This document shows positions 1 to 64,000 of a stretch of DNA of 64,000 nt, piece by piece. The notes beneath the pieces were generated by a model, which was given only the letters and a program-made list of their open reading frames with translations, had not been told where the DNA came from and did not search any database. Position 1 is the first letter of the stretch. Every line of letters begins with the position of its first letter. Source of the DNA: Hydrolagus affinis (taxonomy: Eukaryota); assembly GCA_012026655.1 (NCBI GenBank), contig JAAILG010000246.1:1-64000 (forward strand), written 5' to 3'. The translations under genes were made by a program, and so were the position numbers.

Positions 1-375
1 GGAGCCAGTGGAGACGGGCGAGGGTGGGGGTTATATGGTCGCGGAGGCGGGTGCGGGATAATACATGGGCTGCAGAGTTTTGGATGACCTGCAGCCTGTG
101 AATGGAGGAACTGGGGAGGCCGACGAGGAGAGAGTTGCCATAGTCCAGCCTTGAGGTGATGTACGCGTGCATGAGTGTTTCGGCAGCATGGGGGGTAAGA
201 TAATTGCGGAGCCTGGCAATGTTTCGCAGATGGAAGTAAGCGGTGCCGGTCAAGGCGAGGATGTGGGGGAGGAAGGAGAGTTTTTGGTCGAACGTGATGC
301 CGAGGTTCCTGATTGGCTTTGTGAGGTGGAGAGTGCAGCCTTGGATGTTGAGGCTGGCAGATGTTGGGACAGAGC
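1..375 (-). mobile_element. L2-clade LINE ORF2 C-terminal fragment (5'-truncated; runs off the window start)
   Basis: A minus-strand frame not shown in the ORF track reads without stops: ...KPIRNLGITFDQKLSFLPHILALTGTAYFHLRNIARLRNYLTPHAAETLMHAYITSRLDYGNSLLVGLPSSSIHRLQVIQNSAAHVLSRTRLRDHITPTLARLHWL. This is the typical L2 post-RT region (NLGV.FD, AYFHLRNI, SRLDY.NSLL, LQ..QN.AA, HITP.L..LHWL). Confidence 0.93.
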
Positions 376-2084
376 AAGAGAGCAATTCTAGGATACCAGG
401 TAACACAAAGCAAAGCTGACAAAAATTAACTCGAAGTTTGTGCAATTTGGAGATCACAATCTTAGTTGAAGCAGCACCTTACTCTAACCCCGAGTAAGGA
501 CTCCTTAACAACCAAATGTAAAGATACAGTAAGGACTGCTTCAACTCAGTCAGAGACCAATGAGACAACAATGCTGGAGGTATTCACCAGTCTCAGAGCA
601 GTGCTATGCTCTCACACAGATGAATGGACATTCTTCAAAGGAAGTCCTCCAACGCAGGCAGATTCAGCAGATGGTTCTGAGGTCAATGCAATATCTCTAT
701 ATTAAGTATACTTGGATAGTTTTCACTAGGTGCCACTGTAGAAACAACGGATCCTAATTGATCCAAATTGGTTCAGTTGGTAAATTTTCAAAATGTGGCT
801 TGGGGGATTATTAGGTTTCATGAACACAACTTCAGATGTCTGATTCACTGTGACCTTTTGTTTACCTTAAACCTTTTAGGAGGAAACAAAAGGTAGTTTT
901 TCAGTTTTCAACTGATAACTTTTGTCGTTGAATTCTAATGTTGAATATTATAGAGCAAATTAGCAAAATGGATACACTAGCCAATTCTAATCCAAAAGAA
1001 TTCTCTGGGTATTTAGTTATAAAGTGTAATCAGTTCTGTAGTTTACTTTATTAAAAATTGAGACTGAAATTCTTCTGCAGGCACGAGTAATTCAGCTTAA
1101 TGGAAGATTGAGCTCCAAATTTGGGGACAAAATAAAGTCACAAATCTAAAGATCAAGATTGAAGCCAGATTATTTATATTGTGCAAAATCACAATTCAAA
1201 AAGGACAAAGAATCTGTACTTTCATAATCCACACTCAATTATTTGTCTGGATACCTATATCCAGGCACCACCGTATTTACGGTGAAGCAAGCTGGACTGC
1301 AAGACATGCTTAAAAAGAAAGCGATGCAGTGGTTCTCCCATACTCCTGAAATTACTTTGAACTCTCAGCTTCTCTTTGAATGATTTTATGACAATCAATC
1401 TATGAATTAAGTAGTTAATGGATAAACTACATCTAGAACACTACCAGCAAAAAACAGATGTGACCTTGATGTGGAGATCCGGGCCATTCATACTGGTTTT
1501 AAAATCACTTAGAAAAATCTGAACACCTTTACTAGAATGGGAATTGGATTTGGAACCAGAAATACTGGACTCACAGTTACAAGAATGAACTGGATATCAA
1601 TCTAAGGCTAGGTCTAGATTGGATTGCTATGAGCTTCTCGAACATTTTCTTCTTACCTTATCAATTAAAACATGATGGAATCGTTTTAAGGGTTTCACCT
1701 ATACATGAGATGATTTGTGACCACCATTATGGTTTTTCTTTTTACAAAATATCACAAAAACCTTTTATGAGATATCCTGCCAACATGGTTCACCTCCAGG
1801 TCCCTAAGGGAACTATAATTTTTCCCCTTCAAAATTTGGATAAACTGTTCAAGCGTGGGTGTAACCTAATTGAAACCAAAGAAGTGTCAGTACAGTATTA
1901 GCCTTAAAGTGTTGGCATGCGCACTGTGATAAATTATCAGCACATTCTTATAAGGAAATAACCTCAATAGACAAAATTAGTTAGTTCCCTCACCTTGATA
2001 CAATTAAATTAAAAATATTTTTAAATATTTTCTGAGTTGCTTTTAAGTTTAGATTCCCTATAAAGTTGTACAAACTAACTCTGT

Positions 2085-2173
2085 AAAATGTCCCTGAAAT
2101 GTACCTTAAGTGCTTTGAGATGTCGAGAAGACGTGAAAAGCGCTATATCAAATGCAAGGATTATTCTTATTAC
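2085..2173 (+). mobile_element. SINE 3' tail fragment
   Basis: gctttgagatgtcgagaagacgtgaaaagcgctatatcaaatgcaaggattattcttatt matches the 3' end of the full SINE at 51053-51359. Confidence 0.85.
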
Positions 2174-4076
2174 TGTGTTAAGCGGTGTTCATCCACAATA
2201 CACGCCTTTTCATTTTGGATCCATCCAATTTTAAGCACGTCACATTCAGATGCAATAAGTGCTTATAATCAGTGCAGTCTTTCAAGCAATAGAGCTTTAC
2301 ACCTATTCTTTTAAATCTACAGAAAACATGATGCTTCAACTTGCCTGCTGTGAGTAATATGGATTATCCCTTGTTTCAGGTTCATGTTTACCAGCCAAGA
2401 TGAAAGTAGCAATGCTATCTTCTGAGTTGATGTAGTCCTGTTCTCCCTTCCATAGATAAGCATTTATAATGGAACTGGTTGAATATTCTCTCCCCAAAAA
2501 ACAAGGCATTACTGTAAACATTGTGTTCACTCTATTCTGACAAATGCATTAAAGATTCTATAAATTCTAGTTCTATGACTTAGTTTTCTTTCTGAACCAA
2601 CTGCAGTGACACTCACAATATTCCAAAAGGGCAGCCTTGATGACCAAAAACGACATACATTGCAGTCCAACATGCGACCTGTGCTGAGGGTAGTGTCACA
2701 TGCGAATGATGATCTTCATCAGGGTGCATACGATAGTATGTTACTATTCAGAAATGTTCAGTAAAAGAAAATTAAAGTGCACAGACCTGAAAATACGTAG
2801 CCAAAACAGTTTATTAATCTGAAGGCAAACATTTTATGAAGCTTGTTGTTAATTACTCATTTACTTTAATTAGTCTTGGACAAACCCACACTAAAATGCA
2901 TTGGTTTTGAAGCAAAACGAAAGGAAGGTTGCTTGCCCTGTCTCTGAATGTGGATAAAGATGCACTTTGGATTTTAAAATGTGCTCGTTACACATGCTAT
3001 TATTTCGGAAAATAAAATTTGCAACAAAGCTGCAGCCACTGGCTTCAAATTTTTGCAGTTAATTATATTTTTCAACGACCAATGTTCTTGGTGATCAGTG
3101 CTCTTCCCACTGAATATTTTCCATGATTGAAAATTGTTTGAAGATTGCAATGATGACAATCTGTAATTGATTTCCAGGAGGCAATAACAGGTGAGGCAAA
3201 ATTCTGCCGTAAACAATGTATGATTTGCAACGATTGAATCCATCCACTTCACATCGTTCCCCTGTGCAATAGTCCCACTGATTCCACCCACTTTGCTGAC
3301 ACACCCTGCACTGCGTTTTTTCACACATCCATTTGATCTTCTGCATAAGGTGCCATCAGCTAAATGATCAAAGCCCAGAGGTAATCATATGCAGGTAAAA
3401 GTTAGCTACATTAAGTGATGGGAATGGTATAATGAACGTCATGCACAAAAGAAGAGCTGCTTTAAAGAGAACTATTCCCTGTGTTCTGCATTCACTGCAT
3501 TCTAATGAGGATTATGAAGGCCATCAACATCCTGAGTGCAACCGAAAAAAAAATCAGAAACTGAAAGAAAAATTTAGGAACTTTCTCATCAGTATTGTTG
3601 AAATAAATAAAACTAAAATAAGCAGGGAGAGGGCAGCACAAGAACATTTACTATTTCTCCAATTTGACTTTATGGATGACATACAGTCATTTCGACTTCA
3701 TTCCAAAAAAATTGGATATACATTAATCCTATTAGGAAAAGGAAGGCCTTTTTCAGTTTCCAAAAAGTATCTAATGCAACTTACAGTCATTGATTTCTAA
3801 TAAATATTATAGAGCAGATTAGTAACCTGCAGTAAATGAGCTGTTTCTTTTCTGAGAGAAACTCTGCAAATTTTTATATTGTACGTATGTTCGCTCTTAA
3901 TTAGCCCTGAAATTCTTCTTCAGGCACAAAAGAAAAGAAGCAGATTCCACTTATTTGGACCCCACAAATTTATCATTTGCATCTCATCTCACCATAAAGC
4001 CAGCTGTACTCTTACCCTATGCTCGAGAATGGTCTTGTCATATTTGTGAGATACCACCAGAAACATGTCAGATACA

Positions 4077-4125
4077 TAATAATAATAATCCTTGCATTTG
4101 ATATGGCGCTTTTCACATCTTCCGG
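4077..4125 (-). mobile_element. SINE 3' tail fragment
   Basis: (aat)n ccttgcatttgatatggcgcttttcacatcttc, the same tail as 51053-51090. Confidence 0.85.
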
Positions 4126-5405
4126 AGTAAGATACAGCATTCAAGCGATTCAGAATCAATTTATGCCAAAGTAAAACTGTTATATAGTGTATGAAATTGT
4201 ATGTTTAAGCAAGATAGACATAAGTGTATAGCTAGATCATCTACAACAATGAGAACCAGTGACCGCACATGAATTCTCAGATGTGAATCATAACGTATTG
4301 TGAGGTGTACCTCTTTCTGAGCAACCGAGTGTGAAAAATTTGCTGGATGTAAGCCAAACATCAAAGACCATCAAAATTCCAAGCATATTGGTGGAGAACA
4401 AACACAGCATAAACGTTACACAACACCTGTAAAAAAAACTGAGCACCAATGGAGACAACAAACAGGAACAAAAAACAAGAAATAAATATTTCATTTATGT
4501 TGGAAATACACAGGGGAATAAGCATATTGTTTTGCCAGAGAACAACTATACTGTAGATATGCATGTAACAAAAATACTTCACAAGATTGTGTTGCTCAAA
4601 GCAACTGGATAATGCACAGCAAAGAACACAGACCAAGTCTTCATGAGAAGACACACACAACAGCATGGAGTGAATAAGGTGCAGCCAGAGAACAATACTA
4701 ATCAATCAAGCCATACGGATCTCAATTCATGCAGCACAGATGGTGAATATGTTTATGCCACATGCTGAGTAACCTGTCCCAAACAACTGATGGTTCAAGT
4801 AACCATGCTGAACAAACCCCTTTGAAAAGTAATGAGAAACTCTGGTGCAAGTGTAAACCTACTCAATCAGAATGTGTACAACAGACTGAAAGAACATATA
4901 CGAGATGAGAAATGAATGTTAAGGTTTCTCCACATGGATAATGTGCATGTCTGCTAATTAAGGGACAAAATAGTGCTGCAGTTGGATCCAAAACAAAAAT
5001 AGCAAATGTAAAGGTTCTCTCATGATGGTAAAGCGAAAGTAGTCATTGCTGAAATATCAGGCAGCATCCGGACAAGAATGATGCAAACCCTCAACTCCAT
5101 TCTAACAGATTAACAGATGTCACAACTTCAGTTGCAAACATTGGAAAAGCAGATTACTGCCTACAACACGTGCCCGGCTGCACATACTGACAATAACGTT
5201 CAACATCCACATATGTCACAGTTGCCTGATCGACAATGACAAAGGGTAAGCATCAATGACATAGACTTTATCCATTTAGAAATTATCTTTTTGTTGCAAC
5301 TGATGAATACTCTTGGTGCTCCAGAGGATAGATTGTCAAATCCACGAAAACAAGTGCAGGTAGTCCACAGAACCATCACTGAACCAACCATTCTCAGCAT
5401 TCATG

Positions 5406-5714
5406 GAGCATCTATGGAGAAAGGAAAGTGAGTCAACGTTTCGAATCCATGACCCTTCATCAGAACTGGGGCATGTTGGGAGGAAGAGGCTTTTAAGGAC
5501 TAACAAAGAGGGGGGTTGCAGGGCAAGGAAAACAAAGGAGGAAATGTGGTAGAGGACAGAAGATGATGGGTTAAAGCGAAACTTAACCCGAAGGGTCGTG
5601 GGCCCGAAACGTTAACACACTTTCTCCATAAGTGCTGCCTGACCTGCTGAGTGTTCACAGAGACTTCTATTTTTGTTTCTGAATTCCAGCAGCTGCAGTA
5701 TTTTGCATTTTGTG
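5406..5714. mobile_element. Non-autonomous Penelope-like element (inverted pseudo-LTR arms) with 13-bp TSD
   Basis: Flanked by an exact direct repeat CTCAGCATTCATG (5393-5405, 5715-5727). Arms 5407-5458 and 5590-5636 are inverted copies of each other. The 3' part (tgctgcctgacctgctgagtgttc...ctgcagtatttt) recurs at 36981-37105. The Penelope assignment rests on the hammerhead-type motif and recalled shark repeats. Confidence 0.8.
5431..5467 (-). ncRNA. Minimal type I hammerhead ribozyme motif (Penelope-associated)
   Basis: Minus strand: AGUU-CUGAUGA-A-GGGUC-AUG-GAUUC-GAAA-CG-UU-GACU. It has core boxes CUGAUGA and GAAA, stem II GGGUC/GAUUC (with G:U pairs), a palindromic ACGU stem III, a GUU triplet at the cleavage position, and helix I AGUU/GACU. 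Activity is not shown. Confidence 0.65.
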
Positions 5715-6439
5715 CTCAGCATTCATGTTCCTTAAGAACTTTCTACAGCAATGAACTGTTAAAAAATAATGATAACTTTGGTTTGAAGAAAACACACCAA
5801 GTTGGATCAAAGCCAGTGCTAATGTAGAGAGCTTTATGGAATCAGTAGAGAAACTTATTTCTACAAATTGAAAGAAGAATTCTAGAAAATTTTGTGATAC
5901 TTGTGAAACAAGTAGCACCTCAACTATCACATGATAGTTAAATCTCCAGCAGAAACCCTATAGATTCAAAAATGAACAAATCAAACTGCTCAAAACTTTT
6001 CAACCTCCCACAATAACATCCAGATCCCCAATTCAGAGGCAAAGTCATTCGACAGGAAATAAAGTGATTTGCTACTGGTTTATCAAACGAAAGAGAAACT
6101 GCCTGCACTATTCAGTCTAAAAACTTTGCAGAGTGGTTAATGTTAAAGGTCACTGCTCTTCAAGAAAGGTATACAGTAACCAGAAATTTATGGCACTTTG
6201 AGATCAGTGAAAGTTAATCCCAGCCTGTTTGCTCTGAGAAGTAACCGTAATGGGGCTGATGACACAAGGCGTAAAGAAATCTATAAATGTTCGAGTCTTT
6301 CATAATGACCGAAACTCTACACAAAAGAGAGGGAAAGCGAAAAGCATTATCGTGGTAAAGTTGAAAGAATGTTGTAATGGGAATAGACAAAAAACAGTGA
6401 TTTGTAATCTGCAACTATAATTAATTTTTTCTGTCTTGT

Positions 6440-6950
6440 CAACATTTAATTGCAAGAGGTTTTTGCTCATCCAGACAAGCCGACAGAAAATCGGTGAACC
6501 TGGAGTTGTAGCTGGAGGAGGTGAAGTGGATTAGTGTGTCATTCACAGACCACTGGAAATTTACCCTGTATCCGCAGATGACATCGCCAAGAGGGAGCAT
6601 ATAGATGAGGAGGTGGTCAAGGATGTAGCCATGGGGTACATCATATGTGACAAGGCAGGGGTGGAAGGAAAAACCTTTTGAAGAGGCAAAGTGAAGGCAG
6701 ATTGTTAGGTGGGACTTGAACCAGGCTAATGCGGTTCCACTAAGTTGAATACAGAAGGTGAGGCGATGAATGAGGATGGCATGGTCGACTGTGCTGAATG
6801 CGACAGAGAGGTCCAGGAAGAAGTGGAGACAGAGGCTGCCCTGGTCACAGAAAAAGAGGACGTTGCTTGTGACTTGACAAGTGCTATGCTCAGGGCAGAA
6901 ACCAGACTGGAGGGGCTCGAGGAAGAAGTGGAGGAAAAAAGCCACAGGAA
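6440..6950 (-). mobile_element. Decayed L2 LINE reverse transcriptase fragment
   Basis: ORF 6439-6945: LEPLQSGF.P.HST, LDLSVAFSTVDHAILIHRL, SGTALAWFKSHL, VPHGYILDHLL.IYMLPLGDVI, then 'VNDTLI' where YADDTQI is expected. These are degenerate RT domains. Confidence 0.9.
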
Positions 6951-8269
6951 AGAAAAAGTTTTCATATAATCTTTACAAGTCATATTGTTATATCTTTCCT
7001 TGTGGTTACAATGGCATATCAGCTATCCGCATTAATTAAACCGTTGTAGTGCCCATATTCCTTTATCAAAGACTATTTATGCTTTAGTTGTGAATTCCCC
7101 TAAACATACACGTAATTCACTGACTCCTTTATGTTCCTTTTAAGTGAATGCTGCATTTTTGTCAATAAATGTTGTCATTCATTTAGGAAAGAAAATTGGC
7201 TTCATCTGAGGTCTCTATCAGAGTTCCAACAAATCAGGTTAATTGGTGATCAACAGTGTCTTTCTGTCTATAATGAGGCAGCATAGCCCAAGGCAAAAGA
7301 CCCATCCCTTGATGAGAGACTTTCCTCTTTCCTTCTCTGAGCTCTTTGATCACTTCTGGTTTGAGACAACTGTAGGGAATGGCATTGTTTTTAATTGCCT
7401 TATTACTAAATGGACTAGATAATGTATAGGCGCGTATAATTAATAAAATTTGTATAGGTTATTACCACTAACAAGACTCATTAGGATCAGGTGGCTTCTG
7501 TCTTTAGATTTCATGTCTCGAACTCCTTTGAATCTGTGACTAAACCCATTTTTTTGTGGAAAGCATTTCTAAAAGTTAAATAATTTCCATAATCATTTTA
7601 TTCTTTTGCAAAATCCAATTATAATTTTGATTACGGGATTATTTTTGTGCTAATAAACAGCACCAAATATTCTTGTCGTTAATGCACAAATTACATTAAT
7701 ATGCCGATACAGGTATCAGCACATATGATCACCCAAGCAAATTAAATTGCTTATATTGCTGCACCAGACCCACAGATTACAATCTTCAGTGCCTTTCTCA
7801 TTAACTTTTATGTATCCTTAACCCACAGACTCCTAAGAAATCTGCGGAGACGTCCATCTCTCAGGGCCAGCCAGTTTTGTACGTTTTCAAAGCATTGCAA
7901 TGCTGAAAAGAAACAATATCGCAATAATGAAGCTACTCAAACATTTGGATTGCTTTACTTCTATAATCGTAATCTTAACCCAATAAAATAAATACAAAAG
8001 CTGAATTTGAATAACAATAACGCATTGTAAATGCAAAGTTGTCTTTGAAGGCTACGCCATGCTCATTTGCCCTTCCAGTCTCTCCCCTTCCCCTTTCTAC
8101 CTCTGTCCTTTTTTAATTGAAACGCTAAGCTATATTCCACCCACGTTACTTCTTTTGTGCGGATTCAAACCGTTACTTTTTGAATAATTTCTAACTTTGA
8201 AATCTGTTCATTACCTTGCTTACAAGCAACCGTCTACAGAGTAAGATGAGACAGCGAGAGTTTGAAAAT

Positions 8270-8480
8270 GATTTTTATTTGCATTAACTGACAGGCTGGA
8301 TTTGCTGCCAATGAGTAGGCAGAAAATTGATCAATGACAGGGTCACATCAATGACTAGGATGCAATTTTTCCTTATAAAAGAGGAGGTAGGAGCCAAAGA
8401 TCTGTGAACACATCGTTGGATACTGATGTCAGTCAATGCCAGATGTGCAAACATGTCCGTAGCATTTTAAGGGTTAAGTG
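8270..8480 (+). promoter_or_regulatory. Candidate enhancer or core promoter (octamer, TGACAG x2, CCAAT, TATAAAA)
   Basis: ATTTGCAT 8277-8284, TGACAG 8289-8294, CCAAT 8308-8312, TGATCAATGACAG 8328-8340, TATAAAA 8374-8380. Motif content only. Confidence 0.35.
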
Positions 8481-10699
8481 ATGTGTGAGACAGTGAATAA
8501 GCTTTCACTTTCCCCAAATTGGCACAGATTGTTTTTACTGAATTACAGGAGAGGGAGAAAAAAAATTTGGGGTGGTGTGGTGTGAGTGGGAGGGGGGAAA
8601 CGTTTTGATCAAAATTTCTTTTGTGTGTATTTCTCGGGCTGTAAAATTATAAAAGTAACAATGATATTTTCAGTCCAGTGTCCTCAGTGGAAATAGCACA
8701 TATTTCTTAAATTTTCCTGCTAATTCATCATAATATTCATCACAATATCTTACAAACTTTTTTTTAAAAATCAGATCTTGGGAAAAGTGAAGGTTTGCAT
8801 CTTTGCTATTGCTTCGTTCTTATTTGACTGAATTTATTTTTACATTATGAATAATTTACATTAATGAACACTAAATGAAAGATAGCCCTGTTGAACATAC
8901 CTCCTGTACTGTTGCTATGGAAGTATATTTTTTGGTTTAGTAACCTACGTAGGTGAATATTAGTTCATAAATCTTTTTATTTTAGTTGACAGTATACCAT
9001 CATTTTCTTTTTGAGTATATTTGTGCTCATATAAAAATTGTGGTAATATTATGCTTGTGTCAATATAATAAAGCCAGAAAAGACTTGACGCTTCTGTTTC
9101 TTCTGCCTTCCTGCATATATCACAAAGAGAAGAGTGTTTCTCCCAGTTTCCTGACCAATGATCCCCCAATAATATTGGTCATTTACTTCATGGTTGACTG
9201 TGAGCTATTGGAATGCGCAAGTTAGCAGCTGTGTTAGTCCAAACATACACAGTCAATCCACTTCACAATTTATCCTTTGAGGTGCTTTGAGGTCCTACTG
9301 AAGTGAAAGTTGCTGTATCAAATGTAAGCTTATTATTATATCTCACAGTGTATAAATTGCCCAAGAACCAAGGCCAGGTTTTTATAATTATAGCACAGAG
9401 ATACTCACACACCCTCTTCAATAAACAGTGATCACCGACTGACAATGTCATCAACAGTATAATGATAAAAATTGTATGCATCTGTGCACACTATGCCACT
9501 CTGCACAATGAAAATAACTCTGTGATAGACCTAAATGACACTCATTACGTGAAGAATTCTAACTGCGCCATGCAAAATAATGGATTTGGTAGCATATCTA
9601 TTCTCTATTTGTACAAAGTACGTCAACATCGGTGTTATTGCATTACGGTGAGAAATGAAAAATATTTCATTGGGTTGTGACAAGATCAGACCCAGAACCA
9701 TGCTGGCACATGTACACCCTAAATGAATTTCTTACGATTACGTTTTCCTGTCCCTTCATTTTTCAGTAAGTTCTTGCTTCTCTTTACCACTTGCCTGAAT
9801 TACTTTATTCTTTATTTATATGCTGATGTGTCATGTTGTTCTTCAGAAGGTCAGTGCTACAATTTTCTTGCCATTTCAGTCCCCAGGGCCACCATTCCCT
9901 TCCACGAGGCTGCCACCACTGTTATTTTTTTGTTTTTGTATATTAGGTGGCATGACAACAGGGTGCAACCGGGGGCAACTCTAATGAGGACAGGCTTCTT
10001 ATGAAATTGACTCTGGTGGTTGCTGAGAGTACAAAAAGGCCTGGAGAATTTATGCTGGGGTGACAAGGGCAAGCCCAGAGACTTCCCATTGCCTAATGCA
10101 TGCTCCAACAGCCCTGTTTCAGCAGGTGATAGTTAAGTCTGCATTTGAACTTCAGTTTTCAAGGAACAGGCAATGACATTGTCTTGAAAAGAGTTTCAGA
10201 GAAAAGAGAACTGAAGTAGAAAGCTTTTCTGCTTGTATGCTGTAGAGGTATTTAAGATTTAATATATAATGTTTAAGTGCAACTCTAGCAGCTATTATGC
10301 TTGTATGGATTAAACATAGAGGTTTAAGTACTGTAGTCTCTTCTGTTTCTTTTACAGTCTTAATCCAAAGAACTGTTTTTTTTTCCAGTCATTATCCAGC
10401 AATATTGCTGAAGATGTCCTCTGTCATGAAGTAGGTCTTTCTCATACAGTACAATAGACTTAATGACTTTGGACGACACTGAATCTGGGAATAAGAGATG
10501 ATATTTCTTAGACTGTCAAACAAGGTTGCATCTGTGCCATCATTATGTGGTTGCAACCTTTTGTTTTCCCCAAACACATTTCTCTTCTCTCCTGAAATTG
10601 ATGATTTACACTAAATAAAGTGTAAATAAAGTTGCTAATGGCTCATTGGGATTGCACCAAAGCAACTATTCTATACCGATGAGTGACTCTGAACTATTC

Positions 10700-10900
10700 A
10701 GCTGTGAGCTGTATTGTATCGGAATCCTGTCTTCATTCATGTCTACCAATACACACTTCCAGAAGGAGTAACTTGATAACTTTCAGAAACAGGAAGAAGT
10801 GGCAATTTCCATCTCAACTCCAGGCTCACTGAAGCTAACTACAGCAAACTCACCCTAATCCGTTGACCAAAATCTGCAGGCTCTGCAGACAGATCAAACC
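10700..10900 (-). mobile_element. Possible highly decayed ancient SINE (related to 58990-59220)
   Basis: Loose resemblance to the reverse complement of 58990-59220 (e.g. cagacagatcaaacc versus gatttgatctgggtctg). Confidence 0.3.
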
Positions 10901-11944
10901 TCTCTAATCAGTAAGACTCAATATAATTCTATGTTATAGATTTCATCACCTATAGAAATTTATAGAATATCAATATTTCTAACTTTAATACCCTATTTTT
11001 GGGGAAGCTTTCTCAGATTTTTCTCTCCAATATTTCTGCTCCAATTTTTTCAGAGCCAATGGTAATGCTGAATCGAGATAATTTGATCGTTGGTCCATTG
11101 TTTTGCCCTGTTTACTCACATCTAAAATTTTAGCTAAAATCAGCAAAGATGGGAAAGTTAGTTCCATGATCCTTTGACTTGCTGAGCGATTCAGGTTGAA
11201 GGAGGATAATGTTTCGCAATTGAAACTAAGCCAGTTTGTTCTTGTGCAGAATATCCCTTTCAAATCACCAACCAAAGGTTCTTGGATGCAAACCCAGTGG
11301 AGGTCAAACTTTCTAACTAGTGCTTCTCTTCATTCAAGCTCCTTTTGATCTAAGCACAAACCAGTTCTCTGTTTCCCTTCCCCCCTCAACCTCCCATGAT
11401 GTCAAAAATCAATAACTCATAGTTGAGAGAGTGAGTCACACATACAGATAGACAGAGTAGTACTCTTTCAATTGCCTCCACATCTCAGTCACCCACCACA
11501 TGCCTCACTCTCCCACAACCAAATTGAAAATGCACTTATATTAATGAGCAGAGTTAAGACATCAAATTGGTGAGAAGGATTACTGCAGATATTGCAAAAG
11601 ATAACTTAAAACACAAGGAATCTCTTGACTAAGTTATATATGTATGATCCACATTATATCGATATCAATAAACTACAGATTTAAAAAATGGCATATCCTA
11701 TGTAATATTATTTTCTCACAAGGTTCAAACATACTACATTACCAAAAGTTTTTATTTGATTTATCAAAGACTTTTTTCATTTGGTCGGCTAGGTTTCCTG
11801 ACGAAGGTGGAAATCCCTCACAATGCTTAAGAGTACAGTAAACATCTTACTCTGGGTATCCAGAATTTGTGGAATTGGTTAGTATTTGGTTGTTTGAAGT
11901 CATATTGTTGGTCCTGTTGAAGAAATAGCTTGTTGTTTGAATAA

Positions 11945-12190
11945 AAATATTTGTTGCACTCGATCTGGTGCCTGGCTATACTTTGGGGGTGAATACGGCA
12001 TCGAATTTGTGCACAGCAATATCCTACAACCATGGTGTGAGTGATCAAGTTACTTTACTTAGCAGATTTGATGGCCAAGACACCGGGATGAACCCCCTTC
12101 CCTTTTCACATAGTGCAATGGGAACTTTAATGTCCAGCAGGACAGACCGACTGGACCTCAGTTTGACATCTCACCTGAAGGACACTGTAG
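11945..12190 (-). mobile_element. Deu-domain SINE (SacSINE1/AmnSINE1-like), decayed
   Basis: aatttgtgcacagcaatatcc...ggccaagacaccggga...atagtgcaatgggaactttaatgtcca...cctcagtttgacatctcacctgaa is the reverse complement of the Deu core seen at 14275-14706 and 55900-56150. Confidence 0.75.
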
Positions 12191-13238
12191 GCTCTTCTTA
12201 CAACATGAAGGGTTGGTATTCAGAAACAATTAGATCAAATGAACCAACGAGTTTTCTTCAACTGAACCTCTCTTGTGATCTTATGAGCTCTGTGTATCGA
12301 CATATCTGGAAGAGGCCTCTAACTTTGTAAGAAGATTTCAAGCAACACGAATACTTTAATTATCCTTCACTTTTGCACAGTTGATTAATTTTTCAATGAA
12401 AAGATTAAGAAACGATGAACTGAACATGTAAGCGGGGTGAGTGCCCCACTCTAATTCCAATGTGAAATATTCCTGAATAATGACATTCTCAATTTCAATC
12501 CCAAGCGTTAAAGTAATTTTTTGGACAAAAAATTGATTGTGATTTGATATATTTGGTATTAAAACGGCTTATTATTCATCCAGTTTCTCTTGGTTTTTAT
12601 CACTGTTAACACCGTCTCTTGCCCAGGAAAAGCTTATAGAGAAGTAAATGGGTTTTTTTCTGACAAAAGTATCCCTCTGAAAGAAAAGGGTTAAAAGCAT
12701 TAGCTTAAGTGCATTTAATCACTGTTGACATACTGTAATTTTTTCGGGCATCATAATACGGACGATTTTCTTCTGCTTTGCAAAACATTAAAATATAGTG
12801 GTTGAATAATTTACTCTCGTCTAATTCCGCATGTCAAATTTTTACATCTCTTTAGCCAACCTTTCCTGAACCAGTGACTGTGTTTGTGTGCTAAGTGGTA
12901 TTTGTGGATGTGAACTTGAATTGTCTCAAAAGTGTCCGTTTAGCTACAGCATTTTTAGAGAGTCTTCACTGAACGCCACTGCACTGGACAATGCCCTAGG
13001 ATCACACAAAGCTGTAACACTTGTTACTTTAAATCCTGGGCTGGATTATTCAGATGGATGTACTACACACTTGCCTGTTTTATATAGTAGGGATAAAATC
13101 TACCAAGTGAAACCACGTTAGGAGTTCTTTCCAGACCAGGTTATGAACAGTAGACTGGTGCTTCACGTGATGCAACACAAATTTGGGCTCTCCCCTGGAA
13201 TGGCCAGAATAAAGAACTGTGTTGATTTGGCAGAATTA

Positions 13239-13356
13239 TAATAATAATAATCCCTGCACTGGATATAATGCCTTAGTGCCTTATCCTGTCATCAAAACGT
13301 CTCAAAGCACTTCACAGGATATTACTGTAAAGTGTAGTGACTGCATATTTGAAGGC
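13239..13356 (-). mobile_element. SINE 3' fragment
   Basis: (ata)n tccctgcactggatata...aacgtctcaaagcacttcacagga...aaagtgtagtgactgcatatttgaaggc, similar to the 51053-51155 region. Confidence 0.75.
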
Positions 13357-14274
13357 ACCTTGTCTTCTATTCCTGATTTTCTTTACTTCTCAGAGTAGGG
13401 TTGCAACATGACCTACCACCCATAAGACATGGTTCAATTCCTACCCTCAGCATTCCTGTCAAATATTTATAGAATGTATTGAAATAAATATATATAGTAT
13501 ATTTACATTTACATTTTGGTCATATCATGAGCTGAATCATTGGGTTGGACATCCAGTCACCACTTTGCTGCTGTCAATACTCAGATTCTGACATAAATAA
13601 CTGTAAAATTGCAGAAAATAGACACTAAAGTGTTCTCAATCAGGCCTGCACCTTTTGTGTTCTGGATGTGCATGTGTATAAACAGTAAAAAAAAATCCAA
13701 ATCCTTTTTGTCTCTGCACCATTAACAAACCCAACACACTTGGTAACAGCAAATAAATGCATCAGTGAAGCAACGGCAGTAAAGACATTACACCAGCAGA
13801 TAACTCACTATCCTTTCAATTGTGCTGGAGAAAATGCCTCATTGGTGAAATGAATATTAATCGGTAAATTAATCTTCTGTATCCTCTGGCAATATTATCT
13901 TCAGAATGTGCTACCAGCTCAACATGTGCAGTACATAAGGCAAGATAAAAGATCCTCAGTCGCTATCTAAGAATAACTCTTACCAAGAACTTTTTGAATA
14001 ATTGATCTCAGAACAAATATTCCCTCCAAAGAAACATTGCAATCCAAATGCCACTAAATGCTTCACTATCATTTCATGTTTGGCAAGATCTTAACTGTGC
14101 TTACAGAATCCCTAGGACTTTGCCTTAAATATAAGTTTTCTTTTAAAGTTGTTAGAGCTCATCAGTAAAACTGAAATTGGCAAATAAACAGAATTTTATA
14201 ATATTGTTTCAAATCTCATGCCTTGATCCCTTCGCTTTTGAGTTGGTTTCAGGATCAGACATCATGGTGTTAGC

Positions 14275-14706
14275 CTTTAGCACTCTCACCTTTGAGTTAC
14301 AAAGTTGCTACTTCAAGCCCTGTGCCAAGACTTTGAGCTTTTGGTGTAGGCTGGCACACCAGTGCAGTGCCGGGAGAGTGCCCCATTATTTGAGGCTCAC
14401 TCTTTTAGATCAAACGTTAAACTATGGTTCCATCTGCCTGTTCAGGTGGATGTAAAGATTTCCATGGCCCTATTTAAAATGAGAAGGGAGTTTTTTTGTT
14501 ACAGTGTCCTGGTCACTCCCCTCCCTCCCCCATAAGTGTAATTATTCATGCCTTGGCTTTGTTGTGGGATATTGCTGTGTACAAATTGACTGTCACGTTC
14601 ACCCACAAAAAATATGCAGTCACTACATTCTATAATAAATCATGTGAAATACTTCAAGATGTCTTGACAGTGGTAAGGCTACATATCAAATTTAAAGATT
14701 ATTATA
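14275..14706 (+). mobile_element. Near full-length Deu-domain SINE
   Basis: Decayed tRNA-like head (agcactctcacctttgag...ttcaagccc), Deu core (aggctggcacaccagtgcagtg...aacgttaaac...ctgcctgttcaggtggatgtaaaga...ccatggccctatt...gtgtcctggtca), tgtgggatattgctgtgtacaaattg, and tail atatcaaatttaaagattattat. Confidence 0.8.
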
Positions 14707-15275
14707 ATTTCCCCTCAATGTGCAGCCATGGCATATCTTTTGGGAGTGGAGATTGTTTCACATTTGAAAATCCACTATTTCTCTTCCCTTCATGTATGAA
14801 ACATTTGATATTCTGTAGCATTAGAACATGGATTTTCTCTGCAAGAATCAAAATATTGTACTGAACAATAGGACAAAGACTGGTTCTTTTATTAATAGCA
14901 TTCATTAGAAAAACTGAGATTCTAACCGTTGTATTTTAATCATTCATGCTGAGCACCAAAGGTTTTAACTCTATTAGAGAGTTGGCCGCTCTCCCAGATC
15001 TTTAATAAGTTTAAAGATGAACTAGTATTTGGCATCCATATTGATGCTTTGGACATGGGCTTAGGTGTGCATGAACAAAGCTCTACCTTGCTTTGTCTGT
15101 GTGCCGGGGTAAGAGCAATCAGGAACCTGGAGAACAACTGCAGTCTGCCAAATCCATATCGGTGAAGCCTACATGCAGCATTGAACCAGTGTCCTTATCT
15201 AATATATCTAGCTGTTGTATTAATAAATCAAGGAAGAATCTAGAAAAACTAGCTGGAACCAAAATCTTTCTGTCT

Positions 15276-15325
15276 CGTTCTCCTGATGTGAACGGCGCTC
15301 TATAAATGTAATTTGGTTATTGTTG
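15276..15325 (+). mobile_element. Short (GTT)n-type retro-tail insertion
   Basis: cgttctcctgatgtgaacggcgctctataaatgtaatttggttattgttg, the same family as 36725, 46012, 46768 and 63049. Confidence 0.7.
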
Positions 15326-16505
15326 TTTCTGCAGATGTGTTTAGTTAATGGAATGGTTTAAATCAGTCACATTGAAAACAATTCAGTACCAATAAGCTGT
15401 GTGGTCCATCCCAGCCTCAATCTAAAATAGCATCATGGCCTAAATTGATCCACAGGCAGGGTCAAGCTTAAATCCTGACAGAGCCCTCAATAGCCCAAAG
15501 TCCCCATGACCTATATGCACCTCCAGCAGGCAACCTCACCATAAATGTCTCTTATTTTAACTCCAGTTTCAGTATCTCTTTTTAAGTTTCACTGCGTTCT
15601 CAAAACCTTAATCAAGATTCATACTTCCTTCTTTTACTGGTTTTACAGAAAAGCAGAATATAATTTGGGACATCAGTAAAATCAGTGAAGAAACTAATCT
15701 TGTGTTACTTTAAGTCTAACAATTTTAAAGGAAACAGTCTGTGTGAATGGAAAGGACTGTATCTTGTATCGAACAAGTTTTTGTTGTGTTTCGGGGGTGG
15801 CAGTTTTGTTTCGATAAAGGTGAATAATTCAACAAATCAGATGAAGTGGGAACTTATTTCTTTGTATGGACTCCTGGATGCATCACAACTGTGTTGCCTC
15901 CGAAGATAGAAAGCACTATGTCTACCAGTGATCTGATGACCCCAGTCTTTACTGTGCGATGTTGATGATTGGATTGGAAATGCAAATAACAGTCACTATG
16001 TGTGCTTTTGCTATAGACTCCAAGTTCCAACAAACAATTGTATCCCTTGTTCACAGCCATAAGAAATGTCTTGTCAGGAAAGGCTGAATGATTAAAATAC
16101 TGTACAACAGTTGGAATCTCAGTTTTTCTAATGAATGTTATTAATAAAGGGACATGATTTGTTCTATCGCTCAATACTGCAATACAAAAAAAGACATTCT
16201 AGTGTTGCAGAATATCACGTTTCATACACTGTAGATGGTGAGGAAGCTGTGAGCAACAAAATTCAGTGGCTTAAATTGAGGATCCATTAAGATGACAAAC
16301 ACAAACAATTTGCTAAATTTATAGCATATTGTATACAGATGGACAATATTTCTCCTTGTTGTGCTATATAAATCTCAGGTACAAAGAATAGAGTAAAATC
16401 TCTCAACCTTTTATGCTTGTGCAGTTAATGCCGGTTGATGTTCTGATGATTTATAGTGGGTACACAGGCACTTATACCAGCAGCTTATTTATTATCTACC
16501 TGAAG

Positions 16506-17180
16506 GTATGATCATCAATACTGCACATCATCCTGATACTCAATTCCTCTGTTATCCAGTAGGAATCCACTCAAAACTTGCTAGGTAGGCAAAGATAAGA
16601 GGACTAGTCTGGCTTAAGCAGCTAAAACATGATTTTCAGTTGCTCTGCAGCAGTTGAGAAATTGCAAATTAATCAGAAATGTGCTGCCATTTGATATTTA
16701 GACAGACACAAGGCTGGAGAATGGAAGCATTGTCCACCATCACCAAGAAGCATGCCAAGGAGCAGAAGTCAACATGATTTGTCTTGTCGTCTTAATCCAC
16801 AGTGGTGCTGCACATTGGGTGCCAAATCGTTGCCAAAATTGTGTCAATTCACAAGCAAAGGTATAACTACCATACAACGTAAATGTAGGATTTGTTTTCA
16901 CTAAACAAGTAAGTATGAACCAAGGCATAAAAGATATCTTTATTTCAGGCTGTGTCTCTTAAAGATCACAAACGGGGGAAACAAAAATGATAGTCATTAT
17001 CAGGAACACTGGCAAAAGTACTGTGCTTTCTCAACTGCTGGAGAGCAAACTGAAAATCTTGTTTTAGCTGCTTAAGCCAGACTAGTCCTCTTATCTTTCC
17101 CTACCTAGCAAGTTTTGAGTGGATTCCTGCTGGATAACAGAGGGATTGAGTATCAGGATGATGTGCAGTATTGATCTCCC
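16506..17180. mobile_element. Long-inverted-repeat element (MITE/foldback-like), possible 8-bp TSD
   Basis: Arms 16514-16661 and 17027-17175 are reverse complements with 5 substitutions and 1 indel by manual alignment. ACCTGAAG flanks both sides (16498-16505, 17181-17188). Confidence 0.65.
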
Positions 17181-17299
17181 ACCTGAAGATTTTCCTCTTC
17201 GACTGTGCTGATGGCTACCCCGCCACCCCCACAGGTTCGGTGTCAAACTCCACACTGTTAATACACTACCCTGCATGGAGGGAGGCTACCTAAGTGCAA

Positions 17300-17552
17300 C
17301 TTGTTGTTGATTCCAGACAGGGGGAAACCTTGGGTAAGTTTCCTTACTCCACACGCCTGATAATAATCCCTCAAAAAACACAATAATAATTTGGTGCCTC
17401 AATCCACGACTGTTTGTGGGACATTGCTGTGCGTTTCACCCACATATATACATATATACAGTCAATTCATTTCACATTATATTCCGTGAAGCGCTTTGAG
17501 ACATTTAGAAGACGTGAAAAGTGTTGTATCAAATGCAAGGATTACTATTATT
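17300..17552 (+). mobile_element. tRNA-derived SINE (head largely lost)
   Basis: aaaccttgggtaagtttccttactccacacgcctgataataatccctca...tcaatccacgactg...gaagcgctttgagacatttagaagacgtgaaaag...atcaaatgcaaggattactattatt is colinear with the reverse complement of 51053-51300. Confidence 0.9.
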
Positions 17553-20500
17553 GTTTTACAGAATTCCGTTTGAGACAGCCACAATGAGTGAATACTAAGT
17601 GCAAAAGCCACCAGGCATTGGAGGCAACTACCTCCATCCCTATCCCAGAGTCACTGAATTGGGCTAATGTGTAAGACAATACTCTTGAGCTTCATCAATT
17701 CAGCGATGCACTCTCCATTCCCCCCACCCCCAAACACTAAAACAATCAGTAAACAATGAACGGTCAGAAATTTCTATTTTTCTTCAAAAAATGTAAAACA
17801 TTTATGTTAAATATATACACAGTATATACATATCAGGATCTACATTTGTTACTAACAATCCAGTCACTAACAGTATAATGTTGTGACATGTCCACTTCAA
17901 TGCTAAAACACCAAAAACCTCATTACTCTTATACAGAGTGACATTTATGCATCAGTGTCACTGACAGTTGAGAGTTCAGAGATCTGTCCATGCACAGCGC
18001 CATTTTTAATTATGATTTTTACATAACTTATTCCCTTAAAATTACCTCTGTTCCTTGTTTCAGTTATGTTTGAGGCCTTTATTGCTAAAAGCTGTTTTCT
18101 TCCTCTTTTTCCCATCCCCATGTCTTCATTTAATTTGAAGACACAAACAGTTTTATCCCGTGACTCTTACAATGTTACTGATAAGAAATCTCTTGCCACA
18201 AATGTAGAGCAAATAAGGGGATGCCGATCAATCGAAGTTCAGTTCATATTCTTTAGATCAAAATTTGAGTAAATTTGCTTTTCTATATATTTTTCACCAT
18301 CTCAGTTGAATATGTGTCAGACCAGATCAACATTGTTCACGGCAGCACCACAAGATAAATAAATAAATAATGCATACATGGACTATTTCATCTTATTCCT
18401 TAACTCCGTCTGAGATATATTTCTTTCTCTTTCCCCTTCCTCATATTTGACTTATCTTTAATCCTTTCTATCCCTTAACCACCCTCCGCTTCATCCCCTC
18501 ATAACATTTACAAGTCACTGGCACATATGTCTTGTTTGTAAGCCTTGCATTTTCAGAGCTGCTTAGTTTTGTACCCAAGCCACATTACAGTCAGCAATGC
18601 CACCTGGGCCTAGTGAAAAGCTTAGCCAGTAGTAATGCCTACGGTATATATGACTGTAACACCTTAAGGTCAAAGGTTTGTTCCAATTATTATAAATCCA
18701 ATGGATAATGTAATAAGCAAGATTAAAGTAGCCTTTACATCACTGTGGAACAGAATTAAAAAATAACATCTGCTAACTTTTCACTGCCAAGGAAGGATGC
18801 TGCAGGTAGCTAACACATTGGACTTTGGAAGAGCAGATAGTAGGGACACCCTGCTGCCTGCTCGTACAGGTCAGAGCAACAGCTTGGCAAATGTCAGAGG
18901 GCATGGTGTATGTGGTGATGATTGGTCAATGAAAGACATTACTTTGAGCGTAGAAACAGAAAATAAGCAATATGTTTGGAATTAAGGCCAGGAATGACGG
19001 GTAAAATGCATAAGAAGCTTTACGGGAGCTTTGTGAACCTGTTTCATATTTGCTTTTAGCAAACAGGGCTGTGCTGTGGCTCTGGCAGGCTGGCATTAGG
19101 CAGGCAGAATAACAAATCCCAATGCATATTCAAATTAGTCCAACCCTCAGATTGCTGAGTCCATGCCAGATGTTGTCTGTGCCTCATTCACTGCACATGT
19201 GTCACATTACACAAAAACCAGATAATCATTACCGATGATTATAAGAGACACCATGTCCAGTCATCATATCACTTACATTTATGCAGAACATTTGTGACAG
19301 GGGTTGAAGGGAACAGAATGCAGCTGTCCAACATGAACTCCCTTTCAAAATAATCAAATAAAATGGCCTGCTGCTCACTGACAGACACAGAACTCTGAGC
19401 AGCAGCTGTAGATTTTTTTTAAAAAGGCAATCACCAATTATGGCATCACGTATGTGATTAGGACAAAAATTGCAGCAAGGCTTTTAATTTTGTCAGGCAA
19501 GAGAGATATGCAGCTTAACCTGCTCATCAGATCATATTCGACTTCATCTTCTATCCGCTAACTGCACTCCACAACTCAATGCAATTGCCTCAGAAGAAGG
19601 CAGGCACGTTGCAGGCAAACTGACATCATGTAATTTGTCTGTAAACTCTATTGTTTCTGGTAGAAAAAAAATATATGGTCATCGAGGGGCAGGAGTGAGG
19701 GGGTGGGGAGGAAATGGGGATGGGGGGGAGAATCATCTTCCTCCCCAAATTAAATTACAACAATTCCAGAAACTGGAAATATTAATGAAATATTTTTGGA
19801 GAGAAAGATGCCAGCTGGGTCTACATGTACTCTATGTGACATTTCAGAGGTTCCAGAATTTGGCGAATTCTTAAACACAGCCTGCATTTTTAAACTGGTT
19901 TTGTGTAAGTTATTTTGAGAAGAGACAGAAAATCAACAAGGTTAAAATGAATTTCAACAATTTGTCGGATGCTGTATGTAATAAAATGGTGTGTGAACAG
20001 AATAAACGTAGTCCCAAAATAAATTTCTCTCTTATAGTTTCAACAACTTTTGATTATTGGCATGATTAACTCTTTCGGTTCAAGAAACGAGTTTCCTCAA
20101 AACGTATCTCGCTGCAGTTTATCAAATTCATCCATTGTGCATGGGAATTATTTTTAAAATAAATATTTTTTCTGTAGTATTTTCTTCAGTTACATAATTT
20201 TGAATACTAAAATCTATTAAATCTTTGGGGAAAGCAGTCAGATTGTCAATTCTTCGTCAATTTGGAAAATGAATTAATTTATTCCCATTTGTATATTCTT
20301 TACAGCACAAGTCAAAGAGCGCACATGAATGAGGGTTTGTTTTCCTCCTTGCCTTGAAATGAAATCCATTTACAATCACTATATTTTAACCCATTCACAT
20401 AGACAGTGCCAAATGCAACCAGCACAAAATTTACCAAAGTAGCTATAAATGGCTTACATATTTTGCATTAAATATACTTTCAAAAATGCACCTAATTTCA

Positions 20501-21534
20501 GTTTAATATCATTTCAGAATGCAGTTGTCAAAATGATTCTCTTTTATTCTCTTTGGTGGTGGTTTTACTGCCTTTTTGTGCCCATTGCATAAAGAGTTTA
20601 AAACCTCTATCTGTTGGACTGGAGGAAGTTGTTGATAAAATGCTTCAATGAAAGTTGGCTATAACAATCTTTCAGTGACATGACATCAAAGGTTCTGCAT
20701 AGTTAATGTTAAATTTATCCACAAATTAATTACTTTTAGAATTGATGTGCAGAACATAATGATAAGCAATTTGTTTGTATAATATTGAAAAAAGGGCTTG
20801 CTGCTTTTAGTTACATTACATTAATCAAAAATGTAAACTCCATTCTGTGCAATCTGTTCTACGCTGTTTTTCCAATAATTTTGGTAACGTAATTTGAATT
20901 ATGACGCCATTCTGAGGGGAAAATTAATAGTTTTAATTATTTAATTTCTATTCATTACAAATATAATGCAACATTCAGCCACAAAAAGGTTTTATGGGGA
21001 AACTAATAAACGCTGCCCATTGTAACCTCAGCAGAGCTGGAGGATTTAATTCCTCGCCAACCCCCACCCCCCAAACAATCATTTTACATTAAAAAATCTT
21101 CGGTGACAAAGGATGTTGCTCAAATTGATCACATTTGAGTGGGGATATTGTACACAGTGCACTTTTGTTAAATAAAACTGATTTTGAATATTGGCTGTTT
21201 CAATCTGAAATGCAGCACATTTTGTAAAGGCTTCATAACTATCAAACGTTGCTGAGTCTATACTGAGTACGTATTCATTGTTGGATAGAGATTGAACAAT
21301 ACAAGACTGATGCGGACCAAAGCACTGCTGATTTTGTTTAATTATTTCTAAAGAAATTTGAATTTTCAGTACTTCTGAAACTTTGTTCAACTTGAGTATT
21401 GATTTAGTGCAAATATTCTTAAAGGAGACCTACCCGTGTTTCAGAATATTTAATATCCTGAGTTATATGCAATTAGAGAGGTATTTTGGAACCTATACTA
21501 TATGAATAAAAGTGAACTAGTTACACTGAACCTT

Positions 21535-21575
21535 GTGAAGAGATGAGAATAAAGCGTGAAGAGATGAGAATAAAG
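21535..21575. repeat. Tandem duplication of GTGAAGAGATGAGAATAAAG
   Basis: Two exact 20-bp copies, 21535-21554 and 21556-21575. Confidence 0.9.
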
Positions 21576-24439
21576 AATCCTAATAATTGCTACTGTATTC
21601 TCTGAATGGTGTGAAACTTTTGACCTCTTCATATGATCTAAGATAATACAAAATTATGCAAAATTACAAGTGTTTTTCTGTATTTAAATGTGTTTCATAC
21701 TGAGAATAATAAAATAAAGTTTTAATTATAATTTTTCTAGATTACATCAGTCACAATAATATGCTTCAAATGAAAGGATGATCCTTTCTTTGAAATATAC
21801 GTTTGAAGCAATATAGATGCTGTGTATAAAGTTACGATTTTACGAAGCATCGAATGCTTATGCAGAATTAAAAGTAATGATTTTTAGGGATGTTTTTACA
21901 AATAGAATTGCTATACTTTATAAAAATAAACATGTAATATATCTAATGCCTGCACACATTCAGCTACTGTATTAATAAACTGGATATATTTTCTGAAACA
22001 AAAATGTATTATAACTTTAATATTGATATACTATATCCACATAATTGATTCAACACATGAAAAACTTAAGTTTAAAAGTACTATATGAAGCAGAAATGAA
22101 TGCTTGTTGGAGACCTCTCACTTTCATATTAATTTATAGAATGTTGGTATTCTGCAGCACAATTGTTGCTTATTTTATCTTGTTTGGATGTTGTAATGTT
22201 TTTACATCATTTCATAGCCACAGTTTAATTCATATTATACTATCATGTTATTAGAAGGCTGGATATAAAAAGCAGGGCTGCTGCATGTGTGCAAATCAGC
22301 CAATGTCACTCTTGTCAAGATATAATGAATAGAGTGGAAACATGATCACATCTCATGGGTACATCATTACCATCACTACAGATGGGCATTTTTATACTGC
22401 AAAGCATATAAGCAACTTTAAAACATAATATTTCTATATCATTTTTAATAAATTATTTTATAATATTACTGTTTCCTCTGCATTGCATACAAACACTGGT
22501 TGACTCTGTATTGAACTAATTAAGAACTTGTATAAAATCTGTCAAGAAAATACTTCTTTGGTGGTTAATAAGGTAACTATGGTTGACTAATTTCGTATTT
22601 TAAACAATCCAAAATAATAAGCAGAAATGGCACTGATCAGGGTTTGAAATCTATGCAATAAATATTTTTTGACTAAAAAGTCGCTATTAATCAATAACTA
22701 TGGTAATTCTAATATAAACAACCTTATCAATAGCTATCATTAGAATGCAGAAGAAGACCTTTCAAAAGGCCCGCAAACATTGTTTAAATAATAATGGGTC
22801 CTGATGGAATATGTTATTGAGTTATCAATGCACGTTCACCATTTATTCTACAATAGATTTTCTTCATTTCCTTGTATAAAACAGTGGGCAAAGCAGAAAC
22901 CTGACAGTTGGTCCATTTGCACGTTAGGCAAACGATGATTACTTTTATTTGATCTTGTGTCAAAATTCTGTGGTTCAAAGTAGAATTATCAGGTTTACGC
23001 AATTGATTATTTTTCACATTTTCACCAATTGAACACATGTATTGTTAAATGGAACTACGTATTGAAGCCAGTGAACATGTTTATCTGTTTATAGGCAAAA
23101 TACTATATGATGTACTCAATGCCAATTTAGTATACATATAGTAGCTGTTTCTATCTGATAAGAAAATCACATGTCTGTAATATATTATAATTTGTATTGT
23201 TTAAAAATAAAGCAAATCATATTTCTATAATCTTTGGAGGGAAGCAGTGATCAAAGAGTTTTATTAATCATATATTAAAAATTATAATACATTCCTATTA
23301 GCATAAACCTTGTTACCTAAGATTTGGTAATCATTAATATTTTAAACAATACAAATTAAATATGTTTATGCAATTTAGTCGATGTCTTTATAATTACTGA
23401 TGTTGTAAGTAAAGTACTGTATTACTTTGCTTTAGTTTGACCTCTTTCAAATGGCAATTTTCTGGTTACAACTCATTTCACTTCATATAGTGGTGTAGAT
23501 TTTCTTTGTACAATTCCCTGATAGCACAATTTTATAGTTTTCCTATTAATAGTGAATACATATCAAATATTTCAAACATTTGAATAACTACCACAAAGAG
23601 CATTACAATAAAGGTAGGGGATGTATTCTAGAATATTTCCAAATGAAAAGTCAGTTTTAAAACTGTCTTTCATAGATGATACATATTGTATGATATACTA
23701 ATTAGGTTATATAATGCACATTAGTTCATCATTTCTATGAATAAAACTGACATTCTTCTTAGATCAGAAAACTTAAAAGTGAAAGAAAGATAACATTTAA
23801 ACAACAATCAAAAATATTATTTACACATACTCTTTCAAGAGACAGTATAATATTTAAGCATTCGGTACTTTCATAGCCTTGCTATTGTACTAACAAATTA
23901 AGCCACTTTATGCTGATAATTATTTATATTAATTGATTCAAAATGTCTTGACTGAATTGTTTAAATAGTTACTTAAATTTGCTCTTCTGGAGATATAAAT
24001 CATTTGTTTGGTAAATTTGGTGCCTTGTTTCCAGTTTGTATTTATAATAATCTATTGATTTGTTCAGATAAAAGAAATACATTTCTGAATATAGAAGTCA
24101 CTGGTAACACTCAGCAGATTAGTCAGTAGTTTTTGCTGTAACCTTAAACAGGCATAATAAAATGTAGTATTGTGCTTTATTAAAAATATAAAGCACAATG
24201 ATTTATAATAATCATAAAACTATTACCAACCCAAAGAACTTGAAGTAGCACAATAACTTCTGAAGAAGTTGAAAAAAGAAGATTTAGTTTTTTTGCAGTT
24301 AAATACCGAGAGAAAAAAAGTGTTTCTCTTAGTAAGTGTCACAATAGCCTTTATTTTCAGCCAACGTCATCCGATCAAAGTATTTTAAAAATAATAAGAA
24401 ACAAAAGACTCAGCAGTTTGAAACAGATTAAATATCAGT

Positions 24440-25350
24440 TTGAGGAGCATTTCCCTGACATCCAAGGAATATATTGTCAGGCTCAGTTCAAACATTAATC
24501 ACATATTCTGTGAGATAGGAGCAGTCCTTTTGTTGACCTGCTCTATGTAAACAGGCACTGACATGAAAAAATATATTAAATCCTCAGTGCGTCTGAAGCC
24601 CTTGTGTCTGATGCCTGTCAAATCAGGAGAGATGCCGTTATCAATTGCAGGGAATCAGTGATACTGTTGGCAGAGTGCTCTGCTGCACACATCTCCAGTT
24701 CAGCTCTGGGAGGTGACTGCAACATTAAAGGATGACTCAGTTGCTGGTAAAAAAAAATGAGAATGTATTGTATTCAGCTTTAGTAATTTTTTTTTTGCAA
24801 AATCACAACAAAGCCTAAAGCTTTTGAAATAAACAATTAGCAGAAGGGCTAGGTTTAGCTAGGTTTTTGTTTCCTACCTTTGACACTTTGTGGCTTGGAG
24901 GCATCTTATTTCTCAATCTTTTCAGGACATTTTGAAGGAATTCTTATGTTCATATTTGCACCATTCCATATTTTAGTGACGCTTTGAAATGACTAAAGTA
25001 CCATAGCTGCTGGTGAGGCCTGAGGAATGAGCTATATGCTCCCTTTTTACAGTGCTGGCTTTCTTTCTTCTGCCTGTCCAGTGCAGCGATGTCCCCTTTT
25101 GCCTCACAGAGCAGCTGGACTGTGACCTTCAGGATTTCAGAAAAAAAGCATTCTTTCTGTCCCAGTTTCTCTCCTCCCACTGACACCGTCCCATTCACCA
25201 TTACAGATAACTTCATCTCCAGGATCATTGTATCAAATTCAATGAGTGTTTCTTTAACATAACCTAAACATTGGACATGAAGGTTATGTTTCAATTTGGG
25301 GAAATGGTTGAGGCCTGCAGTGCACAACTGCATAGCTTTGGCAATCTGAA
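24440..25350. promoter_or_regulatory. Candidate conserved non-coding element cluster (may include a cryptic exon at 25002-25345, minus strand)
   Basis: Unique, higher-GC island in very AT-rich, repeat-free surroundings; inverted CCTGACA/TGTCAGG (24454-24481), forkhead GTAAACA, AP-1 TGACTCA, CAGCTG, TGACCT. Conservation cannot be shown from one sequence. Confidence 0.35.
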
Positions 25351-26404
25351 GGTAAAATTGTTCAAGTAAAAACTAATCCTCATATGAAGTGTTTTAGTTC
25401 AGGAGGGAAAGTGATGTATTCTTGCCGGTTGCCAGTCCCCAATTCTTACGCAGGAACTTTTAAAGTCTTTCTTTTTGTATTTTAGGATTTAAAACTTGTC
25501 GTTATTTCGCTCTAGCAAACAATACTACAACATTGGATGTATTGGGTTCTACTGTTTCTAAAAGAATGCTGGATTGTTTGTGTAGAGGTGTACTAACCAT
25601 TTGAAGGGATTTTGGTTTAAAAGGCAAGAAGTTTATACATTTGCGTTGGAGTTGCAAAACACTGTTGATATTCAAATGTTTATTGTCCAAAATCTGGGAT
25701 AAGCTTCTGCCTGAGAGCCTCACTAAGTGCCTACAACTATTGCTAATTCCTCTCAGCATTGTATGGCAGACAATAGCAGTAATCCCATTTCACTTTTTAA
25801 AAAAGCCTGGTCTATTTTCTCCCAGATAAACCAACAACACTACCTCAGCACACACACAGCAGAGGGTCAGGGATAGGGTTGTGTGTTTATACTTTACTGC
25901 ACTTTGTGTTTTTTGGCTGAGGTTAGCAGGAGCTAAATTGGTCCCAAGGCCCCAGCCATCTTTAGAAGGAAAAATAAACCTTCCAAAACCAAAATACGTA
26001 TTAAAAATAATTGATTGGATAAAATCAACCCATAAGAAGCAATGATTCATCTACATTAACTGGTCTGAACAGTGTGAGAAGTTGTGGAAATCTGATTGAT
26101 TTTCACCTTTGTGTTTAATCAATTTTAGTTTAATGTTATTGGATTACAAAGTAGTTATCCCAGCAGTCAGTTTTCTTCTGTGTCTGGAAGAGCATCTGTT
26201 TCTCCAACCATCTCTCACTGCTGTTTCAACAAGTTGAAATAAAGTCTGGCTTGACAAAAAGACACAATGTTAGGGTTGATATTTTTTGTAAAATGTGGAG
26301 GAATATGGAGGAGTAGGAACAGCACAGTGACATTTGCCATTTTAAACATCACTATAGAAATGTATTGCAAAACATTGCTCACTTCATGCTAGTAATAGTA
26401 TAAT

Positions 26405-26725
26405 GCAATATCATTATCCTTGTATTTTTATATCATCGTAAAAAGTCTCATAGTTTTTTTTTAAAGTGTAGCATCTGAATTTGTTGGCAAATGTTGCAGT
26501 AAACTTGTAGACACCAATGGCCCACAAACCACCATGAAGCATGTGACTATTTGAATTTGGGGGTACAAATTGTTGGCTTGGATTCCAGGAAACCACCCAT
26601 CTTTTTTCTCGTAGCCATAGGACTTTAACTAGTCCTTGGTTTAACGCCTCATCTGAAGGATGGCACCTCTGACAGCATGGAGTACCCCCAGCTTTGTATT
26701 GGATAATCAGCCTTAATACATATGG
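26405..26725 (-). mobile_element. Deu-domain SINE, decayed
   Basis: attatccttgtattt tail ... tggtttaacgcctcatctgaaggatggcacctctgacagcatggagtaccccca...tcagcct is the reverse complement of the Deu core. Confidence 0.75.
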
Positions 26726-27905
26726 CAATATGATTGCTATGTAATAAATTGCAGCCTAAATTTTGCTTATCCTTTGACCAGTTTGTCAGCCTGTAAGAAG
26801 ACTATCACTGTAGAGGTGAAATGAACATCGCCTTCAATTAGATCACAATAGAAAGGAGGAAAACAAACTCAAGACAAACTACAAAAAGTAAAATCCTAGC
26901 ATGTGTATTCATGTTTCAATCTCAATACAATGCATTTCACTGACAATCTCAAGCATTCAAGCATTCATTTGCATCAGTCTAAAATTTCCAGAATGATTTG
27001 CTTCAGTGAAACTGACATTCTTTGATTCACTATTCTGGTAAATACAATGTCTAAGTGAGTTTTGGGGGAGATTGCTATCGGAAACAAAGTTTAAACAGAA
27101 AATTAATGTGAGAACATGCACAGATATCTGGAGGAGAGTTTCATGCATTCCCCAAAGCGAAGTCTGAACCTCCAGTTATTAAAACAAACGCTTGTTGATT
27201 TTATGAAATAGCACTTGAGAAAGACAAGAGTTGCTCTTCCTGTCCATTGATGACTCCTACTTTCCACTCCCTCCCGCCCCCCCACCCACTGACTCTGCTT
27301 GATTTTTCTTTACTGAAAATGACACCCCTTCAGGAAGTCCAGATTTTCTTTGGCAGGATCTTCCTAGCACAAGATGTGTGCACTGGAAGGTCAGCACTAA
27401 TATCAAAAGTTTTATTATTAATGATTTGGGCTGAGGTGGGATTTATTGCTCTTTTGTTGTCATGTTTGTGCTCACTTCTCCCTTTCTTGCTCAACCCATG
27501 GAACACTGACATTCATTCTGTGGTCATTGGAAATAACAAGAAACCTTAGTGTACAAGATCCATGAGTTCGAACTCTTGCTTAGTGCAAACTAAGCTCCTT
27601 TGGGGTTATACTAAACCTGCAGAGATCATTACATTTTCTGATCAATTTTTTTCCTGACCAATATTTACTGGCTGATTCATCACTGAAACAATCACTAACC
27701 AGCTTTACTAATACATTCTTGATTGGTTTTGTTAATGGCCTTGCATTTTATTTAGTTTCTCACGTAACTGGGCTCATAGTGCTTATTATTCTTTGCAAAA
27801 AATACACGCTGGGCTTAATTGAAGCTTACCAGCAAAACATAGAGGCTCTTTCTTTCAGATATCTTTAAATATTGTAGCTGATATTTGTGCCAATTAAAAA
27901 AAAGT

Positions 27906-28050
27906 ATAATAATAATAATCCGTGTATTTGATATAGTGCCTTTTACATTTCGTTACAAATGCTTTACATCATTTACTCGAAAGTATAGAGTCTGTGTATT
28001 TTGTGCCCATTATAACAGACAATTTGTGCACAACTATGTGTGAGTGACCA
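27906..28050 (-). mobile_element. SINE 3' fragment
   Basis: (aat)n ccgtgtatttgatatagtgcctttt...caatttgtgcaca. Confidence 0.7.
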
Positions 28051-28104
28051 TGGTTAAAGAATGGATTCATTTCTCCTTGAGTTAGTTTAAAAACATCACT
28101 TTGA

Positions 28105-28352
28105 TGGGATCTTAAAAGGAATTTAGGAAGAACTACCTTTTGCAGAAGGTGGTGAGAACGTGGAACACTCCACCAGACTCTGTGGTTGAAGTGAAAAGCT
28201 TCAAAACTTAATTAATATGAAACTTACTGCATACGTGAGGCAGAAGAGAATAAATGGGTGTAGGAGAGGGGATTAAGAAGATGGAGACTTAGAATAATGG
28301 AGTTGAATGGCTTTTTTTTGTGTATTGTAACATTCAATGTAATTCTATGTGA
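28105..28352 (+). mobile_element. CR1 LINE 3' end
   Basis: ttttgcagaaggtggtgagaacgtggaacactccaccagactctgtggttgaa encodes QKVVRTWNT.PDSVVE (cf. CR1 C-terminal RVV..WN.LP..VVE); 3' UTR gttgaatggc...attcaatgtaattctatg. Confidence 0.75.
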
Positions 28353-29498
28353 TGTGCACTTTACTTATGTGAACCATTGCAAAGAATGTACATACGGTCT
28401 GCAGTTCAAACTCTGGGTGGGGCAATGCGCTACACAGATCTTCTCATAGGCTTGTGCAAGGCTGTGTGGCAGTGCTTAATAGGAATGCAACATTCAACGA
28501 ATGGAAGTTTTTCTGTGCAGACTAATGTAGTTGGGTAACTTCCGTCTCCCAAAAGACACTGGTTGTTAAGAATGCATGGGGCATAATCCAATGCTGATAC
28601 TCATAGACATAGGTGTGATTATGATTTAAGGAGAACTTCAACTTGAATGAAATGCATAGGTCAATTGTCAGGTCACTTACCGTTACAGACTTGTTTTGTA
28701 TTTGCACGTGGAATGCACTTACTGCGAGAAGTTACTGTATGACCACAGAAATTCCTGCAATGCTCAGTTTGTTGAATCTTGGAGAAAATGTTCTGGGTTG
28801 AAATCATTGCAGACGTACTCTACTCATCATTCTTTTCAGGACAATGACAATTCTCAGTTTAGGACAATTCTCCTAAAGGATGGAAATGTGTACGGATCTA
28901 TTCGGTGCTGAACTATTTCTGAGGAAACATGCAGGTATGCAGTGATTGCAGGCAGAGATGTCCTAAACTCAGCTGACAAAACTAACTGGACTAGTAAAAT
29001 GCAGCAGAGTTCCTCCCAAGCCAGAATGGCTCAACTCTCAACCATATAACATGAGGCACAAACCACTAAGTGGTAATTCATAATTGTTGGAATGATTACC
29101 TTATCAATAATGTTAACAATGAACAATAAAATGTGTAAACAAAATGCAAAATAATTTATATCTCAGTTTAGTTAGTTAGGTAGAAGTTGAGGATTTACAT
29201 GAAATGTAACACTGTTTGTTTGTGGTCCAGCACTTGAACTGTGCAAAAGTTTAAACAGATTACCACACAAGCATCTGCTGGTGACCCTGGAACTTAAACA
29301 CAGTCATGAGTGGCAAGGAACTGGCATAACCCTTGATCTTCACTCAATACATGAGTTCAGGACCAAATGAAAAGTCATTTAGAGCAACTCAGTAACTTTT
29401 TTGACCATGTGTATTTACTCCTAATTGGCCCTCTCCGTATACAGTATTTGCAAAAAGAAACGGTCTTAAAATATCACTTATAATATCATGTTTAAAAG

Positions 29499-29563
29499 AA
29501 GCTCTCTGAGACGCCGTCCGGGGTGGAGGGCACTATATAAATTTAAGTTGTTATTGTTGTTGT
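29499..29563 (+). mobile_element. L2-type 3' tail only
   Basis: gctctctgagacgccgtccggggtggagggcactatataaatttaag(ttg)n; reverse-complement relative at 31210-31277. Confidence 0.75.
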
Positions 29564-29759
29564 TTTTGTACTTGTTTCTGAAAGTAAATGCTATATTAAT
29601 ACACAAAGGGACGATGTAATGACATCTCATGTAACTACTTTTAAACTCAATATTGCCACAATACTTCATTCTAAGCTTACAGGTTCTGTAGCCAGAAGAG
29701 ATCAGTTTTGGAAACGTATCGTTGGCATTTTCATTTGCATAAGAAAAGTGGAAAAAAAA

Positions 29760-30065
29760 AGCCCAGTGAGCAGGGCTGGCAGGCACAGACTGGTATAAAG
29801 GAATTCAAAGTGGCAGAAGGCGAGGGATAAGTACTGAGGCAGCAGAGGGAATAATGCAATGGGAGGTCTGGGAGATAACATCAAGCATAACACTAGAACA
29901 GTCCTGGGAAATAGCAAAGACATACTGGGAGTTAGTGTCAAGAAGGAAGAGAAAAAACCTGCTGTGACTTGTCGCGGGAGACGATGGAGAAACAACAAGG
30001 GTGAAAGTAAGAAAGAGAGTACAGAAACCAACGCGGACCTTCCAAGGGAAAATGGAAATCGTTGC
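29760..30065 (-). mobile_element. Probable highly decayed L2 ORF2 fragment
   Basis: Purine-rich + strand like the other minus-strand L2 pieces; minus translation LAFCHFEFLYTSL loosely echoes AYFHLRNIARL. Confidence 0.4.
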
Positions 30066-31209
30066 AAAAGTAGCATTTGAGACCCATAACCATCAATCAT
30101 AAGACACTGCTGTAAATGTAGCACTCATAATATAACAGGTGTCAGGAAGCATATCTCGTTTATCTTCACAAAATGGCACTTAAGTCTCTCGGACACTGAC
30201 TTAGTCTGAGTATATTGTACAACAGGGGATACAGATTCCCAGGCTTCCCCTTAAGCTTGTGTGAGTGGCTAAAAGGTGTTATTCATGTATGGATTGCTCA
30301 AGTACTATGGTCCAAAAAAAATATCAAAGGGAACATTCCTAAATCAAGGTTAAGTATTGTCAAGTGAGGGTGACTCTAAACTTCTTTCATGTTGCTAATG
30401 CAGCTTCAAGTCAAACAGCCTGTGGTTTAAAACCGGATACATCTGAATAGATCAAAATATGCTCAGTCCAGATTGAATTTTTTTTCACAGAAACACTTAA
30501 AAAAAACTCCCCTCGAGCTGTCTACTTATTAATATACATTCCTCAAACAGCTTTTAATGACTAAAATTTTATAAGGCAGTAACAAATTAACTTTACCTGT
30601 ATACCTACGCTCCTGAAGAGAAATTATAATGCTACTTCATTATCATAGCTCTATTTCTCAGGTGTAAGGAAGCATTTGTCTCAAAGTGGCATATATTCCA
30701 TTGTATTTTGGCTGCAGCAAAATATCATGCTAGGAACAACAGAACGTAAAAGAATAAAACAAACTATTTACCTTTCAGAAGTAAACATGAAATAAAGGGA
30801 TGAAGAAAAGAGAATATAGCATGTCAAAGAGAACCATGGTAGAAGACGGGATTTCAATGCTACCCCGAGAGAGCTCTTTAGTCTGCTAGATATTCGCTAG
30901 ATGGTGTCACTTCAACAATATTACAGGAACCTAATCAATGGAGACACTATCTAATATCGAAGGCACTCACTTACTCTAGTTTGTGAGAACCTCAGCGATA
31001 AGACTGTGTCTAAATCTTCTGAGTCTAAAATGGCTTATAGATAACATAGATAACATACACACACATCCTAGAAAATTGATATTATTTATTTTAAATAATA
31101 AACATTAGTATCTGCTATTTTGATCTTTCAGATCTCACTACCAATACCAAATGTGTTACGATAATTGCACATCTACCCAATGGCATCCATTCCCCTTCGA
31201 CATACTTTT

Positions 31210-31277
31210 AACAACAACAACAACTTCGATTTATTTAGCGCCCTCCATACCAGACGGTGTCTCAGAGCGCTTTACAA
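31210..31277 (-). mobile_element. L2-type 3' tail only
   Basis: (aac)n ttcgatttatttagcgccctccataccagacggtgtctcagagcgctttacaa. Confidence 0.75.
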
Positions 31278-34200
31278 TAGCGGATTCCAGGATATTTTAT
31301 CAATAAATACTGAGAAATTCCTCTTTGCAACTTTCTTGATTAAGATAGCAATTTAGATTGCCCAAACTTTGTTTGGTCTGCTACATACTTGTTGAAATTT
31401 TGTGATTCCCCCCAAAATCAATCAATATAATTTACTTAACGATAGCTTGATCGGTATTATATTGGGTTAGTTCTACAAATGGCAACATACCTTTGGTTCT
31501 TATGCTTGTGCTTCATTCATTCCTCTTCACTTTTCAAAAGGATAACACATGTGGTTATTACTGTTGCTGCACCAATTAAGCCACCAATGCAGGGCCCTGT
31601 GACCTGTTGTCAGAAAGGTTTGTGTCAAATATGAAAGCAACTTGTAACCTGTGCCAATGTAAAGGCTGCATAGAACCCTCCAACACCAAACCAATGGAGC
31701 ACTCATTTTGAAGAGAATAAATCTGTGAAATTTGCTTAAGATTTCAATATGAAATCTTCATACTCTAATGACCATTTCATCGTTTAAGATCCAATGATTT
31801 TTATTGATTTGATCTGACTTTGAATGGGACAATATCAGGACAGAAACAACAAATGCACTGTGCTCTGATGTGCTAGATGGTTCCAAGGGGGAAATCAGAG
31901 GGTTAATTCTCTGAGAATTGACTAATTTACTGGTCACCCCAAAAAAATAACTTGCATCGGCTGCCAAGGTTGGTAATTTTACTGACGATTAAAGGATCAC
32001 CCTAGAATATGCAAATGTATACGTGGAGTGAATAGATGTTAACATATTATTGCGGGAGTTATAGAACTTCAAGATATCCATTCATAACAAGAAATGCACA
32101 GAAGTATAATCTACTGACTTATTTATAATCAGAAAACATAATTTAAAAAAATGCTTTTTGCTCCTAAGAATTCAGTTATTGTTTTATATATCTTCGCTTT
32201 GCTGAATAAAATGTACCTGTTTTAAGTATTAATACAGCATATTGCAGCATAGCACCACACAATCCATGCTGCACACATAATAACTTTGCAAATTATAATA
32301 GGTATAATTATCATCATGAATGCTATAAAAATAAACAACACTTCACCAGGAACATTGCCTTAATAATGGTATCCCATCATTAAACTGGAAATTGCTAACC
32401 TTGTCTTATCTCACAGCAGGGTGCAGAAATACTGCTGCAGGATAATTGAAAAATTAGTTTCTTTCTGCGGATTGATAGTATGTCATTCTAATATTTGCAC
32501 ATCAACTGTCTTATTCTGAGCATTAAGGACTGTTACAAAGGCCTGCAAAGAAACAAATAGCTACAAAAATAAAAGTTTGGGTTGCTTTGAGCTAAACAGA
32601 TTTATGTTCGAAAAGAATATATTCGTTTATCAGTTTAATTGAAAGTAAAAGAATAACTGCATACCACAATAGCCAGCTGCATTTAAATATTAACCTCAGA
32701 CCCTCATCATCGGTGCTTATCATATCTCTCTTCCACACGGACATAATCTGTAGTGAGTCACGAAGTCCTGGCACGAAGACAGTATTATTTCTGGACTCAG
32801 TAAAGGCATGTATTTAGACAGTCTAGGCAGGTAGACAATGTCACATGAGAGAATGCTGACCCTATTGGGATTTTCAGGAGAGGTGTTAATTGAGAAGGTG
32901 GTTTAATCTGCAGAGTTTTTTTGTCCTGAAGCTGAGGATAAAGTTTGTTTCCACTTTTCCCTCATGGAAAAGCGCACTCATTGCTTCTTTAGTAGATGGG
33001 AGGATCCTGACCCCCCGGGAGTATTTTTTTTATAATTACTCGTCTAAAGTTTAGCATTTTCTATTTAAAGTCATAACTGATTCAAATTTATCCTCCACAT
33101 AAATTAAAGGCCTATCATAATTTGAGCACACTGCATTGTATATTGATGAATTTCCTCTACCTCTATTCTCTGTTTCAATATCATTTTTTCTATAGCCATT
33201 TCATACCCATTTAGTTGGAAGAATAGGTGAAGCAGAACTGAAGATTATTTCCTACTTGCAGGCAATAATGCTGGGTCATTCAGCTATATTATAAAGAGCA
33301 TCACCGTAAAAGGTGGTATGCGACAATCCAAAGTCTCTTTGTCAGACCAGGCAACAGTGGAATCTTGGTTAACTCACTGTGCGTAGGGAGGACAGGTTGG
33401 AGACATAGCCTTTGTTGGATCCCAAATTGGATACATTAGAAAGAAAACCTAATTAACCTAATGCACCCATCGTTTCCCTCCCAACTTTTACAAGGTCAAC
33501 TCAAGAAGAGCACCAGGCAAAGAAGTTTTTCAAGAAAAATGGAATGAAGGAAATTTGAAATAGATAACAATTCTTTGATTTTTTTAGGGGCTTTTACACA
33601 TTTTCCCTCAATCTTCCATAGAGGCATCGCCAGCCCGATCATCCGCCTTTTGTTGTAAGGTCATACCTGACCTAACCTAAGCTAATTTTCCCTTTTAAGT
33701 AATGATGAATTTGCTATAGACTTCTCATGTTTGCTGGTGTAATTTCAATGCAAAGGAATTTGTTCAACATTGGTAAATATTAACGATGTTAGGATGGTTG
33801 TTGCAAAAGATGATCCTGAGCAAGTGGTGATTTGCACTTTCCTTCGCCGCAGTTGTGTAAAATTGTTATTTTCAGGCGCTACACACCAATTTAGGGGACT
33901 GCTGCAAGTGTGCACCGGCACATTTATATTGAAATGAAGTGGTAATGATGGGGGGGCCATCATTTGTGTCATTCCCATTAGCACCAGGGAAATGGAAATT
34001 CTGTGCAAGTTGCTACTTTTTAGAAAATATAGGTGAAACAAAAAAAACTCCTCCCTCGGTGGCTGCTCTACCACCAGGGAATAAATGTCTTATATTGCAA
34101 AATAAATAAATGTAATCCTCCATGTACCAGTAAAATGCAACTTACAGGCGGTTGAAGAGCATTGGTCAGAAAATCTTTTTGGAAAGAGTCTAATTAGTTG

Positions 34201-36724
34201 GTTTTGCATTATTCCCTCCCTGAACTTTTGCCACAATGGAGCCTTGCAAATCTGCAATAAAAATAAGTTTGAAGGAAATGATTTATGATGTTGACTATCC
34301 CTGACTAACAGAAGCTTATGACCATGTTTTTTTTCAATAGATCTTTGTTCCTCATTCAAAAAGAGAGCGTAGGTGCCTAAAATAGTGCTTATTCGTAGTC
34401 TTAACCTTAGACTTCAATTTAAGATTGTGCCGAATTTTGAAAAACTCGTCAATTCAGTCTTAATTTGGAAGTCGAGTTTACACAATTTAAAAGCTGGCCT
34501 TGAAATAAAGACTGGTCACATTTCTTCACACTGTTATACGTTAAGTCACTAGTCTTAACAATAAAATGATACAATTTTTCTAACCTCAGATTTGCATTGG
34601 TGCAATACATGGTTAAGGCTATGAACAGTACCACAAATTCAGCAATATTTCTGTATTCATGTTTTTTTTATTTTGACAAGTGGATATAATTTTTTTTAAT
34701 ATTATTTTTTTGACCAGTAATTTTTGAAAATGCGATTGGTGTATAGTGAGAACGTATCGTGACTAGTCATGAAATATTGTTTCTGGAAGTTACGATGACC
34801 TCTTAAAAAGTTGCGTTTAAGCTAATGCTTCTTATAGCTGAAAATGAAAAATCATGTTCCCTATGACTTGTTTTAACGTGACACTTTTTATGTGTAGTGA
34901 TTTAATAGTACTGTACCTATTTACATATTTTACTCACCTTTTTGTCTGAGGCAGAGCAGAGCAATGCGCTCATCGTTTGACTCATCCGTAATGTCAATTC
35001 CTTGGTGTCTTGTGTCATAGAAAGGCACCCTTTAAAGCACTGAAGTAGATTGTAGTTATTTTTAAATAATTTTTTATACTTTGAAATTTTGGAGGAAGGA
35101 CCACTTTGTAATTTTTTTATGTTTTTTAAAAAAAATTGTTGCGACATAGTAAAGGTTGAATTGACCTTGGGATGCCATTGGTGCTACGTGGAGAAGAGCA
35201 CTGAAAAACAACGATTGATAGGGCACGTAGCAGTGTAGCTGATGTCTCTTGGGGAAAAAGGGTGACTGTGCAGGTGAAAACATCACCTCTATGGAAATGT
35301 GAATTTCATTTCCAGCTGACAAGCTGCATGAGCGATATAGAATAAAGTGGAAATGCTGTTCGTATAACAGTTTGGAAATAAAATATTATTAAATGCATTG
35401 GAACTGAAAACGCTAATTCAAAATACAAATAGTTATGCAGGAAGCATATTCTCTGTGTATTCCATTAAACATATCATTTTGTTTTGGTACATAAAACATT
35501 ATAGTTCAACGTTTCAAAATGCAAATCAAAATAATTAGAAATAATATACTACTAACATTTTGTCAATGTGCTTTGGCATTACATGGAACATATTTTAAAA
35601 TAACAAGCTACTCAAGGAATGTATTCACTTAATTGAAGAGTAAATAAGGTGAAACCTGATACATGATCTATCAGAGTGATGACTTGGAGGCTTGATCAAC
35701 CAGCTAAAGGAAATAATCAATAAGAAAATGTAAGGGAACATTAGAAATATCCCACAATTGTATGCATTCCATTAGCTGCTGCTGATAGTAAGAGCCATAT
35801 TAATGGAAGGAAAGACAAATGTTTAAAGTTCAGGTAGCCAGGCAAAATTGTGTTCCGCTTTCCATTACAATTTAAAGTCTAATTCTTTCTCTTGTACCTA
35901 AACAAAATCAATAGCATGAGTAGCAGTTTAATAAAGGTGCATATTCTCTAAAAGGTCTGCTCAATTGTTCTTTTTGGCTCTCTCTCTCTTTCTTTCTCTC
36001 TCCTTAACCATTGCTTTTCTCCATTTCTACATAATTTTTTCAAAGGTGAAAAGAGCAACGAGGGCAGGAGAGATGGTTGGTACAGCTACCGCGCTCTGGG
36101 GAGCTACCAGCAAGTGATAAAATGAGAAGGTGACAGTGAGTCTGTGGAAGTTCAACAAAGTGAAGACTGTGGATTAGTGGAGGCTTCCGCTAGTGGCGGT
36201 TACAATCTCACAGGTCATTCCATTTCAATGCCATCTGGCGCTCTTCACAAATAGGAAATGGAATTCTCAAATGACATGAAAATACAGAAGAATCTCGTAA
36301 AGTATGCATTCATTATGCAAAATATGTCTGGGAAATGTATTTAAAGGACTTGGTATTCCTCACCTTAGATACCACGGTACTTTAAGTTTTCAGGAACTAT
36401 TTTCTTCATTTGCCCTTTGAAGGCTGCAACTACATTTCTGCGCCAAATGGGGAAAAAAAAGCCCTAACAAAATGATAACCATATCACTTAGTTGGAGGGT
36501 GGTGTGAAACAGTCTGTAGTTTAGGACATTTCTTTGATTCCACTTTTCAGTTTTACAGATTGATAAAACCACCAATGTTCATTTGTGTGCATGCGTGAGT
36601 GAGTGTTCGCACTTCAGTTGACATTAATCCTTAATATGTTACACTGACAAATCCAGAACTGACTAAAATTCATGAATTTATATAAGCCTATCATGTTAAC
36701 AAATAAGTAAACCTTATTCAGATT

Positions 36725-36790
36725 AACAACATCAACAAATTTACATTTGTATAGCGCCTTTCACATCGGGAAGACTTCCCAAGACACTGG
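36725..36790 (-). mobile_element. Short (GTT)n-type retro-tail insertion
   Basis: aacaacatcaacaaatttacatttgtatagcgcctttcacatcgggaagacttcccaagacactgg. Confidence 0.75.
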
Positions 36791-36980
36791 ACAGAAAAGT
36801 AAAGTCATGTCAGCACTTACTATTTCGGACAGTTTTTAAACCAAACGCTGTTGTCTATATTTGAACCAATGGTATTGCAAATGTTCAGGTTTCCATTTTA
36901 AATCATTGTATTTAACATGAAGCTGGGATTTAATGTAAAATCGAGTTGTCCTTCCAAATCCAAGGATTATTGTATATTAC

Positions 36981-37105
36981 AAAAACGTAAAATACTGCAG
37001 ATGCTGGGAGTCCTAAACAAAAACAGAAATCCCTGGAACACTCAGCAGGTCAGGCAGCATCTATGGAGAAAGAAGAAATGAGTTAACGTTTAGGGTCCAC
37101 GAACC
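36981..37105 (-). mobile_element. Penelope-like element fragment (same family as 5406-5714)
   Basis: aaaatactgcagatgctgg...aacactcagcaggtcaggcagcatctatggagaaag...gttaacgtttagggtccacgaacc is colinear with the reverse complement of 5590-5711. Confidence 0.85.
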
Positions 37106-39689
37106 ATTTTTAAAAATTATTTGTTATTATTTTGTTTGCAGCTTCTGAAGGACACTAGAAAAATGATTGAACAATAAGGCTTTTTTTTTTACTCATCATT
37201 GTCAGATAGAGCTCCAATATGGTTATCATCTAAGGCTCAGAACCTAGTTAAAGTATCTGCAACATCCTTAAGTTTTCAGTGTCACTGTATTGAGTCACAA
37301 GGATCACAGAAACTCTGCCAGCCCTTGGCATCAATGCCAGGAAGAACGCAGCTCCTTTATAAAAGCATGACTTGCATTTATTCCGCACAATACTTACATT
37401 CCACTAACATTATCTCAAACTAAGCCTTACGGTAGTAAAATAAGACACCAGTTCTCTCATGGCCAGAGGTAAGGGTGGGGGTGGGGGAATAGCTGGCAAT
37501 TTATCTGAAACAATGAAGCCTGGAATCTAACAACAGCAACCTTCGCCGCTGACAAATGGAATGCTAATTAGAATTCAGCTATTTTTTCTCTATGACAGAT
37601 GAGGGATGCCCCCTATTGACTCTTCCGAGCAAACTGTTGGAAAGGGTCTTTGCTAGCATACGCTGTAGACTGCAAATTACAGCTAAACCCTTGCCAAGTC
37701 TCGGCTCTTCACAGAACCTGGCACCGAATTTTAAATTACAAAAAAAATGTCTGCCATGAGGCGAGATGTTTTGTAGTGTGCTAAGACTCCGGTAAAACCC
37801 AAATGACCTGAGCACATTAGGGCTTTTAATTATTCATAGATACAACTGAAATGAGAAGATGAGGTGCTTCTTGGTACTCGGTCAATTGAAAACTCACTCC
37901 GCATATTAACGACAACCTGATATAAAATGTCGGAAATAAAATATAGGCAGTTTAAAAATGAAAAAAATGAGTTTGGGATTAAATATTGCTTGTCCATCGC
38001 CTTTCACAGGATCAATTTTGTTTCCAGGTAATATTTGGAATGGGTGGTTTTGCATATCCAGACAGAATGATAATCTCACAAAGTAAAATTGGAATATTTA
38101 ACTTGATAAGTTTTCTTCAAATAATAATGCTAATAATAAATTATTGTATCATGATAATGAAAGTCACATCTGACATTGTTCCATTTCAATGTGCTCCTAT
38201 GAAGCACTGATGTACGTATTTCAAACTTTAATATTTCAAAAATAAAAACTGATATTTATTCATCTGAAGCAAAGTCTCTTGGTTCTGATATTTCAATTTG
38301 GTCTCAATGAAAACAAAGTATAAAGCCATTAAAATCAGTTAGATCTGTACCATCATTTCATCATAGAAATCAATGGTGAACTGAAAAGCTCCTTCAGCTC
38401 GGAGACAGAATCTGCCATTTCTAAAGAAACCCTGATCTTATTTAAACCTAACTCGAGCAAATCCCGGCCCTGGCTTATCCCCAAACTCAAATTTCTGATC
38501 CCAGATTCGCACCAGTTAATATTTACATTTATAGAAATGTATTCCTAAATTACATTGGGATGTATTTTCTGCACTTTATTTTCAAGAATTGAAAGAAAAC
38601 TGTAAATTGGTAAATTTAAAGACCATTGCTGACACCTTTGACGATTTGTTTGTGCCTGATAAGATAATAATGTAATTATTAAACTCTAGGGTTACCTTAA
38701 AATTAGGCAACATTTGTCTACATTTATTGCAGCTGTTGTTTCTCTTTTTCGCTCTATCCCCCACTACCCCCCTCTCGGAAAATCAAATAATCACACTCCT
38801 TAAAATAGTATTAATAGAATTCAGACAGACCGCAATCTAATTTCCTACATTGCAAGAAATATTTATTTCCCTCATGGACAAAAGTCACAGATTGCGGATC
38901 CAGCTGTATAGGTGCAAATTGCAATATGCGTATGGATATTTACTCAAGGAAATATGAGCAATAGCCTTTCACTGGGGGAGGTACCAGTTAATCGTGGGGT
39001 AACATCAATCCATGGACACTCTACCTTTCCAGTGTCTACTCATTCTAAAGCTCCTTCATTCCACCCAAAATGATTAGAATAATACACAGGAAAATACTAT
39101 TTTTTTCCAAAGCAACTGTCTGGATTACTCATGTGAGCCCCTGCCTTTATTAAGCTATCTGAGTTTCATTAAAGTTCCAAGATCCGAGGGCAAGAGAGAG
39201 TGCAGTTGCATGGATTTTGCTTTCATGAGGATTCTGAGCTGAGCTGTCAAAATGAAAAGCTTCGACACACGGTGACGGACCTAGGGCGGATGAATGACAG
39301 ATCTATTTCTCCTGCTCTCAGATGAGAGCTCGAAGGGGCAGTGACACTTTTTTCCCCCAAAAAAAACATTGTCACCATCTGGCTGGTTCAAGAGGTTTTC
39401 ATTAGTGCTCCTCTCTTCTGTGTGCAGAAAGAGAGAAAAAAATCCTCTGTGTAGAACTCAATATATATATTTGTTCGTATGAGAACAAAATGGGAAGACT
39501 TTGTATTTTTTCACTCCGTTGCCGATAGATGTTTCTTACACCGAGACTGAGGCCTTCCCTTTTGTTTATTATAAGAATAAGATGAAAAGGCCCATTGCAG
39601 TGTCTGAGTGCATAACCACATGGAACATATCTTTCAAAATAATAGTCATGCGTTTTATATACTTTGAACAAGAAAGGTTCAATCTCTTG

Positions 39690-39810
39690 CTGTGAGCTAT
39701 CTTGGCTAATTGTCATATGCAAATGAGAGCAATTACAAAGCTTTTAGGTGAGGATGACAGCTGAGGTTGTCAGTTGAGTAGGCCTCACCTACCTTGTTGC
39801 CATAACAACG
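39690..39810. promoter_or_regulatory. Candidate neural enhancer (Sox-like/octamer, TGACAG/E-box, RFX X-box)
   Basis: TAATTGTCATATGCAAAT (octamer 39717-39724), TGACAGCTG, GTTGCCATAACAAC (39796-39809). Confidence 0.4.
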
Positions 39811-39893
39811 CAGAGGATGGAATCAACAGACAAAATGTGAAGAAAAAACAAAGTGTTTCCCTTTAGTTAACTTCGGTGTATGTGTGTGTCTGC

Positions 39894-39934
39894 GGGGGGA
39901 GGTGGGGGGAGGGTGCGGGGGGTGGGTGGGGGGG
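39894..39934 (+). other. G-quadruplex-forming G-rich tract
   Basis: Six runs of 3 or more G separated by 1-4 nt. Confidence 0.6.
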
Positions 39935-42900
39935 TGAGAAAAAAATGGTGATCAGGAACGAATATTAGGGAAAGTATATATTCAATCATCTGTAGCAGTC
40001 ATGGATACATACACTCCTTGGCTCAAATTCTTTTGTTTGTTGCGTTCCACAAGGAACACCCGAGTAGCAAAGCTGAATGCTGCGCACATACCAAATATAA
40101 ATTTTAGTCACAAATGGATATTTTCTATGGCAATTTATTTCACAATTACTCCGGTGGAAGCTTTCATGAATTATATATGAGTTTCGTCTCTGAATTAGGT
40201 GTTATAAAGCTAAATTACAAGAGGCAGCCAGTAATTGAGGTGCCAGTGACACAGACCTACTGAACTAATCTTCAGCAGCACCACGTGAGTGCCTGACAGC
40301 CAATACCACTTCCGTACTGTCAAAAACAGGGCAACTGAGAAAATTGATTTCTCATATGAGCAATATTTGATAGCTTTTGAAATCAAAAATTGAAATTAAC
40401 TAACCTAAGCCCCTTCAGTACAAAGAGCAAATTAAAACTGCAACAGCATTCCTATTGATAGTGTGAAACACTGCCAAGGTGAATTTGTAAATGTATTTTC
40501 AACCGCTTCCTCATTTTTGCTCACTGCAAGGTAACTATGCACACACAGATTATTTACCTAAACTGCTCGCTGCACACTGTTACTTTGGGGTGGAGTGCTC
40601 AGTTGATTGCAAAGTGTAGCTGCTTGTGATCGGGACGAATGCAATTTCAGAATAAGTTGATGCATACAATACAGTCAAATCACATCATTACATGGCCAAA
40701 ATAAATTTCAGTCGATTATAGCCGTGGATCTTTTACAAATGAATATCGGGCAATTATAGCTAAAACAGGTTACTTCATAAGAAGAGAAGGACTCTCACAA
40801 TTTGATTTTATATTGCATTTCAAATCCATTGAGTTACAGAAATATCTGTTTAAATATTTAGGTGATGAAAATGTGTCTTAACATTCAAATCTAGCAATGT
40901 AGCGTTTTTTTTAAATGGTTTTGCACATTAATAAGTGCAGAAAATGCAAAAAGTTAATAACGTGCTCACATCTAAAAAATGAAGGCACCTTATTCTAAAA
41001 ATACAGTTAAACAACATCTCACAATGCAGCCCAGTAATGTACTACGTACAACTCTTTTTTTTACCAGAATCGACAATAATTTCCAGTATTTTTATTTTTA
41101 ATTAAAAGCACAAATATTCCAATATATTCAGCAGATTGTTTACTTTGCTGAATCCCTACAGATGTAAAATCTGTTCATGAAGAAATGTTACATATCTAGC
41201 AATTTTTTTTATAAACAGATATTCATTGTTAAAATATGCAGTGTACACATATTTTTTTCCCGTGCACGGAGCACTGCTTTGTAAAATTATACACTTAATC
41301 TTTAATTAACTAGAATTTAAGCAGCCAAATCAGGCGGTACAATTTATTCCAATCTGTTTTCAATTGTTCCTCACAGCACTTAAACTCACATGTTTCAACA
41401 GTGTCCTATGCACCGAATTGGTCTTCCAACATGCACCCACCACCTGTGGCAATTCAGGGAGGAAGGAGTGTGCAAGACCTTGGAGGAATTGAGCTGAACT
41501 AAATAGCTCTGATATTGGCACAGATGAAAATGTCAAGCTTTCCTTATTGGTGTTATAGAGCTTCAACAAAGCTCTAAAGCCACCGGTTTATCTGGTTTAA
41601 TTAAAATTAGCTTTGGACAAAAATCTTTACTTGGGTCTGTTATATGATAAAAGGAGAACAACTTGATCATAGAAAGTACCACCCACCCATGTCCTGGTGG
41701 CAAAGTTGAAGGAAGCTAATTATTTTCTTGCAGATATTGTAGTCAGCTGGTTAACCCTGTCTCACTTAGAATGGGTGAAATTACCCATCACTTAATTTCT
41801 TCGAGCTACACTGTGTGGCTCTAACAGTCACACTGCTTTCCTTTGGTAATTTTTATAATCAATTATGTAACAATTTCATCTTTATATCATTAGAAAGGAA
41901 GGTTCTGTTGTGGTACTTGAATACGACAATTCAGGAGCATTGATTTCCTCAGTGTCGGCGGTGACGTGGAACAGCTCTGAGCTTAGTGTTTGTTGTAAGA
42001 TCCAGGGCAACTACAGCGTAAAATCACCAGGTGGGAGAGGGCTAATCATGGAGAAGAATAATTGCTCCTTCGAGGGAGTTACCAGTGGTAGCTACCCCTG
42101 TCAATCACAACACAAGGAGGGAAAACATTACTTCCACTAGGTACTGTAGTTAGCAAAGCTAATGAGGAAGAAGAAAGCTTATTTTCTCAGGGGAGACAGC
42201 TAAGGTAGTGTCGTTGAGTCAGCTAAGGTATTGTCCCTGGTCAGTGTTGGCAGCAGAAATCAGGAGGGAGATCTCGAAGTCCAATAGGTAGCGTAATAAG
42301 GTAATCATTCCTGACAGTCAGTAGCAGCATAAACAAAGTTACTCTCTTTGGGGAATTGTAACAGTACCAGTTTGATGCACTGTCAATATCAGATGGTTGA
42401 GGTGATCCTGCGAGTTTCTTCCTTTATGCAGAGATCAGCACTGAGAGTTGAGGGAGGCCTTCGCTCACAATTCTCAGGATATTTATCTGAAAGAAAAACT
42501 AATAATGGAAATACTAAAAATAATAATAATGATAGTAGCAACTAAAATAGTCACCGGCATGTTAACTCAGATTGTTTCCGAGCTATGGAAAGATGCGAAT
42601 AATGACAAAAAGGGATATGAAGCCAACATCAAAAAGCTACGTCAGTATGGATAAAATAGTGAGTTTCTACAATTCAGACAGAATTTAATCTCAACTAGAA
42701 TATGAATGCAATATAAAAATAGACATTCGAAGAGTCAGATGATAAATCGGGGGAGTGCAGAAGGCCTTTTGATATTTTATATATACAGTTGTTTGAAGTT
42801 GAGTTATAGGAAAATGTTTAAAGCAGCACTGAAGTTGTAGTGGAAGAGTTTACAGCCCGCACTATCTCAACCTCACATCTAAAGGAGGGTGTGCTGTAAT

Positions 42901-43884
42901 GAGAGCTTCTTAAGAGGAATACAATGGGACAAAGTGAGAGGGGAGAAAACATCCAAACAAAGGAAGCCCTAAAAGCAAGAGGGAAAACTATTCTAACTGC
43001 AGATAGAAATCCACTTTGCATTGAGCCTGTTACTAATAAAACAGAGTCTGTTGTATTAGTACCAACAAGTACGCTTCTCTTTAGTTACTAGAAATTTTCA
43101 GTGTTTGTTTATAAATTTAATTGTACATTTGGCATTTCTGTATAATATGAAGAAAGGAAAGATATTTATTTGTGTTGAGGTCTTTGGTGGTAAGTAGGTG
43201 TATCTGCAAATGATTATGTTTACCCACTAGATTAGGGTAATAAGTTAACTCTACACAATTTGGTGAATTCTGAACAACAGATTATTAAATGTACTATTTA
43301 TTTCAGCAGAGCCAATCACTTTGCAACAGTAGTTGATATAATTTTTAATTCAGTAAACGTCTTATAACTACTTCAACTATTTTTATTTTTCTCTACTTTT
43401 TCTCTGCATCTAATTTTCCAATGATAGAACAGATATTACTTTGCTTATCTCTTAAGAGAATTGTTTAATTTTTATGCTAATTCTGTCAGGGAAAGCAGTA
43501 TCTTAAGCTAAACCAAGGAAACTCTCTGGACTTTAAAATGTCTAATTGGATTGTTAGTTCTGAAATTGTGAATGCATATGCAAATCAGAGCTATCAAATG
43601 GATGATTATATTTTCACACAACTAGTGCAAGGTTAAATTTTTACATCGTGCAAAGTTTGATTCAAAACTGTAAAAAAATCTTCTCATATTGTGCCATGTT
43701 AAACATAAACACGTTTAATAGGTAGCAACAGAATTAAGAAGGATAAAGGTAACGACTTACATTAAAAAATTTGGAACACAGAACTTTCAAAATTAAAAGG
43801 ATACGGACTGTGAAGGGATTATGGGATCAGCTCAAAGGTTAGTTGGTTAGTTACTTTTTTGGGTTGTCCTGCTGGTGTTCGCTG

Positions 43885-44080
43885 GGATTGCCCAACTGGA
43901 CGCACTTTTGCCTCTGTGTCAGAAAGTTGTCAGGCCTTTGAACTCACAGTCTAGGCTGGCGATCCAATGCAGTGTTGGGGGTTGTTGCATTGCTAAAGGT
44001 GCCGTACTTTGATTGAAATGTTAAACTGAGCCTGTTGAAATGGACATCTGAGATCCCAAAGTTAGTCCAAAAAAAAGAAG
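43885..44080 (+). mobile_element. Deu-domain SINE, 5' part
   Basis: gcacttttgcctctgtgtcagaaagttgt...tctaggctggcgatccaatgcagtgttggggg...aggtgccgtactttgattgaaatgttaaactgag...tggacatctgagatccca. Confidence 0.7.
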
Positions 44081-44175
44081 GGTGACTTTTCAAAATTGTG
44101 TTGAAGTGGCCTAATGATTGAGGTTTACAAAGTAAACCTAACTATATAGATGTATATACATATACATCTATATAT

Positions 44176-44313
44176 TTAGAAACAGGAGTACACCAATTAG
44201 CCCTTCAAGCCTGTTCCGCCGTTCTATAACCATGGCTCATCTGTACCTCAACTCCAATTATCCACCCTTGCCCCATATCCCTTGATACCCTTACCTAATA
44301 GGTATTTAGCAAT
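44176..44313 (-). mobile_element. CR1 LINE 3' UTR fragment
   Basis: agaaacaggagta...agcccttcaagcctgttccgccgttc...catggctcatctgtacctcaactcca...ccatatcccttgatacccttacctaa matches my recollection of chondrichthyan CR1 3' ends. Confidence 0.7.
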
Positions 44314-45213
44314 CATGGCCATGCTATTTGTGATTTGATATTATTTAAGACAAAAGTTTAAAAATGTATCAATCACAATAAAATGAGTGGAATTAGATAA
44401 TAACAAACACAATACCTTGGTACTTTGGAAATTCATCGATGTTAATAGATAGAATAAATACTGTATCTGGAATAAATGGAATTAGACTACTGTGGTGTTC
44501 CAATGCAGTTTAAATTATTTTTACCTCCTAGAAAATTCTAGTTATATTTTAAATTTTCCCTGCATTTATTATAGCATATTTTTTATGAACTAATAAATTG
44601 CATTTGTGACAAATCCCTTTTGTGCTGTTCTTAATATCTTTTATTAAATCTATCGAATTCCCTGAACATTAAACTGGACAGGATAATGATGAAGCAGTGT
44701 GGAGAATGCCTTAATTTTTATACATCATACATTCAAGTGGTTTAATTCAGTTTGCTTAAGCACAGAACAATAATAGTTTAACATTAGAAGCTAGATGAGC
44801 AAGTATTATAACATAGAAATTAAGAACGAAAGCTCATTTTGAACTTCATATCTTGAAATGAAAAGACTGAAATAAATTACAAATCTGTCTGGAGCCCGCC
44901 ACATCCATTTTATTCTCTGCTGGTATATGACGAGAACTATTCCTCCCATGGTAGCTTCCAAGGGGTACCTCCAATGAAGAACTACATTAATCCTATCCAG
45001 CAGGATGCTGAGATAGTGGGACTATTTCTAATGAGAAGTTCTGATAGCTGTTAGCATAATTATTAGATGAATATGAACTGTTCCAGTCTCCAAAGAGAGC
45101 TTAGTCATATATGAAGAAATCTATGGAATTAGGAATTCTTTTAAGCTTCCCAAATCATGCATAAAATTGCATATGGGAGTTGCAAATCTCAGTTTTTCCT
45201 TTAGGAAAACGTG

Positions 45214-45246
45214 TGCCATTTTAAACATTTCATTAGACTCATTCCT
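45214..45246 (+). repeat. 33-bp exact dispersed direct repeat, copy 1
   Basis: TGCCATTTTAAACATTTCATTAGACTCATTCCT, identical to 47093-47125. Confidence 0.95.
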
Positions 45247-45945
45247 TAACAATTAAATACAACACCAGACAAGCCAAATCAACCCGAATTTTTAGTTGCC
45301 ATATTTGTAAGCTACACTTCGTGAAGTACTGTATTGTATTTCACTTACACACAGATGCACATTTGCAGAACTGATGAGACGAGTGACCTAGGATTTTCTT
45401 GTTCGGTGGGATTAGAACCAATAGAGAAATGTAGCAAGTCTCCTTAAATTTGTTGAGAACCACAAAAATGTTTGTTCTTACCAACAGGCACCAGGCAACA
45501 GATTACCTGTTTTCTCAAAAAAGCCTTCAGCGGCCCTGGATGTTGAAGCAAAGGATGACTAACTACAGCATTCAGGTTTGCCCATCGAAAATGAAAGCTT
45601 CAAGTAATGCTATTTGCAGCAGACAGTTCCACACATAGAGGTGGAGTGTTAAATAATATTACTGGCATGTTATCCAACTATTCATGTTTGTAAAGAATTT
45701 TGAAATAAAGCTTTAGTAACTATTATGCTTCTGGATTAATAAAGACTGGATTAAGTACCAGGAATGTTGTTGGTTCTGCGTCATTTAGAATCATGGTGGA
45801 TTAATATTGCCATATAAATCTTAATATTAAGGAAGGGTAAATGCAGACATAGACTTGATAAGGAAATCATAATTGGGACAAATGCATGCTTGCAACCCAT
45901 ACAAAGTGCTAGGCAGTTATCTTTCTTAATTGACTTGTTTTTTAA

Positions 45946-46110
45946 AATAATAATATTATTCCTTGCATTCGATGTAACACCTTACACACCAGAAGTGACA
46001 AAGTGCTTTGCCAACAACAATAACAGAATTACATTTGTATAGTACCTTTTATGTCGGTAGGATGTCCTGAGGCACTGGAAAGTGTAGTGACTGTGTATTT
46101 TGAGGCCATT
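45946..46110 (-). mobile_element. SINE 3' fragment with nested short (GTT)n tail at 46012-46078
   Basis: aataataatattattccttgcattcgat...caaagtgctttgc | caacaacaataacagaattacatttgtatag...ggcactgg | aaagtgtagtgactgtgtattttgagg. Confidence 0.7.
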
Positions 46111-46686
46111 GGTAGATGAGAGGATGTCTGTCGTGACATTCTCAAGCTCATTGACAATGATGGGATACAAAGTGGAGTCTAGCACAATTCCCTAAGGACT
46201 AATAAGATGGTGAATATCTTTTTACTATAACGGCAGATCAAATAAAATGCTTTTTTTCCACATCTTTGCCCGCATTGTATAGAGTTTATTTGCTTAATTT
46301 CTAAAATTGCTAAAATTCTGTAGGATTTCTCGCATCAGACAGCTTTCATATCTAATAGGTATTGCTGCTGCAAGGCAAGTTAGACTTTTTCTTATATAAC
46401 AAAAAAAACCTGTAAATTTAATTAACTAGCTGAAATTTTGAACTTATTATGGTACAATAGCTTTACATTAGACACTTTAATAATCAAGTTACCATTTTGT
46501 TTTATTAATCCTTGCATTTGCATTCCACTTGAATAATCGTGAATTTTGCTTGGTGACCAAGATGATAAGACTACAAACTGCCAGCATCCCATCATCATGC
46601 ACCTGGTTTTGGGCAAAGAAAATATCAAGTTGCATAAATTCCTCTTCTACCCGTTGAGTTACACTTTTTATCACCCAAGCTTCAGC

Positions 46687-46842
46687 AACAACAAAATTTA
46701 CATTTATAGAGCGCCTTTCACTTCATTCACTTAAAATCGGCACAATGCACTGATAACCTAATGTTTACAACAACAACAACAACAACAACAAAATCACATT
46801 TATAGAGCTCCTTTCATATCGGGAGGACGTTCCAAGGTGCTG
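46687..46842 (-). mobile_element. Two adjacent short (GTT)n retro-tail insertions
   Basis: caacaacaaaatttacatttatagagcgcctttcac (46687-46722) and (caa)n aatcacatttatagagctcctttcatatcgggaggacgttccaaggtgctg (46768-46842). Confidence 0.75.
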
Positions 46843-47092
46843 ATATTGATACCAAAATTTCACTCATGAAGTTTACCCACTGTGAGATGCTGGGTCCACA
46901 ACACTGTCTTTGAGGATATGACAAATAATCACACTTCTCAGTGTACGTCATACTTTTGAATAAAACCAACCCACAAGTAAGGACCATTAAAAAAAATGTT
47001 CTAGATAAATATCTGTTTTTTGGGGAAAGGTGAAAGTTAATTCCTTAAGAAAAAAATTAATTTCACCTGAATTTTTCCTTGATGAGGATGAA

Positions 47093-47125
47093 TGCCATTT
47101 TAAACATTTCATTAGACTCATTCCT
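47093..47125 (+). repeat. 33-bp exact dispersed direct repeat, copy 2
   Basis: Identical to 45214-45246. Confidence 0.95.
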
Positions 47126-50100
47126 AGAATTCTCCCTCAATTCAATTGGCCAAATCTTTCAAAAGATTATTTTTAACTGTTGTCACAATCAAATAAAAAC
47201 ATATTAATTTAAAGCATCTCTGATCTTGACACGAGAATAATTCTACTTATACATTGATAGAATTAAAGACATTTTGATAAGTTTTTTTTCCATCTGTAAA
47301 CCATAGCTGGAAGCAGAATTCCTTCACTGTAACATGCTGCTCATCTTCCTCTTTAACATTTTCTTTTATCTGACTTGGCATAAGAGCTGTCAAGGCAACC
47401 TTACTGTATGGGGCCTCTTCTCTGATATATTTTGCAAATAAAATGGTTCATGTGTCATCCTTGGTCCCTGCGGCCTTGCTGTCTGGGTTCCTGCTCGAAC
47501 AGGTGATAACCTGATAGACTTTATCTTGTGTTCGTCAGCCTCCCTGAAGTCTGTAGACACTTCGACTGGCTGTTAGGCATTTTAAAATTCCCCCTTGAGC
47601 CATAACCTTCCCCCTTTCTCCTATCATCAACTGGCATGTCTCCGAGCTGTCAGTAGCTTGTTTCTTATTGATGTTTCCATGTGTTTTATGTCTTTTTGAG
47701 ATATGACGGCCCTGACACAGCTATGGAGCTGTAGTGATTTCAATCAGCCTGCATAAGAGGCTCTGGATTTTAACTTATACAGTCTGTCTCAGATACTTCA
47801 GAGCTTCACCTTTAATGAAAATGTTTCTGAAGGCAGGAAAAAAAAGCCTATGTGCAACATCAGTGACGAATACACAAGACAAAAGCCTGCTTTTGTCATA
47901 AAGGAAGCAAGAACAGAAAGTGACCCACAAGCCAAAGGTTCTGACACCACATCAAATCCCTTTAGGCCCGATGTGGCAGGCTGAGCCTGGCTTAAGATTA
48001 CTTTATCACATCCAAGAGTGACGCTTGCATTTACTTCAGATGTCCAACATGTAAAGAGTTGTACATTTCCCAACCCATGTCGCCTATTAAATCAAGTTTA
48101 AGTGACTTGTGGAGCACATTGCCTTGTCAAACTGAGCTATGCTTAAATCAATTTGAAACATGAAAATGTGCGGAGAGCTGTTATTCTACAAAACTATCAG
48201 CTTGTTTCTCATCAATGTAATTTATGTGCAATATTCCTAAAACCCCTCACCAAATTAGTTAAGGTGTTTTGAAATAAGTACAAATTGTGCATTTGCATTC
48301 ATAAAAGGTAGCAATGTATTAAAATTGCTCATTTGAAATAGAATTCATGCCATTTATAAAATAAAAGCTATTTAATAATTGAAGTGATGTAGAAATTAAT
48401 ACTTAGATTTGATAGATAGTGAATGTTGTTTCAATTCTATTGAAGAGAGTTAGTTTAATAATATTATTTTTTAGTATTTATTTAACTAACTACTGTACTC
48501 TGGTTTTTAACTACTATGCATCACAATTGTATAGCTTACCTATTCCTGTTAAGATTTTTACAGATGTTTAGAACTTGCAGATAGCGGATTCAATGTTAAC
48601 AATCGGATCAGCTGGTCATGTGGGTAAAATTCCTGATAGGATGCAATATTCAATAATACCTGGTCCAAGACTTCTCCCTTGAACATAACGTAGCCCAGTA
48701 TGTTTAGTGATGCATTGTAATCAAAGGTGAACACCCCAAAATTTGTGGAAGAATAAGTGCATAATATCAAATGCAAGGTTTATTAAGGTTTATTGTTAAA
48801 TATATTATTATATTGCATCAGGAAAGTCTGGATTATTTATTGTAGTAATTCAGCATGTGTTCTCTGCTGGAAAGATGACCAGTGAAATCATGAAAGACAC
48901 ATTCAAGTGAGTACAGTATAATGTATAAAGTACATATACTAATCTATTTATTTTCCTTCATTTTTCTGAGACTGACTTGCTTTTTCACATGTTAAATCCA
49001 GAATATAAATTACTGTACTTAAATATCCTATTCTTGTTTAAATTACCAAACGGCTACTTACTTCCATTGTAAATTTGTACCATAATAATTGACAGCACTT
49101 ATAGGCCGACATTCGCATAGGTATATGCAATATCCATATATTTGTTAATAATTACATGCATTACCAGTATAGTTTAGTTTTCTTAGCCTCAGTGTTACAC
49201 AACTAACATACAGAATTCATTTCCTTTACATTTGAAAGTGCAGTCCAGCTTGCAGAATTCCTATTATTGCTATTGTTGCTATTAAAGCAAAAAAAACATA
49301 ATAGTGTATATAAAAAAATTTGTTCCATTCTCACCTTAAGAATACATCATTAATATCTCAATAAAGGCTGTGGAAAATCAAATTATACGAATGACAACAT
49401 ATGTCTCTATTTTATTGTTATAAGCGCCTTTGAGAATTTCTGTGTGGGAGGAAAATGTATTTCACCTAACTTGTTGTATTATATTTGAGACTATTGCTTA
49501 TCAAAACACGCTGCTCATATACAACTGTTAAGCTAATTTATTTCGAGTGGTCTCAGGAAACCTGAAGATTGAGCACACTGTAATGGTTTCTGCCATCATG
49601 CTAAATATCAGCATCAGTAATGCTCAAAGGGTTATTTCCTTCATTATAAAACAATTCAAATATCTTATGAACCATGGACTTCACACTCACAGAAACAGCA
49701 TTAGCATCTAACCTTCAAAAACTACCTTTGTGAAAATGCACGTATGCTAGCTAAATGCTCTTCAGAAAACCGATAAACTCAACCATTTGAAAGATTGAAC
49801 ATCTCTAAATGCTTACAATGAGCCTAAAATTGGAACCAAGTCTTTCACCCGGGAAGTATTGAGGGAAGGGAAACCTTCACTGTGAAGCTTTAAAATTTCA
49901 ATTTATATTGGTCATGACTTGTGACACAGTTTGGGAGTTGGGGCCTGGGAGTCAGGGCTGCCACTGACCTCTGTTCAGACTGTTTGAGAGAGATGTCATC
50001 TGAAAACTCCCAGGGATCAACTGGCTGCCAACTAGTCTGAAAACTTCTGCCAAATTGTCGTACCCCTCAGCTGAATACTAACCCGAGAGGAGGGGAGCAC

Positions 50101-50659
50101 TAGTACTAAAAAGGTTAGAGGTGGGCATCACTTTCAATAGTAGGCTGTCTGGTTCATTAAAGACAGCCGGTTCCAAACAGCATGAGAGTCAAACAGTTCA
50201 GTAACCTTTAGGATGGCACTTTCTGCATAATTTTAAAATCAAAGGGACAATAATCTAGAGTGCCTAATAGGATAGGGAAAGGAATATGCAAAAGGTTCTT
50301 TGTTTTAATGCATTCTTATTCTTAATAAGGCTCTTTTTTTTACTGCTAACCTCAACATTGTAGCTTTAGCTGGTAGGGACTGAATCTTTTTTATGAATCT
50401 ATGCCTGATTTTGCTTCACAAAAATAAATTAATTCCATTTGCAGATATGATCATGCATTTTACCTATCAATAGGTATTTTGATTTACAATCTTATGAATT
50501 GCCCTGCAACCCAAAACAATTCCAAAAATAGTATGCAATTATGTTTTTTTACACATTTTATAGTTTGTTGCACATTCTATATTGAAAAGTATACACTGAA
50601 TGTTAAGATTATGAACAAATTAATGATTTTAACTTTAGAGGTTGATTAACTAATTGTAA

Positions 50660-51030
50660 ATCTTGACAGAGTGTGTTTAGAATGGGAAATGCTTCTACTT
50701 TGTCTATGGTCTGAATAATTGAGGTATTCATAGCAAACACCAATTGTGTAACCATGTACAATATCTGGATTTCCAAAAGGCCATTGATAAAGTAATGGAT
50801 GAGAGACTCCTCTCGAAAATGAAGTGATGGAGGTTGATGTCAGGTAGACTGTCAGTCAGAATAGCTTCAAGGATGATGGTAGATAGATTGATGTACTGTA
50901 GTTATGATTATCAGATATATGGAAGCTTACTAACTCTTGCTTGCAAATAATGTTGCCAATGAGTAACATGTAGATGTGAAATAGGAGAATATAAAGAAGT
51001 CAGAGGTAACCTTGCAAGCATGGACATGAA
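50660..51030 (+). mobile_element. Decayed CR1 reverse transcriptase fragment
   Basis: 50756-50821 reads VQYLDFQKAIDKVMDERLLSKM (CR1 motif YLDF.KAFDKVPH.RLL.K); outer boundaries approximate. Confidence 0.65.
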
Positions 51031-51052
51031 GCAGAATAAATAGTATAACAGT

Positions 51053-51359
51053 AATAATCCTTGCATTTGATATAGCGCTTTTCACATCTTCTAGACGTCT
51101 CAAAGCATTTCACAGAATATATTGTAAATTTAATTGACTGTATATTTGAAGGCGAAACATGGTAGCCAATTGTGCACAGCAGAGCAGCAGAGTCCCACCA
51201 TCAGTCGTGGATTGAAGTGACCAATTTTTTTTCCCCCTGAGGGATTATTATCAAGCATGTGGAGTAAGGAAACTTGCCCAAGGTTTCGCCCTGCCGGGAA
51301 TTGAACCCAGGAATCTAGTTTACGAGGCAAGTGCTCTAAACACTAAGATATAGGATTCC
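51053..51359 (-). mobile_element. Full-length tRNA-derived SINE (SINE2 type)
   Basis: Minus strand starts GGAATCCTATATCTTAGTGTTTAGAGCACTTGCCTCGTAAA (degenerate A box), has B box GGGTTCAATTCCC (51296-51308), and ends GTGAAAAGCGCTATATCAAATGCAAGGATTATT. Confidence 0.93.
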
Positions 51360-51633
51360 ATAGATAGTGTTGGCATTGAGACAGGTAGGAATGAAACCAT
51401 GAATGACTCAAACTAATCTCCCTCCATGTTTCCTGTGATAAACAGCAAATCGAGGGAAGTACAAATTTTCAGAAGAAGAGTTGGACTCCTGATACCTTTA
51501 ATAAAGTTATCATGCTTAGTGCTATTTGAAGAAACCTGTTTGATTTCTTATATTGGTACTACAGAGAGTTATCTGAGGGTTCACTCATCTGCATGAACAC
51601 TACATAGTTCTTCAGAAGAAGCTAAAGACTGAG

Positions 51634-51733
51634 NNNNNNNNNNNNNNNNNNNNNNNNNNNNNNNNNNNNNNNNNNNNNNNNNNNNNNNNNNNNNNNNNNN
51701 NNNNNNNNNNNNNNNNNNNNNNNNNNNNNNNNN
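51634..51733. other. Assembly gap (100 N)
   Basis: Run of exactly 100 N, typical of an unknown-length scaffold gap. Confidence 1.
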
Positions 51734-52574
51734 TAAGCTGATGTGTCACTGTTGACTGATGGTCAGTTTTAGAATTTGATTTAGTTTTTGATAATACGTT
51801 GCCTGAACGTTGTCTGAACGTTGTGCCTCATGTTTAGCCTTGATAGTTAAAGTCTTGTGATTTGTTTGTTTGTGTGTGTGTGTTTGCAATAACATTGAAT
51901 TACATCTTCAATGTTAGGATGTAGAGGTCATTTTGTATTTTTTCTTCATATTTTCCATATTTTGGGGGACCAATGAAAAGCAACGGCTGGACGTTCAGTG
52001 AACGTTCAATGCTAGCTGGGTTAGCCAATGCTTGAGCATATGGAGTTAGTAAAAAGGACACACACAAAAAAAAGGCTTTTATTTTCTTCCAAATGTATTT
52101 AATAGAGCCGTAGAAGGTTACATGAAAGATTACAAATTGTGACTTGTGATGTGGTAATTTATGCACTCTTCAGAATGTCTTAATTATTGACTAGGCCATG
52201 GGTATGTCCTCCCCCACTCCACCAGCTCAGTCACAATGGTTGGGCCCGAAGCTGGACTGGGTTGTATGTTGGACTGTGGGAACTGACTTAACAAACCAAC
52301 AACAACAGCAAAAGTTGAGCTGGTATCCTACCAACTGACTCTCCAATCAATAAACCAGCAGTTCATTGCACAGCATGACATGGTTTGAGCTCAACCATTA
52401 CAACAGAATATGGGGGGGGTGGGTGGAAGAAAGTGATGTTATCACATCTGCAGACCAGTTGTTAATGAAGACATTGACTGGTTGCACTGAGACACAATGA
52501 TTTCTGTGATGCTAGGATCAGGAACAGAGTTTGAAGTCACTGATGTATTTGATTTGTATGGCGGGGAGGGGGGA

Positions 52575-52640
52575 GAATGGGGGATGGACTCGATGGGTCA
52601 AGATCCCATTTTTCAGTTCATGTTTTCTAATGTGCTTCTT
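52575..52640 (+). mobile_element. Possible CR1 3' tail remnant
   Basis: atggactcgatgggtcaaga...ttttctaatgtgcttct resembles CR1 3' termini. Confidence 0.4.
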
Positions 52641-52959
52641 CATCATTTACTTTCACAATTATGAAAGCTAATTGACATCCATGAGAAAAGGATTCAGGAG
52701 TTTTTGAATAATTTTAAATCATTACCCCAAATGCAAGCTTTTGTTTCCTGCAGTCAAGGATTGACTTGAAAAAGTCTAGTTACTAACTAGTCTATAATTA
52801 AAACAATCCCTCAACACTCCATATACTTTGTCCAAATTAAATGACAATTTGTTCATTAACAGTAGTAAATTCTAAAAAAAATGATGATACTGCTTAGCGT
52901 TAATATTAATATTCAGGAAAGTGCGTGTAATCAAAGTTTGTCTGATTAAATTGAAACAC

Positions 52960-53495
52960 CTTCGATTGACAGCATGTAATATATGAAAGGTAGAAATTAA
53001 AGGTAATGAAACGTGTTTAACAACAGGGCCTGTCAAAATAAATAACTAATGCAAAGCAGAAAGCTGCTATTTTTTTTTGCACAGGCAGATTCTGTCAAAT
53101 TTATCGTCAGCCTCGCAGCTCAGAGGTGACACCTGGAGTCTTTGCTTCAGACCATTTCCTCTTGATAGGGGTATCTTCCTTCCTCAAGTTATTACCTGGC
53201 AGAATAGCATATGGTAAAATGTAAACAACATCTGCATATTCTTGTAATAATTTCATATGTTTAATTAGTTCCAGCAAAGCAGTTTACCCTTAGAGACCCT
53301 CACTGTCAGTGCTGAGATCATACATTTGTGCCCTGCTGTCTGTGCTGACAGACTTCCATTGTTCACACAATGCATTCAACTCACCAGTTAATGTGAGCGA
53401 ATCTTCTGAGGGTAAGAGCATCTTACCAATCCAGCTGTAGGAAAATACGGCTGTCATTCCAGCAGAATGTGCTAATAGCAGATGTGACAGATCAT
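52960..53495. promoter_or_regulatory. Candidate TALE-homeodomain (MEIS/PREP/TGIF) enhancer
   Basis: Seven exact TGACAG/CTGTCA hexamers at 52967, 53030, 53092, 53303, 53346, 53451 and 53485; the first sits in CGATTGACAG (PBX-MEIS/PREP decamer with 1 mismatch). Confidence 0.5.
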
Positions 53496-54364
53496 ATAAA
53501 TTTAGGAAATACAACATAAGGGCTGGAAGTGACTATCCTTTCGCCTTTAAATTCGAAACAGTAAAGAGACTGGCATGCACATTAGGAATGGTGATATGTG
53601 TAATCAAAATTCTGCTCACTTTATTTAGTCAGTGATGAGCTGTAGCTGCATAGAAAGAAAACTGTAGCATGCTAATATATTTAAGGGCTACTACTTCCCT
53701 TTTACATAATGCATATAACACACACTGTGCACGTTCAACTACTATTTGTATGAATGCTATGTTTGTATACACTTTTGGACTTGGCTGATCATAAAGATAT
53801 ACTGTACATACATTTTATACACACTCTATATAGATAAATAATATGCTGTATATATAGTATACATAAGAGCTAGAGGAGAAGTGATGGCTGCATAGGTGTC
53901 TAGTTTGTCTACATATTTCAACCAAATTGATTATTTGCATGCAAATAGAAGCTCTCTCATTGCATGTATAAGTTAAAAACAAGGTTGGAACTAATCCTAA
54001 ATTTGACCAATGAATTTTTGTGTCAATTTTGAGAAATATATATGAACAATAATTATTTAGAATCGGCCTCCAGTTCCTGTGGGGATCGGGATCTAGTTAT
54101 TAATCAAGATAATTTATTTTTACAAAAAAGAAAAAATTTAAAATGTTAAAAGCTTCCATGGTGCTTGCTTTAGACATCCATTCCTCATATTAATGTCCAC
54201 AGTTCAAAACAATGAGCTGGTTTAAATGTGAAATAAATGAAATATATTTTCGCTGGGAGGAGGTTTCGCATGTATGCAATCCCTACCACCAGACTTAGGG
54301 GAGAATCGTTTACCAGTATTGATGACAGAATCTGCAATATCACAGCAGAATGGGGGCAATCACC

Positions 54365-54470
54365 TAAAGAGGTTTAAGATTTAAAAATAGATCAGAGGAG
54401 TGGGTGGGTGGGAAAGGAGACAGAGGGTGTTCGAAAGGTTTGGGGGTAGGAGCTGAAAGTGCTATCTGCA
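54365..54470 (-). mobile_element. Decayed L2 3' region fragment
   Basis: gagggtgttcgaaaggtttgggggtaggagctgaaag resembles gggaatgttccagagtttgggggcgaacaggaggccgaagg at ~61127-61170. Confidence 0.45.
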
Positions 54471-55897
54471 AGCAAGTAATTACGGGGCCAATTTTGTGGT
54501 ATTTCTTATTGATAATTCTTAATTAAGAGATCCAAGCAGGGTCTCTTTACAATTGTTTAAATGCCATCACAGGATTCAATGGAACTCTTCTCCAAAAATT
54601 GGACTAGATTTATTTTTCCAAATCAAGTTTCAGTGAGAGTTGGCACTCACTTCAGGATTTTGTATTCAGGGATTACAAAATTGACCTTCTTATGTTTCTT
54701 GGTAGACAAGGAGCGTGATTGGGATATTCAGATGGATGGGTAAGAAGTTGGTAAGAATCATGAGCACGGAATTCAAATCTGGGAGTTCAGATGATATCAT
54801 AAAGTGAATCACAACATGAGCAGTTGATGGATGGCATCAGAGCTCAACCACTGATTCACGGTGTTTGCCCCTCTGCCTTGTATCCGATAATCTGAACAGC
54901 ATTTTGTCACATTGTTTTTGAAATACTAATTGTAAAATAGTCCTAAGTATTGCTGCGCTAGCTCAATTGGTGTGCTACCATCTCGTGCAAATGCTATTGG
55001 CGCAGATAGCAATAGTTTTGATGAACAAGGGAAAATTGGACCCGATCTGTTATTATTATTGTATAATAGGTAATAAGCATTTTGGAGGTCTTCCAATTTC
55101 ATCAGGTGTTTAATGACGCGCTGACTGTTAAATCTAACATTGATTGAAGTGTTATAATGCAGCAATGTCAAAAGTAATATCAGCACACAATTTAGGAATC
55201 GGATTCACAAAGTGTTTTGCAGCATATTTACAAAGGAATATGTTTTGCAATAAAGACTGGGCACTTCTCAATATTCCAACATCCTGCAACGTGTCCTTAA
55301 AGGCCAAAAACAAGGGATGGTTTATCATATAGGAGAAAGTACTCGTTGTGCAGAAATGTTGACCAAAACACCTTCCTTTGTTACGGAAGTATACTCTCCA
55401 GACTGTAAACCCAGATGCACTCAACTTCAGTGGCCATTTCTGGTAAAATATTTCATGTTCAAACAACCCTCTGTGCATTAAAATCTCATGGCCTTCCTCT
55501 TTTGCTTCAGGTGATGATCCACAGTTTATGTACCTAACTGTATTGCTGACCCTGCCAGGCCAATGGAAACAGTCTATTACTATTTATCTTGCTACGAATC
55601 ACACCTAATTTTGAAAACATTCTGATCGAACAGGTTTTCCTCTTTGGTACAACTATACACAAATGTTATTTTCACTGGTTTGCACAATCTTTGTACAGGG
55701 TGAAATCAAGTATGCATTTGTCATTGTTACAAAACAAAAATGACAAACCTCTCGGGTTTGCTCCCTCTACACTGATATATTTGAGGCATAAACATAAATA
55801 TATATATATATACAGAAAGTTTCACTGCGTGCAGAAATTGTCACTATTAATGAATTCTATTTAATATTTAATATTAGTTTGGTCTCACACCTATGTC

Positions 55898-56150
55898 AGT
55901 TTGGGTCGGTTGATAGCACTCTCGCCTTTAGGTCATAAGGTTGCAGATTCCAGCCCTACCACAGGACTTGAGCTCCTAATCTAGGCTGACATTCCAGTGC
56001 AGGGCTAACGGAGGGTTATACCGCAGGGGGCACCATCCTTCAGATGGGAAAGTTAATTTAAGATCCGGTTTCCCTGCTCCTGTGGATATTAAAGATCCTG
56101 TGGCACTATTTGAAAGAAGAGCAGGGAGTGCTCGCACTGTCTTGACCACT
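55898..56150 (+). mobile_element. Deu-domain SINE (head and Deu core)
   Basis: tcggttgatagcactctcgcctttaggtcataaggttgcagattccagccctaccacaggacttgagc...ctaggctgacattccagtgcag...gtggatattaaagatcctgtggcactatttgaaagaagagcagggag. Confidence 0.8.
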
Positions 56151-56452
56151 ATGCCAATGTGTGTTCCTTTTCATCAGATTTTAGAATGCAGATATTATTT
56201 TACGACATGAATTTGCAATAAAAATATTAATGGGGTGAAAACATAGTAAATATCTATCCATAGATATTGGGTTAAAGATTCAAAATAGCACCCAATACCA
56301 TCAATATTGGTTAGAATCTCTATAAGTCTATGATTGGGAGCTTAAAGTAAGAATTTATATTAATATTATTGTATTACATATAATATATATATCAACATTA
56401 TATATAAACCTTCAACATTTACATAATTCCATGAGGTTGTGTATTAGAGTTA

Positions 56453-56680
56453 TTCTGTTCAGGTGGACGTTACAAATCTCATGTCACTAGTCGAAAAGAG
56501 AAGGGAGTTTCTCCTGGTATCCTGGCCAACAAGTCCCCAGATAAAATTGGTCACTCACTCTAAAGAGGTTTATGGGACATTGCTATGAACAAATTGTCTG
56601 TCCTCTTCACCCACATAATCACACCCCTTTCTAACATAATAAGATACTATATCACATATGAGGATTATTATTATTATTGT
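56453..56680 (+). mobile_element. Deu-domain SINE, 3' half
   Basis: ctgttcaggtggacgttacaaatctcatgtcactagtcgaaaagagaagggagtttctcctggtatcctggccaaca...tgggacattgctatgaacaaattg...aggattattattattatt. Confidence 0.75.
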
Positions 56681-57424
56681 TACTGTTTAGTCCCAGACTG
56701 AGAAACCTGACTAGATTGAAGATGGTTTACACTTATTGGCTCAACGTTTCACCTTTTAACATCTAATAATGTTCACAAATGTAAAGAAAACATGTTGAAG
56801 ATCACTTTGAAAAAAAAAAAACTATTAGAGGGTGAAATTTTCAGCAGTTTGCAATACTTCTGATTGAATATTATGAAATGACTCAAATTTCACCCATTGG
56901 ATTCAACTAAATCATGTTCTAAATTTAATCTGCTCTTATTTAATGAATAATCCAGTGAGCATGTAAATATACTTATAGCTATGTTATCCAATTATACTTT
57001 GCTTTAATATTATTGAGTATTAAACCATTTTGCAAAAGCTTCAGAAGGTATGATCCAGAGTAAAAGGTATAATTTGGACAGCAACTGTAGGAATAAGTGT
57101 AAGTGATGTACACACAGGCATTTCTAAAAATAGCATTTGAGTAACACAAATACATACATTGACAGGTAATCTAACAATAAAGGTTGTTTAAAAAGAAATC
57201 TTAGTGAGTCACTCAGCATTGCTGGTCTATGTGGTATGTATATATAATGAATAATAGAGAAAGAAAAGCAGAAATATATTATATGATATTATTTGGGTGT
57301 ATACTTAGTCAGGAGGATTGAAGCGAGGAGAAGGAGCACGGAAAATTTAGAACATTGTGAAATGCAAACAAAATATTGCATGGCTTCTCAGTTTAATGCA
57401 AACTTTAATTTTCTTCTCCTGTAT

Positions 57425-57454
57425 GTTTCTAAACATACAGTTTCTAAACATACA
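57425..57454. repeat. 15-bp tandem duplication GTTTCTAAACATACA
   Basis: Two exact adjacent copies. Confidence 0.9.
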
Positions 57455-58989
57455 GAATGTACTTTACATTCAACGAAATAACAGCAGAACAGTTTAAATA
57501 AAAAGCTAGTTAAAGGTTACATTTTTGGCACATCACAGATTGCTGAATAATGATCGCCAAACGCAAATTTCAACTGAAATGTTATTGGATAAAATTGTGG
57601 TTAGTGTGCCGATCGTTTTTCTAATAAAGTTACAATTCATTTTCCCAGTACTATTGCACAAAGCACAATATTGTTGACCTTTACTGCTCAGAGCCAATGG
57701 ATAACAAAGGCAGAAGAGAACAATACCTTGTTAGACCATGATATATATTTTAGTAGATTATTGCGATAAGGTCTCTATGTCGCGACCCACTGGCGTCAAG
57801 CTAATCCAGCAATATTCCGCGTTACATTGTTCCTAATCAATAACTAATTATCAAAGTATGGCTGAGGTAGCAGTTCTTTCAGATTTCCTTGTTAAAAATG
57901 GCTTTTGGCTGTAAGCAGGAAGAAAGGTCGTCTCTGTGACATCGTCACAAGGCTTTCAACATCCACTGCACTGTCAGATTGAATTACTGTTACTAGCTAA
58001 TTGATATAAATTTAAACAGAAGAATGCTTGTTACTGCGGGATGTCATAATGATATCTTCAGTAAGTGTGCGTCAGACAAACCTAATGTAGACTCCCACCA
58101 ATAATAGATGCAAATTAGGCTTAGCACAGCAAGAACATGAATATGACTTAGAAAATGAATCCAAAAGGAATTCATAGACTTAAAAAGGACTATGTTCCTT
58201 CTTTGCTGCCACATCTGGTACATTAGTTATTGCAGAAAAACTGGACAGGTTTATGGGTTTGCAAAAATATTCAAATTTCATTTTAAACCCTTTCTTTTGA
58301 ACTTGTCCCGTTAATAAATTCAAATTTTATACCAGTTTTAATTAGGCGTATGCAAGAGACAAACCTTTAATAAACAACAAAGAACTTTCTGTCATGGCAT
58401 CTGTATATGTGTGTGTGTGTGTGAGTGTTTGTCTCTCAATGAGTCCAGCTACCATAAGAATCATATGTACCGAAAATGAAATTGCATGAAGTCAGAAATT
58501 AATTTCAAAGTGAGTTTTGAGCACTTCAAAGGGAATAATGGCTAAAGGGGAGTTGATTATACAATTTACCCATCATCACTCTGGGTGTTGTGATAGCACA
58601 GACTGAACAGTATGTTCAAACAACTAGCATTAGACTGTACTTCAACTCTGCCCATCTCACAAGGGGTCACAGCAGTGTCATATAGCCCTCATCATGCTCT
58701 GGCATCAGTCCAACTTGTCATGATATGTGGATTTGTTGTATACATAAAACTGATGCAGATTTAACCCTGACAGTTTTACAACTTTCCTGTGTTGATAAAT
58801 TAGGAATATGGCTCACTGTGATTAAGATTTAGCAGAGGACATATTGAGCAACATTTTTCTACTAGAAACCCATTTGTGGTATTTTAAATGATTTTGCAAT
58901 ACCTGTATTTAAACGAATTTGGGGAACTGCAGAATAAAACAAGTGGGTTATTTCACCAGTAAATAAAACATATTCTGAAGCTCTCTGAG

Positions 58990-59220
58990 ACTGTAGCTCA
59001 ATGAGTTGATCCAGTGATAACTGAGGCATGTGATCAGGAAGGGTCTTGATTTGATCTGGGTCTGTGGGGAGTTTACTGACCTCAGCCAGGGCAGCATTAG
59101 GGGTTATATAATTAGCTACACTACAGAATCCAAGTGCTATACAGTCAGGGCCGCTGAAAGTATACCTGTGTAGATTCTAAGGGAGAAGAGAATTGTGCTC
59201 AGCTACAATATCCCCGGGGT
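58990..59220 (+). mobile_element. Ancient tRNA-derived SINE (AmnSINE2/LmeSINE-like)
   Basis: A-box-like tgtagctcaatgag, then ggtctgtggggagtttactgacctcagccagggcagcattaggggttatataattagc, resembling recalled ancient vertebrate SINE consensus; family name uncertain. Confidence 0.5.
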
Positions 59221-60951
59221 GTGAAGGTGAAAAAAAATATTGCAGAAGAGTTTTTGAAATTTTTGTGCTGTAAAGGTTTCAGTTTTCTAAATGAACATTT
59301 TAATTCAGTCTACCTTGTAATCTTAATATTGCAACAGAATTCAAATTAAATAATTATTGCAAATTGTTCGAAGATCTAAAACTTATTATTATTAATTATT
59401 AGCATTAATAAGAATTTGTGCCTGTAATTTATAAGATGGTTAATGTTGATTGTATACATCTGTGCTGGTTCTAAACATTCAGTAGATTTAATTATACTAG
59501 CTTCTATTTTGAAAATAAATTGGCTGCCATGTTTGCCCATGAAACACAATCTGCAGTGTTCAGTATATTGCTTTGAGACATCCCCCTGACATGAAAGGTG
59601 CAATACTAAATGTAATGCTTATTTTTAAAAAAAAAATAAGGTCCAATATGTGTTTGTTAAAAAAAACTTCAATCCATGAAATAATCAAAGAATTATAAAT
59701 GTATTTTTGTCCTTGATTGTGGAAGAATTGTGTTAAATACAAGTGACCTAACTTGCCACTTTCACATAATTGCCTTCATGTGTTCAATGGATTAACAGTA
59801 AGGATGCTTCAAATGCACATTATTCACAAGGCCATCAGAGAAGCCACAATTGTGTTGGTATTTCAACTTATTTTTATAGAATTTGTTTTTGTGATTCAAG
59901 ATGTGGTTAGCTTCTGCATAGAAGAGTTGCCTCTGAAGGAAGTCCCACAAAACAGACAGCTTGGAGGGCAGCTACAGTGATGAAACTAGCCACGTCGCAA
60001 CTTCTAAACACAAATCAAGGGCTACAAGTAAAAGAAATGCAAATAATCTCATGTATCACTACCTTTTTCACATTGTCTCTTATATCTATAATATCTGTAA
60101 TATAACAGATTTTGTTCATAGGGTTATGTTATTGTCCAATTGTTTGATTTGCTTCTCCATTACCCTTGAGATCCTTCTTTTACAGAATAGTTCTTGAACG
60201 CACTGATTTTATGCACTACAAATCTTAATAAATTCAAACACTAATTTCCAAACAAATGTGTGTGCAATGTGAAAATAATAAATATTACAAAGCAAAAATA
60301 TCCCCCCAAAAGGAATATAACCATGAAATGTTTTGAATTTGCAAATAAAGTTTGCAAAAACATCTTAAGTTTGGGATTTTGGTGCATGAGTACCAAAGCA
60401 GTGATTATAGAGTTAATTATTGCACTAGCACCAGCCATTATTTAAATTGGAATGAGACGAACTTACATTAAGCACTTTTGTAAGGTCATTTCTGCACTGC
60501 AAAGCAATTTAAAGTGTATGTTCATTTTTAACATGTTGGTGCTCATTAAGGTGAAGTTTGACAGTGCAGCAGAATGGATTTTTCTCCACTGTACACCCAG
60601 TGCTAAAGAACACTTGGGTCAAGTATGGTAAGGTCAGAGAAAATGCTTTAATTCCTGGCATCATTTCAAAAGTATAGTCTTGACCTGAAATAGTAGAAAG
60701 TCTTAAGATCTGGCACATGTACAACTGACTTTTCAAAGCTGTGATCGGGAGCCAGAAGAGTAATGTTACAAACCTACATTTGCTCCCTGAATGCTTTTAT
60801 TTCTCAACACCTGTAAGTGCCAGGTGACTTCACTCGCACACATCTGACTAAATTAACCTTTTCCACTGAAGCTAGAACTCCAGGTAAATAATCAGAGAAT
60901 CCTGACTGTGGACCACTAAAATGTGTCTAGTGGGTGATGAATTCAATCTTC

Positions 60952-61272
60952 ACAACAGCAGCAACTTGTATTTATATGGCTCCCTACACACTGGCATCCT
61001 GGAGCGCTTGACTGTGGCAGAGTCTGAGACCAAGCCAAGGGGAAGAAGGAGGGGGGAGATGATTGTTCATACAATCAAAAAGAAAGGATTTTAAAATGGG
61101 GAGGGGGCAAGGCGCAGGAATTAAAGGGGAATGTTCCAGAGTTTGGGGGCGAACAGGAGGCCGAAGGCCAGAGCCAGCCCAGCGGAGGCAGCTGTTGTTG
61201 GAGTGGGGGGGTAAAGCAAATTGGATAAGGTAGGGAGGTGTGAGAGCATAAAGGGATTTGAATTAATAAAAT
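60952..61272 (-). mobile_element. L2 LINE 3' end
   Basis: (caa/cag)n cttgtatttatatggctccctacacactggcatcctggagcgcttg tail, followed by a purine-rich L2 3' region (gggaatgttccagagtttgggggc...agggatttgaa). Confidence 0.7.
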
Positions 61273-62574
61273 GTTGTGTATGGTAGTACTGGGGGTGATC
61301 ATGATATTGTAGATTGCTATTGACAATCACATACTCCTGAAATTGAAATTCATTTAACATGGATCTGTTTTAGTTGCTTCTCATGGCCACACATATTATT
61401 TTTAAGGTATTATTTGAAAATACCAGTATTTTAAAGAGTAAAAGTATTTAAATAATTTCTTAACTATTAACTCCAAAGAAAGCTACCCACAAATTGCTAC
61501 AGTAAAAGCCACAGTTGTTAAAGTTACTGTGTCTAATTTTACCCATTGTTAAGTCTACCCTGTCCAAAACAAGTCAGCACTGAAAGAGTTATATAGAAAT
61601 GGGTGTTTTATTTAAGAGACACCTAATTCGCAATAGTTGAAAAGTAGATCTCCATCGAAGGCTTTCAACAGTTATCAGCGATTTGCCACCTTTTGTGCTT
61701 GTGCTGGTGAATGCTGGCACAAAAGTGCAGATTTGCAGTAAATCTATGCTTTTGTGTGTAGTTGCAAGAGCATGCTGAAATATTTGGACACTAATACCCA
61801 TTCATTTTCTGAGCTCCATAAATAAAAGCCGCTTGCAATGCAGTGGCCGTGAAGTGGCATTCTTCAGGTCACAGCAGGTAGCCCATCCTTATTACCACGG
61901 TAGGGGAGGAGGCCAAAGCAGCAAGACACCTAAATCGAGACATTTTTGCTTCAGACAAAATCACTGGTAATAAAAAGAGAGGCATTGAAAATTTCAGGGA
62001 GGACCTACAGCCATCATTATTTGAAGGTAAAAGTATTTGGAGGAAATTAGAGTGCAGTCTCTTCCAGAATAGATACTTTTATTTATGTGATATGTGTGTG
62101 TGTTTGTGACCAAAGAACTGCCAAACTGTGGTTGGAATAAAGCATTCATTTTTTTTTACTCTATCTGCATAAATTTCATCAATACTTCGACCCAATTATT
62201 CAGGCAGTGCTATGGATTTATTGCTTTGAAAAGCTGGGTAAACATGTGTTATGGGTTCTTTCACCCAATTTCCCACACAGTGAGGCTGAATTCTCAGCTG
62301 GATTATCAGGCAGAGAACAGAGGCAATTCCTACAGAGAAAATTGGAAGGTATGCCAGCCTATGCCAACTATGCACATTATCAGTAGCGGGTTCACAAACC
62401 GTTGACATATGAGCAAGGAGCAGGCAACCAAGTACACCCTTTATGTATGGCTTTGATGTATAAGAACATAAGAGATGGTAAGCTTAAGAAAATAAGGAAG
62501 GAAACAAATAGTCCTCACAGGCTTGGCAGGTGCAGTATTTGTGTATGACAGTCCACATTTGTCCCTAAATCGCA

Positions 62575-62835
62575 GAATTACATGGAATTGTATAGTTTAT
62601 AGCGCCCAACAGGTCTGTAACAATATACATTCTATAGTTAACACCCATCCCAATCCCCTCTCCTATAGCAGTTTATTGCCTCCTCTGTCACGTGTGATGC
62701 AAATTTCCTCTTAAACATGTTGATGCCTTTTGCTTCTGCCAGTCACTTCCATATTCCCACCATTCTCTGCATCAAAAAATCCCTCCTAAACTCTGTTTTA
62801 GATATTCTACTGACTATCCTATATTTAACTGTCTA
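62575..62835 (-). mobile_element. CR1 LINE 3' end, decayed
   Basis: agaattacatggaatt tail, cccctctcctata, ttccatattcccaccattctctgcatcaaaaaatccctcctaaa (minus: F.RDFLMQRMVGIWK); mirrors 28105-28352. Confidence 0.65.
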
Positions 62836-63048
62836 CCCTTACTTGATAGCTTAATTCATTCATTCCTGGTACCATCGTAATCATATTGGTTTGATTGGAG
62901 ATCATAAATTGATTTTTTTGTCCACATTAATTACCAATACTATATGGGAACAAATATAATGTTGAATCTCTAGTTGTGGTTGAGACTTGTTTATGTCTTA
63001 CACCCATGTGGATTCTAAATCTACTTCTCATTCAAGTTAAACTAAAAG

Positions 63049-63122
63049 CAGCATTTTAGGACATCCTCCTGGCGTGAAAGGCGTTATTCAAATGTAATTT
63101 GTTGTTGCTGTTGTTGTTGTTG
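63049..63122 (+). mobile_element. Short (GTT)n-type retro-tail insertion
   Basis: cagcattttaggacatcctcctggcgtgaaaggcgttattcaaatgtaatttg(ttg)n. Confidence 0.75.
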
Positions 63123-64000
63123 CAGCCCTGTGAATTTCCCCAAATCTCATAGCTATCCTGCTCTTGTTGTGTCAATGTAGCTTTGAATATACCTTTTAGG
63201 GCAGGTTTGCAATAATTTGTAATATTCACAAATCAGAGCCATTGCATTAATTCAGATTTCCAGATGAACCATGATGAACCAAAACCTTACATTGCCATAG
63301 TCTAAATCTCGGCTGAAGTGTGAGATATCAGCCACATTTTGCTTATTTGGAATTCATCATTTGCCTGCCATGAATTTTGCAATCTGATATCTCCAATTCC
63401 AGACACCCATTTAACCCAGTGTGTAAATATTTTACATTAGACAGTAGTTTTCTCTGTTCTCCCCATTTTGGAGCCGAACATGTAGCCTGGGCTGCTTCTG
63501 GATGCAACTGTTGTGATTGGTAAATAGGGAAGGTGCGCGGGTAGACTGAAGCACCTCCAGCTCACCCAAGGACCAGTCGACAATTAACACATCAACTGGT
63601 CGCTTTTTCAACAATGTGTTAATTAACACTGTAGCTTTTAATTAATACATCACACGTCGCAATTTTCATCCCATAGTGTGCAAAAATCACCATAGTGTAA
63701 TCAGACCACCACTTTTCAACACAGATTGTCCATTTACTTTTCAGAACAGGCCAATTCCGCAAAATGTTGCTTACAATAAGTAGCTGCACGAGACAGGGTG
63801 GAGCTCTTAAAATGACTGCAGAGAAAGCCGTAAGAATACCTCATCCAGCACTGGGATGAATTGGGAAGGTGCAACTTCAAAGCATAGTTTCACGGGACTT
63901 GACTTTCAGAATTTTATTGACTGTTTAAACTCCTTAAAGCTTGGCAAGTGCAGTATCTGTATCTTAGGAACAAATGGAATTTATTCACAATGTCACCAGT

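Follow-up and report, generated by a model that had tools for sequence, protein, structure and literature searches.

Minimal hammerhead ribozymes have been reported in fish Neptune and Poseidon Penelope-like elements (PLEs), the only two PLE groups found in the vertebrates sampled, and an extra nucleotide, a G10.1-C11.1 pair and a palindrome are standard features of these motifs (PMC4209133). A 2014 proposal holds that PLE hammerheads cleave and circularise the transposition RNA, and in vitro work of 2024 found cleavage to be dispensable. For the anole element, nicking of both strands and priming at the tail were shown in vitro, with insertion proceeding without need of ribozyme cleavage and cleavage requiring the protein (PMC11167929). 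At the level of insertion anatomy, junction palindromes are described for PLE insertions, and antisense self-priming is discussed for inverted junctions, in the accessible part of PMC3846280. A CX2-5CxxC linker between reverse transcriptase (RT) and endonuclease (EN) belongs to Neptune and Nematis and is absent from Penelope/Poseidon, as far as the available text of PMC8557442 goes.

The locus analysed here lies in a 64,000-nucleotide stretch of Hydrolagus affinis DNA (the window). The 37-nt motif at 5431-5467 is best explained as a worn minimal hammerhead, predicted to be dead, in a short head-to-head insertion of an abundant protein-coding PLE, likely of the Neptune clade; a probability of about 0.88 is given to this reading. 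When the minus strand was re-read, the letters were identical to those of the sequence-only reading, and the class it had proposed is borne out, namely a minimal type I hammerhead of Penelope type whose helix III is palindromic (ACGU here). A descriptor that required the core boxes, NUH and stems with a minimum of 4 pairs (G:U allowed) found this motif as its sole match in the window, both strands scanned. The same descriptor matched 1 of 300 dinucleotide shuffles (0.003 hits per shuffle) and none of the 300 once a palindromic helix III was demanded, a generous comparison because the descriptor was composed after the motif was already known. The Rfam hammerhead covariance models gave no match, either at gathering scores or at E values up to 10. 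The positions of the motif and of the insertion around it are given in Table 1.

Table 1. Positions of the hammerhead motif and of the surrounding insertion within the window.
Feature	Position	Strand	Basis or remark
Whole head-to-head insertion	5406-5714		309 bp, between two exact 13-bp repeats
Target-site duplication, left copy	5393-5405		13 bp, exact
Direct arm, 5'-truncated 3' UTR/pLTR end of a likely Neptune-type PLE	5407-5576	-	Copy comparison
Filler between arms	5577-5589		13 nt
Inverted arm, second pLTR piece	5590-5714	+	Hammerhead G8 through tail end
Target-site duplication, right copy	5715-5727		13 bp, exact
Whole minimal type I hammerhead motif	5431-5467	-	Core boxes intact; 37 nt
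Helix I, 5' strand	5467-5464	-	Re-reading of sequence
CUGAUGA core box	5463-5457	-	Re-reading of sequence
Extra A	5456	-	Re-reading of sequence
Stem II (5455-5451/5447-5443) with loop (5450-5448)	5443-5455	-	Two C-to-U changes, at 5445 and 5444
GAAA core box	5442-5439	-	Re-reading of sequence
CG	5438-5437	-	
U16.1	5436	-	
U17	5435	-	
Helix I, 3' strand	5434-5431	-	Re-reading of sequence
Predicted cut	between 5435 and 5434	-	Hammerhead assignment

The small retroelement that had been suspected around the motif was found, in the form of two inverted arms enclosed by an exact flanking duplication. The direct arm runs from about 113 nt upstream of C3 to about 55 nt past C3 and stops ahead of both usual tail ends of the family; it is 86-90% identical to the best genomic copies, and its identity of 159/170 to the majority sequence is biased upward, as that sequence was made from the same best copies. 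The inverted arm is identical to the family majority at 106/127 positions and lacks C3-N7, and therefore holds no complete hammerhead core. Together with the beginning of the direct arm, the first 8 nt of the filler make up a short, imperfect palindrome. In a separate DNA run, from another individual or a close relative (about 1.5% different in the flanks), contigs enter the element from both flanks, indicating that the insertion is also present there, the ribozyme itself being spanned by no contig. Elsewhere in the window, this PLE end recurs as another stub at 36982-37105, which begins in loop II and so lacks the 5' core box, and as a weak third remnant at 24088-24126.

The searched assembly (1.11 Gb in 245,464 contigs) yielded 5945 first-look candidates in the family DNA search, and exact matches genome-wide numbered 507 for a 27-nt ribozyme motif and 5114 for a 31-nt tail motif, with 0 for the reversed controls. 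Upstream, longer copies pass through a 3' UTR rich in pyrimidines and reach the end of a GIY-YIG domain, and RT, EN and pLTR follow in order at loci of the window's own lineage (L259, L263, L265, L269 and L272). All RT/EN-bearing copies seen are broken, and no intact full-length ORF was found among the family copies examined. RVT_1 was matched in one sister-lineage copy (E 3e-6; 27.5 bits, below the Pfam cut-off of 29.6) and GIY-YIG in another (E 2e-5, above the Pfam cut-off), while the 71-aa EN end by itself found no match in Pfam and the family RT none in a PDB sequence search. The translations show a CX4CxxC linker between RT and EN, which fits CX2-5CxxC, a CxxC between GIY and YIG, and the CCHH motif. 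The copies have two 3' ends about 35 nt apart, which mark the PLE tail, and in the longest copies the tail continues into the ORF start. Judged by these coding and tail sequences the family is an endonuclease-bearing PLE, and its motifs place it likely in the Neptune clade. One locus, L260, looked like a full-length element beginning at the ribozyme and was rejected as such, being a separate short insertion.

Trait counts were made on 53 tail-anchored copies spanning the motif, and they divide the peculiarities of the window copy into two sets. The extra A and the GUU triplet had been taken for defects in the sequence-only reading and proved to be family traits, the extra A being present in 50/53 copies and U17 in 50/53 as well as in all 30 loci of the 27-nt ribozyme-motif set; the G:U substitutions in stem II, flagged in the same place, did hold up, as decay private to this copy. 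U17 is a weaker cleavage position than C17, and its origin as a CpG-decayed C17 was rejected, C being found in 0 of 53 unselected copies. The family carries G at 10.1 in 49 and C at 11.1 in 44 of the 53 copies, and its helix III palindrome has C in 44/53 and G in 45/53. At 5445 and 5444 the family has C (48/53 and 51/53, respectively) and the window copy U, changes which convert family G-C pairs to tandem G:U pairs. The predicted stem II hairpin consequently stands at -0.4 kcal/mol, against -5.8 kcal/mol for the copy L057, with a predicted pairing probability in isolation of 0.12 versus about 1.0. Inside the insertion this probability falls to 0.0, and the whole-insertion fold (-87 kcal/mol) has the mirror arm pairing with most of the motif, cut site fully included. 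On these models the window copy is predicted to be catalytically dead; with the core boxes, palindrome and helix I intact, and with G:U still able to pair, it may have residual activity. Across the family G8 is lost in 14/53 copies and G12 in 7/53, mostly at CpG, and the core is kept in 22/53, or in 9/53 when palindrome and stems are demanded as well.

A looser C17 pattern gave mostly chance matches (332 versus 223 in the control), though it exposed an older hammerhead lineage (L346-L375, for example L349, L355 and L374), for which 170 pattern matches were found against 0 in the control. This lineage has A-U for G-C at 10.1-11.1, U-A for U:G at 2.1-1.1 and a different loop, with the same 5' edge as judged by eye. 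Its A-U state is linked to A1.1 (20/28 versus 3/53, p 8e-10), which makes it a true lineage rather than a set of double mutants of the main lineages, these accounting for about 5/28. Two alignments were used, the first omitting 5 of the 53 spanning copies at motif extraction, one with a deletion and one with an insertion, the second combining the first 28 rows of the former with 28 of the 30 older-lineage loci. Among the two main lineages (46 distinct rows) two-sided change was seen in 0 of 9 pairs; with the older lineage added, the covariation score was 0.252 against 0.197 for shuffled alignments (0/500), a value that reflects one lineage split selected by a change-demanding pattern. Between lineages there are one two-sided and two one-sided stem changes. 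A search for unrelated hammerhead families with altered stem II returned, among the 100 of 314 matches listed, only mutants of this same family and two singletons, and no different ribozyme was found in older RT-bearing copies.

The CUGANGA and GAAA...UH boxes, intact in the window copy, are the majority state in all three lineages, and constant boxes together with stem differences that keep pairing and a varying loop fit selection on the hammerhead fold. The sequence support that covariation would lend to the stems is modest and in the expected direction. These observations speak against the motif of the lineage being a relic, kept for a promoter, protein-binding or translation signal and cutting nothing even in the active element. 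Such a relic would account for the fixation of U17 and of the U:G pair beside the core in the main lineages and for the ends of genomic copies lying away from the cut, and the anole ribozyme is dispensable in vitro (PMC11167929); it is considered somewhat unlikely. It concerns the active element only and is compatible with the reading of the window copy as a worn hammerhead in a PLE stub.

Copy starts were mapped on arms identified by their tail, which lies downstream of the cut. The first 93 of the 5114 listed matches gave 90 loci and 92 distinct arms, which are not fully independent because six loci supply both arms. Relative to C3, 44 arms start at -7 to +1, 25 farther downstream and 23 farther upstream, and 4/92 start at +26 to +30, a range that includes the cut (+29). 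The stop rate reaches 7.7% per nucleotide at the edge, compared with 0.8% downstream and 0.6% near the cut. Half of the edge copies (22/44) adjoin an inverted arm. Among the remaining 22, a common flank was seen in just one pair, and on that ground an artefactual edge, produced by upstream sequence belonging to another subfamily, was rejected. Clear target duplications (11 nt or longer) accompany only a minority of the single-arm peak copies, 4 of 24, against 2 of 231 controls. Among 30 ORF-start loci, those reaching the ribozyme begin at -6, -4, -3, +3 and +5 and none at the cut, one extends to -121 and one starts at +38; the four loci at -3 count as one event because their flank is common to all. 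ORF-start copies with a common flank (L289, L291, L293 and L295) represent one insertion multiplied inside another repeat or a duplication. In the separate DNA run, contigs join other sequence at 5467-5468 too.

An edge at the 5' side of the ribozyme, with few starts near the cut, suggests that the copied RNA is likely uncut and likely begins at helix I. The stronger proposition, that element RNA starts exactly at the first base of helix I and that the stubs are a fossil 5'-RACE of run-off reverse transcription, is evenly poised. If true, the PLE mRNA would have the hammerhead as its cap-proximal leader, uncut in the transposing RNA, and the role of the hammerhead would be that of a brake or a switch of translation, not of a maturation step. 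The edge lies in what we take to be an initiator-like sequence. The sequence upstream of it also resembles a splice acceptor, and in Drosophila virilis an intron ends at helix I (PMC4209133), so that a splice acceptor rather than an RNA start is a rival explanation of the edge; an RT pause is also possible. Penelope promoters are internal, according to the accessible part of PMC2377424. No description of a 5' pile-up at the ribozyme edge was found in the PLE literature searched, part of which was available in excerpt, and one may be in print; copy ends are plotted in the supplementary figures of the anole PLE paper (PMC11167929).

The motif had also been thought to mark a retrozyme-like, non-autonomous family, and this did not stand. 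Copies extend 5' via the 3' UTR into GIY-YIG and RT coding sequence, and the window insertion is not a tandem repeat; since longer copies run on into RT, linker zinc finger and GIY-YIG, the motif belongs to a PLE pLTR and not to a retrozyme. A related possibility is a retrozyme- or SINE-like family in which units of ribozyme plus tail, the present insertion included, are transcribed and re-mobilised by PLE protein. The majority of copies are indeed short with a common sharp 5' edge, family RNA occurs in poly(A) reads of one sample, and animal retrozymes are proposed to be pLTR-derived in the available portion of bioRxiv 10.64898/2026.07.22.740005. The window copy, on the other hand, reaches about 110 nt into the 3' UTR of the element, short copies bear the same lineage marks as ORF-linked ones, and the flanks at the edge are unrelated apart from the single pair. 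No tandem array was found at 5406-5714, where the arms stand head-to-head and not head-to-tail; non-LTR retrozymes, by contrast, consist of tandemly repeated units bearing canonical hammerheads (PMC7229834). Such a non-autonomous origin is therefore very unlikely, and the short copies of ribozyme plus tail could still be partly self-propagating.

Still more doubtful is a functional cis/trans switch, in which a minus-strand host transcript crossing the site is cut through pairing with the RNA of another copy. The cut-site strand of the window copy matches the family, the mixed dimer is predicted at -10.6 kcal/mol in a partial dimer model, and potential partner copies number thousands. The predicted trans complex, however, consists of two intermolecular 4-bp helices (-0.5 and -3.5 kcal/mol), and in the folded insertion the mirror arm is predicted to bury the motif and to pair fully with its cut site. 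Catalytic bases are moreover lost freely among family copies, and natural minimal hammerhead dimers cut weakly (PMC4209133). As to the host transcript, 149 frames among the 189 longest (at least 62 aa) were scanned with Pfam and none gave a host exon; short exons would escape such a scan. Poly(A) reads from three runs of one sample, labelled with another organism code and of unknown strandedness, pile on repeats on both strands, and the unique flanks of the insertion have a depth of 0-0.74 in these runs. Starts and ends of the reads did not cluster at any point, a result that carries no information with this type of library. The suggestion that a host transcript could be cleaved in trans is thus unsupported. 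On another contig, a 453-aa host-like open frame (L187, 1399-2757, minus strand) lies beside a head-to-head PLE insertion. A chance likeness to a hammerhead, which the negative Rfam search might favour, is refuted at the family level by the rarity of shuffled matches, by the pairing preserved between lineages and by the position of the motif in the pLTR of an RT/GIY-YIG element, the published location of such motifs.

Taken together with the in vitro behaviour of the anole element, the preferred reading of a worn hammerhead in a head-to-head PLE insertion suggests the following course. The element protein would have cut both DNA strands 13 bp apart, and reverse transcription would have been primed from each end, at or near the tail. 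One arm would have remained short, stopping inside the ribozyme, the longer arm would have been copied from the 3' pLTR, and the insertion would afterwards have decayed neutrally. For the early end of the direct arm, we infer microhomology with the target, the sole account that this model offers. In the active element, the RNA would start at helix I with the hammerhead as its first structure or leader, the ORF opening just after, and the hammerhead would cut only as a dimer or with the help of the element protein, so that the RNA copied into the genome would likely be uncut. Priming at the tail near the RNA 5' end would give short copies running off at the RNA start, priming at the downstream pLTR of a tandem transcript would give longer 5'-truncated copies, and one short plus one longer copy would make a head-to-head unit like that at 5406-5714.

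The window holds several other repeats. At 51035-51320, 17310-17559, 4076-4122 and 2108-2172 lie copies of a highly abundant SINE-like repeat whose head is B-box-like and whose tail is AAT, its end being presumably L2-like. Nine of the 92 PLE tail flanks match this repeat, several of them at comparable internal positions, a target preference being only a lead. A LINE-type reverse transcriptase fragment lies at 6442-6972 on the minus strand (RVT_1, E 0.0012). An inverted pair of 149 bp with 96% identity, its members 365 bp apart (16514-16661 and 17027-17175), is possibly a young MITE or DNA transposon. An open frame at 15857-16198 on the minus strand resembles by eye the RT thumb of a distant PLE, Pfam giving a weak zinc-finger match only.

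As one predicted-dead remnant among thousands, the single copy is of little weight; the family statistics bear on the open question of what the PLE hammerhead does, and the genomic copy ends favour uncut linear templates and point to a precise RNA start. Publications already cover the motif class, the anatomy of the insertion and the uncut template. The motif resembles published PLE minimal hammerheads in its type I form, its core boxes, the extra nucleotide between 9 and 10.1, the G10.1-C11.1 pair, the palindromic 15.2-16.2, the 4-bp helix I and its occurrence mostly as single dispersed copies of truncated PLEs. It differs from them in a stem II of 5 bp, against 7-8 in Schistosoma, in its fixed U17, in the A-U at 10.1-11.1 of the older lineage in the H. 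affinis genome, the published norm being G-C, and in the decayed stem II of the window copy.

The insertion is like those of EN+ PLEs (PMC8557442 and PMC3846280, in their accessible parts) in joining a 5'-truncated copy to an inverted one, with a one-sided tail of 30-40 bp, a target-site duplication, a small junction palindrome and a pLTR overlapping the ORF start, and unlike them in being 309 bp long without coding sequence, its direct arm ending before the usual tail ends. Non-LTR retrozymes (PMC7229834; bioRxiv 10.64898/2026.07.22.740005) share the type I hammerhead and the link to the PLE pLTR, but are head-to-tail tandem non-coding repeats in the available text of these sources, whereas 5406-5714 is a head-to-head stub of a coding element. 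Green anole Poseidon_Ac (PMC11167929) likewise carries its hammerhead where pLTR and ORF meet, has a tail defined by two RT start sites and is copied from uncut RNA; it is without the linker zinc finger that the H. affinis family possesses, and its ORF starts in stem II, whereas that of the H. affinis family, as inferred from broken copies, starts after the cut site.
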